Shown here: one piece after another, positions 1 through 64,000 of the stretch | Position numbering within the stretch: the stretch's first letter is position 1 | Layout of the letters: the number at the start of each line of letters is the position of its first letter | Origin: Patescibacteria group bacterium | GTDB lineage: Bacteria; Patescibacteriota; UBA1384; XYA2-FULL-43-10; 1-14-0-10-43-13 | Direction: 5' to 3' | DNA length: 64,000 bases | Assembly: GCA_041649155.1 (NCBI GenBank) | Contig: JBAZNP010000001.1 | Coordinates: 302,564 to 366,563 of the forward strand | Translations under genes and position numbers: made by a program | The notes under the pieces: generated by a model | Seen by the model: the letters and a program-made list of their open reading frames with translations, nothing else | Told to the model about the DNA's origin: nothing | Database searches by the model: none

Positions 1-1047
1 GGCCGTAAATCAAAATTATTTTCGATTTTCTTTGCAATTTCTTCATCTGAAATCTTACCAGTTTCAAAGCTATTCACATAGACAGAAAGTGGTTCTGGCT
101 TTCCAATTGCATAAGCAAGCTGCACTTCACATTTATCAGCCAAACCGGAGGCAACAATACTTTTTGCCACCCATCTGGCTGAATATGCTCCAGAACGGTC
201 AACTTTTGAGGGATCCTTACCAGAAAAAGCACCGCCGCCATGACGGGCATAGCCGCCGTATGTATCGACAATTATCTTTCGACCAGTCAAGCCAGTGTCC
301 CCTTCCGGACCGCCGATTACAAATTTACCGGTTGTATTAACGTATATCTTAGTTTTTGAGTCAATTTTGTAGCCATAATCACGAAGAACAGGTTCAATAA
401 CTTTATGAGTTATCTCCTCTTTTAATTTCTTCTGCTCCTTATATTCATCATGCTGAGTGGCAACAAGCACAGTATCAATTCTTGCAGGTTTGCCGTCTAT
501 GTATTCAACCGTCACCTGAGTCTTGCCATCTGGCCGGAGACCTTTAACTATGTTTTTTTTGCGAACTTCAGCTAGTCTCTGGGCTATTCTTTGAGCTAAA
601 ATAATAGGAAGGGGCATAAGCTCCGGAGTTTCATTGCAAGCATAGCCAAACATGAGACCTTGATCGCCAGCACCCAGATGCTCCAAATCTTCTTTTACAA
701 TTTTACCGCTTTCTAATTTTTTAAAGCTATCAACACCTTGAGCTATGTCAGAAGACTGTTCTTTAATGGCGGTCATAACGCCAGAAGTCTGATGATGAAA
801 ACCACAACCATCGTAACCGATATCTTTAATTACCCCTCTGGCGATTTTTGCCATATCAACATAGGCATTTGTTGTAACCTCACCGGCAATGATACAAACC
901 CCATTAGTAAGTAATGTTTCAACTGCCACTCTAGATTTTTCGTCCTTTTCCAACAACGCATCCAAAATAGCATCGGAGATTTGATCAGCCATTTTGTCAG
1001 GATGTCCTTCTGTTACCGATTCAGAAGTAAAAAGTCTCTTTTCCATA
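1..1047 (-). CDS. metK: S-adenosylmethionine synthetase (MetK), C-terminus truncated by the window start
   Basis: My own reverse-strand translation gives the N-terminus [31 protein letters not shown] and the internal signature [21 protein letters not shown]. The gene is absent from the ORF track because it runs off the window edge. Confidence 0.9.
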
Positions 1048-1049
1048 TG

Positions 1050-1212
1050 CTTTCCTTTCAAAAAAACACGCCATCGGCGTGAAATTAATTATCTTGCCTT
1101 AAGGCTTGGACTTAGCACCTTGTCCTGACTTGTTCAGGATAATCCTGAGCATCGTCGAAGGACGGGTTGCTGGACGGTCACAGGGCCAATTCCCTACCGT
1201 CACTCTTGATAA
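1050..1212 (-). promoter_or_regulatory. SAM-I (S-box) riboswitch aptamer plus intrinsic terminator in the metK 5' leader
   Basis: Reverse complement reads UUAUCAAGAGUGACGGUAGGGAAUUGGCCCUGUGACCGUCCAGCAACC...GGUGCUAAGUCCAAGCCUUAAGGCAAGAUAA. This matches the SAM-I consensus: a P1 helix UUAUC/GAUAA, GGCCC...GCAACC and GGUGCUAA. A perfect hairpin CACGCCGAUGGCGUG followed by UUUUUUU lies just before the RBS AAAGGAAAG. Confidence 0.75.
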
Positions 1213-1241
1213 ATATATTCAGTTGTTAATGTTATGGTAAC
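1212..1241 (-). promoter_or_regulatory. Possible sigma70-like promoter for metK (TTACCA-17-TATATT)
   Basis: Hexamers read on the minus strand and placed just upstream of the riboswitch 5' end. The match to consensus is weak. Confidence 0.25.
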
Positions 1242-1331
1242 AGACATTGAGCTTCTGAGTCAACTTGTCTGATCTTGTCTAATCATTTTTTTTACTGTAC
1301 CTTTAAATTAGAAATTTAATTGCACATATTC

Positions 1332-2021
1332 ATGAAACTAGCCATTGTTATACCAGCCTATAACGAAGAAAAAACCCTGCAGAAAGTCTTAGATTCCATT
1401 CCTTGGAATATTTTAGGGATCAAAGAAGTAGTCACCATTGTAATCGATGATGGGTCTACCGACAAAACTTACGAGATAGCAAAAATTCATGCCACATATA
1501 CTCTAAAACATGTGATAAACCTTGGAGTGGGAGCAGCGACTATCACGGGAATTGAAATGGCAAAAAAACTAGGAAACGATATTGTCGTTACAATGGATGC
1601 TGACGGACAGCACAATGCCATGGATTTGCCAAAACTGATTAAACCAATAATCGACGGTGAAGCTGATATAGTGATTGGAAGCAGAATGTTTAATGTACAA
1701 GGAATGCCACATTTAAAAATCTTTGGCAACTGGATGATGAATTTTATCACTTTAATTATTTTTCGTAGATGGGTCACAGATTCACAATCAGGCATGAAAG
1801 CATTATCTGCTAGAGCCCTAAAAAACATGAGGCTACACTCAAAGGGTTATGAAATTTGTTCTGAAATAATCGGTGACGCCAAAGAAAAAAGGCTAAAACT
1901 AGTTGAAATACCGATTGAAACTATATATTCCAAGTACTCAAAAACAAAAGGTCAGAATGTTTTCAATGCAGTGAACATATTTACTCGAATACTATTTTTT
2001 AAAGTCACTGGGAGAAAATAA
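1332..2021 (+). CDS. GT2 glycosyltransferase, polyprenol-phosphate sugar synthase (DPM synthase/GtrB-like)
   Basis: N-terminal VIPAYNEE...DDGSTD and DADGQH motifs typical of GT2 DPM synthase-like enzymes. The track ORF at 1320 starts with TTG; ATG at 1332 is the more likely start. Confidence 0.8.
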   Translation: MKLAIVIPAYNEEKTLQKVLDSIPWNILGIKEVVTIVIDDGSTDKTYEIAKIHATYTLKHVINLGVGAATITGIEMAKKLGNDIVVTMDADGQHNAMDLPKLIKPIIDGEADIVIGSRMFNVQGMPHLKIFGNWMMNFITLIIFRRWVTDSQSGMKALSARALKNMRLHSKGYEICSEIIGDAKEKRLKLVEIPIETIYSKYSKTKGQNVFNAVNIFTRILFFKVTGRK

Positions 2022-2374
2022 TGATAATTATAGTAAAATTACTTTCAATAATTTTAGGATTAATGGTTATATCTAAAACCTACCATGATTTTAGAAAAAG
2101 CAGAGAAAGTATAACCATGTTCCTTTTCTGGACAATAGCATGGATAGGAATTATATTTGTTTCTCTCTTTCCAGAAATAGTTGATGAAATTATCAGCTTA
2201 TCACAAGGTCAAAGAATCGGAACTGGAACATTCTTCGGTATTGCAATAATATTTTTATTCTTTGTAATTTACCGAATTTACATAAAAGCTGACCGCATTG
2301 AAAGAGATCTTGCAGAAGTTGTGAGACAGGTCGCAATAAAGAAAACTAGCTCCATCAATCGGAGAAAGAAATGA
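2021..2374 (+). CDS. Small 3-TM membrane protein (DUF2304-like partner of polyprenol-P sugar synthases)
   Basis: 117 aa, hydrophobic. ATGA overlap with the upstream GT2 gene suggests translational coupling. Confidence 0.45.
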   Translation: MIIIVKLLSIILGLMVISKTYHDFRKSRESITMFLFWTIAWIGIIFVSLFPEIVDEIISLSQGQRIGTGTFFGIAIIFLFFVIYRIYIKADRIERDLAEVVRQVAIKKTSSINRRKK

Positions 2375-3384
2375 TCTCAATAGTAATCGTTGGCTATAAT
2401 AGCAAAAAATATCTACCAGACTGTTTGTTTAGTATTTTTAAATCCAAATATAATAAATTTCGAGTGATCTTCGTTGACAATCACTCATCGGATAATTCAT
2501 CTGAATATGTAAAGAAGGTATTTAAAGAAGTGGTGGTAATTGAAAGCGAAAAAAACCTGGGATTCGCTAGTGGAAATAATCTGGGAATCAAGAAGGCGTT
2601 AGAACTAAAATCGGATTATATTTTTCTACTAAATCCTGACACAGTCATCGATGAGGATTGCCTTTCAAGTCTCATAAAAAATGCAAACGACCGAACTATT
2701 TTGCAACCATTGATTTTATTGTTCAAGAATGGTAAAAAAACCAATATAGTAAATACTGCAGGAGGCTATTTAAACTTTCTGGGTTTCAGCTATTGTGGAG
2801 GTTATAAGAATCCTTCAAGTAATTTTCAATCCACTCAAGAAATTATTGTAGCAAGCGGTGCTGGTGTATTTATACCCAATAAGGTTTTTAAAGAAATCGG
2901 GGGGTTTGATGAACTTTTTTTTATGTATCATGAAGATGTTGATCTTTTCTGGAGAGCTAGGCTTGCCGGTTATAAGATAATGCTCCTTCCTTCAGCAAAA
3001 ATGTGGCATAAATATGAATTCTCTCGAAATAAAAAGAAATTCTTTTATTCAGAAAGAAATCGTTTGCTTTTTTTGTTTAAAAACTTCAGCATTAAAATGA
3101 TATTGGTGGTTTTACCTGCACTAATTATTAGTGATATATTGATGATTTTATTCTCGATTAAAGAAGGTTGGTTTGGTTACAAACTTAGATCATACTTTAG
3201 CCTCATTTCTCTTTTCCCGCACGTCGTAAAAGAAAGAATGATTACGAAACACAAAGTTTCTTACCATGATTTAAAATTACTAATTGATTCAGAAATTTCT
3301 TTTTCAGAAGTTAAGATTCCCGCCTTAAAACTATATAATCTGTTTAATACCTATTATTGGTCAACCGTTAAGAAATTAATTTAG
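2371..3384 (+). CDS. GT2 family glycosyltransferase
   Basis: ISIVIVGYNS...FVDNHSSD...DED motifs and a C-terminal membrane segment. Overlaps the upstream gene by 4 nt. Confidence 0.8.
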   Translation: MISIVIVGYNSKKYLPDCLFSIFKSKYNKFRVIFVDNHSSDNSSEYVKKVFKEVVVIESEKNLGFASGNNLGIKKALELKSDYIFLLNPDTVIDEDCLSSLIKNANDRTILQPLILLFKNGKKTNIVNTAGGYLNFLGFSYCGGYKNPSSNFQSTQEIIVASGAGVFIPNKVFKEIGGFDELFFMYHEDVDLFWRARLAGYKIMLLPSAKMWHKYEFSRNKKKFFYSERNRLLFLFKNFSIKMILVVLPALIISDILMILFSIKEGWFGYKLRSYFSLISLFPHVVKERMITKHKVSYHDLKLLIDSEISFSEVKIPALKLYNLFNTYYWSTVKKLI

Positions 3385-3390
3385 AGCAAG

Positions 3391-4530
3391 ATGAGCAAAG
3401 AAAAGAAAACTAGAATCGCCCATGTTTCAGCTGTTTTTGTAAGAAATGGAGGCGGAACCGGCCAAGCATGCTATCAGTTGGTCTCAAAATTGAATAAAAT
3501 GCCTGACTTAGAAGTTGAGGTTTTTTTGCCCGCATCTCAAAAACAAAGTTCTGAAATTGAAAAAGAAGTAAAGATAAACTACATCGAACCTCATTTCTCA
3601 TTCGGCAACAGTGCCCTTATTCCCCGATTAACCAATCAGCTTAAAGGTTTTGACATTATTCATTTGCATTATCCTTTTTTCGGTGGAGCAGAATATGTTC
3701 AAAAAGCCTCTTCAAAATTTGATATTCCCTATATAATCACTTTTCACACTGATACTGTTTTCCAAAGCATCGTTCTGACAACAATTTTAAAGATTTATAA
3801 TTTTATTTACCAAAAAAAGATTATTAGTGATGCTACTAAAGTAATTGGGGTTACTAAGTCCCATTTAAATAGCTCTTCTATAGCCAATCTCGCAAATAAG
3901 GCCAAAAAAGTTTTTATTCCGAATGGTGTTGCTGACATTTTTTTCACCAAGCAAAGATTCAAGCAACAAATCAACAAAAACAAAGCATGTTTAACTCTCG
4001 GATTTTGCTCTGTTATTGATAACGCACATTATTATAAAGGCTTAGAGATATTAATGGAGGCTATTAAGGATATTGATGCAAAATTATTAATTTGCGGTGA
4101 CGGCAATCTCTTGTCTCACTACAAAAAAGTTTCTTATGGTCTTGGAGTCAATGCTAAATGCCATTTTCTTGGTGCACTGGAGAGCGAAAAACTAGTTGAT
4201 TTTTATGATTCTATAGATATTTTAGTTTCGCCTTCGACAATTGCTGAATCGTTTTCAATAGTCAATATTGAATCTCTCTCTAGGGGAAAACCTATAATCA
4301 CCGCTTCTTGGCCAGCTACAAAAGAGATCGCACAATCTTTTCCTGCAGGTTATTATAATCTACTAACCGAAATTACTCCAAAGGCAATTGAAAATAAAAT
4401 CAATGAAGTTGCTTCTAATTTAGAGAGTTTTAAGCCGCAAGAAGCTTTGGTGATTAATGTGACCCGCGATCAATATAATTGGGGAAATATATCAAAAAAA
4501 ATAGTTAGGGAGTATCTTAATGTTCATTAA
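3391..4530 (+). CDS. GT4 family glycosyltransferase (GT-B retaining type)
   Basis: 379 aa. Architecture and a C-terminal EX7E-like region (ESFSIVNIESLSRGKP) match GT4. Confidence 0.7.
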   Translation: MSKEKKTRIAHVSAVFVRNGGGTGQACYQLVSKLNKMPDLEVEVFLPASQKQSSEIEKEVKINYIEPHFSFGNSALIPRLTNQLKGFDIIHLHYPFFGGAEYVQKASSKFDIPYIITFHTDTVFQSIVLTTILKIYNFIYQKKIISDATKVIGVTKSHLNSSSIANLANKAKKVFIPNGVADIFFTKQRFKQQINKNKACLTLGFCSVIDNAHYYKGLEILMEAIKDIDAKLLICGDGNLLSHYKKVSYGLGVNAKCHFLGALESEKLVDFYDSIDILVSPSTIAESFSIVNIESLSRGKPIITASWPATKEIAQSFPAGYYNLLTEITPKAIENKINEVASNLESFKPQEALVINVTRDQYNWGNISKKIVREYLNVH

Positions 4531-6445
4531 TCTTCAAGACATATTCGCAATTTGCAAAATATTTTTAATACTATTTTTGAGTTGTTTTGCGTTTTACTAC
4601 CCGCTCGTTTTTCTAACTAAAAATAGAAAGATATCTGCTGGTCTATCAATACCCATATCCTTGTCATTTGAAATAATTATTGGTTATATTTTTTATACTC
4701 TTGGAACCATCAAACAGTTTCCTATATACTACTTACTTTTAATCATTGTTCTTAACATAGTTTTTACCATTCTAATTAGGCAAAAAAGAATTGTGATTAA
4801 AGAAAAGGTTATAAACCTTAACTATAAGAACTTTTTCTTGATGGCCATGTTGGCAATACCAGTACTATTCACGCGTTTTTATGATGCCATTAAAAATGTT
4901 GCTCCAGGCGGTATCGATACGTTTGCTCACATCGCTCTGCTAAAGCAACTAGATGAAATCGGTTACTTGGGTGATACTTTTTATGCTCCAGGTTTTCACC
5001 TGATCATGTATCCCCTCACAAGATTTGTAGACTATGCTGACATTTATCGATTTGCAGGCCCCGCGATAGGAGTAATAATCGTTTTATCTTTTTGGCTGAT
5101 TATGAGATTAATCCTTAAAAATAAGATTGTCTTAGTTGTTGCTGTGTTATTATTATGCCTTCCGGTTTTCAATCAATTAATTCTTCAAATGATCTATTTT
5201 TTTCCTTCAGCTCTAACATTCACATTTTTACTCGGTTCAATTTATCTTCTCCTTTCTCCTAAAGAACTTTCTACAAAATTGAAACTACTGCTCTACTTAA
5301 TCATTTCTATTGGGATATCATTTTCTGTGCCTTATTTTTTTATTGAATATATCGTAGCAATTTTAGCTTTAGTTATTATTTCGATTTTTGCCTCATTTCG
5401 CGATCCTAAATACAAAAAGTTTCTATTCATTGTCTTTTTTATAATATCTTGTTTCGGACTATTTCTTTCTTTAGGTCATGTTTATCTGCAGACGAAACTT
5501 CATAAAGGAGGTTTCCCCGAAATTGCAATTGCCAAAAATCAAGGAGGAAAAATTGTTAGCAGTATAAATACCGATATAGATGATGCTAAGACAGATAATA
5601 AATTAGGACTAGTAGCAAAAAACAGCTTTAATGTTTGCGCCTTCTTATCAAAAGGACTTTTTGCAAAAAAATATCTTTTTCCTGTTTGCCAGACAGGGAA
5701 AGATGTATTAAATATCAAAAATATTCGTGAGCCAGCAGGTTTACTATCTGTGGGAGCCTATTTATGGATTGTTGTTTCGTTGCTTATGCTTTTTTATGGA
5801 ATAAAGAGACGAGACCAGAAGAAAGTCGTTTTTGCTGTTTTTAGCTTGGTTTACGGAATATCAACCCAAACTGGAATTTTAGAAATGAGCTATTATCGCG
5901 GTCGTAGCGGCTGGTATCTTCTCTTTCTGTCGATATTAGGCATATCATCTATAATAGATGAATTACCGCTGAAGAAAATTTCAAAACCAGTATGCTTTTT
6001 TTCTATTCTATTATACCTTCTCGCCTTCACATCTCCACCTGTTTTTTATCGTGCCTATTTCACAGAACCGTTTCTTGTCGCATACAACGCAATAAAAGAA
6101 AACCCTCAAGACAAATTAGTATTCATCACAAATCAGAAAAATTTAACCTTATTGTCAGACAATGTTTCTGTGCTAAACTTACAAAAAACCTCGCTTAATC
6201 AAATAAGTTCAAAAGAGAAAGCATTTGTTGTGTTAGATAAGAAATTCTTTCAAAAAGATCCCGTTCTCTCTCAACAAGCATTATCAATTGATAAGGGATA
6301 TAAACAATTTAGTTCGCAACAAAAACTCCAACAAAAAATACAAGAAAACACTAATTCAGAAATAAAATCCTCCCTTGAATTTTCCAATTATGCGATCTAC
6401 TGGGAAAACGATAATATAGAAGTTTATCAACTAAAGAAAGAGTAA
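4520..6445 (+). CDS. Polytopic membrane protein, putative GT-C fold glycosyltransferase (ArnT/PMT-like) using a polyprenol-P-sugar donor
   Basis: 641 aa with ~11-13 predicted TM helices followed by a soluble C-terminal domain. The context (GT2 polyprenol-P sugar synthase plus small membrane protein upstream) supports the call. No motif-level proof. Confidence 0.4.
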   Translation: MFINLQDIFAICKIFLILFLSCFAFYYPLVFLTKNRKISAGLSIPISLSFEIIIGYIFYTLGTIKQFPIYYLLLIIVLNIVFTILIRQKRIVIKEKVINLNYKNFFLMAMLAIPVLFTRFYDAIKNVAPGGIDTFAHIALLKQLDEIGYLGDTFYAPGFHLIMYPLTRFVDYADIYRFAGPAIGVIIVLSFWLIMRLILKNKIVLVVAVLLLCLPVFNQLILQMIYFFPSALTFTFLLGSIYLLLSPKELSTKLKLLLYLIISIGISFSVPYFFIEYIVAILALVIISIFASFRDPKYKKFLFIVFFIISCFGLFLSLGHVYLQTKLHKGGFPEIAIAKNQGGKIVSSINTDIDDAKTDNKLGLVAKNSFNVCAFLSKGLFAKKYLFPVCQTGKDVLNIKNIREPAGLLSVGAYLWIVVSLLMLFYGIKRRDQKKVVFAVFSLVYGISTQTGILEMSYYRGRSGWYLLFLSILGISSIIDELPLKKISKPVCFFSILLYLLAFTSPPVFYRAYFTEPFLVAYNAIKENPQDKLVFITNQKNLTLLSDNVSVLNLQKTSLNQISSKEKAFVVLDKKFFQKDPVLSQQALSIDKGYKQFSSQQKLQQKIQENTNSEIKSSLEFSNYAIYWENDNIEVYQLKKE

Positions 6446-6450
6446 AAAAA

Positions 6451-7251
6451 ATGAAACTAACAATTGTAACACCGAGCTATAATCAAGGACAATTTATTTC
6501 CGATACACTTCAAAGTATTTTGAGGCAGGAATTAGATTTTGAATTAGAGTACCTTATATTTGATGCTGTCTCAACAGACGATACTAAAGAAATAGTTTCT
6601 AAGTACTCCCAGAAATTTAAGAAAAAAGACATCGACTTTAGATTTATTTCGGAAAAAGATAAAGGGCAATCTGATGCAATTAATAAGGGTTGGAAAGTAG
6701 CAACCGGCGATATTATTACCTATATTAATTCCGATGATTATTATGAGCCAAATGCTTTAGCACGGGTTATTAGATATTTTCAGGCCAATCCAGAAATTAA
6801 CTGGGCTTATGGCGGTTGCAATTTAGTTAGCGAGAATGGCCATGTTTATTCCACATCAAAACCAAAAAAATATTCAAAAAACCAACTATTAAATTACTGT
6901 AATATTCCTCAACCAGCCTGTTTTTTTAGAAAAAAGACATTGAAGCAATGTGGTATGATGCGAGAGGACTTACACTTAGGAATGGATTATGATCTTTGGC
7001 TACGATTTGCAGAAAAATATCCTGCTGGAATAATGGATTTTGTTGTAGCAAACATGCGCCATCAATCCAGCGGGAAAACTGGCAGTCAATCAATGGCCAG
7101 CTTAAAAACTGTATATGCTTTAGCAAAACAACATTCCACTCCTTACAGCTGGCGCCGATTATCTCAAAGTTATTATTTTATGAGAGGCTGGTTAGTAACA
7201 AAGTTTGGTTTAGATATAACAAAAAGGATTGAAAAGAGCTCAAAAAAATAA
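6451..7251 (+). CDS. GT2 family glycosyltransferase
   Basis: LTIVTPSYNQGQFI...SDD motifs. Confidence 0.8.
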   Translation: MKLTIVTPSYNQGQFISDTLQSILRQELDFELEYLIFDAVSTDDTKEIVSKYSQKFKKKDIDFRFISEKDKGQSDAINKGWKVATGDIITYINSDDYYEPNALARVIRYFQANPEINWAYGGCNLVSENGHVYSTSKPKKYSKNQLLNYCNIPQPACFFRKKTLKQCGMMREDLHLGMDYDLWLRFAEKYPAGIMDFVVANMRHQSSGKTGSQSMASLKTVYALAKQHSTPYSWRRLSQSYYFMRGWLVTKFGLDITKRIEKSSKK

Positions 7252-7254
7252 TGC

Positions 7255-7283
7255 TTGACTACTAGTTTCCGGTTAAGATAATA
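7255..7283 (+). promoter_or_regulatory. Sigma70-like promoter TTGACT-17-ATAATA
   Basis: Located immediately upstream of the 7312 CDS, whose start is preceded by a GGGAG ribosome-binding site. Confidence 0.35.
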
Positions 7284-7311
7284 TGTTTTTATTAAAAATG
7301 GGAGAAAAAAT

Positions 7312-8397
7312 ATGAAAAAGAGCGCACTCGTCTGTGGAGCAGGTGGATTCATCGGCAGCCATTTAGTTAAATTTTTAAAAAATGAAGGATTTTGGGTTAG
7401 AGGAGTAGATATAAAAAAACCAGAATTTAGTGATAGCGCAGCCGATGAATTTATCATCGGCGACCTTAGAGATCAAATGGTTTGTAGAAAGATACTAGAT
7501 ATGCCTTTCGATGAAGTATATCAACTAGCTGCAGATATGGGCGGTGCTGGATACATTTTCTCCGGAGAACACGACGCTGATGTAATGCACAACTCTGCTC
7601 AAATCAATTTGAACATAGTAGATCTAAGCCAGAAAATGAAAGTTAAGAAGATATTTTACTCATCCTCAGCCTGTATTTATCCTGCTTACAATCAAACAGA
7701 CCCAAACAATCCGAAATGCTCTGAGGAATCTGCCTATCCGGCTGCACCAGATAGCGAATATGGCTGGGAAAAGCTTTTTAGCGAGAGAATGTATCTTTCT
7801 TATCACCGTAACTATAATCTGAATATACGTATCGCTAGATTCCATAATATCTTCGGCCCAGAGGGTTCATGGAATAACGGAAAAGAAAAAGCTCCTGCAG
7901 CAATCTGCCGCAAAGTGGCAGAAGCTAAAGATGGAGGAGAAATAGAAATTTGGGGCGATGGCAAACAAACACGTTCCTTTCTTTATATTGATGAATGTCT
8001 TAAAGGGATTAGACGGCTCATGGATTCCGACTTTATTGGTCCAGTTAATATTGGATCTGAAGAAATGGTTACTATAAACCAATTAGCTGAAATGGCTATG
8101 AGTATTGCTGGGAAAAAATTGAAATTCAAACACATTTCGGGACCGCTCGGAGTCAGAGGAAGAAATTCGGATAACAATCTAATAAATAAAAAAATAAATT
8201 GGGCTCCTTCTGAACCACTTCGAGCAGGACTTGAGAAAACTTACAGATGGATTAACGCTAATGTAATTGCTAGTGATATAAATGCGCTTTGGATAAAAAA
8301 GCTAAAAAATGCGAACACTGATCCTAACAGCATCAGTTTGATATTAGGCCCGTCGGGTACGCAAGTCGCTCTTTTGGGAGATAACATAAATCAATAA
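7312..8397 (+). CDS. NAD-dependent nucleotide-sugar epimerase/dehydratase (extended SDR)
   Basis: N-terminal GAGGFIGSHL Rossmann motif and YxxxK region. 361 aa. Confidence 0.75.
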   Translation: MKKSALVCGAGGFIGSHLVKFLKNEGFWVRGVDIKKPEFSDSAADEFIIGDLRDQMVCRKILDMPFDEVYQLAADMGGAGYIFSGEHDADVMHNSAQINLNIVDLSQKMKVKKIFYSSSACIYPAYNQTDPNNPKCSEESAYPAAPDSEYGWEKLFSERMYLSYHRNYNLNIRIARFHNIFGPEGSWNNGKEKAPAAICRKVAEAKDGGEIEIWGDGKQTRSFLYIDECLKGIRRLMDSDFIGPVNIGSEEMVTINQLAEMAMSIAGKKLKFKHISGPLGVRGRNSDNNLINKKINWAPSEPLRAGLEKTYRWINANVIASDINALWIKKLKNANTDPNSISLILGPSGTQVALLGDNINQ

Positions 8398-8522
8398 TTT
8401 CTTGGAATCTACTTGAAAAGCCAGTTCTTCGATTAAAAAACTTAATATAATATAATGAGTTCTTTAGTTTTTTTACTAAGAAGAATTTTAAAGGAAAATA
8501 TTGCTGAAACCACCAACTGAGC

Positions 8523-9224
8523 TTATTTTTTCCTTAATGAGCGTTTGAAATTCTTAATATCATATGTAGACGAGTAGTTCTCCTTAAGCCATGTGATGTC
8601 TTTATTCCACCATTTGTTCTTTAGTAAGAATTCTATGTCTTTGTTGCTAAATCGATAGCGTATCAATTTAGCTGGAACACCGCCCATAATTGCGTAAGGG
8701 GGCACATCCTTCGTTACTACTGCCCCAGCTCCGATAATCGCTCCATCGCCTATTGTAACGCCATCCAGAACTATTGAATTTGCACCAATCCAAACATCAT
8801 TTCCAATTATTATTAATTTACTCTCTTCAAAGTGATCATTTTCGGCGAAGGACAAACCACACTGTTTTTTTGTAGAATAAAAAATTGGATGAGTAGAGAC
8901 ATAAACACTGGCCGGATGCATTCCTAGTCCACATTGAACGTTTTGAGCTATTGAACAAAATTTTCCTACTTTAGTATTAGCCATATTTGTATTACTTGAT
9001 ACATAAGTGAAATCTCCCAACTCCACTTTTGATAACAGGGAATAATCATATAACGTATTATTCTTCCCAAATTTACAATTATAAGCACAGGCCAAATAGC
9101 CTATTCTTAAATTTTGTCGTCTATACTTGAACTCTAGCAGTAAAGCGTTTAGTGAGCGCTTAACATAAACACTAAATGGATTTGTAATTAACTTATTCAT
9201 TGATATCCAGCCTTTCAAAAGCAT
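8523..9224 (-). CDS. Left-handed beta-helix (hexapeptide) acetyltransferase
   Basis: Hexapeptide repeats near the C-terminus: IIIGNDVWIGANSIVLDGVTIGDGAIIGAGAVV. Confidence 0.75.
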   Translation of the reverse strand: MLLKGWISMNKLITNPFSVYVKRSLNALLLEFKYRRQNLRIGYLACAYNCKFGKNNTLYDYSLLSKVELGDFTYVSSNTNMANTKVGKFCSIAQNVQCGLGMHPASVYVSTHPIFYSTKKQCGLSFAENDHFEESKLIIIGNDVWIGANSIVLDGVTIGDGAIIGAGAVVTKDVPPYAIMGGVPAKLIRYRFSNKDIEFLLKNKWWNKDITWLKENYSSTYDIKNFKRSLRKK

Positions 9225-10071
9225 CTATAAATGATTTTGGGCTAATATTATATACCTTTGTATTTAACTCTTTCGAGTACTTCTCTAATTCAATGTATGA
9301 TTTAAACATCCTAGAGAGGTCCCTAAAAAGATTGTACATTTGATAAGGTTTCGTTTCACCAGGATCTTCGTAGAAAAGTTGATGTTCAATTTTGTCCTTT
9401 TCATAAAATCGAGAATATTTCATATAAAGAGTATTGTCTTTGCTAATTTCTATGTTTTCATGCCAAGAATGGTCTGCTCCTGCAAGATAAATTTTTCTGA
9501 AACCAAGTTTCAGAGTGACAAAAACAGACATGACTAAAACATTCTGCGCTGATGGCATCGCCAAATCCAGATTATAGAAAAAATGTCTTAGTTTTTCAGA
9601 ACCATATACTTCGGTTGTATTGATATAGAAGATACTGATTCTAGGATTGAGTTCTGGAAGGTTCAAAAAATAATTCCATTTCCGGGCAGCCACCGGCAGA
9701 ATGAGTGTCATTTTCCAATCAGCCGTTTTCATTGAATCCAAACACTGCTCAAGTCTTTTTTTGTGCTTTTCTGAATTATCCTTTGACCAGAAAACAGGAT
9801 CCGCTAATACATAGTATCTTGGTTTTAATACCTTAAAGTCAGGTGAACCAGCAAAATCATTTACGCATAATAAATACTTATTTCTTAAAATTTTTTTCCC
9901 TTTAGTTAGCACATGGTTGAGCGAGGGTCCATTCCCTAAAATTACACATTGTTTTTTGGTGTTCTTTTTATTAGTTCTAATAGGCCTGACTAGTCTTGAA
10001 AATAATATTACTGCTACCGCTGATTTCAGTAAGTTGATCGGTCCTCTGACAATGCGAATAATTTTATCCAT
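9193..10071 (-). CDS. DUF115/MAF_flag10-like protein, putative nonulosonic-acid glycosyltransferase
   Basis: CVILGNGPSLN motif. Sits in a glycan cluster beside TagF-like genes. Weak assignment. Confidence 0.35.
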   Translation of the reverse strand: MDKIIRIVRGPINLLKSAVAVILFSRLVRPIRTNKKNTKKQCVILGNGPSLNHVLTKGKKILRNKYLLCVNDFAGSPDFKVLKPRYYVLADPVFWSKDNSEKHKKRLEQCLDSMKTADWKMTLILPVAARKWNYFLNLPELNPRISIFYINTTEVYGSEKLRHFFYNLDLAMPSAQNVLVMSVFVTLKLGFRKIYLAGADHSWHENIEISKDNTLYMKYSRFYEKDKIEHQLFYEDPGETKPYQMYNLFRDLSRMFKSYIELEKYSKELNTKVYNISPKSFIDAFERLDINE

Positions 10072-11452
10072 TTCCCTTCTTGTCCATCTCTATAGATAAT
10101 TCATTAATTGCCTTTATTATCCTTTCTCCTGACTTGCCATCAAGCATACCCCATTCCGAAGCGATTGATTTCTGAATCTTTTCTAATTTCGCAAAGTATC
10201 CCTGGTCATTTGCAATTTTCGACATTTCTTTAATGAAATCGTCTTTTAAATCTACAGTCACTACCCCATCAACTTTTTTATAATCATCATAATTATAATG
10301 GTAGACATCATAATTAATTACAGGTTTTCCGCAAGTAACTGCCCATTGGATAGTAGCAGATATACATGCTACAAAAATATCACATAAGGGAATTAAATTA
10401 ATAATAGATTCTTGAATAATCTTAACCTTCCATTTTTTTTCTATATAGCAAATATCTTTATATTCAGCAGAAGGGTGTAAAGATATAATAATATTGTAAT
10501 TTGTAAATTTAGAAATCGTTTCAACCCAAAATTCTACAAGCTTTTTATAACTTTTAAATTCGCAAACGTTCACTCTAGATCCATGCAACATATCTGGTGG
10601 TATAGCGCATAAAATAATAGGTTTTTGTGGATCTAAATTAAATTTTAGATAAGCCTCTTTCTTCCTCTTGGTTGAATTGTCGATGTTATTCGCCAAAACA
10701 TCATCCGATAATGAACCGACCACTTTTATCTTCTCCTCAGTCAATCCCTCTCTAACCATATAACGATGCATTGCCTTGCTTTCAGCTAGAATAATATCTG
10801 CATAACCGCTGTTTAAGGCCCACGGTTTAGGCGGAACAATTTTGAATAACTTTATTGCTAAGATCTTAGACGCCGGCCATCTCAGCAATTTCTTTTTTTT
10901 ATGTTCATAAACCCATTTACTATCCAGCAAACCAATCAGTTTATTTAATGGACGCTTAAGATCAAAATCAGGATTTTTATAATAAGCTTCCGCTGCCTCT
11001 TTGGCTCCGGCCATCCAAGAAGGGATTATTACCGAAGGAATTCTAAGTAAATGGCCGACTTTGATAAATATCTCTGTATTGTAACCTATATTATCACCGG
11101 CAAGTATAATAACAGATGGTTTAACTTTTAAAATAAAGGTCTTTATGGATTTTGTTTCGTTCAAATAGTAAGAAATATCAGAGATAAATCTACTGATAAA
11201 TAGTCTGCTAAAGATATAACAAATTATTTTTACAAATTTGTTGGTTTTTTTTCCCTCTGCCCGGCTGTACCCAACCACATAATGCAATCTTTCTTTTTTG
11301 CATACAAGTAAATCTCTATCGATTGTCGGATAATGCATTGGGAAATATAAAATAGGATTATAGTGAAATCGTTTGAACAATTTTACTACTTCAAGAAGAA
11401 TAGTAAAATAAGTCATTGTATTTATTACGAATATAATAGTTTTGTTTTTCAT
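10064..11452 (-). CDS. TagB/TagF-like or capsule-polysaccharide biosynthesis family protein
   Basis: 462 aa. C-terminal pattern CDIFVACISATIQWAVTCGKPVI resembles the DxLITDYSS region of CDP-glycerol glycerophosphotransferases. Weak. Confidence 0.35.
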   Translation of the reverse strand: MKNKTIIFVINTMTYFTILLEVVKLFKRFHYNPILYFPMHYPTIDRDLLVCKKERLHYVVGYSRAEGKKTNKFVKIICYIFSRLFISRFISDISYYLNETKSIKTFILKVKPSVIILAGDNIGYNTEIFIKVGHLLRIPSVIIPSWMAGAKEAAEAYYKNPDFDLKRPLNKLIGLLDSKWVYEHKKKKLLRWPASKILAIKLFKIVPPKPWALNSGYADIILAESKAMHRYMVREGLTEEKIKVVGSLSDDVLANNIDNSTKRKKEAYLKFNLDPQKPIILCAIPPDMLHGSRVNVCEFKSYKKLVEFWVETISKFTNYNIIISLHPSAEYKDICYIEKKWKVKIIQESIINLIPLCDIFVACISATIQWAVTCGKPVINYDVYHYNYDDYKKVDGVVTVDLKDDFIKEMSKIANDQGYFAKLEKIQKSIASEWGMLDGKSGERIIKAINELSIEMDKKGNG

Positions 11453-12696
11453 AACATTAATTTATTTGATAATATCTTTAAAGATTTTACTGTATTAGGA
11501 TAAGTAAAATTAAAAAAACTATGAAATTCCTTTGACCTAAAAGAATCTTTTGCTATCGCTCTTTTAAGGTAATCTCTGCTGCTTATTACTTCTATATAAG
11601 GAGAAAAATCATCATAAGGAATTAAACTATGCTGCCCCTTTTTAATATTATAGTTAATGAAGAATGTTTTATCGCAGATATGTTTTGCTTCAATACACAT
11701 AAAAGACATAACAGAAATGCAGATATGAGATTTTTTTATTAATGTATAATTATCAACTTCGTTATATTTAACAATCTTGCACTTCTTAGAATTTATAAAA
11801 ATGTTATATTTATTTAAATCTTCTCGTGGATGGACTTTAACATATAAAACATAGCCATCTTCAATAACAGAAAGAATTTCTTTGATATAAAAAATGTCAT
11901 CAACTATTCCCCCATGAGCAGTGAAATAGGTAATTATTTTAGGATCTTTTTGAGGCCTATATTTTAGCTTTTTGATTGCATCAAGATGAGGGAATCCACC
12001 CTCTACATAATTTAACTTTTTATTGATCAAAAATGCCTTTCTTACATTCCTATGAAATGTGCTGGGGTAAAAATAATAATCACATAAAACATTATTATGA
12101 TTTATGCCATCTATAAATGAATATTCGATTTTTATTGTTTTAATTCCCATCTCTTTAGCTTTCAGAATTACTGCGACGTTTATTGGATCTATATCATTTT
12201 CTGTAATTAGCACCTTGTTTGTTTTATTAAATAAAGAAGAATTGTAGTAAACTAAAAAGTCAAAAAGGCTATTCCAGCATAACAGAGCATCTTTCTTATT
12301 TAGGTTGCTTCTAACTAAAAATTTACATACCCTAAAAAAATCTAGCGTCACCTTAAGGAACAAGGGGAAATTGATTTTCTTGTTATATCTTTGCGTCATC
12401 ACAAGACCGCAATGTAATTCCGAACTTAATTGCTGATCTTGTTTACTATTTCCCAAAACTAAAACCTTGTTCGGATTATTTATATCAGGTCTAACGAATA
12501 GTATTGAGATAAATTTAGGTACTAACCTAACAATACCTTTAATCGCATCTAAATGTCCTAACTGGCTTTTTGTTATATAAACGCAGTAGTGAGTCCTGAT
12601 AGACAATAAGGAATCATATATGAAAGAGTTGCTTTTCTGGGAAAAAAGCAACTTATCAAAATCTTTAAATTTTTGTTTTATCTCTAAATCGAACAT
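11449..12696 (-). CDS. TagB/TagF-like or capsule-polysaccharide biosynthesis family protein (paralogue of the preceding gene)
   Basis: 415 aa with a similar C-terminal pattern. Overlaps the neighbouring gene by 4 nt. Confidence 0.3.
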   Translation of the reverse strand: MFDLEIKQKFKDFDKLLFSQKSNSFIYDSLLSIRTHYCVYITKSQLGHLDAIKGIVRLVPKFISILFVRPDINNPNKVLVLGNSKQDQQLSSELHCGLVMTQRYNKKINFPLFLKVTLDFFRVCKFLVRSNLNKKDALLCWNSLFDFLVYYNSSLFNKTNKVLITENDIDPINVAVILKAKEMGIKTIKIEYSFIDGINHNNVLCDYYFYPSTFHRNVRKAFLINKKLNYVEGGFPHLDAIKKLKYRPQKDPKIITYFTAHGGIVDDIFYIKEILSVIEDGYVLYVKVHPREDLNKYNIFINSKKCKIVKYNEVDNYTLIKKSHICISVMSFMCIEAKHICDKTFFINYNIKKGQHSLIPYDDFSPYIEVISSRDYLKRAIAKDSFRSKEFHSFFNFTYPNTVKSLKILSNKLML

Positions 12697-12721
12697 AAAA
12701 ATTAAGATCAGACTGCAATCA

Positions 12722-13213
12722 TCATTTAACCATTGTTACATGTATCCCATCGATGATGTTACTAAGGAATCTTGATACAAATTTTAATAATCTTTGACTT
12801 CTAAATATTCTTTTTGCATATGCATCATAAGTTAATTTAATACTTTCAATTTTAAAGCGGCATTTTGTATAATAACCTTTTCTTTTCCCAGTATAAAAAT
12901 CCCAACTGTATTCATTAAAAAAAGAAACATGCTGTGGGTCAGTAATTGAATGGAAGTGATTCCAATATACAGTTACTATTTTAACCTTTCCTCCTTTTTT
13001 CAATATTCTATAAACCTCTTCCATAACCTTAATAGAATCTGGAAGATGCTCAATAATATTATTGAGATAAACTAAATCATAGCTATTGCTTTTAATGGGC
13101 CACGGGTAGGAATTCAGATCATGTACGATATCAACTCCAGGCAAAGCAGCGCAGTCTATACCAATCGCACCTTCAACCTTAGCATCTCCACAACCCACAT
13201 CTAAAATTTTCAC
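12722..13213 (-). CDS. Class I SAM-dependent methyltransferase
   Basis: ILDVGCGDAK motif I. Confidence 0.7.
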   Translation of the reverse strand: MKILDVGCGDAKVEGAIGIDCAALPGVDIVHDLNSYPWPIKSNSYDLVYLNNIIEHLPDSIKVMEEVYRILKKGGKVKIVTVYWNHFHSITDPQHVSFFNEYSWDFYTGKRKGYYTKCRFKIESIKLTYDAYAKRIFRSQRLLKFVSRFLSNIIDGIHVTMVK

Positions 13214-13214
13214 A

Positions 13215-14195
13215 TTACCTCCGACTTCTTGTTATATTGATAATTGTTTTCTTTATTTTAAGTTTTGTATTCCGCCAAAAAACCTTTAGAATTATTTTTT
13301 CTGGTTTTATATATTTTAACCAATCAGGATTAACTTTTTTAGCCCATTCTCTGAATTCATGAAGGTCTACTTTTTTATTTTCCATAAGGTAAAGGAGGTT
13401 ATCGTTTACACAGGCTTGTTGAAACTGGTTTGGCTCAAGATATTTTACCACTCCCTTTGCTTGTGTTTCAGCAGATCTTACTTTTTCGTGCTCCTCTATG
13501 TCCATATTCAAACTAACACTATTTATTTTCCTACCAAATGGACTTTTTTTATGCATCACTTGATGGTAATGAAAGGTATCTTCTATTTTACCATGCTTAA
13601 ATCCACCTTTCTCAATCAAGCTGGCAAATACAAAATCTTCCTGTCTATATACATAGTCATCATCTATCTTCTCTAAGCCCTCTTCAAAAGCAGCTTTGCG
13701 ACCCATTTGGCTGCCTGCATATGGTCTAATCTTATCCACTAAGTCATACTCCGCCATAACGGTCATTCTCATCGGACAACCAAACCAATCGTATTCCGAT
13801 TGATGAGACTTCATTCTATTAAACCACCCTGGCGGCAGATAAACATCGGAATGAGGATATATAAACCATTCTGTATCAACTTCTTCTATTAATTTGCGGA
13901 TACTATAGCCCAACGATTTATATTTTTTATGGTCAATTACTTTTACTCTAGGGAATTTTTTCGCTATTTTTATTGAGTCATCAATACACCCGCCATCTCC
14001 AATTAATAATCTGTTAATCGGTATTTCTCGATAAAGTGAGTTCAAATTTACTTCCCAAAGTTCGTTAGTGTGAATAATTGGGATAATTACATCAACCGCA
14101 TCTTTGGAATCACTGGTAAATCTATCACAAAAAGGAGTATCAGTGTAATACTTTTGAAAAATAGATGCTGTTGTATCTTTTTCTTTAGGCATCAA
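13215..14195 (-). CDS. Putative GT2-like glycosyltransferase
   Basis: VDVIIPI...LLIGDGGCIDDS region. Confidence 0.45.
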   Translation of the reverse strand: MMPKEKDTTASIFQKYYTDTPFCDRFTSDSKDAVDVIIPIIHTNELWEVNLNSLYREIPINRLLIGDGGCIDDSIKIAKKFPRVKVIDHKKYKSLGYSIRKLIEEVDTEWFIYPHSDVYLPPGWFNRMKSHQSEYDWFGCPMRMTVMAEYDLVDKIRPYAGSQMGRKAAFEEGLEKIDDDYVYRQEDFVFASLIEKGGFKHGKIEDTFHYHQVMHKKSPFGRKINSVSLNMDIEEHEKVRSAETQAKGVVKYLEPNQFQQACVNDNLLYLMENKKVDLHEFREWAKKVNPDWLKYIKPEKIILKVFWRNTKLKIKKTIINITRSRR

Positions 14196-15114
14196 TATTT
14201 CTTTCCTCTATCTCTAATAGTATCCTTACCATTTGAGGAAAATCAACTGTAGGGCTCCAGCCGGTTTTCGTTGTTAACTTTTTAGAATTACCGACTAATG
14301 ATCTTTTCTGTCTTTTAACAATGTCTTTGTCTTCAACCACATACTTTTCCCAATCCATACCTAGGCAATCAAAAGCCGTTTTAACGAAATCCAATACGGT
14401 CTTTTTCACTCCCGTAGCCACAATAAAATCGTCAGGTCTGTCTAAATTTAATATCTTGTAAAAAGCATCTATATAATCAGGCGCATATCCCCAATCCGTT
14501 TCTGCTGATAGGTTTCCCACTACTAATCTCTGTTTCTCGCCCTTTTTTATCGCAATCGCGTTTTTGATTATTTTTTTTGATAAAAAGTTATCTGTCCTAT
14601 AATTCGATTCGTGGTTATATAGGATTCCCACTGAAGCAAAAACGTTATATTCGTCTCGATATAACTTGCAAAGCTCTGCTCCATCCTGTTTTGTTATTCC
14701 GTAAATACATTTGGGGCTGTACGGCGTTGCTTCATCTTGCATGCTTGTATCTGTGCCAGCAAAAACAAGGGACGAAGAAGCATAAAATATTTTAGTGTTT
14801 TTTGAGCAAACTCTTATGGCTTCCAAGAAGTTGGCTAATCCAAATACGTTTACTTCATAACTCTGTTTTATCAATTCTAGTTGATTTTCGTCTTTTTCCT
14901 CAGAAGAATGATGATATGCTGCCAGATAATAGATTTCGTTTGGCTTATGTTTTTTTACCAGTTTAAAAACCTCATCGCTTTTTGTAATATCAATATCTGA
15001 AGTTTTAATCTTTTTACCAACACCAATTAAAGAATAATTCTTACTTAGCAGATAATCTGTTAAAATTCTCCCATCTTGCCCCTCAGAACCAATAATGATA
15101 GCAAGTTTTTTCAT
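14185..15114 (-). CDS. GDP-4-dehydro-6-deoxy-D-mannose reductase (Rmd)-like SDR
   Basis: N-terminal IIGSEGQDGRIL resembles the GMD/RMD GxxGQDG motif. 309 aa, shorter than Gmd. Confidence 0.55.
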   Translation of the reverse strand: MKKLAIIIGSEGQDGRILTDYLLSKNYSLIGVGKKIKTSDIDITKSDEVFKLVKKHKPNEIYYLAAYHHSSEEKDENQLELIKQSYEVNVFGLANFLEAIRVCSKNTKIFYASSSLVFAGTDTSMQDEATPYSPKCIYGITKQDGAELCKLYRDEYNVFASVGILYNHESNYRTDNFLSKKIIKNAIAIKKGEKQRLVVGNLSAETDWGYAPDYIDAFYKILNLDRPDDFIVATGVKKTVLDFVKTAFDCLGMDWEKYVVEDKDIVKRQKRSLVGNSKKLTTKTGWSPTVDFPQMVRILLEIEERNIDA

Positions 15115-16358
15115 TATACTATGTTAATTTTTGGTAAAGGAAAGATAAAATGCCCATTAGATGAAAGATAATCTTGTTCTCTCCGTAGTATGTTTTCTTT
15201 GAAATGCCAGGGAAGAACCATGAAGTAATCAGGATTTAATTTTTTAGCCTCTTCTTCAGAAATAATAGGAATTAAAGAACCTGGGGTAAATCTACCAAAT
15301 TTGTATTCATTAACTTCAGCGATATAAGGAACATCTTTTTCCGATAAGTTACAATATTGAAGAATAACATTACCTTTAGTTGAAGCCCCGTACCCAATTA
15401 CCTTTTTCCCTTTGGATCTTAGATCATTTAAGAAATCTATAAGGTCTTTTTTGTGTTTTTCGACTTGTTTTTCAAATCCTCTAAAAACATCAATTTCTGA
15501 GTATCCTTCTTTCTTTTCTTTTTCTAAGATCTGATTAACTTTTGGACTTTCAGTAAATTTTGAGTTTCTTTTAGCTAGTGTTAGACAAAAGCTAGCTCCA
15601 TTAATCTCATTGAATTCCACATCGACGATCTTAAAACCAACCTTATCTACCATCCACTTGATTTGTTTTAAAGCATAATATTCGAGATGTTCATGACAAA
15701 CCGTATCATAAGACACATTCTCAATCATTTTAGGCATATAGCTCTGTTCTAAAATCCAAATGCCCTCGTCATCAAGAACTTCGTAAATTTCCTGCATAAA
15801 CTGAGTAGGATTTTCTAGATCATAAAACATAGCGATTGAAGTGACCACCTTGGCTTTATCTTCTGAAAAATCTTTCAATCTCGATGCAGAAAAGAAATCA
15901 GGGATATGTTTAATATGAGGAGGATAATATTCTTTAAATTTTTCTGAAGTAGGATCAATTCCTACTAGCTGTAAATTCTTATTTTTGTACGCTTTTAATA
16001 GAGTCGAGTCATTGCTAGCTATATCAACTACCAGATCTTTATCTTTAAGATTGATCGTTTTCTCTATTCTTTCTACAATTAATCCAAGATGATCAACCAT
16101 AGACTTATTTAAGCTAGAACGATAACCATAATTTTCGCCGTATAACAGGCTCAAATTATAATTATGTTTGAGCTGAAGCAGACCACAAGCATTTGGATTA
16201 GCTTGATCATCGCATTTAACTAACTCGAGCGGGCCCTTCTCAACCTCTTGATCTTTCTTGGGAAAGACACCGGTTAAGGCCTGATTTCCTAAATTTAATA
16301 CTGGAACCAGTTTATGATTACCACAAATTCTACAGTTTTTTATCTCTTCGTAAATCAC
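15114..16358 (-). CDS. Sugar C-methyltransferase (TylC3/NovU-like) with an N-terminal zinc-ribbon
   Basis: CRICGNHKLVPVLNLGNQALTG zinc-ribbon, followed by a methyltransferase domain. Confidence 0.65.
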   Translation of the reverse strand: MIYEEIKNCRICGNHKLVPVLNLGNQALTGVFPKKDQEVEKGPLELVKCDDQANPNACGLLQLKHNYNLSLLYGENYGYRSSLNKSMVDHLGLIVERIEKTINLKDKDLVVDIASNDSTLLKAYKNKNLQLVGIDPTSEKFKEYYPPHIKHIPDFFSASRLKDFSEDKAKVVTSIAMFYDLENPTQFMQEIYEVLDDEGIWILEQSYMPKMIENVSYDTVCHEHLEYYALKQIKWMVDKVGFKIVDVEFNEINGASFCLTLAKRNSKFTESPKVNQILEKEKKEGYSEIDVFRGFEKQVEKHKKDLIDFLNDLRSKGKKVIGYGASTKGNVILQYCNLSEKDVPYIAEVNEYKFGRFTPGSLIPIISEEEAKKLNPDYFMVLPWHFKENILRREQDYLSSNGHFIFPLPKINIV

Positions 16359-17311
16359 TTCGCAATTCCTCCGATTATTTTATAGAATTCAATATTTTTG
16401 ACCTGCTCTTTTATTGAACATAATTTTTTTGTTTGATTACTTAAAAAAGCGTCTACCTGTCTGTAAAGGCCTGGTTTATACAAATTGTCCAGTTTTTCAT
16501 CCATCGCTACTTCATCGATAGCAACTGAACCGATATTCTGAATCTGCAATTTTTCCATTGGTCGAAAAATTAGACGGTGTTTCTTGGTTAATATTTCAAC
16601 GCTCCAGCGCCCAGGGGACTCCCAATTCGCTTGATAAGAGAAAAGTGCACCGTTTTTAGCTTTGCCCGAACCAACAAAAATAGATGCTCTAGGATGCCAG
16701 TTTAGACCGCCTGCTGTATAAGCAGAAATTTTTTCAGGATCTCCACCAAGGAAAAAGGCTAAATCGATTACATGAGTTGAATTATGTAAAAACCACTCTT
16801 CTTTAACGCCTGGAGCTTTTTTTAAATCTGCTATCACATGGCTCCATTCAGTAAACTCAAAATTAAACGAAGTGACGCCACCATCTTTTTTAATTATTTT
16901 CTCAGCAGCAATTGTAGAAGCATAAAAACGGCGGTTATATCCGACATAAACTTTCGCTTGTTTTTTTTGAGCTAGATTGGCTACTTTTTGTATTTGCTGA
17001 TAATCAAAACCGCCCGGCTTCTCAACCAATATGTCCTTGAAGCCACTTTTTAAAAGCTCAATTGTAACATTGCCGATCTCATTTTCGCTTACAGCAACAA
17101 TCGCCTTTTTCGGGTAATCTTTATTTTCCTTAAGCCATTTGGTAATGCCGCCAACAATAACTTCAAGGTTTGTTGCTTTTTTAAAAGCATTAGCTGATTC
17201 ATTGCCACGCCCAATAACAACAATGTTTTGTTTCAAACTTTTTAATACTTTGGCATATTCTAAAGCCATTGGACCGGTTCCTACGAGCAAAATTTTTTGG
17301 TTATTTTTCAT
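16355..17311 (-). CDS. Gfo/Idh/MocA family oxidoreductase
   Basis: N-terminal Rossmann KILLVGTGPMALEYAKVL and overall architecture. Confidence 0.65.
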   Translation of the reverse strand: MKNNQKILLVGTGPMALEYAKVLKSLKQNIVVIGRGNESANAFKKATNLEVIVGGITKWLKENKDYPKKAIVAVSENEIGNVTIELLKSGFKDILVEKPGGFDYQQIQKVANLAQKKQAKVYVGYNRRFYASTIAAEKIIKKDGGVTSFNFEFTEWSHVIADLKKAPGVKEEWFLHNSTHVIDLAFFLGGDPEKISAYTAGGLNWHPRASIFVGSGKAKNGALFSYQANWESPGRWSVEILTKKHRLIFRPMEKLQIQNIGSVAIDEVAMDEKLDNLYKPGLYRQVDAFLSNQTKKLCSIKEQVKNIEFYKIIGGIAK

Positions 17312-17316
17312 GATTG

Positions 17317-18291
17317 TTATGTAAATGGATAATAATCGAACTTATCTTTTGAGTTTTTATTCAAGAAGTTTCTTAATGGCTCAAGCAACAAAAGGTGAAG
17401 TTTGGCTGATTCATCAAATTTTGGCAGAATGCATTTGCCGTTTTTTAAAAGATCTTCAACTATTTGAGCTGTTCTTTCGCTCTGAAATGGAATTGGCGCT
17501 TCAATTTCTTTCCATTGCCAACCATCCTTTTCTCTTGATATCCATGCCTTTTGTTCAGATTCCTTAGAAACGCAACGGCATTTATCCGATGTTATCTCAA
17601 CAACAACAGGTAATTCACCTTCTGGAAAGCAAGTGAAACTGCCAGAGCTTCCGTTTTTGAAAATTATATTTATAGTGCCATTAAACTCAAGGAATCCTTT
17701 TCGTTTGCTCTCAATTGGCTTCTTTGTTAACCCTGATGTTTCTATTTTGTAGTCAGTGCAGTCGGAAAGAAAAGCCATGTGATCAATGTAATGTATGGCG
17801 TTTGTAATAAGACCGTATTGGCTGCCAGTTACAGAATATGTAATTAAACTGTTAGAAAGAGTTTTTTTAATATTAAAATAAAAGGGCATGCTTCTCATAC
17901 TACAGTTCACCCATGCAATGCTTTTCTTTTTTTTGAGTAATTTCCCAACAACAGCATAATCTTCAAATTTTTGAAAAAGAAGTTTCTCCAGAATAAAGTG
18001 TTTGACTGTTTTATTCCTAAGAAGTTCCTCTACCACTTGCCGTCTAACATTTGAACTGGTTGGAATAATAGCAATATCAATTTCTTCCAGCTCATTATTT
18101 ATTTTATTCAGATACTTTATTGAGTGTTTAACGTCGCCATCAGGTATTAAATCATACCTCTCCTTGGCAGTTTCGAGCGAAGCTGGAAAAGGATCTACCA
18201 CAGTAATATTCAGTGGAGTTTTTACATTTTTAAGGGCTTGAAGATGTCTGCTTCCAAGTTGTCCTGCTCCAATTATATAAATATTCTTCAT
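17317..18291 (-). CDS. Gfo/Idh/MocA family oxidoreductase
   Basis: N-terminal IYIIGAGQLGSRHLQAL. Confidence 0.6.
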   Translation of the reverse strand: MKNIYIIGAGQLGSRHLQALKNVKTPLNITVVDPFPASLETAKERYDLIPDGDVKHSIKYLNKINNELEEIDIAIIPTSSNVRRQVVEELLRNKTVKHFILEKLLFQKFEDYAVVGKLLKKKKSIAWVNCSMRSMPFYFNIKKTLSNSLITYSVTGSQYGLITNAIHYIDHMAFLSDCTDYKIETSGLTKKPIESKRKGFLEFNGTINIIFKNGSSGSFTCFPEGELPVVVEITSDKCRCVSKESEQKAWISREKDGWQWKEIEAPIPFQSERTAQIVEDLLKNGKCILPKFDESAKLHLLLLEPLRNFLNKNSKDKFDYYPFT

Positions 18292-18425
18292 AATGATTTT
18301 ACAATCCTCTATTGTGCAGCTTCATTATTACATTTTTACTCATGATAAATCAATCCTTCATAAAAGCGAAAAGCGGGCCAATTAAGACTCGCTTTTCGGT
18401 TCTCCCTTCCATTTGTAGTTATTGT

Positions 18426-19550
18426 TTACATGAACTGGCGCATGATCTCGTCAGCAATCCGCTCTGCATTACCGCCGTTGGCCTTGATATGCTCGATCTG
18501 GTTCGGCATAAGTTGCTCTCCCAGCTTTCCGCTGTAGCCCAAGCTGAGCAGACGAGTAAGTTCGTCGAGACTGTCCGCGTAGCCGCAGGCACCTAGTTCA
18601 CAAAGCGGAAAACCTCCCATAAGACCTTTGGTCACATCGAGCCATTCCTGCATGCCGGTCTTCGGGAAGAGAAGAGCAAGGTTCTGCTTTCTCCATGCTG
18701 CGCTTTCGATCAGTGTGGTAGTAAACGCGCCGGTAATAAGATCAGACGCTGCGATGAGGTCCCGCACATTGTAAGCAGGACCGGTGCAGTCAAGATACTT
18801 GCCCTTGTCCCAGCGAGCAAAAGAAGCGCACGCCACTTTCCACTCCTCCCGCTCATGCTCCCATTTCCCGTCCTTGTCTCTTTCTAGAAGCATTGCCGGA
18901 TGCTGGCGAGCGATCAGGGTAACCGGCTGGTTAGCCTCAATGATTCCGGCAACCAGCTCCGCGAAGACCTCTCCAGTACGGTTAAGCTGCCCTGCAAAGA
19001 GCACTACGGTCTCGTCACTGCCAATTGCGAGGCCTTCTCGTGTCCTCTTGCCCAGGGCGTCAATCTCAGTTAGTTCACAATTGTAACCGTCCAAATACGG
19101 CCAACCCTCGATGAAAGTATCCGAGATCGGCATTCTAGGGAAAGTAATATGCGCCAGCTCAGCATCAAGCTTATCGTTGCAGAAAACGCCGGTGGGCACG
19201 ATCGTGCTCCAGTCATCCTTCTTATAGATTCCGGAGCCCCAGAAGTCGGTCTGCAGGTTGACCGGGCAGGTTATCCCCCTGCGCTTCATCTCCCGCACCA
19301 CCTCGAGTGAAGGCAAACGGTCGTTGCAGTCGATCGCACCATAGAACAGGTCGATCTCTCCGCAGGAGTCAAGGGCCTCTTCGGCTGTCGTATATGGCAG
19401 AAATTCGATTCCCGCCTTCGCCAGCGCATCGGTTGCCGGACCGACAGCATAAGAAATCACCTCGACCCCTCGCTGACGTAGAACTTGAACAACCGGACCG
19501 ACATTGTTTGCCGGACCAGCATCAAAACATGCCGATAAGATCTTCACCAC
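18426..19550 (-). CDS. Hypothetical protein in a GC-rich (~55%) gene, possibly a GT-B/TagF-like fold
   Basis: Clean 374-aa ORF whose base composition differs sharply from the neighbours. C-terminal DLITGAFTTTLIESAAW resembles the TagF-family signature. No confident function. Confidence 0.5.
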   Translation of the reverse strand: MVKILSACFDAGPANNVGPVVQVLRQRGVEVISYAVGPATDALAKAGIEFLPYTTAEEALDSCGEIDLFYGAIDCNDRLPSLEVVREMKRRGITCPVNLQTDFWGSGIYKKDDWSTIVPTGVFCNDKLDAELAHITFPRMPISDTFIEGWPYLDGYNCELTEIDALGKRTREGLAIGSDETVVLFAGQLNRTGEVFAELVAGIIEANQPVTLIARQHPAMLLERDKDGKWEHEREEWKVACASFARWDKGKYLDCTGPAYNVRDLIAASDLITGAFTTTLIESAAWRKQNLALLFPKTGMQEWLDVTKGLMGGFPLCELGACGYADSLDELTRLLSLGYSGKLGEQLMPNQIEHIKANGGNAERIADEIMRQFM

Positions 19551-19633
19551 AATATTCCCTCCGTTCGTTAGTCAATAAAACAATTGACTTGTCTTATTGC
19601 CAAGCGAATAATAACATAAAAGTTCTTTTTTGT

Positions 19634-20863
19634 CTAGTCGTCAATCCCATCTAGATTCACTGTATGGCGAAGCTTCCATTCTGAACCGACTTTTTTCCAG
19701 AGATGGGGAGAGCGAGCTTTATCACAAAGTTCAAGAAAACGTTCTGGCTTCATTTCAAGATAGTCCATAATTTCCTGAAAATATCGATCAGGGAACTCGC
19801 CATCAAATTTCCTGACCAGAGCTTGGCCTTCTTCGCGGGTTAAATGTTTGTTTCTAATCTCTTGAGAAGCATCATAAGTCGCACGACCAATGCCGAACTT
19901 CATGAAAGTAGTATAATAGTGCAAATCATCAATCTTATCGTCAATGCTGTTGTATTTGCTGTATGTGCCTTGTGTTCGAAACGGACGAGCCTTAAATCCT
20001 GTATTTTCGACAGCATAATAATAGACTTCCTGCGGAGTCCACTTAAGATAATAGCCTAAATAATGAACCTCTATGTTTGATTTTTCAAGTTCATTATGGT
20101 TAGCTGGCAAGAAAGCCATCAAATCCGCTGTATCAACCTTGTATTTTTCTTTTAACTCTTTAATAGAGACTCCGCCCAAATAAACATCGTCAATGCTTTT
20201 CATGCTAAAGTATGATTTATCTCTTAGTGATGAGGCATTATCGGCTATAGGATTACCATACTCAGCCTCGTTTTCTCCATAAAAAATAAGGGGAATATCA
20301 TACTTTAGAGCAATTTTGGGGCCAATATTTTTCTGCCCCAAAATGAACGTTTGGAATGGATGAAGCAAATTCTCAATCGAAAGTTTAGTTAGAAGTTTCA
20401 TCACCCGACCATTTTGCTTGAAAGTAATATTGTCAAAACCACCGATTTCAATCCAATTTTTCCAGTTTTTATAACCATAATCCGTATAAAGAATTGGGGG
20501 CCAAGTAACGGTTAATGGATGCATTCCATATTTATATTTAAGCACATGAGCCTGAAAGGCGCTGTCTTTTCCGCCGCTGCCTGGAACAATGCAATCATAG
20601 GAACCATCATTTTTACGATGTTTATCAAGAAGTTTAACTAACTCCTCTTCACGTTTTTTCCAATCAATCTGCTCTTTAACCTCAGCCTGACGACAAGCAT
20701 CGCAAACTCCTTCTTGATCCATATTTAAAGTAGTCTTTTTGCTTGATTTTGTATGTTTAAACTCTGGTGTTGAAGCAGGTCTCTGGTTGGAAGTCACGCA
20801 TTTAGTACAAAAAACTACTTTTTCCGGCAGTCCGTAGTACGTCTTAGGCTTGTCTTTACTCAT
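19634..20863 (-). CDS. N-acetyl sugar amidotransferase (PseA/WbuX family, PP-loop ATP pyrophosphatase)
   Basis: PP-loop CIVPGSGGKDS, N-terminal Cys cluster, and HisH/HisF paralogues immediately downstream. Confidence 0.85.
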   Translation of the reverse strand: MSKDKPKTYYGLPEKVVFCTKCVTSNQRPASTPEFKHTKSSKKTTLNMDQEGVCDACRQAEVKEQIDWKKREEELVKLLDKHRKNDGSYDCIVPGSGGKDSAFQAHVLKYKYGMHPLTVTWPPILYTDYGYKNWKNWIEIGGFDNITFKQNGRVMKLLTKLSIENLLHPFQTFILGQKNIGPKIALKYDIPLIFYGENEAEYGNPIADNASSLRDKSYFSMKSIDDVYLGGVSIKELKEKYKVDTADLMAFLPANHNELEKSNIEVHYLGYYLKWTPQEVYYYAVENTGFKARPFRTQGTYSKYNSIDDKIDDLHYYTTFMKFGIGRATYDASQEIRNKHLTREEGQALVRKFDGEFPDRYFQEIMDYLEMKPERFLELCDKARSPHLWKKVGSEWKLRHTVNLDGIDD

Positions 20864-20879
20864 TTTTATTCTCCTTGAA

Positions 20880-21548
20880 TTACTTTATTGTCTTTGCCCA
20901 ATTTTGATATATCTTAATCCCTTCACCAGCACTTTTCTCAGGATGAAATTGGGTAGCGAAAATATTATTTTTTTTAATACTGGAACAATATTTAATCCCT
21001 TCATAATCGGTCAGGGATAATATGTCCTCTGAATCGGAAGGTTTTACAAAAAAAGAATGAACAAAATACATGAATTCTCCGGGAGCTGTGTCAGATAAAG
21101 GCGAGTTACTCCAATAGTTTTTGTCATTATTAGGCGGGACTATTTGATTCCAACCAATTTGTGGTACTTTAATAACTTGTCCTTGATCATTATGAGTTGG
21201 AAATTTAACTACCCTCCCTTTCACTAAATCTAGACCTTTATGTAATCCAAATTCTTCGCTCTCAGAGAATAAGAGCTGTAACCCCAAACATACACCCATA
21301 AAAGGCTTACCGCTCTTTACAAAATCCCTAATAGGATCAATCAGCTCCATAGCTTTAATATTTTCCATCGCCTCACCAAATGCACCAACTCCAGGCAGAA
21401 TCGCACCGTCTGCTTTTAAGATTTCGTCTTTATCAGAAGTAATTTTTGAATCAAGGCCGATAAAAGAACAGGCATGCTGTACGCTATATAAATTGCCGGC
21501 CTTATAATCAATAATTGCAATCTTTTTCTTTTTTTTATCACTAGTCAT
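20880..21548 (-). CDS. Glutamine amidotransferase, HisH-like (WbuY-type)
   Basis: Class I GATase motifs GVCLGLQ and HPE. Confidence 0.85.
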   Translation of the reverse strand: MTSDKKKKKIAIIDYKAGNLYSVQHACSFIGLDSKITSDKDEILKADGAILPGVGAFGEAMENIKAMELIDPIRDFVKSGKPFMGVCLGLQLLFSESEEFGLHKGLDLVKGRVVKFPTHNDQGQVIKVPQIGWNQIVPPNNDKNYWSNSPLSDTAPGEFMYFVHSFFVKPSDSEDILSLTDYEGIKYCSSIKKNNIFATQFHPEKSAGEGIKIYQNWAKTIK

Positions 21549-21551
21549 TTT

Positions 21552-22433
21552 CTATTCCTTAATCTTGTATCGGCAATTAATACCATGAGCATGCAAATGA
21601 CTCTTAATCTCGCTTAAATCACAGGGTTTTATGTGTCCAAATTCTTTACCGCTTTTAAGGAATTCTATATTACCCTCTGTGCTATAATCGCCATCTTTTA
21701 TGTTTTTTCTAATAAAATCATAATGGAGAACGGAGGCCACAGCCACAGCATTTGCACCGCCATCTTTTACAACCTTTTCAATGTCAGTAGCATTTCCTGT
21801 TCCGCCATGAGCGATAACAGGAATTGAGACTGAATTAGCTACTTTTTTCACAAGATCCAAGTCAAAGCCCTTTCCCGTTCCTTCATTATCAACCGAGGTA
21901 AGAACTATTTCACCGGCTCCTAATTCTTCGACTTTTTTAGCCCAATCAAAAACTTCAACACCAGTATATTCTCTGGCATTGTCCGTATAAGCAAGATATG
22001 TGCCATCGGCCTGTTTAATTGCCTCAATCGCAACAACTATTGTTGATGAACCAAATATTCTTGAAGCCTCTTTGATAATCTCGGGGGTTTTTATTGCAGC
22101 TGTATTGAGACAGACTTTATCAGCGCCTGCCCTCAAAGCTTCTCTAATATCATCAACCGTTCTTATGCCACCACCAACAGTGAGAGGGATAAAGATCTCT
22201 TTCGCTGTACGAGTGATTATATCCTTTAAACTGTTTCTTTCATAAAGAGAGGCGACAACGTCCATATACATCAGTTCATCAGCGCCATTTTCATAATAAT
22301 ATTTAGCAAACTGCTCCGGTTTACCTAAAACCCTTAAGCCCTCAAGATGAATGCCTTTAACTAAGTTTGGCCCCTTAATATCCAACCTGGCAATTACTCT
22401 AATATTTTGCATTACTAAAATGATCCTTAACAA
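21552..22433 (-). CDS. Imidazole-glycerol-phosphate synthase cyclase subunit HisF-like (WbuZ-type)
   Basis: (beta/alpha)8 HisF signatures LDIKGPNLVKG...GGGIR...GADKV. The true start is probably the internal M at ~22412. Confidence 0.85.
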   Translation of the reverse strand: MLRIILVMQNIRVIARLDIKGPNLVKGIHLEGLRVLGKPEQFAKYYYENGADELMYMDVVASLYERNSLKDIITRTAKEIFIPLTVGGGIRTVDDIREALRAGADKVCLNTAAIKTPEIIKEASRIFGSSTIVVAIEAIKQADGTYLAYTDNAREYTGVEVFDWAKKVEELGAGEIVLTSVDNEGTGKGFDLDLVKKVANSVSIPVIAHGGTGNATDIEKVVKDGGANAVAVASVLHYDFIRKNIKDGDYSTEGNIEFLKSGKEFGHIKPCDLSEIKSHLHAHGINCRYKIKE

Positions 22434-23427
22434 ATTGTATTAATAATTCATACCCCATCACTTCACATTTATCGCTTCTGAAATATTTGTTAGATGTTGG
22501 AATAAAATCGCTATGCGGTTTTCCCCTAGATAGGCAATACATCTCATTATTTTCATAAAGGCATTCAAGCTCTTCTTCAACCATCAAAAGCTCATACATT
22601 TTTTCTCCGTTGATCTTCCCTATCGTATCAATTTTTATATTATCTGGTTTATGACCAAAATCAGGTGCCAGAACTTCAATCATCGCCTTAGCTAAATCTT
22701 TAATTTTAATCACTGGCATTTTTAGAATAAAAAGTTCACCGCCCTTTGACATTAGAGCCGCTTTTAAAACTAGTTCTGCTGCATCCGGTATCCTCATCAT
22801 AAAACGAGTCATTTTTCCATCCGTTAGGGTAACAGGCCCCCCTTTTTTTATTTGCTCATGAAAAATTGGGGCTACCGAACCTCGTGAACCAAAAACATTA
22901 CCAAATCGAACAGCTGAGAAAACAGTTTTATGATCGCCTTTATAATATTCTGCCGAAAGTGTAATTTTCTCTGCCAAGAGTTTCGTAGCGCCCATCACAT
23001 TGACAGGCATAGCTGCTTTATCCGTACTAACATGCACAAATTTTTCTACGTCAACAGAACGTGCGGCTTCAACCAGATTTTGAACCCCTAAAACATTGGT
23101 TTTAACAGCTTCGAAAGGATTTGACTCACAGAGTCCGACATGTTTCATGGCGGCAGCATTAAAAACAATGTCGGCACCCTCCATAGCTAAGAATACTCGA
23201 TCGCGATCTCTTACATCTCCAATCAAGAAAGTCACTTTACCAAGTGGCAGATATTGTAGCTCTCGTTTGAGCAAGAATTGTTTATGTTCATCACGAGAAA
23301 AAACTCTAACTTGTTTAACTGGATACTTGAGCAACCGTCTAACTATCTCACTACCAATTGAACCAGTTCCTCCCGTGACCAAAACAACTTTATCTTTAAA
23401 AAACCTTGTGAACTCTTTTTCGATCAT
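22399..23427 (-). CDS. UDP-GlcNAc 4,6-dehydratase (PseB/LegB/CapD-like)
   Basis: VLVTGGTGSIGSEIVRRLL plus polysaccharide-biosynthesis-protein architecture. Confidence 0.85.
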   Translation of the reverse strand: MIEKEFTRFFKDKVVLVTGGTGSIGSEIVRRLLKYPVKQVRVFSRDEHKQFLLKRELQYLPLGKVTFLIGDVRDRDRVFLAMEGADIVFNAAAMKHVGLCESNPFEAVKTNVLGVQNLVEAARSVDVEKFVHVSTDKAAMPVNVMGATKLLAEKITLSAEYYKGDHKTVFSAVRFGNVFGSRGSVAPIFHEQIKKGGPVTLTDGKMTRFMMRIPDAAELVLKAALMSKGGELFILKMPVIKIKDLAKAMIEVLAPDFGHKPDNIKIDTIGKINGEKMYELLMVEEELECLYENNEMYCLSRGKPHSDFIPTSNKYFRSDKCEVMGYELLIQFVKDHFSNAKY

Positions 23428-24545
23428 TTCTTTACCTTTAAGAGATTAGATTTTAATCGTTTTACCACATAATCAATCTCTTTATCAGTTAGTTTATTAT
23501 AAAACGGCAAAGCAATAGTTCTCTCAGAAACTGCTTCAGTTTTAAGAAAGTCGCCTTTCTTAAAACCATATTCTTTAAGGTAAGGCTGCAAATGAATGGC
23601 CGGAAAATAAACATTACAGCCAATACCATCAGCTTTTAGCAACTCAATAAGGTGATCTCTTTGTTTGCTTGAATAACTGGAGTTAAGTCTAATAACGTAG
23701 ACGAACCAGCTTCTTTTAATTTTATCAGAATCTGATGGAGGAAGAATTATCTCGTTAGTTCCCGCCAAAGCTTTATTATATTTTTGTGCAATCTTTTTTC
23801 TCTTATCCAATAAATCAGAAATTCTATCCAGTTGAGCTAAACCTAGAGCACAATTAATATCACTTAATCTGTAATTGTAACCAAGACGATTGTGAGACAA
23901 CCATGCCATAGTATCGCGTCCCTGATTTCTGAGGCTTTTTGCTGTCTCGGCAATTTTTTTATTATTCGTTACCAACATTCCGCCTTCGCCAGTTGTCATT
24001 TGTTTATTTGGGTAAAATGCAAAAACAGCACAGTCACTAAAAGTGCCTGCTTTTTTCTTGTCAATCTCAGCTCCAATTCCCTCGCAGGCATCTTCAATAA
24101 CATAAAGGTTATGCTTCTTTGCAATTTGTCTAATTTTTAACATGTTGGCCGGATAACCGAACACATGAACAGGGATAATTGCTTTTGTTTTCTTTGTTAT
24201 CTTAGATTCAATCTCATTTTCATCGATATTCAATGTATCTAGATTTATATCAACAAAAACCGGTTTGGCTCGTTCAAACAAAAAGCAGTTAGTTGAAGCA
24301 ACAAAACTAAAAGGAGTAGTTATAACTTCATCACCGTCTTTTATATCTAGGGCACGAATGCAAAGATGTAGAGCGCTGGTACCGCTATTTAGGGCAACTG
24401 CATACTTTGTGTCAATATATTTAGCAAATTTTTCTTCAAACTCAGGTAATTTTGGACCAAGACTTAAATAGCTTGTCTTTAACACAGAGACAACAGCCTC
24501 TATTTCCTTCTTTGTAATATCAGGACCAGAAAGTGGAATGTTCAT
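23424..24545 (-). CDS. DegT/DnrJ/EryC1/StrS family nucleotide-sugar aminotransferase (PseC/LegC-like)
   Basis: PLP fold and family motifs. Confidence 0.85.
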   Translation of the reverse strand: MNIPLSGPDITKKEIEAVVSVLKTSYLSLGPKLPEFEEKFAKYIDTKYAVALNSGTSALHLCIRALDIKDGDEVITTPFSFVASTNCFLFERAKPVFVDINLDTLNIDENEIESKITKKTKAIIPVHVFGYPANMLKIRQIAKKHNLYVIEDACEGIGAEIDKKKAGTFSDCAVFAFYPNKQMTTGEGGMLVTNNKKIAETAKSLRNQGRDTMAWLSHNRLGYNYRLSDINCALGLAQLDRISDLLDKRKKIAQKYNKALAGTNEIILPPSDSDKIKRSWFVYVIRLNSSYSSKQRDHLIELLKADGIGCNVYFPAIHLQPYLKEYGFKKGDFLKTEAVSERTIALPFYNKLTDKEIDYVVKRLKSNLLKVKK

Positions 24546-24937
24546 TTTTTAACCTCTTTTTTAATCTTTATGGGAACTCCGAAAGCAACGCTGTTTGCCG
24601 GTACATCTTTATTAACAAAAGAAAAAGCGCCAACTACTGCATTTTCACCAATAGTAACCCCTGGCATGACGACAGAATGACTACCCAAACAAGCGCCTTT
24701 TTTAAGATGAACCTTTCCGCTTTTTTCGTCAATAGTTGAGACTGAATAGATTGAACAATGAGAACCGATCTGAACCTCGTCCTCAATGATAACCCCTTTT
24801 TTAGCATTAATATAAGTAAAAGCACCAATATCGGTCATTTTACCTAACAAAAAACTATCAATATTTTGAACCACCCAATTGTACTTGGTCGGTTTACCAT
24901 CCTCAATTTTTGGATATTGCCAGTTGCTAAATCTCAT
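24542..24937 (-). CDS. Hexapeptide-repeat N-acetyltransferase (LegH/PglD-like, short)
   Basis: 131 aa LbH repeats: GENAVVGAFSFVNKDVPANSVAFGVP. Confidence 0.55.
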   Translation of the reverse strand: MRFSNWQYPKIEDGKPTKYNWVVQNIDSFLLGKMTDIGAFTYINAKKGVIIEDEVQIGSHCSIYSVSTIDEKSGKVHLKKGACLGSHSVVMPGVTIGENAVVGAFSFVNKDVPANSVAFGVPIKIKKEVKK

Positions 24938-24945
24938 TTTCTCTC

Positions 24946-26121
24946 CTAATAGGTAATTTGCTTTGATAATAAGTCATTTCCCAAAGGTGTTTTTTCTAAA
25001 ACAGCAACAATGCGCTGGCTAGCCTTGCCATCACCGTAGGGATTATGATTAGGATTCTTTTCCTTTTTTGCTATCGTACCATACTCAAGAGCTTTTTTGA
25101 TAGCTTTTATAATTTGTTTTTCATCATAATCAACATCTACAACATTAGACGCACGTTCTCGATTGTTCTGCCGCGAGCCGATATTTACGACAGGGAGACC
25201 AAAAGAAGGTGCTTCGATTATTCCACTTGAAGAATTACCAATGAGGACATCTGACGACTTTAGAAAACCGAGGTAATCCTTGTGCGGAACATTCTTCATC
25301 AAATTAAAAAAAGAAGTATCTCGATAACTCTCTAATATTTTTATAATTTTTTGGCCGCCGGCATCAGAGTTGGGATAAATTACCAATGTCTGAGAATTAA
25401 AAGATGCCACGGCTTCAACAATCTTTTTAACATTATTCTCCAAAACATCTAATTCTGAAGCAACAGGATGTTGGATTAGAATAAACAATGATTTATCTTG
25501 ATTAAAATTATATTTCTTGAATAATTTTGATTTTTCAGGCAAAACCTCATTCAAGATACAATCAAGAGATGGAGCACCAGAAATGTGAACGTTCTCCTTT
25601 TTTTCGCCAAGTTTAATTATTCTTTCTTTAGCCTTTTTTGTCGCAGCAAAATGAATATGAGAAAGTTTGGTTATAGCATGACGAATAACTTCGTCGATAT
25701 GGCCAGAGACTTCACCACCATGAATATGAGCAACGGAAATACCAAGATAATTCGCAGCTATGGCACCGGCTAACATTTCTCCACGATCGCCTAGAACAAC
25801 AAGAATGTCAGGCTTATATTTTTTGAATACATCAGCAAACCTATTTATTGCCTCCCCTACAAAATGAGCCATGGAGATACCATCATCTTCCATGCCGATA
25901 GCCACCTCTGCAGTAACAGGAAAGCCATCTTTTTTTATTTCATCTATGGTTCGGCCGAACTGCGGCAGTAGATGCATCCCTGTCACAACTAATTGAAGTT
26001 CAAGCTTATCTGATAATTCAACTGCCTTCATTACAGGCGTTAAGATTCCATAGTCAGCTCTTGTTCCCGTAATAAAACATATTTTTCTTCTATTTTTTTT
26101 CATTATGAAAGATTTTCCCAA
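24946..26121 (-). CDS. UDP-N-acetylglucosamine 2-epimerase, hydrolysing type (NeuC/LegG-like)
   Basis: ICFITGTRADYGIL and HxxGG motifs typical of NeuC. Confidence 0.85.
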   Translation of the reverse strand: MGKSFIMKKNRRKICFITGTRADYGILTPVMKAVELSDKLELQLVVTGMHLLPQFGRTIDEIKKDGFPVTAEVAIGMEDDGISMAHFVGEAINRFADVFKKYKPDILVVLGDRGEMLAGAIAANYLGISVAHIHGGEVSGHIDEVIRHAITKLSHIHFAATKKAKERIIKLGEKKENVHISGAPSLDCILNEVLPEKSKLFKKYNFNQDKSLFILIQHPVASELDVLENNVKKIVEAVASFNSQTLVIYPNSDAGGQKIIKILESYRDTSFFNLMKNVPHKDYLGFLKSSDVLIGNSSSGIIEAPSFGLPVVNIGSRQNNRERASNVVDVDYDEKQIIKAIKKALEYGTIAKKEKNPNHNPYGDGKASQRIVAVLEKTPLGNDLLSKQITY

Positions 26122-27836
26122 AGCAATGGCTCGTCTTTTTTAATAATCTTAATTGCTTTCATCCCAATTATTTTGTCAAAAAATTCAGGTTTTATTCCAG
26201 TTTCAGGCCTCTTAATCACAAGCATTTCATCTGAAATTTTTTCACTTTTTTTTATATCACGATTAGCAAAGATGCTTTTCCTGGCCACTCTCCTTACATT
26301 AAGTTCTGATTCACACAACTTCTTATTTCCATCGCCTATCGCTTTCTCTATATTTCGTATTGCCTTTACAAGCTCTTTCAACTCTTCAGGATTTATTGAA
26401 GCCTTATGATCTGGACCGATCATCTTCTTATCTAAAGTGAAGTGTTTTTCAACCACACGTGCACCCAGTGCTGCAGCTGCAATTGATGCTTCTAGCCCGA
26501 TTGTATGATCTGAATATCCAATAAGTGTCCCAAATTTCTGCTTCAAAGCTTTCATAGCCTTTAAATTAACTGTATCGTGACTGGCTGGATAACTTGAAGT
26601 GCAGTGAAGCAAAATTAGCTGCTTGTTTTCCTTAGTAATAATGTCAACAGCACTTGAAATCTCCTCTATTGTTGACATCCCGGTTGAGAGGATAATTGGT
26701 TTTCCGAACTTAGCAACTTGTTTAAGTAGCTGTGTGTTAGTCAAATCTCCAGAACCAATTTTAAAAGCTGGAACATCTAATTCATTTAGAAAATCCGCAC
26801 TTCTAGGATCAAAAGGAGTTGAAAGAAAAATGATTTTCTTTTCATCGCAATACTTTTTTAATTCCCTAAATTCGCCTTCAGATAATTCTAACTCTTTCAA
26901 CATTTCAAATTGGGTTTTATTAGAGAATTCATCTTTCTGATACTCTGCCTTTGGTGCATCCAGAGATACAAGAAGTTCCGTATTAAATGTTTGGAATTTC
27001 ACCGCGTTTGCGCCAGCTTCCAATGCAGCATCAACCATTTTCTTAGCGATTTCTAAACTGCCATTATGGTTAACTCCCACTTCAGCTATAATAAAGATTC
27101 CGTCACTGAGTGAAAAGTTGGAAATATTATTTTCGAATAACTTTTCAAACATGATTTCTGCAATATTAAAATCAATTGCTTCATCAATATCTACCGACCT
27201 TTCCCGAGGCATAACAATCGCAGAAAGGTTAGAATGATCTGTTAGTTTGCCTTCTTCTAATATGACTTCACGACGGGTAACATAAATTGCACCGTTAAGT
27301 CGATAGGCTTCGGGCAAATCCTGACTTTGAGCATTAATATTATGAACTTTTAATAATGGTTTGGCCTTGTTCTTTTCCAACTGATACATCCATTCTGGCC
27401 GTTCGCTAATTTCACAAACCGAAACACAAGAATTTGTTTTTGTCTCAATCAATCTGTTAATAGCCAAATCAATATCCTCTGTCTGAATAAGAGGAGTAGT
27501 TGGTTGTATCAGAACAACAATGTCATATTTGCTATCGTTCTTCTGTTCGACTAAGTTTAAAGCATGTAATATAACTTGAAAAGTTTTCGCTGTGTTAGTG
27601 GCTAACTCAGCTGGACGAATAAAAGGAATTTCTGCTCCCCATTCTTCTGAGATTTTAGCAATTTCTTTATCATCAGTAGAGACAATAACGCGATCGATAA
27701 AATTCGAGCCCAAAGCTGCACCAATTGCATGAGCAATAAGTGGCTTTCCAGCCAATGTCTTAATATTCTTTCCAGGCAAACGTTGAGAACCACCTCTAGC
27801 AGGAATAATTGTTAAGATTTTATGATTTTTTATCAT
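26103..27836 (-). CDS. Bifunctional fusion: CMP-nonulosonic acid synthetase (NeuA/LegF-like, N-terminal) plus nonulosonic acid synthase (NeuB/LegI-like, C-terminal with SAF domain)
   Basis: N-terminal ILTIIPARGGSQRLPGKNIK cytidylyltransferase. C-terminal FIIAEVGVNHNGSLEIAKKMVDAA NeuB TIM barrel. All in one 577-aa ORF. Confidence 0.8.
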   Translation of the reverse strand: MIKNHKILTIIPARGGSQRLPGKNIKTLAGKPLIAHAIGAALGSNFIDRVIVSTDDKEIAKISEEWGAEIPFIRPAELATNTAKTFQVILHALNLVEQKNDSKYDIVVLIQPTTPLIQTEDIDLAINRLIETKTNSCVSVCEISERPEWMYQLEKNKAKPLLKVHNINAQSQDLPEAYRLNGAIYVTRREVILEEGKLTDHSNLSAIVMPRERSVDIDEAIDFNIAEIMFEKLFENNISNFSLSDGIFIIAEVGVNHNGSLEIAKKMVDAALEAGANAVKFQTFNTELLVSLDAPKAEYQKDEFSNKTQFEMLKELELSEGEFRELKKYCDEKKIIFLSTPFDPRSADFLNELDVPAFKIGSGDLTNTQLLKQVAKFGKPIILSTGMSTIEEISSAVDIITKENKQLILLHCTSSYPASHDTVNLKAMKALKQKFGTLIGYSDHTIGLEASIAAAALGARVVEKHFTLDKKMIGPDHKASINPEELKELVKAIRNIEKAIGDGNKKLCESELNVRRVARKSIFANRDIKKSEKISDEMLVIKRPETGIKPEFFDKIIGMKAIKIIKKDEPLLWENLS

Positions 27837-27844
27837 CAGATCCT

Positions 27845-29095
27845 TTAATTAGTCTGCTTTATCATTTTTGTTTCCCACTTCAAAAAAGGTTGCAATATGC
27901 CGTTCCGAGACGATTCATTAAAAAGCGATTTTGGCGTAGTACCATTATCAACAATATTAAACCGTATTGTTTCTACTCGGTCGAATATCTCATAAGGAAC
28001 TGAATTCGTGTTTAGCCCAACGTTGACATTATAAGTATCAATGTTCAACCACTTAGCAGGCACCACCAGATCAGTTTGATAATATCCTGGTTTACGCTCA
28101 TTTTGTAGTTCTGGGCTTAGGTCATAGTCAGTGCTGCAAAGAACAGTTATCCCATCCATTGTTTGCAATGAAATCCAAACCAGGGCATTTTTAATAGCTT
28201 CATTAACCTCATACTCGACCCTTATGATTGCCTCTTCATTATAATTAATATTTTCAGAAATATTTCTTATTTGCGGGTTTAATTGAACCTTTCTTAAATT
28301 CATTTTTTTTCTAGGGTCTCTTTTCTGCTTATAAATTTTACCCTTTGTAAAACCTGAAACTAAATATTTCTTAATAACCTCTGACGAAGGTCCACTGGCA
28401 ATAATCTTCCCATGTTCGAGCATTATAGATCGTTGGCAAAGACGATTCACTGCTTCTAAATTATGACTTACAAATATGACCGTTCGACCGCCTTTTGCAA
28501 CATCTTGCATTTTACCTAAGCATTTTTTCTGAAATTGAATATCTCCAACTGCTAAAACTTCGTCTACAATCAATATCTCTGGCTCCAAATGAGCTGCAAC
28601 AGCAAAAGCAAGACGAACGTACATTCCAGATGAATAACGTTTTACTGGAGTGTCAAGAAACTTTTCAATTTCAGAAAAAGCAACAATTTCATCAAATTTG
28701 CGTCTTATTTCTCGCTGAGTCATTCCAAGTATAGCACCATTTAAAAAAATGTTTTCGCGACCAGTGAGCTCTGGGTGAAAACCAGTGCCAACCTCCAAAA
28801 GAGAGGCCACGCGGCCACGCATCCTAATTTTCCCTTCAGTAGGAGGAGTAATTTGAGATAAAATTTTTAAAAGAGTACTTTTGCCTGCACCGTTTCTCCC
28901 AATAATGCCAACTGTCTCTCCTTGATTTACCTCAAAATTTAATCCGCTTAGAGCTTTAAAACTCTCTTTAGGAGAAACTCTTTTTTTAAAATCAAACAAT
29001 CCGGCTATAGAATCACGCAAAGAGTGATAGGGCTCTACTGCACCTATCTTATAGACTTTTTCCAAGTTTTCGACTTTTATTATTGCTTCAGACAT
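27845..29095 (-). CDS. ABC transporter ATP-binding protein, Wzt-like, with C-terminal glycan-binding domain
   Basis: Walker A GRNGAGKST, signature LSGG-like YSSGM, Walker B ILIVDE. A ~170-aa C-terminal extension is present. Confidence 0.85.
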   Translation of the reverse strand: MSEAIIKVENLEKVYKIGAVEPYHSLRDSIAGLFDFKKRVSPKESFKALSGLNFEVNQGETVGIIGRNGAGKSTLLKILSQITPPTEGKIRMRGRVASLLEVGTGFHPELTGRENIFLNGAILGMTQREIRRKFDEIVAFSEIEKFLDTPVKRYSSGMYVRLAFAVAAHLEPEILIVDEVLAVGDIQFQKKCLGKMQDVAKGGRTVIFVSHNLEAVNRLCQRSIMLEHGKIIASGPSSEVIKKYLVSGFTKGKIYKQKRDPRKKMNLRKVQLNPQIRNISENINYNEEAIIRVEYEVNEAIKNALVWISLQTMDGITVLCSTDYDLSPELQNERKPGYYQTDLVVPAKWLNIDTYNVNVGLNTNSVPYEIFDRVETIRFNIVDNGTTPKSLFNESSRNGILQPFLKWETKMIKQTN

Positions 29096-29110
29096 TTTAC
29101 CACTCTTCCT

Positions 29111-29971
29111 TTAAAGAACATCGGCAAGAAAACGCTCGGTTTTTCTAAAATAGAAAATTCCGATTAATAAGAATATTATACTAACCAGAAATGAATATAA
29201 CAGAATTTGGAAATTAATCGCTTCGGTTTTTAATAATGATGCTCTGGCAGTCGTAATAACTCCGGTCATAGGATTTAAATACATAAGCCATTGGAACTTT
29301 GCAGGGATAATGCTTACCGGATAAATAACCGGTGTAACAAATAGTAAAGTTTGAATCATGAAAGGCAGAACATATCTTACATCCCTAAATTTTGCGTTCA
29401 AAGCAGAGAGTAATAGCCCTAATCCTGCTGCGCCAAGAAAAGATATTAACAACAGAACAGGGATTAATATCACTCCGATAACAGTGGGGGTAAAATGATA
29501 ATAGATCATCAAAGCAAAAAGAATAAGTAGGGCAAAAAGAAAATCTATTGCAGGAGTAACTGTGGTCGCAAACGGTAATAAAAGACGAGGGAAGTAAACT
29601 TTCTTAATTATCCCCTCGTTAGCGATCAAACATTCACTGGCCGAAGTGAGAGAAATTGAAAAGTAATTCCATAGTAATAATCCTGTATAAACAAATATCG
29701 GGTATGGAATATTTTCAGAAGGAATCTTTGCAAAGCTGCCAAAGAAAATAGAAAAGACTACCATAGTTATGAATGGTTGAAAAATTGCCCAAGCTATTCC
29801 AAGAATAGTTTGTTTATATTTGACTTTTACATCCCTCCAAGCAAAAATATAGAGCAATTCCCTATACCGCCAAACTTCCGGTAAGTTGAGATCTATTAAC
29901 CCTCTCGGCGGTTTTATTTCGTAACAAACTTCTTTTGCTTTCATCAACGTAATTTCTCTTAAATTAACCAC
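29111..29971 (-). CDS. ABC-2 type polysaccharide exporter permease (Wzm-like)
   Basis: 286 aa with 6 predicted TM helices, adjacent to Wzt. Confidence 0.8.
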   Translation of the reverse strand: MVNLREITLMKAKEVCYEIKPPRGLIDLNLPEVWRYRELLYIFAWRDVKVKYKQTILGIAWAIFQPFITMVVFSIFFGSFAKIPSENIPYPIFVYTGLLLWNYFSISLTSASECLIANEGIIKKVYFPRLLLPFATTVTPAIDFLFALLILFALMIYYHFTPTVIGVILIPVLLLISFLGAAGLGLLLSALNAKFRDVRYVLPFMIQTLLFVTPVIYPVSIIPAKFQWLMYLNPMTGVITTARASLLKTEAINFQILLYSFLVSIIFLLIGIFYFRKTERFLADVL

Positions 29972-29973
29972 AT

Positions 29974-31104
29974 TTACCAGCGGCTATTATTAATAGTTAT
30001 TGTCGAGGCATTTTCAATAAAGACTCCATTTGCTCTTGCTCTCTCTTTTTCAGCCCTACTGATAAGTGGCATTTCTTTTTTCTCAGATTGGTAGTCACTT
30101 TCAGTCATTAATTTAATTAATTCTTGAAATTTTACTTTTGGCTCCCAACCAAGCTCTTTTTTAGCTTTGGAAAAATCACCGATTAGTAAATCCACTTCTG
30201 CCGGTCTAAAATAATTAGTATCTATCCTCACTATCGTTTTTCCTGAATCAATATTTACCCCGACTTCATCAGAGCCTTGACCTTGCCATTTAATATTTAA
30301 TCCTAAATATTTTGCTGCCACTTCAACACATTCTCTGACTGAATGAGTTTCGTTGGTTGCTATAACAAAATCATCCGCTTTTTCTTGTTGTAGCATCAAC
30401 CACATTGCCTCGACATAATCTTTTGCATAACCCCAATCTCTTCTAGCTTCAAGATTTCCAAGATAAATGCACTCTTGTAGTCCTAATTTAATACGTGCTA
30501 ATCCTTGAGTAATTTTTCTAGTTACAAAAGCCTCTCCGCGTCTAGGCGACTCGTGATTAAAAAGTATTCCGTTACAAGCAAAAAGATTGTAACTTTCTCG
30601 ATAATTTTTTGTTATCCAATATGCATAAACTTTAGCACAACCATAAGGGCTTCTCGGATAAAAGGGCGTGGTTTCTTTTTGCGGCATTTCTACAACTTTT
30701 CCGAACATTTCACTACTTGAAGCTTGGTAGAACTTAGTGTTGATGCCTGACTCACGAATGGCGTCTAGGATTCTAAGAGTTCCAAGCCCGGTAGTGTCGC
30801 CAGTGTATTCTGGAATATCAAAGCTAACTTTAACATGGCTCTGGGCTCCAAGATGGTATATTTCATCTGGTTTAATTTTTTCTATTAGCCTACTAATGCT
30901 GCTTGCATCAGATAGATCTCCATAGTGAAGAAATAATTTTATATCTTTCTCGTGAAGGTCTTTATGAAGATGATCTATTCTGCTCCTGTTAAAGGAAGAT
31001 GATCGACGAACCAGCCCATGTACTTCATACCCTTTTTCAAGTAAAAACTCGGCTAGGTATGAGCCGTCTTGTCCAGTGATTCCAGTTATGAGCGCTCTTT
31101 TCAT
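29974..31104 (-). CDS. gmd: GDP-mannose 4,6-dehydratase
   Basis: [27 protein letters not shown] is the canonical GMD N-terminus. Confidence 0.9.
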
Positions 31105-31189
31105 CCAATCTCCAAAGCTTTATATGATACCCTTAATTACTAGTCAATAGTAACAAAAGATTCCTTTAAATTCAAATGAAAGCTTTGAG

Positions 31190-31223
31190 ACACAAAAAGG
31201 TCTGGCGCAAATGCGCCAGACCT
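31190..31223 (-). terminator. Rho-independent terminator for the HD-domain gene
   Basis: Perfect hairpin AGGTCTGGCGC-AAAT-GCGCCAGACCT, followed on the minus strand by UUUUUGUG. Confidence 0.65.
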
Positions 31224-31246
31224 ACTATTTTAAATTCGCCGACTGC

Positions 31247-31948
31247 TCACTCAGTAACAGCGAATTTTTTGACGAGGTGCCTGTTTAGCATCTCACCAGT
31301 TTCAAAACCGGCCATTTTGGCCAATTCATCGAGAATCTCTGAGGCGATCCTCTCCTGAGCTTTAATATAAGTCTCGCCAAGTAAGTCTTGACCCTCCGTA
31401 AGTAACCACGGATAACGCTCCCTTAACCCTTCGATGCGGTCTCGAAGCATGACTACCTCTGTTCCATCGTTTCCGCCGCAGAGATCATCTGCTACGTGAA
31501 AGATCTTCTCCTCGATAGTGGCGCCACACTGATTGAAGTAGTTAAGTGAGGCATGTCCAGACAGAGCTGACATCCGTGTGATCTTTGGGTTAATCCCGAT
31601 CTCATGTAGCCACGCCGTTTGCTCTTCGGCTGCCTGTGTGAAAGCAGCACATTTCTCCATACCGCTGGCGATCAACTCTTCAGCTCTTGCTCTCTCTACT
31701 TTCTTCTTTGCGTCATGAAGTATGGCAGCGAGGACGATATTACTCGAGTCGATTTGCGCCTCCATTGCAAGTGCCTCAGCGACCTCTGCTACTCTTACAC
31801 AGTGACGAGGAACATTGTTCCAGTCCGGATCTCCGAGAAGACCCGATTTCATCATTGCCCCAAAAGCCAGATCTTTTCCCTCTGCTGTGAGGCAGAGAAG
31901 GTTGAGTCGGTCAATATACCACTCATAATCGTCGAACAGCTTTCCCAA
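31247..31948 (-). CDS. HD-domain phosphohydrolase (GC-rich island)
   Basis: H..HD motif (AILHDAKK), helical protein of 233 aa. Composition is ~50% GC. Confidence 0.5.
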   Translation of the reverse strand: MGKLFDDYEWYIDRLNLLCLTAEGKDLAFGAMMKSGLLGDPDWNNVPRHCVRVAEVAEALAMEAQIDSSNIVLAAILHDAKKKVERARAEELIASGMEKCAAFTQAAEEQTAWLHEIGINPKITRMSALSGHASLNYFNQCGATIEEKIFHVADDLCGGNDGTEVVMLRDRIEGLRERYPWLLTEGQDLLGETYIKAQERIASEILDELAKMAGFETGEMLNRHLVKKFAVTE

Positions 31949-32020
31949 TTTACTTTCCTCTCTTTCGCTTGTGTTGCCACTCTCTATTATGGGCTTATGC
32001 TTGTACCATGTAACAAAACC

Positions 32021-32572
32021 TTAAATGTGTTGCTGGTGCCTGAGACTCAAAACCGCCTGGGCGCACTGCTTCACCGCTCCATGGAATTCACCTTCTAAGA
32101 TTTCTTTGGGCGAAGCCCATTGGGCTTCACTGTATTCATTGTTGTGTGCGATCGCATTTTTCTCAGAATCGCTGATTATCGCAAACATGACAATCGAAAT
32201 GGCATGTGTCCCATTTTCCTGCGGAGATTGAGCTCTCTTGCTCCAAACAGTGGAAAAAACTGTCAGAAAACTAAATCTCTCTGGAGCAATGTCCAAATTC
32301 AGCTCCCTTTTGGCGTTCCTCTGCGCTGTCTCTTCAAAACTCTCTCCTGGCCGCATCCTGCCGCCAATGATCCACCAGTCCTTCTGAGGAAACTGGTCTC
32401 TTTTGCCCAGCAGGATCTTACCGTCGTTAACAAGAACAAGATCGACACAGGATATCACCAAGGAGTCCAGTGCTCTCCCATATTCCCTAGCTCTCATAAA
32501 ACGAAAACGAGATATAAAACCGTTCTCAATGTAGTGACCAATTTTTACACATACTACATTTACTATGTTCAC
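32021..32572 (-). CDS. NUDIX hydrolase (GC-rich island)
   Basis: Nudix box GGRMRPGESFEETAQRNAKRELNL. The true start is probably the internal M at ~32497. Confidence 0.75.
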   Translation of the reverse strand: MNIVNVVCVKIGHYIENGFISRFRFMRAREYGRALDSLVISCVDLVLVNDGKILLGKRDQFPQKDWWIIGGRMRPGESFEETAQRNAKRELNLDIAPERFSFLTVFSTVWSKRAQSPQENGTHAISIVMFAIISDSEKNAIAHNNEYSEAQWASPKEILEGEFHGAVKQCAQAVLSLRHQQHI

Positions 32573-32663
32573 GTAAAATCACCCGCCCTTGTTTGTATTT
32601 CCGCACGATCGCGGACTTATCCATATACCATAAAAGTGTTAAATTGTCAAAGATTTTCTTGAC

Positions 32664-32700
32664 AACTAGCGTCAAATATGTAAATATATTGAGTCCACAT
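32664..32700 (+). promoter_or_regulatory. Putative promoter with inverted-repeat operator TTGACAACTAGCGTCAA
   Basis: TTGACA followed at 17 nt by an A/T-rich -10 hexamer, overlapping a 5-7-5 inverted repeat. GGAGGAG RBS before the ATG at 32719. Confidence 0.3.
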
Positions 32701-32718
32701 CGGACGAGGAGGAGCATA

Positions 32719-33141
32719 ATGCCAATACCGGGAGTAAAAGTAGAAATCAATCCTGCTAACCACTCCGATGAACGTCGGAATATTATCGTGGTTAGCAACA
32801 GTTCAACCAACGATATCCCAGTAGGCCAAGTGAAGGTGCTAGTGATCAATCAGAAAGGAGGCGCTTGGCTTGGAGGAGAACGCGGACATTACCATGAGTA
32901 CGCAGAGACGTACACAGTCGCAAAGGGTACGGTCACTTTCTACCTTCAGTATGTCGATCAGCCAGAGATGCGACAAGTCGTAGAAGTCTATGAAGGAGAG
33001 AGGTTGACCATTCCCCAGCATGTAGCCCACAAAGTCTGGGCGCAGGAAAACGCTATATTCGTTGGCATTACGGAGCATCCCTATCTTGGGTCAGACCAAG
33101 ACATCTCCTTTGAGGTCCAGGCTACCGATGCTGACCGCTAG
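32719..33141 (+). CDS. Cupin/WxcM-like small beta-barrel protein, possible sugar ketoisomerase
   Basis: 140 aa beginning MPIPGVKVEINP with a strong RBS. His-containing beta-strand pattern. Low-confidence function. Confidence 0.4.
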   Translation: MPIPGVKVEINPANHSDERRNIIVVSNSSTNDIPVGQVKVLVINQKGGAWLGGERGHYHEYAETYTVAKGTVTFYLQYVDQPEMRQVVEVYEGERLTIPQHVAHKVWAQENAIFVGITEHPYLGSDQDISFEVQATDADR

Positions 33142-33165
33142 ACGGTAGCACCTCAACACCAGTGA

Positions 33166-33216
33166 GGCCACCAGTTCAACCATTAATAATGTGTTGCGGT
33201 GGCCTTTTCTCTTTTT
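33166..33216 (+). terminator. Putative intrinsic terminator
   Basis: GGCCACC...GGTGGCC stem with a large loop, followed by TTTTCTCTTTTTC. Confidence 0.4.
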
Positions 33217-33281
33217 CAGATATTTATTGAATACTTAGCGCCAATTTGATATCTTTTAATCATATAAATAAAGGAGTCTAT

Positions 33282-34166
33282 ATGAAAGGTATTATTTTAG
33301 CTGGTGGGAGCGGTACCCGTCTCTATCCAATGACAATGGCAATGAGTAAGCAGCTTTTGCCGGTATACGACAAGCCAATGGTTTATTATCCTCTTTCTGT
33401 TCTTATGCTGGCTGGCATTAAAGATATCTTAATAATTTCAACTCCTCACGATCTGCCAAATTTTAAAAAATTATTAGGCAATGGTTCAAATTATGGAATC
33501 AACCTTTCCTATGCCGAGCAACCTTCTCCAGACGGATTAGCCCAAGCTTTTCTAATCGGCGAAGAATTCATCGGAGATGATGATGTTGCCTTAATTTTAG
33601 GTGATAATATTCTCTACGGTAGTGGCTTAACCGGTCTTTTAAAAGAGGCCGTTGAAAATAAGGGCCGCGCTACAATTTTCGGATATTATGTAAACGATCC
33701 GGAGCGATTTGGTATTGTAGAGTTCGATAAATCCGGTAAAGTTTTGTCAGTCGAGGAGAAGCCAACCGATCCAAAAAGCAACTACTGCATTATCGGCCTG
33801 TATTTTTATGATAACAAGGCTGTGCAGAATGCTAAAAAAGTTAAACCGAGCAACCGTGGAGAACTGGAAATCACAGCGCTAAATCAAATCTACCTGGACG
33901 AGGGCAAACTTGATGTTAAATTACTTGGACGTGGCTTTGCATGGCTCGACACTGGAACAGTTGACTCTTTGGTGCAAGCCAATGAATTCATACGAATTGT
34001 TGAAGAAAGACAAAATGTAAAGGTTGCGGCTCTTGAAGAAATTGCCTACAACAACGAATGGATTTCAAGAGAAGAATTGCTTGAAGCTGCAGACCGATAT
34101 GGTAAATCACCTTACGGCGCATATCTTAAAAAAGTGGCCGAAGGCAAAGCCCAAATTACACAGTAG
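33282..34166 (+). CDS. rmlA: Glucose-1-phosphate thymidylyltransferase
   Basis: [18 protein letters not shown] is the canonical RmlA N-terminus. Confidence 0.9.
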
Positions 34167-34181
34167 AATTGAGGAATGTTT

Positions 34182-34727
34182 ATGAAAATTGAAAAGACAA
34201 AATTGGATGGTGTTTTTATTATAGAGCCAGACGTTTTCGGAGATGATCGCGGCTGGTTTACAGAATCTTACAATAAACAAAGATTGAGAGATTTTGGGAT
34301 TGACATTGATTTCGTGCAAGACAATCACTCTTTCAGCTCTCAAAAAGGAACTCTGCGTGGACTTCATTTTCAAAATAGTCCTCACGCACAATCCAAACTT
34401 ATCAGATGCACAAAAGGAGAAGTACTTGACGTTGCAGTTGATATACGAAAAGAATCCTCTACTTACAAACAATGGATTTCCGTTGAACTAACAGAAAAAA
34501 ACAATAAGCAACTCTTTATACCAAAAGGGTTCGCTCATGGATTTATCACGCTCACAGACAATGTTGAATTTCAATACAAAGTTGATGAATATTATAACAA
34601 GGAAGCCGATCGAAGCATTCTATATGACGATCCCGAAATTGATATCGATTGGCAACTAGATGATTTAATACTGTCCGACAAAGATAAAGATGCGCCTTTG
34701 CTTAAGGACAGTGATTGTAATTTTTAG
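34182..34727 (+). CDS. rmlC: dTDP-4-dehydrorhamnose 3,5-epimerase
   Basis: RmlC cupin motifs: FIIEPDVFGDDRGWF...RGLHFQ. Confidence 0.85.
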   Translation: MKIEKTKLDGVFIIEPDVFGDDRGWFTESYNKQRLRDFGIDIDFVQDNHSFSSQKGTLRGLHFQNSPHAQSKLIRCTKGEVLDVAVDIRKESSTYKQWISVELTEKNNKQLFIPKGFAHGFITLTDNVEFQYKVDEYYNKEADRSILYDDPEIDIDWQLDDLILSDKDKDAPLLKDSDCNF

Positions 34728-34736
34728 GAGAAAATA

Positions 34737-35750
34737 ATGAAAATCTTAGTTACCGGCGGTGCCGGATTTATTGGTTCAAACTTTATTCTTCACATGATGA
34801 AGAAATATCCCGACTACAAAATAGTTAATTTGGATAAGTTAACTTACGCTGGAAATCTGGATAACTTAAAGTCTGTTGAAAATAATCCAAATTATACTTT
34901 TATCCATGGAGATATTTGCAATCGGGATACAGTCGAAAAAGCAATGGATGGGTGCGATATGGTCGCTCACTTTGCAGCCGAATCACACGTTGACCGTTCA
35001 ATCACCGGACCGGCAATTTTTGTTGAAACAAACGTGATAGGAACTCAGGTTTTGCTTGACGTTGCCAAAGAAAAGAAGATTAAGCGTTTTCACCATGTAT
35101 CGACGGACGAGGTATTTGGAACACTCCCTTTGGATAATCCTGAAAATAAGTTTAACGAGAGCACTCCATATCAACCACACTCACCCTACTCCGCTTCAAA
35201 AGCAGGATCAGATCATATCGTTCGCGCTTATTTTGACACTTACGAATTGCCCGTAACCATTTCAAACTGCACTAATAATTACGGGCTTTACCATTTTCCG
35301 GAAAAAGCAATTCCCCTCTTCATTACAAATGCGATGCAGGACAAGCCGCTGCCAATTTACGGCTCAGGAAAAGCAATCAGGGATTACTTATTCGTGACCG
35401 ATCATTGCGAGGCAATAGATTTAATTATGCACAAAGGTAAAGTCGGCGAAACATATTGCGTCGGTGGCGATTCCGAGAAAAACGGTATCGAAGTAGCTGA
35501 TACTGTTTTGAAGTTATTAGAAAAGCCGCTATCCTTAAAAACATATGTGGAAGACCGCAAAGGCCACGATATGCGCTATGCTATGGACCACTCAAAAATC
35601 ACACGGGAATTGGGCTGGAAACCATCTGTGACCTTTGATGAAGGTATTAGAATTACTATTGAATGGTATAAAATGAACGAGGGCTGGTGGAAAAATATTG
35701 TTTCAGGAGAATATCTAGACGCCAACCGAGAACAAGCAAACAATAAATAA
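34737..35750 (+). CDS. rmlB: dTDP-glucose 4,6-dehydratase
   Basis: MKILVTGGAGFIGSNF...YSASK. Confidence 0.9.
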   Translation: MKILVTGGAGFIGSNFILHMMKKYPDYKIVNLDKLTYAGNLDNLKSVENNPNYTFIHGDICNRDTVEKAMDGCDMVAHFAAESHVDRSITGPAIFVETNVIGTQVLLDVAKEKKIKRFHHVSTDEVFGTLPLDNPENKFNESTPYQPHSPYSASKAGSDHIVRAYFDTYELPVTISNCTNNYGLYHFPEKAIPLFITNAMQDKPLPIYGSGKAIRDYLFVTDHCEAIDLIMHKGKVGETYCVGGDSEKNGIEVADTVLKLLEKPLSLKTYVEDRKGHDMRYAMDHSKITRELGWKPSVTFDEGIRITIEWYKMNEGWWKNIVSGEYLDANREQANNK

Positions 35751-35813
35751 TTTTAGCTATTTATTGTATTATCATTTCGACTCCTTGGCTTTGTCCAAGG
35801 GTGGAGAAATCTT

Positions 35814-36590
35814 ATGAATAAATTAACCTATAAAAGATCCCTCCACTCCGGTCGGGATGACACATTTATGAAAAAAATATTACTTGGCCTGACCACAACT
35901 CCCGGTTCTGATTGGCGAGAAAAAGTTAAAGAAATTGACGAACTTGGTATTAAGGAAATTGCATTGTTTCCGACTTTTTTAAAACACGAGGAAAGGAAAA
36001 TTCTTTACAACCTTCTTGAGAAATCTAAAATTAAATTAATTCCACATGTTCACATAAGAACAGACATGGACGTCGAAGAAGTGATTTATCTGAAAGAAAG
36101 ATTCGGTTCATATTTATTTAATACGCATGCCAATCCTGAATGGATAAATAAAATACTTGAATATAAAAAGGCCAATCTTAAAATCTTTTTGGAGAATACT
36201 AGTTTATTGTGCCTACAAGAGATTGAAAAACACATTAGAGAAGTGGACGGCCTCTGTTTGGATTACTCTCATTGGAAAAGCAAAAAGCTATTGAGAGAAG
36301 AAGACTATGATTTACTAATGAAAAGACTAGTCGATCATAATAAAATCGGCTGTTGCCACATATCGGCAATCTACAATAAACCAAAAGAAATGAGCTGGAG
36401 CACCGAAAGTCCTCATTACTCTGGGCATTACATGTATAAATTATCTGATCTGGATTACATGAAAAGTTATGTGCAATACTTGCCAGAAATTATTAGCATT
36501 GAGCTTGAAAATTCATTTGAGGAGCAGTTAAAGGCAAAAGAATATGTTGAAAAGCTGATAACAATGAACGGTCAGAAGCAACCTATTTAA
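35814..36590 (+). CDS. Hypothetical protein, possibly a TIM-barrel sugar-modifying enzyme, inserted in the rml operon
   Basis: 258-aa ORF. Likely start is MKKILLGL at 35868. No recognisable motif. Confidence 0.4.
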   Translation: MNKLTYKRSLHSGRDDTFMKKILLGLTTTPGSDWREKVKEIDELGIKEIALFPTFLKHEERKILYNLLEKSKIKLIPHVHIRTDMDVEEVIYLKERFGSYLFNTHANPEWINKILEYKKANLKIFLENTSLLCLQEIEKHIREVDGLCLDYSHWKSKKLLREEDYDLLMKRLVDHNKIGCCHISAIYNKPKEMSWSTESPHYSGHYMYKLSDLDYMKSYVQYLPEIISIELENSFEEQLKAKEYVEKLITMNGQKQPI

Positions 36591-36593
36591 TGT

Positions 36594-36621
36594 GTCATCC
36601 CAGACTTGATCTGGGATCCAG
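36594..36621. repeat. Family-A palindromic repeat unit (GTCATCCCAGA-CTTGA-TCTGGGATCCAG)
   Basis: Hairpin with an 8-bp stem. Same unit type as 61900, 44305 and 45315. Confidence 0.7.
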
Positions 36622-36624
36622 AAT

Positions 36625-36942
36625 ATGAAAAATTACTTTGTCTATATCCTGACAAGCAGAAGAAACGGCACATTATATATTGGCGTTACGAATAATTTAA
36701 TTAGAAGAGTTTGGGAACACAAAGAAAAATTAGTTGATGGTTTTACAAAAAAGTATGACATTAATAAATTGGTTTATTATGAAATGACCACGGATATTGA
36801 AGCAGCAATTAGCAGAGAGAAACTGTTAAAATCTTGGAATAGAAAGTGGAAAATGGAATTAATTGAGAAGGTAAATCCAAACTGGAATGATTTATATGAT
36901 GAATTGGTAAATACTGGATCCTCGGGTCAAGCCCGAGGATGA
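36625..36942 (+). CDS. GIY-YIG nuclease family protein (UPF0213/YhbQ-like)
   Basis: YFVYILTSRRNGTLYIGVTNNLIRRVWEHK is the GIY-YIG motif. The last 9 codons are encoded by the flanking palindromic repeat. Confidence 0.8.
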   Translation: MKNYFVYILTSRRNGTLYIGVTNNLIRRVWEHKEKLVDGFTKKYDINKLVYYEMTTDIEAAISREKLLKSWNRKWKMELIEKVNPNWNDLYDELVNTGSSGQARG

Positions 36943-36943
36943 C
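36916..36943. repeat. Family-A palindromic repeat unit, inverted orientation (GGATCCTCGGG-TCAAG-CCCGAGGATGAC)
   Basis: Its reverse complement differs by 1 nt from the unit at 44305-44332. Confidence 0.7.
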
Positions 36944-36985
36944 GAAGTGGAGTTTATGATGACGATATAAAAAAGGAGTTAAACC

Positions 36986-37864
36986 ATGAAACAAAAAGTC
37001 TTAGTTACCGGCGCTAAAGGCCAGCTTGGTAAGAAAATAATAGAAATGCTGGGCAATGATTATGAATTAGTTCTAACAGATTCAGAGGAGATGGATATTA
37101 CCGATAAAGAGAAGGTTTTTGAGGTTATTAGCGAAGTAAAACCTGACTTTATAATTCATGGAGCCGCATATACCAGAGTAGATGATGCAGAGGAAAAAAT
37201 CGATTTATGTCGCAAGATTAATGCCGAGGGATCAAAAAACGTCGCTCTTGCAGCCGAAGCAAATCATACAACATTGTTGTATATTTCAACCGATTTTGTG
37301 TTTGATGGAAAGAAAAAAGCTCCTTACACCGAAGAAGATGAGACTAATCCAGAGTCAATTTACGCAAAAACAAAATTGGAAGGCGAAAATTATGTCAGAG
37401 AATATTGTTCAAAATATTATATCTTCAGAACTGCATGGCTTTTTGGTGAGTTACCGGAAGGTCATCCTGGCACCAATTTCGTAGAAGCAATGCTTAAACT
37501 AGCATCGGAAAGAGATTCTTTAAATGTGGTAAGTGATCAAATCGGATCGCCAACATATACAGGAGATCTGGTTGCTGCAATGAAAAAAATTATCGAGAGT
37601 GATAATAGAGCTCCTTACGGAATTTATCATGTTTCAGGAATCGGAGAGGCTTCGTGGTTTGATTTCGCCAAAGAAATATTTAAACAGACAGATACTCAAA
37701 TCGACCTGAAACCAATTTTTTCCGATCAATATCCACAAAAAGCAAAACGACCTTCGTACTCATATTTAGACAAATCCAAGATAGAAAAGGCGCTAGACAT
37801 CAAAATTCGCCCCTGGCAAGAAATGCTACACGATTATTTACATAATCGGCTCAAAAATGAATAA
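36986..37864 (+). CDS. rmlD: dTDP-4-dehydrorhamnose reductase
   Basis: MKQKVLVTGAKGQLG, 292 aa, RmlD family. Confidence 0.85.
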   Translation: MKQKVLVTGAKGQLGKKIIEMLGNDYELVLTDSEEMDITDKEKVFEVISEVKPDFIIHGAAYTRVDDAEEKIDLCRKINAEGSKNVALAAEANHTTLLYISTDFVFDGKKKAPYTEEDETNPESIYAKTKLEGENYVREYCSKYYIFRTAWLFGELPEGHPGTNFVEAMLKLASERDSLNVVSDQIGSPTYTGDLVAAMKKIIESDNRAPYGIYHVSGIGEASWFDFAKEIFKQTDTQIDLKPIFSDQYPQKAKRPSYSYLDKSKIEKALDIKIRPWQEMLHDYLHNRLKNE

Positions 37865-37961
37865 CTAATTTACCGAATGACTAATAAGCTAATTATTCAA
37901 ATATTAGTAAATTCTCTATTAGAATAATTCGCCATCCATTCTTGAAAAAATAGCCTCAAGG

Positions 37962-38432
37962 CTATTTTTTGTATGTCCAAAGCTTGTTAGCGAAGAAATT
38001 CCAGAAAATGGCTGCTGCTGAAGCAGCTACTAAAGGATAAAAATCCTGAGCGCTAATCGTCTTGCCAAGAAGGGCAATATCATTGAACGTAAAGTTATTT
38101 AGGAAATATCTAAATACAAAATAGTTCACTCCCCAGCCAATCAAGCTAACAACTATAAATTTGATAAAAATTTTGCCAGTTTCACTCACTTTGTCTTTCT
38201 TTACGCCAACACTTTTTTGATATTCTTTTTTAAAAGTCCAGATAGTATTCCATAAATATGAATTAAGAACCGCCACCGCAAAGGAAATTGCTTTTACCGT
38301 TGGTTTCGCGCTTGACTGTGTAATGATATAACCGGCAACAATGTAATAGACTATCCAGTCAACCGCAGTATTGGAGACACCGACTATTCCGAACTTTATA
38401 AATTGAACTATTCCCTCGCTTTTTTTCTCCAT
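37962..38432 (-). CDS. GtrA family membrane protein
   Basis: FIKFGIVGVSNTAVDWIVYY N-terminus with 4 TM helices. Confidence 0.7.
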   Translation of the reverse strand: MEKKSEGIVQFIKFGIVGVSNTAVDWIVYYIVAGYIITQSSAKPTVKAISFAVAVLNSYLWNTIWTFKKEYQKSVGVKKDKVSETGKIFIKFIVVSLIGWGVNYFVFRYFLNNFTFNDIALLGKTISAQDFYPLVAASAAAIFWNFFANKLWTYKK

Positions 38433-38551
38433 TTTTCTCCCTTGCTTAATATTAATTACATTTTATACTAAAATAAGAGACAATAAAACGCCGGATTTGA
38501 CGTCAGTAATGTTTTCAATATACAATCTAAGTAGCTAAACGGAGGAGAATT

Positions 38552-39307
38552 ATGCTTGATGTTAAAATCGAGAAAATTTTGCCGGTAACTGAAGCAAGAG
38601 ATTCTTTTAATAAGTTGATTGATGAGGTGGAAAGCAGCGACGAACTTTATGTATTAACAAAAAACGGCAAGCCTGCTGCCGTATTAGTAGGCGTACATCA
38701 TTTAGAAAAATTAACCGGAACAAGCGAGGAGGAATTAATGGATCAAACAAATCAAAATGCAGCCAGTGATGCAAATGCAGTGCCTGTCACAACAGATGAC
38801 ACCACGCAAACAATAAGTGCTACACCGGCAACCGACATGCCAGAGCAATCAACGGAGGAGGCAACTCCCCCTATAGTTCCTGCGGTCGAAGAAAATAATT
38901 CGGCAATGCCTTTACAATCCGCTATGACAAATAACTCTGCAGAGGAAACCGCTCCTTTAACATCGGCAGCGCCAATTGAAAATATTGCTGCTGAAACTCC
39001 GATCACTGAACCGCAAACATCAGGAGCTACTGCTGATCCTTTGAGCAGTATTAATCAAACTGCTAGTGAGGCGACAACAGCACCTGCTAATAATGCCCCC
39101 GTCGAAGATCCGCTTGATTTTTTAAGCGATAATTCTGACCCGATATCACTAGCCTCAGAAGGTCCTGTATCGGCTCCCGATGCCGCAATGAGCGCTCCAG
39201 CTGCAATGCCAACCGAGGCGCCAGCAGCAACAGAACCAGCACCGGCAGCCCCTGTTCCAACCACAGAAACACCGGCTAATCCGACAACTCCCCCGATTGG
39301 TCAGTAG
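38552..39307 (+). CDS. Phd/YefM antitoxin-like N-domain fused to a ~190-aa Ala/Pro/Thr/Glu-rich disordered tail
   Basis: N-terminal ILPVTEARDSFNKLIDEVESSDELYVLTKNGKPAAVLVGVHHLEKL matches the Phd/YefM fold signature. The remainder is low complexity. Confidence 0.55.
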   Translation: MLDVKIEKILPVTEARDSFNKLIDEVESSDELYVLTKNGKPAAVLVGVHHLEKLTGTSEEELMDQTNQNAASDANAVPVTTDDTTQTISATPATDMPEQSTEEATPPIVPAVEENNSAMPLQSAMTNNSAEETAPLTSAAPIENIAAETPITEPQTSGATADPLSSINQTASEATTAPANNAPVEDPLDFLSDNSDPISLASEGPVSAPDAAMSAPAAMPTEAPAATEPAPAAPVPTTETPANPTTPPIGQ

Positions 39308-39336
39308 TTTGTAGTAAGTATTAAGAGATATAATTT

Positions 39337-39366
39337 AAAAACCTTCGGTGATCCGAAGGTTTTTAA
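39337..39366. terminator. Bidirectional intrinsic terminator AAAAACCTTCGG-TGAT-CCGAAGGTTTTT
   Basis: Perfect 12-bp stem flanked by A and T runs, lying between convergent genes. Confidence 0.75.
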
Positions 39367-39505
39367 ATTAGAAGAGATAAGAGACAAATAGAAATTAATT
39401 TTTAAATCCTAATTTCTAATGTCAAACAAAATATCAAATGCTTAAATAATTTAGAAATTTGGAATTTAGATTTTTGTTTGTAATTTGTTATTTGGATTTT
39501 GAAAT

Positions 39506-40138
39506 TTAACTAGTTGTTGCTTCTTTTTTTGTGTGTTTGATATGTCTTAATACAAATAAAACCACGCAAGCAACAACAAGTATTCCAATGGCCATGTCAA
39601 AATTATGCAACTTTTCCCGTATCAGTTCCCAATTATTGCCCATCTTTATTCCTAACCAAGCAAAAAGTGCAGTCCAAGGCAAAGCACCCAAAGTCGTGTA
39701 AATTGAAAATCTTTTTACATCCATTTTTGATATGCCGGCCGGAAAAGAAATGTAGGTTCGGACAACTGGCAAAAGTCTTCCAAAGAAAACAGTCAGATCA
39801 CCATATTTTGCGAACCATCTGTCAGCCAGATCAAGATCGTGTTTTGAAATTAAAATATATTTACCATATTTTTCAATTAATGGACGACCACCTTTGTAAC
39901 CAATCCAATAAGCCAGAAGAGAGCCAGCTAAATTACCCAGAGTTCCCATTACAACAATTAGCCAGAAAAGCATTTTTCCGTCAGCAACCAAAAAACCGGA
40001 AAAAGGCATAATCACTTCTGAAGGCATTGGAATTCCGCAAGATTCAAGCATCATCAAAAGAAAAATACCCGGATATCCAAGAATTCCGATTGTGTGAACT
40101 ACAAACTGCGCTAGAATATCGATAATGTCTGTAACCAT
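39506..40138 (-). CDS. DedA/SNARE-associated family membrane protein
   Basis: GYPGIFLLMMLESCGIPMPSE motif. Confidence 0.8.
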   Translation of the reverse strand: MVTDIIDILAQFVVHTIGILGYPGIFLLMMLESCGIPMPSEVIMPFSGFLVADGKMLFWLIVVMGTLGNLAGSLLAYWIGYKGGRPLIEKYGKYILISKHDLDLADRWFAKYGDLTVFFGRLLPVVRTYISFPAGISKMDVKRFSIYTTLGALPWTALFAWLGIKMGNNWELIREKLHNFDMAIGILVVACVVLFVLRHIKHTKKEATTS

Positions 40139-40145
40139 TGTTCTC

Positions 40146-41144
40146 CTAGTCCTGAATTAGGTTAATAATTAACTTAATTATAGCATCTTTTTCTCTTGGA
40201 TTGCTCGAAGCAACAAGCAAAGCCAACGCCACTAACGTACGATCAGAAATTTTTGTTTCACCATTTTCTTTAAACAGAAAATTGTTCTTTTCTAAAAAAT
40301 ATAAGAATAAAAGCGACCCAATACGCTTATTGCCGTCAGAAAAAGGGTGGTCTTTTATTACAAAATACAATAAATGAGCTGCCTTTCCCTCGACTGAACC
40401 ATATAAATCTTCTCCACCAAAGGTCTGATAAAGATTGCCAATAATACCCTCAAACTGATGGTCCCTTTCAGAGCCGAAAAGATCGCCAACAATTTTCTTG
40501 GCGATTAAATCATCTTTTAGTCTGTCAATAATTTCACGACATTTGTAATACTTGAGAGCAAATTTAGCTTTCTTTTGCTTTTTAATTTCGATTTTGTTTT
40601 CATCATACTCACCCAGCACTTTCCATGTTTTGGAATACCTTTCGATGACATCTAGAATTTCTTGTTCGTGACCAGTAAGTTCAACTTGTTTCGCTTTTTC
40701 TGTAATAAATCTAATGATCGATTGAACCTCTTTAAATTTTTTATCGTTGATTGCGTAACCTTTGACTAAATAATTGCGCAGCGTTTTGGTCGCCCAGACA
40801 CGAAAATCAGTCGCTTTTTTAGAACTAACACGATATCCAATAGATAAAATCATATCCAAATTATAGAACTTAGTGTCATAAACCTTCCCGTCACTGGCAG
40901 TTATCCGGAATTTCCGGATAACTGAATTCTCTTCCAACTCTGCCTCTTTAAAAATGTTCTTTATATGCTCATTGATCGTTCGAACATCTTTACCAAAAAC
41001 TTCCCCAATTTGTTTTTGCGTCAGCCACACAGTCTCATCTTGGATTTTTGTCTTAATTTCAATGTTACCAGACTTCGATTTGTAAATTATTAATTCCCCT
41101 TCTTGCTTCATAATTCCTTCTTTTTTAAGTATATTGTAACACAA
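40146..41144 (-). CDS. RhuM-family N-domain fused to a Doc/Fic toxin-like domain
   Basis: N-terminal RhuM-like HTH region (WLTQKQIGEVFGKDVRTINEHIKNIF). C-terminal Doc-type motif HPFSDGNKRIG. The real start is probably the internal M at ~41111. Confidence 0.65.
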   Translation of the reverse strand: MCYNILKKEGIMKQEGELIIYKSKSGNIEIKTKIQDETVWLTQKQIGEVFGKDVRTINEHIKNIFKEAELEENSVIRKFRITASDGKVYDTKFYNLDMILSIGYRVSSKKATDFRVWATKTLRNYLVKGYAINDKKFKEVQSIIRFITEKAKQVELTGHEQEILDVIERYSKTWKVLGEYDENKIEIKKQKKAKFALKYYKCREIIDRLKDDLIAKKIVGDLFGSERDHQFEGIIGNLYQTFGGEDLYGSVEGKAAHLLYFVIKDHPFSDGNKRIGSLLFLYFLEKNNFLFKENGETKISDRTLVALALLVASSNPREKDAIIKLIINLIQD

Positions 41145-41187
41145 AACACGCCTAAGCCGCTTAATACTTGATATAAAATACCAAATA

Positions 41188-43494
41188 TTAGCCTTTAGGC
41201 CATTTTGAGATCATTATTGACTCACAAAGTTCTGGATAAATATTCCTAAGCTCCTGCCAGACTGCTTCAGTTACAAAAGGCACAAATGGATGAAGCATTA
41301 TAAGAGTTTCCGAGAGAACTTTTATTAGTACCTTTTTAGTTGTCAGTTGTAAGCCGTGCCTACCGGCAGGCAGGTTGTCAGTTGTAAGTTGCGTTTTAGC
41401 AACTTCGATATACTCATCGCAGAAATCATGCCAGAAATAGTCATAAATTTCCTCGCCGGCATGAGAGAAACGAAATTCGTTCAATTTTTTAGTGATGGAT
41501 TTTTTAACTTCTTCATGCTTTTTCAAAATCTCTTTGTCTGGACCAGTCAATATTTTTTCGTCAATATTCAAATTAGTAACTTTTGTTTCGCCGATTTTTC
41601 CGCTTTGAATGTCGCCTTCAGATACTCGTAGCATTACAAAACGAGAAGCATTCCAAATCTTATTTGAAAAATTACGGTAGCCTTTAATTTTTGCTTCACC
41701 AAGCGCAACGTCCTGTCCCGGTGTCGAACCGACAACCAAAGCCATTCGCAGAGCATCTGTGCCGTACTTATCGATAATATCCAAAGGATCCAAAACATTG
41801 CCAAGAGACTTGCTCATCTTTCGATTATGCTCATCCCGAACCAGACCGTGAAGATATACCGTTTCAAAAGGAACCTCTCCTGTTAGCTCTAGTCCCATCA
41901 TGATCATTCGAGCAACCCAGAAAAATAAAATATCGTAACCGGTTTCAAGCACATTTGTCGGATAAAAAGATTTTAAATCATTTGTTTCTTGTGGCCAACC
42001 TAAGGTTGAAAATGGCCACAAAGAAGACGAAAACCAAGTGTCTAAGACATCTTCGTCTTGCTCCCAATTTTCAATATCTTTCGGCGGCTCGACACCGACG
42101 TAAATATTGTCCTGACCCTGACAGGATTTCTCGCCTTCATTCATCCGCCCAACGGCGGGTTCTGAATGGGTCGAAATGACATCTTGGAATTTGGGATTTG
42201 GGACTTCATTAGAAATTAGAAATTCGGAATTAGAAATTCCCCGTCTGTACCAGACGGGTATCTGATGTCCCCACCAAAGTTGGCGAGAGATGCACCAATC
42301 ACGAATGTTGTCCATCCAGTGAAAATATACTTTTTCAAAACGCTCCGGAATTATTTTGATTTGTCCGGATCTTACAGCCTCTTTGGCTTTTTCTGCCAAA
42401 GGCGCCATTTTTACGAACCACTGCAAAGAAGGAAGGGGCTCAATTGTGCCGCCACATCGATAACAAACGCTCAAATTATTTGTATAATCCTCTTCTTTTT
42501 CGAGCAAATCGTTTTCTTTGAAATATTGAATTAATTTCTCTGCCGCTTCCTTTGTTTTTAAACCTTGATATTTGCCGGCCTCTTCAGTCATTCTGCCATT
42601 TTCATCTATGACTTTGATTTTTTCAAGTTTATGATCTTCGGACATCTTCCAGTCAGTCATTGAATGAGCTGGTGTTACACCAACTGCGCCGGTACCAAAT
42701 TTTTCATCAATTGACCTATCGGCAATAATTTTGATCTTACGCTTAACGCCGTCAAGATCAATTTCATATTCTTTACCGATAAATTCTTTGTATCGCTTAT
42801 CGTTCGAGTTAACAGCAACGGCCACATCACCAAGCTTGGTTTCCGGTCTCGTAGTCGCGATTGTTATCGGGAAATTTTTATCATATTTGAAATAATAAAG
42901 TTTTGATGACTTTTCAATGTGTTCAACCTCGTCATCAGCAATAGCCGTGTGGCATTTCGGGCACCAGTTAACAATGTAATTACCTCGATAGATAAGGCCT
43001 TTTTTATAAAGCCTGGTGAATGCTTCATTAACTGCCTTGTTTAATCCTTCATCAAGGGTAAATCTTTCCCTTGACCAATCACAGGATGAACCAAGCCGGC
43101 GAAGCTGATTTGTAATCGCATTACCATGCTCCTCTTTCCACTTCCAAACCTCCTCAACAAATTTGTCCCTACCGATTTCGTTTTTGTTAATGCCTTTTTT
43201 GCGAAGAGATTTATCAACCACAGTTTGAGTGGCAATGCCAGCGTGATCTGTGCCGGGAAGCCAAAGCGATGGCTCGCCCAAAAGGCGATGGTATCTAGTT
43301 AAAATATCTTCAAGAGTTGAAAACATGGCATGACCAAGGTGAAGTTTGCCGGTTACATTCGGAGGCGGCATCATGATTGTGAACGGCTTGCCATCCAGAT
43401 TCACTTCAGGTTTAAAATAGCCGGATTTTTCCCAGTTATTATAGATCTTCTCTTCAAATTTTTGCGGCTCGTAAGCCTTAGAAATTTCTTTCAT
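41188..43494 (-). CDS. valS: Valyl-tRNA synthetase, carrying a ~47-aa in-frame repeat-derived insertion
   Basis: HIGH-like PPPNVTGKLHLGHA, KMSKS, DVLDTWFSS. The track ORF extends to 43617, but its first 41 codons are translations of the intergenic repeats. The true start MKEISKAYEP is at 43494. Confidence 0.9.
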   Translation of the reverse strand: MKEISKAYEPQKFEEKIYNNWEKSGYFKPEVNLDGKPFTIMMPPPNVTGKLHLGHAMFSTLEDILTRYHRLLGEPSLWLPGTDHAGIATQTVVDKSLRKKGINKNEIGRDKFVEEVWKWKEEHGNAITNQLRRLGSSCDWSRERFTLDEGLNKAVNEAFTRLYKKGLIYRGNYIVNWCPKCHTAIADDEVEHIEKSSKLYYFKYDKNFPITIATTRPETKLGDVAVAVNSNDKRYKEFIGKEYEIDLDGVKRKIKIIADRSIDEKFGTGAVGVTPAHSMTDWKMSEDHKLEKIKVIDENGRMTEEAGKYQGLKTKEAAEKLIQYFKENDLLEKEEDYTNNLSVCYRCGGTIEPLPSLQWFVKMAPLAEKAKEAVRSGQIKIIPERFEKVYFHWMDNIRDWCISRQLWWGHQIPVWYRRGISNSEFLISNEVPNPKFQDVISTHSEPAVGRMNEGEKSCQGQDNIYVGVEPPKDIENWEQDEDVLDTWFSSSLWPFSTLGWPQETNDLKSFYPTNVLETGYDILFFWVARMIMMGLELTGEVPFETVYLHGLVRDEHNRKMSKSLGNVLDPLDIIDKYGTDALRMALVVGSTPGQDVALGEAKIKGYRNFSNKIWNASRFVMLRVSEGDIQSGKIGETKVTNLNIDEKILTGPDKEILKKHEEVKKSITKKLNEFRFSHAGEEIYDYFWHDFCDEYIEVAKTQLTTDNLPAGRHGLQLTTKKVLIKVLSETLIMLHPFVPFVTEAVWQELRNIYPELCESIMISKWPKG
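42110..42262. repeat. Composite palindromic repeat insertion inside valS (GC-rich hairpins plus TTAGAAATT motif)
   Basis: Hairpins CCCGTCTG-TAC-CAGACGGG and GGAATT-AGA-AATTCC, plus a GAAATGAC terminus. They encode RGISNSEFLISNEVPNPKFQDVISTHSEPAVGRMNEGEKSCQGQ between the conserved WY and DNIYVG. Confidence 0.7.
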
Positions 43495-43542
43495 CACAAT
43501 TAAAATATCACAAGAGAGCTTTAAGCGCCAGAACCAATATTT

Positions 43543-43615
43543 GTCATTCCCGTGTAGACGGGAATCTACTAAAAGATATAAAACTATCTTGGATCCCCGC
43601 CTTCGCGGGGATGAC
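43543..43615. repeat. Family-A composite element (two inverted hairpin units plus 21-bp spacer), intergenic between valS and tsaD
   Basis: GTCATTCCCGTGTAGACGGGAATCTAC ... GGATCCCCGCCTTCGCGGGGATGAC. Confidence 0.8.
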
Positions 43616-43632
43616 ATGGAAAATAAGAAATG

Positions 43633-44832
43633 TCATATCTCTAAATTTGAATTGATTTCAATGTCTTTCCATGTTGAAATATTTTTCTTTTGAATATGGT
43701 AGTAAGCCGCTAGCCCGATCATTGCGGCATTATCACCACATAAATTTTTAGGCGCAGGTAAAAATTTTATACTGTTATCTGTTATCTGTATTCTGTATGC
43801 TAACTCGCTTCTCAAGCGAGTATTGGCAGCAACTCCTCCGGCCAGCACAACTGCTTTCGGCTCAAATTTCTCCACTGCCCTCATCGTTTTTGTAACCAGC
43901 ACATCAACAACAGCATCCTCAAAAGCAGCACAGATCTCTTCCTTTTGATCTTCCGAAATTAATCCCTGCTTTCTTGAATCAATCACTTTCTGGAGTACTG
44001 CAGTCTTAAGCCCAGAGAAAGAAAAGTTAAAAGTTCCATTATTCAGGATTGGTCTCGGAAAAATAATCCCTTCTCTGCCCTCTACCTTCCCCTTTCTACT
44101 TCTAAACTTGCTTGCGAGCTTAGAAACCACTGGTCCACCTGGATAGCCTAGCCCGAGCAACTTAGCCACCTTATCAAAAGCTTCGCCTGCCGCATCGTCT
44201 AAAGTCTGCCCGATCGTTTCGTATTCTCCATGATCTTTCATAAGTGTCAGCGAAGTATGACCGCCACTTACAGTTAATGATAAGACTGGAAATTGACACG
44301 AAGTGTCATCCTCGGGCTTGACCCGGGGATCCACTAATAGTAGATTCCCGCCTTCGCGGGAATGACAATAAGCGAAAGCGGAGTATATGTGTCCTTCTAT
44401 GTGATTTACGGGAATAATCGGCTTATCCAAAGAATAAGCCGTGGCCTTTGCAGCATTAAATCCGACTAAAAGAGATCCGATTAAACCTGGACCATTAGTA
44501 ACGGCAATGTGAGTGATATCATTCTGAAGCACTTTTATAGCCTCAGAATAGTTACTAGTTCCTAGTTTCGAATCATTAGAATCCTTGTAACTAGTGACTT
44601 GTAGCTTGTTACTCGCCTGAATCAATGCTTCCGTTATCACTGGAATAATATTTTCCATATGAGCACGACTGGCCACTTCAGGTACGACTCCGCCTGTTAT
44701 CGCATGCAAATCGACTTGAGAATTTACAATATTTGATAGAACAATAGGATTGCCATCTTTTTCGCCAATTACAGAAGCAGCCGTCTCATCGCAGCTCGTC
44801 TCAATAGCTAATATTTTAATATCTTTTTTCAT
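43633..44832 (-). CDS. tsaD: tRNA N6-adenosine threonylcarbamoyltransferase TsaD/Kae1, carrying in-frame repeat insertions
   Basis: ILAIETSCDETAASV...GGVVPEVASRAH...NGPGLIGSLLVG...SGGHTSL. At 399 aa it is ~60 aa longer than a typical TsaD. Confidence 0.85.
   Translation of the reverse strand: MKKDIKILAIETSCDETAASVIGEKDGNPIVLSNIVNSQVDLHAITGGVVPEVASRAHMENIIPVITEALIQASNKLQVTSYKDSNDSKLGTSNYSEAIKVLQNDITHIAVTNGPGLIGSLLVGFNAAKATAYSLDKPIIPVNHIEGHIYSAFAYCHSREGGNLLLVDPRVKPEDDTSCQFPVLSLTVSGGHTSLTLMKDHGEYETIGQTLDDAAGEAFDKVAKLLGLGYPGGPVVSKLASKFRSRKGKVEGREGIIFPRPILNNGTFNFSFSGLKTAVLQKVIDSRKQGLISEDQKEEICAAFEDAVVDVLVTKTMRAVEKFEPKAVVLAGGVAANTRLRSELAYRIQITDNSIKFLPAPKNLCGDNAAMIGLAAYYHIQKKNISTWKDIEINSNLEI
43771..43800. 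repeat. Family-C repeat copy (ACTGTTATCTGTTATCTGTATTCTGTATGC) inside tsaD
   Basis: Near-identical to 60617-60647. Inverted copy at 45554-45580. Confidence 0.6.
44305..44366. repeat. Family-A composite element inserted in-frame within tsaD
   Basis: GTCATCCTCGGGCTTGACCCGGGGATCCAC TAATAGTA GATTCCCGCCTTCGCGGGAATGAC. Translated as ...AYCHSREGGNLLLVDPRVKPEDDTSCQF... Confidence 0.8.
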
Positions 44833-44844
44833 AAATAATGATTT

Positions 44845-44866
44845 GAGCCCCGACGTGTCGGGGCTC
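44845..44866. terminator. GC hairpin GAGCCCCGAC-GT-GTCGGGGCTC, possible terminator or attenuator between convergent gene ends
   Basis: Perfect 10-bp stem. The flanking T run is only moderate. Confidence 0.35.
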
Positions 44867-44891
44867 TGTTCTTTGCCGACATGTAGTAATG

Positions 44892-45194
44892 TTAATATGC
44901 ATTCTTGCTTGCTTTAAGTTTCTTGTTTAGCCGCATATGGTCGATTAATATTCCCAACACCAGCCCAATGATAATCTCTGCTAGATACCAAGACCCGATT
45001 GAAACATGAAGTACCATCGTCCCCACGATAAGCGCACCGAATGGTAGCAGAAAGAAAACATGATAAGAGTATCTGTTGAAATCAAGCGACAAGATGCCAC
45101 CCTGTTTTGGGCTCACACTTATAAACTCTCCAAAACGTACAAACAATACTCCAAGCACTAGTGCGCTTAAAATTACAAAAACTTGAATTGCCAC
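44892..45194 (-). CDS. Small hydrophobic membrane protein, function unknown
   Basis: 100 aa with 3 predicted TM helices. Confidence 0.4.
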   Translation of the reverse strand: MAIQVFVILSALVLGVLFVRFGEFISVSPKQGGILSLDFNRYSYHVFFLLPFGALIVGTMVLHVSIGSWYLAEIIIGLVLGILIDHMRLNKKLKASKNAY

Positions 45195-45314
45195 TATAGC
45201 ACCTCTCTGTCGACACTAAAACTATACCATTTACGCTCGATTAAAGCAACGAAGTTTGTTGGTTATCCTCCCCTCGACTTGCTAGGGCTAATTTGATACT
45301 CTAAAAGTGACGTA

Positions 45315-45381
45315 GTCATCCCCGCGAAGGCGGGGATCCATAAAACTATTTATATAGATTCCCGATCAGGTCGGGAATGAC
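45315..45381. repeat. Family-A composite element overlapping the annotated start of the femAB-like gene
   Basis: GTCATCCCCGCGAAGGCGGGGATCCA TAAAACTATTTATATA GATTCCCGATCAGGTCGGGAATGAC. Confidence 0.8.
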
Positions 45382-46375
45382 ACATGGAATGAATTCATCA
45401 ATCTATCAAACCCCCGAGTGGGAACAATTCAAGCTTAAAACCGGATACGAGAAAAGCTACCGTATTGAAGACATTTTAGTATTGCAAAAAAAGTTACCTT
45501 TCGGCAGAACCATGCTTTACTCACCAATGGTGAGCGAGCACCAGCTCGCTGGTATTCAGAATGCAGATAACAGAATACAGAAAGATTTTGTAACTGGAAT
45601 AAAAAAGGTTGCGGAAGAAAATAATGCAATATTTTATCGCTTAGAATTAGATATTCCAAAAGAACTTTCCACTTTCCACTTTCCACTTTCCACTCGAAAC
45701 TTTCAAAAAAGTTTCGAAGAGATGCAGCCTGAAAATAATTGGGTGGTTGATATTACAAAAACCGAAGATGAAATACTGGCTCAAATGAAGCAAAAAGGCC
45801 GATACAACATTAGAGTGGCAGAGAAAAACAATATCGAGATAACATCATCAGACAAAGCTGGGAAAGAACTGGATGTTTTTTACGATCTGTATTCAAAAAC
45901 CGGCAAACGAAAAGGCGTTACCTATAGAGGCAAGGCATATTTCGAAAATCTGCTTGATATTTTAGGCAAAATTGACTATGCTAGAACGTACGCCGCTACA
46001 GCAAAAATCAACAGTAAAACTGTTCCCCTTGCTGCTGCTGTCATAATTTTTTATAAAAAAGAAGCGCTCTACCTCTACGGCGGATCAAGCGACGAATATA
46101 AAAATTTGATGGCTCCTTACCTTCTCCACTGGAAAATCATGCTTGATGCGAAAGAAAAGAGAATTGAAAAATACAATTTTCTAGGCGTGGCTCCCGCCGG
46201 AACAAGCCCTCTGGGCGAGGCCACTGACGACCCTTCCCATCCATGGGCCGGCATCACAAGATTCAAAAAACAATTTGGCGGTGAACAGAAAGATATTCTG
46301 GGCAGTTACGATTTAATCCTGAAGCCGCTTGAGTATCAATTGTTTAAAATAGCAGAAAAAATAAGACGCAAATAA
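45377..46375 (+). CDS. FemAB-family peptidoglycan aminoacyltransferase
   Basis: KQKGRYNIRVAEKNNIEI and YLLHWKIMLDAKEKRIEKYNFLGV match FemXAB signatures. The true start is probably the ATG at 45389, because the track start lies in the repeat. Confidence 0.65.
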   Translation: MTHGMNSSIYQTPEWEQFKLKTGYEKSYRIEDILVLQKKLPFGRTMLYSPMVSEHQLAGIQNADNRIQKDFVTGIKKVAEENNAIFYRLELDIPKELSTFHFPLSTRNFQKSFEEMQPENNWVVDITKTEDEILAQMKQKGRYNIRVAEKNNIEITSSDKAGKELDVFYDLYSKTGKRKGVTYRGKAYFENLLDILGKIDYARTYAATAKINSKTVPLAAAVIIFYKKEALYLYGGSSDEYKNLMAPYLLHWKIMLDAKEKRIEKYNFLGVAPAGTSPLGEATDDPSHPWAGITRFKKQFGGEQKDILGSYDLILKPLEYQLFKIAEKIRRK

Positions 46376-46481
46376 TTTAAAATTTTTATTTATTAATTTT
46401 TATTCAATTTTTAATGTTCCAATGTTTAAGAATTTAAAATTAGAATTTGATTAGAAATTAGATATTAAGAATTAGAAATTT

Positions 46482-47807
46482 ATGAAGCTTCTTTCTAAGC
46501 TCCTATCTCGATCAACAAAAAATAAACTCCACCTTCTAAAAGCTAAGGTGGCTAATTTTCAGTCTGGTTATCCATCCAAAAAAATCAAGGTTATTGGCGT
46601 GACCGGCACAAAAGGTAAAACTTCAGTATGTAACATGATCGCCTCTGTTCTCGATGCAGCCGGTATAAAGAATGCCATGGAAACAACCATCAACACTAAG
46701 ATCGGCGACAAAGTAACTCCTCACAAAACAAAAACCAGATGGGTTACCACTCCTCCAGCTTCAGTCGTCCAAAAATTCCTGAAAGAAGCAGTTAAGGAAG
46801 GATGTGAATACGCAATTTTAGAAGTCTCCTCTCAGGCAATCGATCAAAATCGAATTTACGGTATCGATTTTGATGTTCTGGTTTATACCAACTTGTCACA
46901 TGAGCACATGGAATATCACAAAACAAGAGAAAATTATTTAGCAGCAAAGTTAAAGCTTTTTATCGATAATCCCGAAGCCAAATCAGTAGTAAATATGGAT
47001 GACGCGAACTGGACCAAATTTCATGGTCTACCAGCAAGAGAAAAGTTTTTGTACTCCGTAAAAAAATCAGTTGATCACGGCATTGTGGCTAGAAAAATTT
47101 TACCAAGCGCAAATAGTATCACCTTTACAGCTGCCTATGAGAACGGACAGAACACTGTAAATTTGAATTTACCCGGTGTGTTTAATGTGCAAAATGCTTT
47201 GGCCGCCTTCTGTGCCGGACTGGCTTTAAATATTGATCCCGAGAAAATCAAGAAGGGTCTCGAGAGTATTGAACTAATCTCTGGTCGGATGGAAGCAATT
47301 AAAGTTTCCAAAGATCAGGATTTCACGGTAATAGTAGATTATGCTCACAATGCTGACTCATTAAAGAATGTCTATGAAACAATCCGTGAAGGAATGAAAA
47401 ACTCCGGAGGAAGATTGATCGCTGTCTTAGGAGCTACCGGCAGAAGAGATGCCACGAAACGGCCAATAATGGGAGCATTGGCTGGCCGATATGCTGACTT
47501 GGTGATTTTTACCGACGAAGATCCATACGACGAAGAGCCTTCTGCAATCATTGAAGAAGTGGCTGAAGGAATTCATAAGGGAGCAAAGAAAAAACATCAA
47601 TGGAGGCTGCACAGAAACTATTGGAAAGTTCTCGACAGAGCACAGGCAATTCACAAAGCAATAAAAGAAGCACAAAAAAATGATGTTGTCGTAATCACAG
47701 GCAAAGGGGCAGAGGAAGTAATGGCAGTCGGCCTTGATAAATTTATTCCTTTTTCAGATCGCAAAATCGCAAAAGAAGAACTCTCTAAAAGATTTCCAAC
47801 CATGTAA
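46482..47807 (+). CDS. Mur ligase family protein (MurE-like)
   Basis: VIGVTGTKGKTS P-loop and Mur ligase middle and C-terminal domain pattern. Confidence 0.65.
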   Translation: MKLLSKLLSRSTKNKLHLLKAKVANFQSGYPSKKIKVIGVTGTKGKTSVCNMIASVLDAAGIKNAMETTINTKIGDKVTPHKTKTRWVTTPPASVVQKFLKEAVKEGCEYAILEVSSQAIDQNRIYGIDFDVLVYTNLSHEHMEYHKTRENYLAAKLKLFIDNPEAKSVVNMDDANWTKFHGLPAREKFLYSVKKSVDHGIVARKILPSANSITFTAAYENGQNTVNLNLPGVFNVQNALAAFCAGLALNIDPEKIKKGLESIELISGRMEAIKVSKDQDFTVIVDYAHNADSLKNVYETIREGMKNSGGRLIAVLGATGRRDATKRPIMGALAGRYADLVIFTDEDPYDEEPSAIIEEVAEGIHKGAKKKHQWRLHRNYWKVLDRAQAIHKAIKEAQKNDVVVITGKGAEEVMAVGLDKFIPFSDRKIAKEELSKRFPTM

Positions 47808-47880
47808 TTGACCGCTCGTTAGTTACTGATATTTGAATATCAAACTTACATATTAAACCACGATTATCAGGCGTTAGGTA

Positions 47881-47918
47881 TTGACAAGTCGTGGCTTTTT
47901 TGGTACAATGATATAATT
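47881..47918 (+). promoter_or_regulatory. Strong sigma70-like promoter TTGACA-17-TACAAT with extended GATATAAT
   Basis: Near-consensus hexamers. A small ORF lies 58 nt downstream. Confidence 0.5.
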
Positions 47919-47975
47919 TATTGTTCGAACTTGTTAAATGTTTGAAGAATAAAAAATATTAAAATTAAAAATATT

Positions 47976-48137
47976 ATGTCAAAAACAAAAAATTTAAAAA
48001 CAAATAACACAAACCCTGGAATATGTCGTATTGAAGAAATCAAATCGACTATTTCTTCCCTAAAACCTCAGGTTTGCCAAGCAGAAGTCTATGAAACCTG
48101 GGACAATATTTTTGAAACCAACGAGAACGATCAATAA
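47976..48137 (+). CDS. Small ORF (53 aa; MSKTKNLKTNNTNPGICRIEEIKSTISSLKPQVCQAEVYETWDNIFETNENDQ)
   Basis: Translated by hand. Too short for the ORF track. Follows the strong promoter. Contains two Cys. Confidence 0.25.
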   Translation: MSKTKNLKTNNTNPGICRIEEIKSTISSLKPQVCQAEVYETWDNIFETNENDQ

Positions 48138-48139
48138 TC

Positions 48140-48273
48140 AAGACACAAGATACAATCAACCAATTAAATCTCAATGCTCAATTAATCAATGTTCAAACGT
48201 TTGAATCTTTGGTGATTGATTGTTGAATATTGTTTGGTTATTGTTCCTTGTCTCTTGTATCTTGCTTGTCTCC
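48140..48273. repeat. Family-D element: inverted heptamer-iteron arrays around a central palindrome TTCAAACGTTTGAA
   Basis: AAGACAC AAGATAC ... TTCAAACGTTTGAA ... CTTGTCT CTTGTAT CTTGCTT. About 80% identical to the copy at 63284-63416. Overlaps the 3' end of the recombinase gene. Confidence 0.7.
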
Positions 48274-49329
48274 TAACAAGCTCTTGCCGTGAAACTTTTG
48301 GTGTATTTCTCTTAAATGCTGATCGGTGACATGGGTATAAACCTGAGTGGTTGTTATCGAAGAGTGGCCAAGAAGTGACTGTACGCTTCTAATATCAGCT
48401 CCAGAAATTAACAAGTCAGTTGCAAAAGAATGTCTCAAGGTGTGAGGTGAAACCTTTTTGGCCAATCCTGCTCTTGTTGAATATTTTTTAACAATTCGCT
48501 CAATGGACCTAACCGTTAATCTCGTTTCTTTATTGGATAAGAATAAAGGAGGACTATTCTTCGAGGTCGATTTATCGGCCGAGAAGTTCTCCTGATAGTT
48601 CTCATCTTTCAGATTCGAACAATAGCCTCTCTCTTCCAAATATTCCTTTGTTGAACTTATTGCGCTCATTGACAAAAAAACGACTCTAAGCTTTTTACCT
48701 TTACCCAAGACAGCAATCTCGCCTCTTTCAAAATTTAAATCAGAAACATTTAATGAAGCAAGTTCTGACACTCTCATGCCGGTAGAAAATAAGATTTCCA
48801 GAATTGCACGATCTCGCAAACCAGAGGTAGAGTTTGTGTTAGGAGCATTTAAAATCGAATTCATTTCCTCTGATTCTAGAAAAGTAATTTCTCTGTCTCC
48901 TGTCTTTGCAACCGATACCTTTTCCGGAGACAAAGAACCTATGCCCCTAAAAGCCAGATACCGCAAAAAAGCCCTCAGCGCTAAAATATGATAATTCTGA
49001 GTCGATTTTTTTAGTTCCTTGCCATATCGATCCAGCAGGCGATTTACATGCAAGCGATATTGGCGAACAGCTTCCTGATCAATATCAGCAGGAGCAAGCT
49101 CTAATTTTTCATTTACCATTTTACATTGATCATTTATTTTGTCATTTATCATTTGATCATTTGGGTTTATTTCGGATTTCGGATTTCGGATTTCGGATTT
49201 ATAAGTTTCTAACCAAGTTAGAAACTTAGTAAGGTATCTATCGTAACCAGAAATGGTCAGGGCGGACCGCCCTTTGTCAAGTTCGCAGTATTCTAAGAAT
49301 TCTCTTTTGAGATTAAACAGATCAGGCAT
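48238..49329 (-). CDS. Tyrosine site-specific recombinase (XerC/XerD/integrase family) with a low-complexity N-terminal insertion
   Basis: Catalytic motifs RVSELASL, HTLRHSFATDLL and GHSSITTTQVYTHV. Confidence 0.85.
   Translation of the reverse strand: MPDLFNLKREFLEYCELDKGRSALTISGYDRYLTKFLTWLETYKSEIRNPKSEINPNDQMINDKINDQCKMVNEKLELAPADIDQEAVRQYRLHVNRLLDRYGKELKKSTQNYHILALRAFLRYLAFRGIGSLSPEKVSVAKTGDREITFLESEEMNSILNAPNTNSTSGLRDRAILEILFSTGMRVSELASLNVSDLNFERGEIAVLGKGKKLRVVFLSMSAISSTKEYLEERGYCSNLKDENYQENFSADKSTSKNSPPLFLSNKETRLTVRSIERIVKKYSTRAGLAKKVSPHTLRHSFATDLLISGADIRSVQSLLGHSSITTTQVYTHVTDQHLREIHQKFHGKSLLGDKQDTRDKEQ
49169..49200. repeat. Heptanucleotide tandem repeat (ATTTCGG) x4.6 inside the recombinase coding sequence
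   Basis: tatttcggatttcggatttcggatttcggattt, encoding ...NPKSEIRNPKSEI.... Confidence 0.8.
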
Positions 49330-49332
49330 GGA

Positions 49333-49884
49333 CTATTCCCAATCTTTCTCAAGTTTTTGCACAATTTTACGGGCAAAAACGCCGGATATTATACCAATAA
49401 TAGCTCCACCGATTACATCTGAAGGATAATGGAGTCCAGTGCCAACCCTGCTAATAGCTACTAGTATTGCCAAGATAAATAAAACAGCACCTAATTTACG
49501 ATGACCATAAAGGAAAATGCTGGTTGCAATAGCAAACGCAATGTAAGTATGACTTGAAGGAAAAGAGAGGTCATCCACTCGTAGTCCTGCAGTATAAGGC
49601 ATAACTAAATCGGCATGAGCAATATAAGGCCTTGGTCTTTGCCATAAAATTGAAATTACAACATCCATAAATCCGGCAATACCCAATGCCAAAAAACCGC
49701 AGAAAAAAGCTTTAATCTTTTTGTTCCAAATCAAATAAGTGAATGATAAAAAGAAAAAAACAATCCCATACTTTGCAAAAAAATAAAACAGGACTTCGTA
49801 AAAAATCCTATTTTTACTAATTTCATATAGGTAAAAATAAGAATTAAAATCATACGCTCTTATTTGTTCCAAAACTTGTTGCAT
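49333..49884 (-). CDS. PAP2 family phosphatase
   Basis: PSSHT and SRVGTGLHYPSDV motifs. Confidence 0.75.
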   Translation of the reverse strand: MQQVLEQIRAYDFNSYFYLYEISKNRIFYEVLFYFFAKYGIVFFFLSFTYLIWNKKIKAFFCGFLALGIAGFMDVVISILWQRPRPYIAHADLVMPYTAGLRVDDLSFPSSHTYIAFAIATSIFLYGHRKLGAVLFILAILVAISRVGTGLHYPSDVIGGAIIGIISGVFARKIVQKLEKDWE

Positions 49885-49942
49885 AAATTAATTCTATGAG
49901 TTCAAGGTACAAAAAGCAACTGGTTTGTGATAAAATAAATAC

Positions 49943-50749
49943 ATGATAGAAGTATATCGATCTTTAATCATTGGAGCCGTTCAAGGTGTAACGGAATTTT
50001 TACCGATTTCGTCGTCGGCCCATTTGGTACTCGTGCCATATATCTTTAATTGGGATTATAAGGGCTTGAGTTTTGATATCGCCCTTCATTTTGGCACCGT
50101 AATTGCAATAGTAGCCTATTTTTGGAAAGACTGGATGGTTTTAATAAAGTCGGCAGCCAGCAGTCGGCAGCCAGCAGATAGTGACCCAGCAAAATATCCA
50201 AAAAATCTTCTTTGGCAGATAATAATTGCAACGATTCCCACAGCTATTATTGGTTATTTAATAAGTGATTACGTAGAAAGTACTTTTCATTCGCCAATTT
50301 TACTTGCATCCAATTTGGTTATATTTGGCATAATCTTATATTTAGTTGATCTTTTTACAAAAACAAGCAGTCAAATTTCCAACATTGGCTACAAACAAAC
50401 ATTTACTGTTGGTCTAGCTCAATGTCTGGCTTTAATTCCCGGCGTGTCACGCTCCGGAATTACAATGATTGCTAGCCGATCACTTGGCCTCGACAGAGAA
50501 AACGCCGCCCGATTTTCTTTCTTATTGGGTACTCCAGCTATGATCGGAGCATTCATATTTGATATTAAGGACTTACCCCTAAGCTCAATAAATTTGCCAT
50601 TCATTTTAGGGGTAATTTCATCAACATTTTTTGGTTTTCTGACAATTAAATATTTGTTACAATATTTAAAGAGGGGCAATTTTTCTGTATTTATGTGGTA
50701 CCGGATCCTGCTTGCAGGAATAGTTCTAGCGATTTATTTTGCAAGATAA
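49943..50749 (+). CDS. uppP: Undecaprenyl-diphosphatase
   Basis: GVTEFLPISSSAHL and ISRSGITM motifs. Confidence 0.9.
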   Translation: MIEVYRSLIIGAVQGVTEFLPISSSAHLVLVPYIFNWDYKGLSFDIALHFGTVIAIVAYFWKDWMVLIKSAASSRQPADSDPAKYPKNLLWQIIIATIPTAIIGYLISDYVESTFHSPILLASNLVIFGIILYLVDLFTKTSSQISNIGYKQTFTVGLAQCLALIPGVSRSGITMIASRSLGLDRENAARFSFLLGTPAMIGAFIFDIKDLPLSSINLPFILGVISSTFFGFLTIKYLLQYLKRGNFSVFMWYRILLAGIVLAIYFAR

Positions 50750-50760
50750 GATCGTTCACG

Positions 50761-50805
50761 AAGATACAAGATAGCAAGAAACAAATTACAAACAAATACA
50801 AATAT
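50761..50805. repeat. Family-D heptamer-iteron array (AAGATAC AAGATAG CAAGAAAC AAATTAC ...) immediately upstream of the four-helix-bundle gene
   Basis: Matches the forward arm of the elements at 48140 and 63284. Confidence 0.55.
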
Positions 50806-50809
50806 TCAA

Positions 50810-51178
50810 ATGTCAAATAATCCAAACGATAAAAAAGAATTCAATTTAGAGGAAAGAACAACAGAATTTGCAAAAAGAGTTATCAGATTGTGTAAATCGA
50901 TACCAAGAAATCCTATAAATGATCGCATTACAGGACAATTGACCGGAAGTTCTGGATCGGTAGGAGCAAATTATCGAGAAGCAAATGATGCACTTGGTAA
51001 GAAGGATTTTATTCTAAGGATTAAGATTTCAAGAAAAGAAGCGAAAGAGGCCATTCATTGGTTAGAATGTTTAAAAGAAGCTAACAATGAAGGATACTAT
51101 CAAGAAATCAATTGCTGTATAAAAGAAGCAACTGAACTGAAGAACATTTTATCTTCAATACTTAATAAAGTCTGTTAA
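50810..51178 (+). CDS. Four-helix-bundle protein (23S rRNA IVS protein / Avd-like family)
   Basis: TGQLTGSSGSVGANYREANDA and KISRKEAKEAIHWL motifs typical of the TIGR02436-type family. Confidence 0.7.
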   Translation: MSNNPNDKKEFNLEERTTEFAKRVIRLCKSIPRNPINDRITGQLTGSSGSVGANYREANDALGKKDFILRIKISRKEAKEAIHWLECLKEANNEGYYQEINCCIKEATELKNILSSILNKVC

Positions 51179-51193
51179 TTGGATATTGAAAAT

Positions 51194-51236
51194 TGTTCCT
51201 TGTTTGTAATTTGTATCTTGTAACTTGTTTCTTAAA
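51194..51236. repeat. Family-D heptamer-iteron array, reverse arm, downstream of the four-helix-bundle gene
   Basis: aattgttccttgtttgtaatttgtatcttgtaacttgtttctt. Shares attgttccttgt and tgtatcttgtaacttgt with 48241-48270 and 63381-63416. Confidence 0.55.
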
Positions 51237-51246
51237 AGGAATCGAA

Positions 51247-51918
51247 ATGGATCAATCTTTAAAAAATAACTTGAATAAACCTTCAGCCAAAAACGATAAA
51301 AAACTACCATTGTGGCTTCGTTGGGTAATTTTGATTGCACTTGTAGTTTTAATATTTTTACTTTTGTTTTTACTGATAAAGCCGCTCCGAACCTACTCGG
51401 CACAAAAATACATCACAGAAGGAGATCAATATTTAGCCAATAAAGAATATTTGCATGCTGACTTGGCCTACGATAAAGCACTTACTCTTTTTCCGAGCAG
51501 TAAAGCAGCCGAAGAAAGAAAGACTTTAAACAAAGAGGCTTCTCAAAATGTTTTGGTTCTGGAAGATTTTTACAAATCAAATAACTTTAATAGTCAGAAA
51601 GAAAAGCTTGATGAGGCAACCGCTTTTCCAACAAATGAGACTGAGGCGGTTAAACTCTCAAAACAATTAATCGAAGAAAACGAATACCAATTAGCCATCA
51701 TTCCTGCTAAAACCGCAACCGAAATGGCGCCGGATTATAAAGACGCGTGGATTTATCTCGGCATCTCCAACTTAAAAACCGCCGAATTAGCGGACTTAAC
51801 CTCAAGTGTTCAAGCCGGATATATTAGCAAAGCAAAAGAAGCTTTTGAAAAAGCAAAACAAATCGATCCAGAATCAAAGACAGTGGATGATTATTTAGAT
51901 TCAATAGATAAATTGTAG
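51247..51918 (+). CDS. Membrane-anchored TPR-like repeat protein
   Basis: N-terminal TM helix (LWLRWVILIALVVLIFLLLFLLI) followed by helical repeats. The track ORF begins upstream at 51193. Confidence 0.5.
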   Translation: MDQSLKNNLNKPSAKNDKKLPLWLRWVILIALVVLIFLLLFLLIKPLRTYSAQKYITEGDQYLANKEYLHADLAYDKALTLFPSSKAAEERKTLNKEASQNVLVLEDFYKSNNFNSQKEKLDEATAFPTNETEAVKLSKQLIEENEYQLAIIPAKTATEMAPDYKDAWIYLGISNLKTAELADLTSSVQAGYISKAKEAFEKAKQIDPESKTVDDYLDSIDKL

Positions 51919-51975
51919 CTCACGTTCTAATATTGATATCTGTTATCTAGCATCTGATTACTAACTTGGGGAGGG

Positions 51976-53022
51976 GTGATGCGAATAAAACTTATCTATA
52001 AAACACTTATTAATACAATTCTAGTTCTATCTTTGTTAATTAATATTTTAGTTATTAATGTCCCAAGATCTCATGCAGAAGATTTTGCCGTGTTTATATC
52101 TATTGGATCTAATCCAGCAGGAGCAACTGTAAAAGTTGACGGAAAGACCCTCCGAGATGTTTATACTCTTGGTTATGTTACAGATACATACGGCGGAGAA
52201 AGTTGTTTTGCATTAAGAGACCCAAGTAAAGCAAAGGAGTACTCACTTGAAGTTTCTTACCCTGGTTACAAAAGTTACACAAAAAAATTTGATCTGGCCT
52301 TGAATATAATAACGGATGAATGGGCAGCAGAAACAGAAGTTGATAAGCCTAAACCATGCACAAGTTCCACAAAAAGCAGTACTATCGATCTTGGAACTGT
52401 TAAACTTAGTAAGAATACAGAAGCAACAACTCCCAAAGGATCAGTGATTAAGGAATCATCTGGTGACACAGGAGCTTCCCAAGACGCTACCGGACTATCC
52501 ATTCCAACACTAAAAGCTACTGTCCAGCTGTATGAAAACGGTGTTGGAAAAATTAATTTAAACTGGTCTCCCCCAACAAAGCTGCCTTCTGGTGCGACTA
52601 TTTCCGGATATGAAATATCAAGAGGTTCTCCAGACAATAGTAACGCTAACGCTCAAAATAATATGGTAGAAATTGGACAATCAACCACCACCTCTTTTAC
52701 AGATACAGTTGCCGGCAGTCAGACTTATAATTACCAGGTATCATATAATCTATCAAACGGAGATGGCGGCGATTCTTCGAATATTTTGTCCATTACTCTT
52801 ACTAATAACGATATTCAGTTTAATAAATTTATAGTGCAAAACGTCCAGGAAAATACAGACGTAGACTATTGCCCTGGATCCAAGCTTTCACAACCAGCCA
52901 CATGGTTTGCTAGCAGTTTATGCGGACTAGGAGTAGTGCTTTGGAAAGCAGGAGAAAGCCTTATGGATTTCGCCCAAAAACAACTTTTAGCTGTATTAGG
53001 TTACACCAAAACAGGCTATTAA
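51976..53022 (+). CDS. Secreted protein with PEGA-like and fibronectin type III-like domains
   Basis: Signal peptide, then PAGATVKVDGK...PGYKSYTK (PEGA-like), then WSPPTKLPSGATISGYEISRG (Fn3-like). Confidence 0.45.
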   Translation: MMRIKLIYKTLINTILVLSLLINILVINVPRSHAEDFAVFISIGSNPAGATVKVDGKTLRDVYTLGYVTDTYGGESCFALRDPSKAKEYSLEVSYPGYKSYTKKFDLALNIITDEWAAETEVDKPKPCTSSTKSSTIDLGTVKLSKNTEATTPKGSVIKESSGDTGASQDATGLSIPTLKATVQLYENGVGKINLNWSPPTKLPSGATISGYEISRGSPDNSNANAQNNMVEIGQSTTTSFTDTVAGSQTYNYQVSYNLSNGDGGDSSNILSITLTNNDIQFNKFIVQNVQENTDVDYCPGSKLSQPATWFASSLCGLGVVLWKAGESLMDFAQKQLLAVLGYTKTGY

Positions 53023-53035
53023 GTTATAAATAATC

Positions 53036-55873
53036 ATGATTAGAAATATTAAAACATACAAAAAGACTCTGTTTGTTGCTTTCATATGCTTCATTCTTTC
53101 TGCTTGCTTATTTTCATTTGCTCCGAAAGCTCATGCCGCCTTTCAAATAGAGCCGATATATTCAGTTTTAAAAAATACTGACTCAGGCACAGGCCAACAA
53201 ATTAAAGAAATTTGGAGCAAAATAATTACTTATGTTAATTATTTTATTATTGCAGTGCTAATATTTGTTGCTTTTGCACAGATACTTCGCATTAATGTTA
53301 ATACGTATGGAATAAAAAAAATTCTTCCAGCCCTTTTACTCGCCATAATTGCAGCCAATTTTAGTTTTTTGTTCTGTCGATTACTTGTCGATCTGGCAAA
53401 TGTCACCTTGAGTCTGTTTATTGAAAACCCAGTTGACCATTCTGCTCTTTCGGCTAATTTTAGTGGAAGCTGGGCCAATCCTACAAATGCTTTGGAAGAT
53501 GGTAGCGTCGGAGACATAGTTTGGTTTATGATATCACAACTATTTGTTATAGTTGGCGCTGTTTTAGTACTTATTCTAGCGTATCTTTTTATTATTAGGA
53601 TTTGGATGGTTTACTTTCTAGTTGTCCTTGCCCCTCTTGCTTTTATGTCTACAGTCCTGCCTGCCACAAAAAGCCTTTTCAATCAGTGGTGGAGCAACTT
53701 TGCCAAATGGGTTTTCATGCCGGTAGTTTCAGTATTCTGGATATGGCTAGGCAATCAATGGGTGGGATCAATTAAGAATGATTCTATGATGAGCTATGTC
53801 TTTGCTGGAGTCTGTTACTATCTGGCAATCACCACTCCGTTCAAGATGGGTGGAGCGATAATGAGCGGCTGGGCCAATTTTGGCAAAAAAGCATACAACA
53901 ACTGGGCTACCAGAAAAGCAAAGGAGAAGTGGGTTGATCCTGCAATACAAGAAGTTAAAGATAACGCAATGTCTTGGTACAGATCACAAGGAAGCGGACA
54001 TAAATATAACCCGATTGGCATGATTGCCAGACGAGGAAAGAGAGTTGAAGACAGAAGAAAAGACGCGACAGAAAGAGCAGCAGCATGGGATAATACCCTC
54101 TACAGAGAAGCAATGGGTGGCAAAGAAGGCCAATATTTAAGCAAAGCCAAACAAGAAGCCATAGGAAAACGTAAAGCTGACATTAGTTCTCTATTAGGCG
54201 AAAAAGAATGGATGGAGCAACATTTAGAGGAACTTCACCTGGGAACAGAAGCTGGGAAGGAAGATTTAGACAGCCGCGTTCAGTTTTATTTTAGAACACA
54301 AGGCACCGATAAGGCAGTGGAAAGACTGAATTCTCAAGCGAAAGCTGATGTGCTGGCAGAGGAACCAGGCGAAGGGCAAGGAGACTTTTTCAAGAACCAA
54401 AATTACGTCCATTGGTACAAAAAATGGGTTGAAGAAAATGCGAAAAACAGACCTGCTGTTGCTTCGGCAAAAAAACTTGAGGCTGATATCCTATCAGATA
54501 CATATCTTGATGCAGCGAAACTCAATCTAACTCTTTTGGGCTATAAAGCTTCAAAAAATACTTTGATCGACGTAGAAAAAATCCTGAAGGATCCAACATC
54601 CCTACCAGAAGAAGAGAGAAACAAACTAGAAAAAAAATACCGTATTGGCAATATCGCACAACTTAGCGGGGCCGAAAGAAAGTCTTTAACGACAATATAT
54701 CAAGAGACAAAGAAGAAAAATGATCTTGCAGAATCCGACTTTAGTCTGCAAAGTGCCGCTCTTTTAAAGAAATATGCAAAGACGGACAGTCAGGGAAATG
54801 TTGTTGGGTTTAAAGGCATGTCAGATATTTTAGAGAAAATGTGGAAGGATCAAAATGGTAATTTTACCACCAGCATAAATAAAGTTAGAGAGATGGCTGA
54901 TGTGAACGGAATTTCAGAAGCTGCAAAAGGTATGTGGAATGACAGGCTAGCAAAAGAGCTGGCCAACGACCACAACGAAGAACTCAGGGCGACCCAATCA
55001 AAACGTTCTAGTCTTGGCGCCGAGATCTATCTTCAAACCGAGATGCCTGCTGATTATGAACTTCATCTACAAGGAAGAGATGGCGCTATAATCGGCTCAA
55101 GAAGCAAAAAGGTTTATGCCGAAGTCAACCACTCAACAAAGGCAGCTCCGCAAAATCCCGAAACAGCAACAATTTATCAGCTAAAAGGCGAACAAGAAGC
55201 CAGAATCGCTTCAACCGATTGGGAAAGAGGAAAAGCTTCAAGAGATGTCTTGTCAAGCTCTGTTGCTGAAGCCTTGGAAAAATTTATGAAAAGTAGTCAA
55301 ACTCTCAACAAAGCTACTACAAATGCGATGGAAAAAATGGCCAACGAAATTGCTAAATCACAAAATGTTTCTGCCGAAAAATTAAAGGGATTTGTTGAGA
55401 CCTATAAGAAAAAAACAGATTTCACCGAAGAAGAAAAAACAAAGATGAAACAATACCAAGAAGAAACACTTAAAGATATTGCAAGCGATTTTTATAACAT
55501 AAAGGGGACAAAAAAAGAAGCTGGGTACAACCAGAACATTCATGTTTATCATGATGAAACAGGCAACCTAAAAGTTAGCTTACTAGACAGTGTTAACAAA
55601 GATAGCGCCCAAGGTGCCCTAAAGCAACAAGCTGAGATAGCCAGCATATTAAACACATCAATTATTAATCATACTTCAAGAAGCGGACCGGGCGCCGATG
55701 CCCGAAACGGTTTAATGGCTAGAAGGATCTTAGCAACTCCGGTTGTAAACACAGAAGCACATGTTGCATTTTATGAAAAACCCTACCTGCCTCCAAAGAT
55801 TGTATCTGAAAAAGAGATTGAAGAATATGGAGACGAACCAATAGAATTTAAAGAATTCGGAGAAAATGCATGA
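53036..55873 (+). CDS. VirB6/TrbL/TcpH-like polytopic membrane protein with a long charged coiled-coil C-terminal domain
   Basis: Signal peptide, ~7 TM helices in the first ~300 aa, then ~640 aa of K/E-rich hydrophilic sequence. This is the architecture of Gram-positive VirB6 analogues. No sequence-level proof. Confidence 0.45.
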   Translation: MIRNIKTYKKTLFVAFICFILSACLFSFAPKAHAAFQIEPIYSVLKNTDSGTGQQIKEIWSKIITYVNYFIIAVLIFVAFAQILRINVNTYGIKKILPALLLAIIAANFSFLFCRLLVDLANVTLSLFIENPVDHSALSANFSGSWANPTNALEDGSVGDIVWFMISQLFVIVGAVLVLILAYLFIIRIWMVYFLVVLAPLAFMSTVLPATKSLFNQWWSNFAKWVFMPVVSVFWIWLGNQWVGSIKNDSMMSYVFAGVCYYLAITTPFKMGGAIMSGWANFGKKAYNNWATRKAKEKWVDPAIQEVKDNAMSWYRSQGSGHKYNPIGMIARRGKRVEDRRKDATERAAAWDNTLYREAMGGKEGQYLSKAKQEAIGKRKADISSLLGEKEWMEQHLEELHLGTEAGKEDLDSRVQFYFRTQGTDKAVERLNSQAKADVLAEEPGEGQGDFFKNQNYVHWYKKWVEENAKNRPAVASAKKLEADILSDTYLDAAKLNLTLLGYKASKNTLIDVEKILKDPTSLPEEERNKLEKKYRIGNIAQLSGAERKSLTTIYQETKKKNDLAESDFSLQSAALLKKYAKTDSQGNVVGFKGMSDILEKMWKDQNGNFTTSINKVREMADVNGISEAAKGMWNDRLAKELANDHNEELRATQSKRSSLGAEIYLQTEMPADYELHLQGRDGAIIGSRSKKVYAEVNHSTKAAPQNPETATIYQLKGEQEARIASTDWERGKASRDVLSSSVAEALEKFMKSSQTLNKATTNAMEKMANEIAKSQNVSAEKLKGFVETYKKKTDFTEEEKTKMKQYQEETLKDIASDFYNIKGTKKEAGYNQNIHVYHDETGNLKVSLLDSVNKDSAQGALKQQAEIASILNTSIINHTSRSGPGADARNGLMARRILATPVVNTEAHVAFYEKPYLPPKIVSEKEIEEYGDEPIEFKEFGENA

Positions 55874-56760
55874 TTTTTGAACTTTCCGATTTTGATAGAA
55901 TAAAAAAATACTCTTTTATTATGGAAGAGAAAACTTTTGCTGAATTGCAAGAATATATTTCTTCGCTGTCTAAACAAGAGTTTTATTTAATTTGGTCGTT
56001 TATCTTTGGATCTGAAATTTTTGGCGAGATTTCTTCTCACAAGATAAAACTGACCGAATTTTTAGCCAAAGAGAATAATGTCAAAATTATGTCAGAGGAT
56101 GCAACAAGAATAGTTTTTACTATTGCCATGTATTACAAATCCGGCTTTAATGCGATAAACAAAGCTTTAGAAAATGAAGTCGGCTCATTGTTCCAACTTT
56201 CAGAGTCTTATAATTCAAATGGCCGCATTGTCACATGGCAGACAATTGCCAAAAGAGCTTTTGAAATCAGAAACGGCATACAAAATCACGCATATCTTTT
56301 AGTGAAAGACTCTGTTAAAGAAGTTATGAGTTACTATAAAATCGACAACCATAAGGATGCCGAGGCAATAGAAAAATTACTCTCACTATCTCTTGAGATA
56401 TTGAAGGTATTTGTCTTAAAAAAGGATTTTTCGTTTAAAGATGCGGAATCTAAAGATTTGTTTGTAAAAATAGAACACTTTTATTCCATGACAAACCATC
56501 TGAAGATGGACATCGAATCCCTGAAAAATGAGGAAAGTTACGATAAAGTTCTAACATACATTGTAAATATGAGGAATGTTTTTCAAGCAAAATTGCATTT
56601 AATTAATCAAAAAATGCCATTAAATGATTATACCGCGGCTCAAAATTTTATTATAAAAAACATGGCGAGAAAAGAAATGGACCGGTATTTGAGTCTGGAA
56701 GAAATTAACCGATTGGGCATAAAACTTGATAGGCTGCAGCCGTCACAGCCCAAAGCATAA
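55870..56760 (+). CDS. Hypothetical all-alpha cytoplasmic protein, translationally coupled to the VirB6-like gene
   Basis: ATGA overlap with upstream gene. No TM segments. 296 aa. Confidence 0.4.
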   Translation: MIFELSDFDRIKKYSFIMEEKTFAELQEYISSLSKQEFYLIWSFIFGSEIFGEISSHKIKLTEFLAKENNVKIMSEDATRIVFTIAMYYKSGFNAINKALENEVGSLFQLSESYNSNGRIVTWQTIAKRAFEIRNGIQNHAYLLVKDSVKEVMSYYKIDNHKDAEAIEKLLSLSLEILKVFVLKKDFSFKDAESKDLFVKIEHFYSMTNHLKMDIESLKNEESYDKVLTYIVNMRNVFQAKLHLINQKMPLNDYTAAQNFIIKNMARKEMDRYLSLEEINRLGIKLDRLQPSQPKA

Positions 56761-56770
56761 AGGAGAACAT

Positions 56771-57088
56771 ATGGAAAATGAACACGGGTTATCACCTAAA
56801 GATATGGGCATTGATAATGAAGAAGAAACACAAATAGTAACAGGGCAAGAAGATTTGTCTTCGCTAAATAACGGAATTCATATCGAAAACGAAGCGACTC
56901 CAGTAAATGAAGCCGTGGAACATACAGCAAGTCAAAATGAACATACGGCCCAAAGGCCTGTAATGGGCGGAGAAATCCCAAAATCCTCTCCCCGACCAAC
57001 TATCGGAAATGAAAGCGTGATGAAAGATTTTGCAGATATTGCCGAAGGAATTGAAAAAGAGTCAGGCTTGGACAACTTGTCAAAATAG
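56771..57088 (+). CDS. Small acidic hypothetical protein
   Basis: AAGGAG RBS 6 nt upstream of ATG. 105 aa, E/N/G-rich. Confidence 0.35.
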   Translation: MENEHGLSPKDMGIDNEEETQIVTGQEDLSSLNNGIHIENEATPVNEAVEHTASQNEHTAQRPVMGGEIPKSSPRPTIGNESVMKDFADIAEGIEKESGLDNLSK

Positions 57089-57240
57089 ATTCTTAGTTTA
57101 AGTTAGCATTTAATTTTTGTCTTCTTTTAAAGATTTTTTTTGTGATATAATTAATACAGAAATGGATGGCAAACATCAACTAGAGTAAAGCCCCAGCTAG
57201 ATAACCCCCATGGGATATCAAGCGGGGCATGGAGGAGTAA

Positions 57241-57645
57241 TTGCAGTTTAAGGTTCCGCAAAATATAGACATGCAGGACAGAATCTTGGGGCCTCTTACC
57301 ATGATTCAGTTTATTTATGCTGTAATCGGCAGTGGAATTTGTTACGCAATTTTTAGTACAGTTCCTAAACCTTTTTCATTTGTGCTCATTCTACCAATAG
57401 CATTATTCGTACTAGCTCTAATTTTTCTAAAAATAAACGAACGCCCTTTTCTAGATTTTTTATTCTCACTTTCCGCCTTCATGACCACACCCAAAAATCG
57501 TGTCTGGCAGCACGATGTTGCGTCCAATTTAAGCGTGGAAATCTATCAATCCAGCCCAATAAATCAAAATAACAATATTCAAACGAAGCAGTTTACCCAT
57601 GAGCAAATACAGGAAATGGCCAAACGAATTGATCAAAAAAGATAA
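57241..57645 (+). CDS. PrgI/VirB3-like small membrane protein
   Basis: TTG start with a GGAGGAG RBS. Two TM helices (GPLTMIQFIYAVIGSGICYAIF; FVLILPIALFVLALIFL). Positioned just upstream of VirB4 as in Gram-positive T4SS loci. Confidence 0.5.
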   Translation: MQFKVPQNIDMQDRILGPLTMIQFIYAVIGSGICYAIFSTVPKPFSFVLILPIALFVLALIFLKINERPFLDFLFSLSAFMTTPKNRVWQHDVASNLSVEIYQSSPINQNNNIQTKQFTHEQIQEMAKRIDQKR

Positions 57646-57670
57646 CTAATCATGTAGGTTTGTTAAAAAA

Positions 57671-58627
57671 ATGGCAAATAATGTAGGTAGCACACAATCG
57701 AATATCAAAATTGCAGGCATAAAAGACGGTATTGTTTTTTTGGAAGACGGAGGTTACCGCGTAATCTTGTCATGTTCAACGGTTAATTTTGCTCTTAAAA
57801 GCGAACAGGAACAAAATTCATTGGTTTTCCAATATCAGAGCTTTCTGAATTCACTCCATTTTCCTATTCAAATTGTTATGCAGTCAAAGAAACTCGATTT
57901 AACGCCCTATCTTCAGAAAGTAAATAACTTAAAAGAGAAACAAACGAATGAACTGATCAAAATGCAAGCTACTGACTACATTGATTTCGTAGGCAATTTG
58001 ATTAATGTAGCGAATATTATGAAGAAGAATTTCTATGTGGTCATCCCCTACCAGCCACTTTCTCTCACTAAAGGATCAATGTTTGACAAGATATTTAAAA
58101 AACCGGCAGCAGGCCCACTCCGAGTCTCCGAAGAAGAACTTAAACGGCACAAAGAAGAATTGGTGCAAAGAGCCAATACAGTCGCTATGGGATTAGGAAG
58201 CATGGGCATACAGTGTGTTCAATTAAATACCGAGGAAATTATTGAATTGTTTTATAAGATATATAATCCGGAGATTTCAGGAAAAGAAAGATTGGGAGAC
58301 ACCGACAAATTGACCTCATCATTTATTACAAATGAGAAGGGCCAGCAAGCAGAAGAGCAAAAAACAGAGGAAACCGTGATTGATAATACAGCAATCGTGC
58401 AACAAAAACAGAAGCAAGATTCGCAAATTGCGCACAGACAAGATCTAAATCAGAATACAGATAACGCCGCATCCGACAAAGTCGAAGCAGGCGTCCCTGC
58501 TTCCGCAGAGCGGAATGCGGGACAAACAGCAGATAGTAGTAATCAGGGCACAGCCGCACTAACTCCAGTAAATCCACCAGCACAGGCAGAACAAACCAAC
58601 CAAACTGGGAATGGATTTGGAGCATAA
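57671..58627 (+). CDS. VirB4 N-terminal-domain-like protein with a ~100-aa disordered Q/E/T/N-rich tail (encoded separately from VirB4)
   Basis: IKDGIVFLEDGGYRVILSCSTVNFALKSEQEQNSLVFQYQSFLNSLHFPIQIVMQSKKLDLTPYL resembles the first ~150 aa of long Gram-positive VirB4 proteins (Tn916 Orf16/TcpF type). Confidence 0.45.
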   Translation: MANNVGSTQSNIKIAGIKDGIVFLEDGGYRVILSCSTVNFALKSEQEQNSLVFQYQSFLNSLHFPIQIVMQSKKLDLTPYLQKVNNLKEKQTNELIKMQATDYIDFVGNLINVANIMKKNFYVVIPYQPLSLTKGSMFDKIFKKPAAGPLRVSEEELKRHKEELVQRANTVAMGLGSMGIQCVQLNTEEIIELFYKIYNPEISGKERLGDTDKLTSSFITNEKGQQAEEQKTEETVIDNTAIVQQKQKQDSQIAHRQDLNQNTDNAASDKVEAGVPASAERNAGQTADSSNQGTAALTPVNPPAQAEQTNQTGNGFGA

Positions 58628-58742
58628 CATAATCAATAATTCCAAAATCCTAATGACTAATTACAAATAAAATGTCAAATGATTTAATGTCAAAAAACTC
58701 AGTAATTTGAAATTAGGATTTAGAAATTAGCAAATAATCAAG

Positions 58743-60566
58743 GTGAATATGGCAGACTTAGACAACAACACACAAAATACCTCTTCTGATCCTCGAGCCA
58801 TCGCTCAGGCAAATATAAAAAGCCGGGAAAACATGGCTGCTTTAGGCGTTTCTCCGGAAGAATTAGCCAAAGGCACTTCATCAATAAGAGATATCATCGC
58901 TCCGGCAGCTTTTGCCATTAACTCAAACTTTCTCCAAATAGGATCATTATTCACAAAAACCCTATTTGTTTTTACTTACCCCAGATACATTGAAACAAAT
59001 TGGCTTTCTCCTATTATTAATTACGACATAACGATTGATATGGGAATGTATATTCATCCGCTCGAATCAAAAGATGTAATGATGGACTTAAAGAAACAGG
59101 TCGGTAAGATCGAGTCGTCCATGATGATTGGACAAGAAAAAGGAGCTCCAAGGGATCCAGAAATGGAGACTGCATTAGGGGACGTGGAAGCTTTAAGAGA
59201 TGTTCTTCAACGAGGGGAAGTAAGACTTTTTCAATTCGGCCTATATTTTACGGTGTATGCCACCTCTCAAGAAGAGCTTAAGACCATTACCGAACAACTT
59301 GAATCAACATTGGGTGGTCTTTTAATTTACACAAAAGAAGCACTGTTCCAAATGGAGCAAGGGTTTACTTCCACTCTGCCCTTAATGATGGATGAGCTTA
59401 ACGTTTTGCGAAATTTTGATACTGGCTCTCTGTCCTCCACTTTCCCCTTCACCTCGACAGAATTAACTCAAGATGACGGAATTCTTTACGGAATAAACAG
59501 GCATAATAATTCGCTTATCATTTTTGACCGGTTTAACCTTGAAAACGCAAATGCAGTAGTCTTTGCTAAATCCGGCTCAGGTAAATCTTATTTTGTAAAA
59601 CTTGAAGCACTTAGATATTTAATGCTTGGAACCGATGTGATTGTAATTGATCCTGAGAATGAGTATAAAGCTCTCTCAGAAGCAGTCGGCGGAAGTTATC
59701 TTGAAATATCGCTAAATTCAGATAAAAGAATAAATCCTTTTGATTTGCCGGTCGGATCAGAAGAATCAGGCGAAGATGTCTTAAGATCAACAATCGCCTC
59801 TCTGCATGGCCTGATCAATTTGATGGTTGGAGGTTTAAATCCGGAAGAGGATGCTGTAATAGATAAAACCTTGTATGAAACATATGCCCTAAAAGACATT
59901 ACTACCGATCCGGAAAGCCAGAAAAATGAGCCGCCGTTAATGCAGGACTTTTACAATGTCTTATCAAATATGGCAGGAACAGAATCACTTCGGGCAAGAC
60001 TGTCGAAATATGTGGAAGGTACTTTTGCTTCGCTTTACAACCAAAAGACCAATTTTCAACTAAATCCTGGTTTCGTTGTTTTCTCTGTTCGCGATCTTGA
60101 GGAGCAGCTCAGGCCGGTAGCAATGTACACGATTTTGGATTACATTTGGACCAAAATACGAATGGACATGAAACAAAGAGTGATGATCATAGACGAGGCA
60201 TGGTGGATGATGCAATACGAAGATTCCGCCAAGTTCTTACATGGGCTTGCTAAAAGAGCAAGAAAGTATTACCTCGGCTTAACCATTATCAGTCAGGACG
60301 TGGAAGACTTTTTGGGAAGCAAATATGGCAAAGCAGTCGTGGCAAACTCTTCGATGCAGATTCTAATGAAGCAATCTACCGCATCAATTGACATTGTTTC
60401 CGAGGTATTTAATCTTACTGAAGGGGAAAAATATTTGCTTCTTGAATCAGATGTCGGAGAGGGCTTATTCTTTGCCGGCTTGAATCACGTGGCGATGAAA
60501 GTAGTGGCTTCATACACAGAAGACAAGATTATAAACACCGATCCGAGCAAAATGGTAGAAGGATAA
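58743..60566 (+). CDS. VirB4/TrsE/TraC-family type IV secretion ATPase
   Basis: Walker A FAKSGSGKSYF, Walker B VMIIDEAWWM, and the VirB4 N-domain pattern IRDIIAPAAF...FTKTLFVFTYPRYIETNWL. RBS AAGGTG. Confidence 0.8.
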   Translation: MNMADLDNNTQNTSSDPRAIAQANIKSRENMAALGVSPEELAKGTSSIRDIIAPAAFAINSNFLQIGSLFTKTLFVFTYPRYIETNWLSPIINYDITIDMGMYIHPLESKDVMMDLKKQVGKIESSMMIGQEKGAPRDPEMETALGDVEALRDVLQRGEVRLFQFGLYFTVYATSQEELKTITEQLESTLGGLLIYTKEALFQMEQGFTSTLPLMMDELNVLRNFDTGSLSSTFPFTSTELTQDDGILYGINRHNNSLIIFDRFNLENANAVVFAKSGSGKSYFVKLEALRYLMLGTDVIVIDPENEYKALSEAVGGSYLEISLNSDKRINPFDLPVGSEESGEDVLRSTIASLHGLINLMVGGLNPEEDAVIDKTLYETYALKDITTDPESQKNEPPLMQDFYNVLSNMAGTESLRARLSKYVEGTFASLYNQKTNFQLNPGFVVFSVRDLEEQLRPVAMYTILDYIWTKIRMDMKQRVMIIDEAWWMMQYEDSAKFLHGLAKRARKYYLGLTIISQDVEDFLGSKYGKAVVANSSMQILMKQSTASIDIVSEVFNLTEGEKYLLLESDVGEGLFFAGLNHVAMKVVASYTEDKIINTDPSKMVEG

Positions 60567-60572
60567 TTGGCA

Positions 60573-60647
60573 AGATAACAGCTGGACAGTTAGACAGTTT
60601 TACAGATAGCAGACCCACTGTTATCTGTCTAGCTGTATTCTGTATAC
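60573..60647. repeat. Family-C inverted repeat (AGATAACAGCTGGACAG ... ACTGTTATCTGTCTAGCTGTATTCTGTATAC) upstream of the M15 hydrolase gene
   Basis: Right arm near-identical to 43771-43800. Confidence 0.6.
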
Positions 60648-60658
60648 TTATTTAAAGG

Positions 60659-61831
60659 ATGGGGATGGATAAAAAAGACAGCAATATGAGCATTGCTAAA
60701 ACACTTACAGTCGCCAGTATTTTGTCTGTATTGGCGATAGTTGTGCTGGCAGTAAGCATCGCAGGGATGGGCTTTAAGGGCGAAGGAGAGCCTACGCCTT
60801 ATGGTGATGATGGAATAAAAGCTGGCGCAGGAGGCTGCTACCTGAAAGATGAGGCTTTTACTGATATTGGAACAATAAAAAGTGTCGATGATGTTTTTTC
60901 CAAGATTGGCAGTAACTACTCAGCTTTAAATAACGACAAAAATAAAGAAAACCTTCAAAAAATAATTACCAGCTCAATAAATGCTGAAAACGGCACAAGC
61001 GTAAAAGGCATTAATCCTGCAATTTTAATTTCTTTTTATTACGGCGAACAAACCTTTGATCCAGATGATGATTACAAAGCATTCGGCTGCGGCCACTATT
61101 CAAAAGGAGCTAGTGACGCTGGTTTTGACAACCAACTAACTTGTGCCCTTCCCGCAATTAAAAAGGCCATAGAAAAAGATCCTGTTTACGACACACCTGC
61201 CGGCGAAAATACATGGACCCGTCTTCTTTATCATTATGTTGGGGGCGACAAAGATCACATAGTGGGCAAATATGCTTATGATGTTAAAAAACTAGGCTAT
61301 GTGTCAGATAGTAGCGAAGCTAGAATTCAGCTCTTAAATGATTTAGTGCCGGATCAAGTAACTTGCGAGGCCGCAGCAGGAAAAAGTATTTTCGCCAGCC
61401 TAGATCAAGTTCAAATGTATTTTGGTACGACCCCAGAGCAGATAAAAAAACACCTGGAAACAATGAATTTTATGGGACAGGATATAACTGTAAATGAAAT
61501 GATGGTGGATGATTTGAAAAACGTTGAGACAGCATTAAAGAAAATAAATTACAAGATAACCAGCATAGGGGCATATAATAATAGAGAAAATGTAAATAAC
61601 CCGGGGAATTCAAGTTCACATGCATTTGGATTAGCAATTGATATTAATCCCAGTGCAAATCCGAATGCGAAAAGGCCGACAGACAGTAAAGAACGAGATC
61701 CTTCTGCCTGCAAAACCGACATCCCTACGCAGGTAGTTAAAGCGTTTGAAGATAATAACTTTTTCTGGGGCGCAAAATTCAAGGACATTTGCGATCCAAT
61801 GCATTTCCAATATGGTGGAAACTGGCAATAA
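60659..61831 (+). CDS. Membrane-anchored peptidoglycan hydrolase, peptidase M15 (VanY/LAS) family
   Basis: N-terminal TM anchor. C-terminal zinc-ligand motifs SSHAFGLAIDINP and DPMHFQYGG. Confidence 0.7.
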   Translation: MGMDKKDSNMSIAKTLTVASILSVLAIVVLAVSIAGMGFKGEGEPTPYGDDGIKAGAGGCYLKDEAFTDIGTIKSVDDVFSKIGSNYSALNNDKNKENLQKIITSSINAENGTSVKGINPAILISFYYGEQTFDPDDDYKAFGCGHYSKGASDAGFDNQLTCALPAIKKAIEKDPVYDTPAGENTWTRLLYHYVGGDKDHIVGKYAYDVKKLGYVSDSSEARIQLLNDLVPDQVTCEAAAGKSIFASLDQVQMYFGTTPEQIKKHLETMNFMGQDITVNEMMVDDLKNVETALKKINYKITSIGAYNNRENVNNPGNSSSHAFGLAIDINPSANPNAKRPTDSKERDPSACKTDIPTQVVKAFEDNNFFWGAKFKDICDPMHFQYGGNWQ

Positions 61832-61850
61832 GGCAGGAAAACAAGCTGAA

Positions 61851-61870
61851 CCTGCCTGCCGGCAGGCAGG
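61851..61870. repeat. Perfect GC palindrome CCTGCCTGCC-GGCAGGCAGG after the M15 gene stop
   Basis: 20-bp perfect palindrome with no adjacent T-run. May be a terminator or another repeat unit. Confidence 0.4.
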
Positions 61871-61899
61871 GCTTGGGCAGCAAGCTAATCACATAATGC

Positions 61900-61997
61900 G
61901 TCATCCCAGACTGTGACTTGAGATCTGGGATCCAGTAGAGAATTCAACCTCACCTAGCCTCTCCTTCGAAAGGAGAGGAATTATATCAGAATGACAA
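61900..61997. repeat. Family-A composite element (~98 bp): GTCATCCCAGA...TCTGGGATCCAG, second hairpin CCTCTCCTT-CGAA-AGGAGAGG, then ...AGAATGAC
   Basis: Left unit near-identical to 36594-36621. Terminal GTCAT...ATGAC inverted ends. Confidence 0.65.
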
Positions 61998-62032
61998 TTG
62001 TCCCATAATTCATAATTCAAAATTCTAACCAT

Positions 62033-63280
62033 ATGAATGTTCATCTAAAAAAATTAACTTACAAAGTGTATATTGTCTCAGCGGTTATATTGATGGCAAT
62101 TGTTTTTGGAATTTGGGTTTTGACCAACTCATTTTTAAGCATCAAAGTATCACCTAGAGACGCATCTGTTTTCATTGACGGCGAACAAATAGAAGTAAAC
62201 AGTTTTGGCTTCGCCAAGGAGCGACTTTCTTTCGGCGAGCATCAAATAAAGATTGAACTGGACGGCTATGTTAGCATGATAAAATCAGTTATATTAAAAA
62301 GAGGAAGAACGAATAGTCAAAACATCACTCTTAAGACATTGCCAGCCACGGTAAAAATTGCAAATTTTGGCAGCTTTTTGACAAAAGGCGTTAATTCTGA
62401 TGAGTTTTTCTACCTTGGAAATGACGGAGGGGCAATTTTCAGAACAAAAATTCAGTTGAATGACAGCGGAATTGTAATTCCAACCAGCAATGCTATAACC
62501 AATTCAAATCTCTGGGGAATTAATGAAATAATCTGGTCGCCGAAGAAAGACTTAGCGCTCTTTAGAAAATCTGACGGCGTTTACTTGTTTGACTTCAAAA
62601 AATATGACTTTGTGAACCAGACGGAAACTTTGTGGGGCGAAAATGTCGGAAGCATTGCATGGGCGCCTGATGATTCCAAAATCGCCTATTACGCCTCAGA
62701 TGAAAAAACGCTCATTTTCTCTAACGCAGATAATTCGAGCAAAGAAAGAATTTTAAATCTTGAAAATATAGATATAACCAACCCAGTATTAAGATGGTCC
62801 CCTGATTCAGAATGGTTAGCCATAATCCCCAGAAATTCGAATAAAAATGACAATAAAATATACCTTTTAAATGCATATAGCAGAGTTATAAAACCGGTAA
62901 TCAACACTGGAAATAAACTGGATGTTACTTTTTCTCAAAATAATAAAATATTTTATTCCAGTTTAAGCCGCGGCACGCAAGGTTCTTCGACTATATCAAC
63001 CATAAACACAGATGGGACTGAGGATTCAGCTTTAAACCTTTACACCAATATAAATTGTATTTTAATGCTAGATCAGGGGGACAATATTTTAGCAGCTTCG
63101 CAAGACGGAGAAAGTCAAGAAGAGTCGATTTTCAAATTTAATATCAAAAATAACAAACAGGAAGATTTTTCAATCAAACTATCAGAAAACGAGTCAGTTA
63201 ATACGCTTTTGACCACAGTTGATGATAAAGTTGTAATTTACGAAACAGAAAGCGGAATTTACGCAGTAAATATAAATTAG
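62033..63280 (+). CDS. Membrane-anchored protein with PEGA-like domain and TolB-like beta-propeller repeats
   Basis: N-terminal TM helix. ISIKVSPRDASVFIDGEQ...GEHQIKIELDGYVS (PEGA-like). Repeated WSPD/WAPDD motifs as in TolB. Confidence 0.45.
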   Translation: MNVHLKKLTYKVYIVSAVILMAIVFGIWVLTNSFLSIKVSPRDASVFIDGEQIEVNSFGFAKERLSFGEHQIKIELDGYVSMIKSVILKRGRTNSQNITLKTLPATVKIANFGSFLTKGVNSDEFFYLGNDGGAIFRTKIQLNDSGIVIPTSNAITNSNLWGINEIIWSPKKDLALFRKSDGVYLFDFKKYDFVNQTETLWGENVGSIAWAPDDSKIAYYASDEKTLIFSNADNSSKERILNLENIDITNPVLRWSPDSEWLAIIPRNSNKNDNKIYLLNAYSRVIKPVINTGNKLDVTFSQNNKIFYSSLSRGTQGSSTISTINTDGTEDSALNLYTNINCILMLDQGDNILAASQDGESQEESIFKFNIKNNKQEDFSIKLSENESVNTLLTTVDDKVVIYETESGIYAVNIN

Positions 63281-63283
63281 TAA

Positions 63284-63416
63284 AAGATACAAGAAACAAG
63301 AAAGCAATGACCAAACAATATTCAATAATCAATCGTCAAAGACTCAAATGTTTGAATATTTTGAATTTGGATATTTGAGATTGTTTGTATCTTGTAACTT
63401 GTATCTTGTTTCTTAG
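63284..63416. repeat. Family-D element: inverted heptamer-iteron arrays around central TCAAATGTTTGA, no cargo
   Basis: AAGATAC AAGAAAC AAGAAAG ... TCAAATGTTTGA ... TGTATCT TGTAACT TGTATCT TGTTTCT. About 80% identical to 48140-48273. Confidence 0.7.
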
Positions 63417-63435
63417 TCAGCATGGGGAGGGGTAA

Positions 63436-64000
63436 TTGGCAGTAGGAGAGGAAAATAAAAAGAGAAAACTAGATATTGAGCAAAAACCGGATAGATTATC
63501 TGGCGGTTTTATAGGTGCCAAGCAAACCAATGATGGCTTCAAAAAAACATTGCCTGTTGATTCGCTGACTAAAAAATATACTGTTTCGGTCACAGAAAAA
63601 CACTTAATCGGCAAAGCGGGCGGATCTCAAAGGCCGTCTGCTCCCACAAACAGAAATGCTATTAAACAAGAGCTTTTAGACCAAGCGAAGAAAGACCTAC
63701 GACAAGCGCAGGGGTTATCTCGACAAAAACCAGAGGATGAATACGGAGGCGGACCAGCTCGAAGATCGTACCAATTGTCAAAGCAAGATCAAGACGGTTT
63801 TGCAGATAAAAATGATGAAATCTATTCTGATTTTGACGGTGAGAAACAGTCGCAGCAACGAAGAGATGGCCGTGCTCAAAACAATGGGCCGGTGAATGAT
63901 GATTCTCAAAAAAACCAACCCGAGGACGGGGATAATGATGACGGCTCCAAAGACGGCCCAAACATTAAAAACTCAATTGTAAACAGGGCAACTGATTATT
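63436..64000 (+). CDS. Partial (3'-truncated) hydrophilic low-complexity protein, possible TTG start
   Basis: Open frame to the window end, read by hand: LAVGEENKKRKLDIEQKPDRLSGGFIGAKQ.... GGGAGGGG lies 5 nt upstream of the TTG. The minus-strand track ORFs in this region look spurious. Confidence 0.3.
   Translation, partial: MAVGEENKKRKLDIEQKPDRLSGGFIGAKQTNDGFKKTLPVDSLTKKYTVSVTEKHLIGKAGGSQRPSAPTNRNAIKQELLDQAKKDLRQAQGLSRQKPEDEYGGGPARRSYQLSKQDQDGFADKNDEIYSDFDGEKQSQQRRDGRAQNNGPVNDDSQKNQPEDGDNDDGSKDGPNIKNSIVNRATDY

Follow-up and report, generated by a model that had tools for sequence, protein, structure and literature searches.

Type IV secretion systems (T4SSs) have VirB4 as their signature ATPase. 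In Patescibacteria, the most abundant T4SS component is TrsD, a remote homologue of the N-terminal part of VirB4 (Quiñonero-Coronel et al. 2025, Microb Genom, PMC12102498). The same study counted 2,272 TrsD homologues, 1,664 of them adjoining virB4, and lists the TrsD gene as essential in Ca. Southlakia epibionticum (strain ML1, the one species tested). A Tn-seq analysis, as cited there, found the trsD homologue to be essential for the epibiotic growth of Ca. S. epibionticum (Wang et al. 2023, Cell, PMC10633639). Among T4SSs, that of Patescibacteria was the first to be reported as essential to the growth of the cell that carries it. The words ‘split’, ‘fission’ and ‘disordered’ are absent from PMC12102498, which is thus silent on a VirB4 lacking the matching region, and the main text of Guglielmini 2014 does not mention TrsD by name.

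Related arrangements are found in other systems. Gram-positive plasmids of the pGO1/pSK41/pIP501 type encode a stand-alone TrsD/TraD of ~200 aa upstream of a short (~650 aa) TrsE/TraE VirB4, and an annotated trsD plus DUF87 gene pair in Peribacillus has the same layout. The pELF ‘TraD’ is a VirD4-like protein and has no bearing here. Other monoderm VirB4 proteins are fused, that is, they carry both parts in one polypeptide. Examples are the CD1110 family, the 869-aa ATPase of C. argentinense pRSJ17_1 and the 830-aa DUF87 protein of B. cereus pJ62_2, all encoded downstream of a PrgI gene. The VirB4 of R388, TrwK (PDB 7O41, 8RTB), is a Gram-negative protein and a single 823-aa chain, the N-terminal domain of which is wrapped by VirB3 (Macé et al. 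2022, PMC9259494).

Here, we analyse a locus in a 64,000-nucleotide stretch of DNA (the window) from an ultra-small Patescibacteria group bacterium. All features discussed lie on the forward strand. Two adjacent genes, ORF1 (57671-58627, 318 aa, TAA stop) and ORF2 (58749-60566, 605 aa), are the focus of the analysis, and both were already recognized in a first-pass annotation made from the letters of the DNA. They are embedded in an apparently chromosomal Gram-positive-type (MPF-FATA-like) T4SS typical of Patescibacteria. Upstream, a 945-aa polytopic membrane protein (53036-55873) is VirB6/TrbL-like. Its Pfam TrbL match (E 6.8e-4) falls below the curated cutoff; the identical gene on another contig (L009) and homologues in two related loci (L001/L003) carry precomputed TrbL_3/TrbL matches. 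It is followed by a 296-aa protein of unassigned function (55870-56760), which has no Pfam or NCBIfam match and keeps its position in close relatives (292-299 aa in L009-L011), and by a 105-aa acidic protein (56771-57088, gene-caller start) with no Pfam family match and counterparts of 105 aa (L009) and 109-112 aa (L010/L011). Just upstream of ORF1 lies a small membrane protein of the PrgI family (VirB3-like; 57241-57645; Pfam 42.1 bits against a cutoff of 27, E 1.3e-10), whose position is kept in all related loci.

Downstream of ORF2, a cell-wall hydrolase with a Peptidase_M15_4 domain (60659-61831; Pfam 60.3 bits, cutoff 25) is the likely VirB1 analogue, and relatives have either an M15_4 or a CHAP hydrolase at this position. 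The next gene encodes a PEGA and beta-propeller protein (62033-63280; Pfam PEGA 23.8 bits, cutoff 20.8), a conserved neighbour with counterparts in L003, L010 and L011. The genes for the VirB6-like, PrgI/VirB3-like, TrsD, VirB4 and peptidoglycan hydrolase proteins are thus co-located, and their order is kept in distant Patescibacteria. Nine housekeeping genes lie further upstream (class I tRNA synthetase, TsaD, FemAB, Mur ligase, tyrosine recombinase, PAP2, BacA, 23S_rRNA_IVP and TPR), and no coupling-protein (T4CP) or relaxase match was seen among these or the downstream hydrolase and PEGA genes. The published Patescibacteria T4SS (PMC12102498, PMC10633639) has the same components, with TrsD directly upstream of virB4 and peptidoglycan hydrolases downstream, and it has no relaxase or coupling protein nearby (PMC12102498). 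We find no essential difference between the two. On the other hand, the plasmid systems are conjugative and possess both a relaxase and a coupling protein, and the VirB7/9/10 outer-membrane complex of R388 is not expected in a monoderm locus such as this one.

The first ~210 residues of ORF1 are the N-proximal subdomain of VirB4, as profile, pairwise, alignment and fold evidence all indicate. The first-pass annotation had likened ORF1 to the start of long Gram-positive VirB4 proteins and taken it for the N-terminal piece of a split VirB4, and this view is borne out by significant profile similarity. ORF1 matches positions 11-118 of the NCBIfam CD1110 VirB4 model (E 3.8e-5) and positions 126-233 of the Mbov_0397 VirB4 model (E 9e-10). 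In BLASTP against the fused 869-aa VirB4, ORF1 residues 28-199 align with VirB4 residues 63-209 (E 2e-11), and hhalign matches ORF1 to residues 40-211 of a fused VirB4 (94.7%, E 6e-8). ORF1 also covers positions 20-200 of the 201 in the NCBIfam TrsD/TraD model (NF041427; E 3.7e-5), at 23.6 bits. As this score is far under the curated cutoff of 200, ORF1 falls outside the narrower NCBIfam TrsD subfamily. The broader ‘TraC-like’ family PF26593 is precomputed for the identical protein on contig L009 and for all 120 homologues among the matches listed (E ≤ 1e-5); our local Pfam scan of ORF1 did not report PF26593, returning only sub-threshold TraC_F_IV and FRD2 matches. Conservation of the ORF1 domain is very strong: 33 positions do not vary in an alignment of 121 sequences.

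Since a phmmer search of ORF1 against PDB sequences was empty even at E 10, a fold comparison was needed. The AF2 model predicts a folded alpha/beta domain at residues 10-210 (57698-58300), with pLDDT mostly 85-95. With this model as the Foldseek query, the best 14 PDB matches are all TrwK/VirB4 chains at probability 1.00, making this the only fold family matched. The TM-scores are modest (0.31-0.37) and are normalised to the whole 318-aa query, one third of which is disordered. Foldseek gave no residue ranges, so it is the sequence-profile coordinates that equate this domain with the first ~200 residues of full-length VirB4. Identity between ORF1 and TrwK is about 10%, and between ORF1 and the plasmid TrsD/TraD proteins only 21-32%.

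ORF2 is a VirB4-family ATPase that is short at its N-terminus. It comprises the latter half of the N-domain together with the C-terminal P-loop domain. It scores 366.1 bits (cutoff 325, E 3.7e-109) against the NCBIfam CD1110 VirB4 model (NF045971), of which it covers only positions 172-732 of 752, that is, the family model is not covered at full length. It also matches positions 292-893 of the Mbov_0397 model. Residues 44-571 of ORF2 align pairwise with residues 279-852 of the fused 869-aa VirB4. Its ATPase domain matches the VirB4 C-terminal domain of PDB 4AG5 (E 1.9e-44) and Pfam P-loop_TraG (E 1.6e-28), and aligns with TrwK 446-735. The Walker A (AKSGSGKS, 59565-59588) and Walker B (VMIIDEAW, 60180-60203) motifs noticed at first pass are present, and their G/G/K/S and D/E residues, respectively, are invariant in the alignment. 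Since its match to CD1110 does not begin until position 172 of 752, and that to the fused VirB4 not until residue 279, ORF2 is without the piece supplied by ORF1, and the earlier description of it as a complete-looking VirB4 has to be given up.

By their coordinates on sequence models, the two proteins are exactly complementary rather than duplicated. Three independent full-length models (CD1110, Mbov_0397 and Pfam TraC_F_IV) place ORF1 ahead of ORF2 with no overlap; for TraC_F_IV the positions are 128-179 for ORF1 and 293-375 for ORF2. Every split-type VirB4 in the alignment begins just ahead of the RDIIAPxxF block, and the VirB4 of the Peribacillus pair begins where ORF2 does. The fused monoderm VirB4 proteins contain the ORF1 and ORF2 domains in the same order. 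In these, the two are joined by a ~70-residue acidic linker, whereas the window has the ORF1 tail, a stop, a spacer and the ORF2 leader in its place.

The two-gene state is widely conserved. Stand-alone ORF1 homologues make up 1,678 protein clusters and occur in 465 species genomes. A short VirB4 is encoded directly downstream of the ORF1 homologue in 60 of the 80 loci surveyed; none of the 80 contains an ORF1-VirB4 fusion, which answers the first-pass annotation's query about fused versus split arrangements in related genomes. Outside the Patescibacteria locus, every fused or split combination of PrgI, TrsD and VirB4 occurs, and the three are colinear in every architecture. For example, TrsD and VirB4 are fused in C. 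argentinense and B. cereus, TrsD and PrgI in Embleya, and all three (PrgI, TrsD and VirB4) in Vescimonas. This series supports the view that PrgI-TrsD-VirB4 would form one physical unit.

We therefore regard ORF1 and ORF2 as probably forming together a naturally split VirB4 of a Patescibacteria-type chromosomal T4SS. In the proposed arrangement, ORF1 residues ~10-210 would be the membrane-proximal first subdomain of the VirB4 N-terminal domain, and ORF2 would provide the remainder, namely the second N-domain half and the P-loop motor domain. ORF1 may dock in trans on ORF2 and on the PrgI/VirB3-like membrane protein encoded upstream; the position of R388 VirB3 around the VirB4 N-terminal domain parallels the PrgI-ORF1 adjacency in the window. 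The docked set would rebuild a VirB3-VirB4 module, which might anchor the ATPase hexamer under the VirB6-like channel. A two-gene VirB4 is in itself real, ordinary and already known. The split is neither new nor an error, because it is conserved, putatively functional and already described for Patescibacteria. A two-polypeptide ATPase (plus a VirB3-like anchor) is relevant to modelling or purifying the machine, since a VirB4-only construct would be without the membrane-proximal subdomain, although the published TrsD annotation already implies as much. The earlier suggestion of an ancient gene fission or a separate subunit fits this reading, with the direction being either fission or fusion.

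Alternatively, ORF1 could be an independent accessory (e.g. an adaptor, a regulator or an assembly chaperone) that derives from the VirB4 N-domain, with the short VirB4 complete on its own. In genomes of the Gracilibacteria and Peregrinibacteria type, TrsD homologues do not adjoin VirB4 (seen in 10 loci whose downstream sequence extends for 2.5 kb or more), as also reported in PMC12102498, so that some independence of trsD and virB4 is possible. Moreover, a long tail bearing an invariant motif of its own has been acquired in the clade of ORF1, and some ORF1 homologues have their own transmembrane segments, N-terminal in Pontibacillus and within a DUF7139 region in Haloglomus. Against this stand the exact complementarity of ORF1 and ORF2, the presence of the same domain as the VirB4 N-terminus in fused forms, the strict colinearity of PrgI, TrsD and VirB4 in every architecture and the invariant positions of the ORF1 domain. 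On balance, we consider an independent accessory rather improbable.

There is only a slight chance that ORF1 arose by duplication of a VirB4 N-domain and is a paralogue beside a complete VirB4. This idea, also raised at first pass, draws on the fact that ORF2 does keep part of the VirB4 N-terminal region, as seen in weak CagE_TrbE_VirB and TraC_F_IV matches at residues 133-216. Yet BLASTP of ORF1 against ORF2 finds no similarity (best E 0.14, in low-complexity sequence), the two proteins occupy different and consecutive parts of every full-length model, and the first ~170 CD1110 positions are missing from ORF2.

The region between the two genes is an AT-rich non-coding spacer of 121 bp (58628-58748), with a GC content of 22% compared with 37% for the window. 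The first-pass annotation had placed the ORF2 start at 58743, after a 115-bp gap carrying an AAGGTG ribosome-binding site. The AAGGTG is indeed there (58740-58745), but the GTG at 58743 overlaps with it. On an identical contig, the gene caller picked the ATG at 58749, which lines up with the start codons of all relatives, giving 605 aa for ORF2 and 121 bp for the spacer. All three frames are interrupted by stops within the spacer (six in ORF1's frame, three in ORF2's). A search of the spacer against Rfam returned no family, promoter and terminator signals in it do not exceed shuffled expectation, and the window holds no further copies of it. Spacer length in relatives ranges from 2 bp to a whole inserted gene, and we treat it as a variable spacer because it is not conserved. 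ORF1 and ORF2 lie in different frames only about 120 bp apart, as a frameshift in sequencing or assembly, or a pseudogenised (‘degraded’) fusion, might leave them, but an artefact or recent decay can be virtually dismissed given the multiple in-frame stops of the AT-rich spacer, the identical ORF1 protein in independent assemblies, the two-gene state kept across Patescibacteria by hundreds of species in which spacers and frame offsets vary (all three offsets occur among the surveyed two-gene loci) and the strong purifying selection on both genes.

Beyond the split itself, what the present analysis adds is small: the fusion-split series and a conserved motif in the ORF1 tail. Both are modest but testable leads on binding partners. 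The last ~108 residues of ORF1 are rich in Q/A/T/N and only 13% hydrophobic (39% in the domain), in keeping with the low-complexity tail and clean stop first described. Most of this tail is predicted by AF2 to be disordered, as had been proposed, but it is not featureless. Residues 236-266 (58376-58468) contain a V-I-D-N-x-x-x-V motif and a helix. D238 and N239 do not vary among the 121 homologues, conservation of I237 and V243 is at least 90%, and AF2 predicts a helix at residues 240-266 with pLDDT 85-93. The motif and helix are limited to one clade. The long tail is not described in PMC12102498, and the plasmid TrsD/TraD proteins (about 200-275 aa) have neither a long tail nor the IDN motif.

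This tail, specific to the clade and carrying the invariant IDN helix, is probably a flexible partner-binding arm. More tentatively, the TrsD-like protein of this clade might be more than a detached VirB4 subdomain, with the tail, including its helix and a recurrent C-terminal motif (below), as a recruitment arm. Such an arm could tether substrate, hydrolase, pilins or the short VirB4 to the ATPase. Adaptor function normally comes from a coupling protein; if the arm acts in this way, it would supply an adaptor function for a relaxase-less, growth-essential T4SS. In a related reading, the split would be the ancestral state of monoderm and archaeal VirB4, and the fusions to VirB3 or to VirB4 would have arisen later and independently. 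We think it unlikely, though worth stating, that matters go this far. Finally, ORF1 ends in G-N-G-F-G-A (58607-58624), an instance of an N-x-F/Y-G-x end motif; [FYW]-G-x ends 48 of the 121 homologues (e.g. NKDYGW and NQNYGQ).

The gene at 57671-58627 (+), here called ORF1 (318 aa, ATG start, TAA stop), and the VirB4 ATPase gene behind it, ORF2 (58749-60566 (+), 605 aa, ATG start), form a pair of components that is typical of the Patescibacteria type IV secretion system (T4SS) and has been described before. Both reading frames are present on the forward strand; the first-pass annotation had started the second at GTG 58743. This GTG, where a mechanical ORF list also begins the gene, sits within the AAGGTG (58740-58745) that had been taken for its ribosome-binding site. 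On an independent contig of identical sequence, the gene caller picks ATG 58749 (giving 605 aa); the start codons of four relatives line up with that ATG, and the GTG is not conserved. For these reasons, we let ORF2 run from 58749 to 60566, which makes the spacer between the genes 121 bp long (58628-58748).

The earlier reading of a split VirB4 holds. On full-length monoderm VirB4 models, the two proteins fall on successive, non-overlapping parts (NCBIfam profiles). Against CD1110 VirB4 (NF045971), ORF1 residues 17-124 match positions 11-118 and ORF2 residues 33-583 match positions 172-732 (366 bits, cutoff 325); against Mbov_0397 VirB4 (NF045975), the matches span positions 126-233 and 292-893, and against Pfam TraC_F_IV positions 128-179 and 293-375, respectively. 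The same order is seen on a fused 869-aa VirB4 (Clostridium argentinense pRSJ17_1), whose residues 63-209 resemble ORF1 28-199 (E 2e-11) and residues 279-852 resemble ORF2 44-571 (E 3e-59); 121 ORF1 homologues combined into a profile match its residues 40-211 (94.7% probability, E 6e-8). ORF1 also covers positions 20-200 of 201 of the TrsD/TraD conjugative-transfer model, with an E of 3.7e-5 and a score far under the curated cutoff. When aligned together, the split-type VirB4 proteins all start 30-60 residues ahead of the conserved RDIIAPxxF block, and the fused one carries about 235 extra N-terminal residues. The Walker A and B motifs of ORF2 are intact, and over residues 241-592 the protein matches 4AG5 (E 1.9e-44), a crystallised VirB4 C-terminal domain of Gram-positive origin. 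Separately, the window's PrgI weakly matches one end of the model for SCO6880, an actinobacterial family, and ORF2 weakly matches the other.

An AF2 model of ORF1, built from a 121-sequence alignment (mean pLDDT 78), shows a confident alpha/beta domain at residues ~10-210 (pLDDT mostly 85-95). In a Foldseek search of the PDB, the 14 best matches to this model are all chains of TrwK/VirB4 from the R388 T4SS (176-236 aligned columns at probability 0.99-1.00), and no unrelated fold came above E 0.03. It is the profile coordinates given above that assign ORF1 to the first ~200 residues of VirB4.

Outside Patescibacteria, monoderm plasmids hold all colinear fused and split combinations of PrgI/VirB3, the TrsD-like domain represented by ORF1, and VirB4. 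The three are separate genes in Pontibacillus and also in Peribacillus, whose TrsD-like gene is annotated trsD; TrsD and VirB4 are fused in C. argentinense (869 aa, L006:3815-6424) and B. cereus (830 aa, L094:2893-5385). PrgI and TrsD are fused ahead of a separate short VirB4 on an Embleya plasmid (349 aa, L092:3069-4118; PrgI at 14-101, E 1.3e-17; TrsD-like domain at 144-296, hhalign 97.3%), and all three are joined on a Vescimonas plasmid (942 aa, L093:3090-5918; TrsD-like domain at 131-251, hhalign 96.2%; P-loop at 559-899). Gene fusions of this kind are classical evidence for parts working as one physical unit. In the window, 25 bp separate the end of the PrgI/VirB3-like gene from ORF1. 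The cryo-EM structure of R388 shows VirB3 wrapping the N-terminal domain of VirB4 and supplying the transmembrane anchor (PMC9259494). ORF1 probably docks in trans, with PrgI on one side and the short VirB4 on the other, where it would complete the N-terminal domain of the hexameric motor under the VirB6-like channel. The main rival, that TrsD is now an independent accessory factor, keeps some weight: in some classes TrsD and VirB4 are not linked, and TrsD has additions specific to certain lineages. On haloarchaeal plasmids such as that of Haloglomus (L008:3986-5611), a 541-aa protein combines the TrsD-like domain with an acidic linker and a DUF7139 membrane region, followed by a gene for a 781-aa DUF87 ATPase; the split therefore exists in Archaea too.

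That the pair is a degraded fusion, as had also been proposed, is contradicted by its conservation. Across species-representative genomes, a scan detected an ORF1 relative in 465; among the best 80 loci, a short VirB4 lies directly downstream on the same strand in 60, in all three frame offsets, and none has a TrsD-VirB4 fusion. Ten of the other 20 reach the contig end; the remaining ten carry the labels Peregrinibacteria, Peribacteria or Gracilibacteria and show no VirB4 in 2.5-4 kb, matching the literature. In the protein database, 1,678 clusters are homologous to the ORF1 domain; the top 120 are all Patescibacteria proteins of 284-375 aa with Pfam PF26593 ('TraC-like'). Distant members keep the order VirB6/TrbL-like, PrgI, TraC-like, ~610-aa VirB4, and M15 or CHAP hydrolase. 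For ORF1, local Pfam hmmscan did not report PF26593 (the model is probably missing from that library copy); the identical protein on the independent contig has a precomputed match. The reading as a duplicated N-domain is wrong too, since ORF1 and ORF2 have no mutual similarity and ORF1 thus duplicates nothing in ORF2.

A frameshift fails on the spacer, which has six stop codons in the ORF1 frame, three in the ORF2 frame and more in the third, so that no single indel could join the genes, and on the presence of an identical ORF1 protein in other assemblies. The spacer is AT-rich (GC 22% vs 37% for the window) and contains AATGTCAAA twice. It matches no Rfam family, its promoter and terminator signals do not exceed chance, and it occurs only once in the window. 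Its length is hypervariable among relatives: 2 bp in a 94%-identical relative (L011:4946-4947), 17-24 bp in others (24 bp at L010:8949-8972), and ~250 bp with different repeats, GGAATGACAA, at L012 ~4973-5220. In L001 and L002, a whole 119-aa 23S_rRNA_IVP/bAvd-like gene lies between trsD and virB4 (L001:7115-7474). The DNA between these two genes is a hotspot of variation.

The ORF1 tail had been described as Q/E/T/N-rich and disordered. The last ~108 residues are Q/A/T/N-rich (hydrophobic residues 13% vs 39% in the domain), and disorder is predicted at residues 214-226 and beyond residue 266, but not in the confident helix 240-266 (pLDDT 85-93). Every one of 121 homologues has 86-173 residues after the YNP motif. 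These are unalignable except for invariant D238 and N239, with I237 and V243 at least 90% conserved; this I-D-N motif opens the helix (motif and helix, 58376-58468). The proteins end in [F/Y/W]-G-x in 48 of 121 cases (e.g. NKDYGW), and ORF1 carries the recurrent C-terminal N-x-F/Y-G-x motif as GNGFGA (58607-58624), also restricted to the clade including Berkelbacteria-labelled genomes. In the species survey, the long tail with IDN is limited to the window's clade, including Berkelbacteria-labelled MAGs; across the 80 loci, it occurs in 33/37 proteins of at least 280 aa and 0/43 shorter ones. Most other Patescibacteria TrsD proteins have 219-265 aa, with tails of about 17-60 residues. The motif is absent from Firmicutes and haloarchaeal homologues; in its place, Pontibacillus has an N-terminal TM helix and Haloglomus the C-terminal DUF7139 region. 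Given this distribution, the tail is an elaboration specific to this clade, and at least one conserved element in it is a putative docking site.

Much of this is already described. According to Quiñonero-Coronel et al. 2025 (PMC12102498), the Patescibacteria T4SS is monophyletic and related to the monoderm MPF-FATA class; TrsD has no assigned function and figures among the essential genes listed for Ca. Southlakia epibionticum ML1. Wang et al. 2023 (PMC10633639) showed that epibiotic growth requires the T4SS gene cluster, which is without recognisable relaxase and coupling protein; in their structure-annotation table, the VirB4 neighbour is still 'uncharacterized'. Curated families exist (Pfam PF26593, NCBIfam NF041427), and an 88%-identical protein carries the NCBI name 'TraC family protein'. 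None of the words split, fission, truncated and disordered occurs in Quiñonero-Coronel et al. 2025. Stating explicitly that the adjacent VirB4 is without exactly the region TrsD supplies is a small clarification and no discovery; minor leads come from the tail motif and from the series of fusions.

An undecaprenyl-diphosphatase gene (BacA/UppP, 49943-50749) lies just upstream of the T4SS locus, as it does in the relative L001 (L001:1-255), where the ORF1 homologue shares only ~60% identity; this points to a stable chromosomal location and not a mobile element. A tyrosine recombinase gene (48238-49329) is also nearby. Between BacA and the locus, a 122-aa four-helix-bundle protein (50810-51178 (+)) belongs to the same 23S rRNA-intervening-sequence family as the L001/L002 insert. 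PEGA-domain protein genes, one with a beta-propeller, flank the locus (51976-53022 and 62033-63280); the downstream PEGA/propeller gene may be part of the system, since it is conserved in three relatives (L003, L010, L011). Elsewhere in the window, a SAM (S-box) riboswitch at 1086-1215 (-) scores 56.1 bits (E 2.9e-10), more than the gathering threshold of Rfam.
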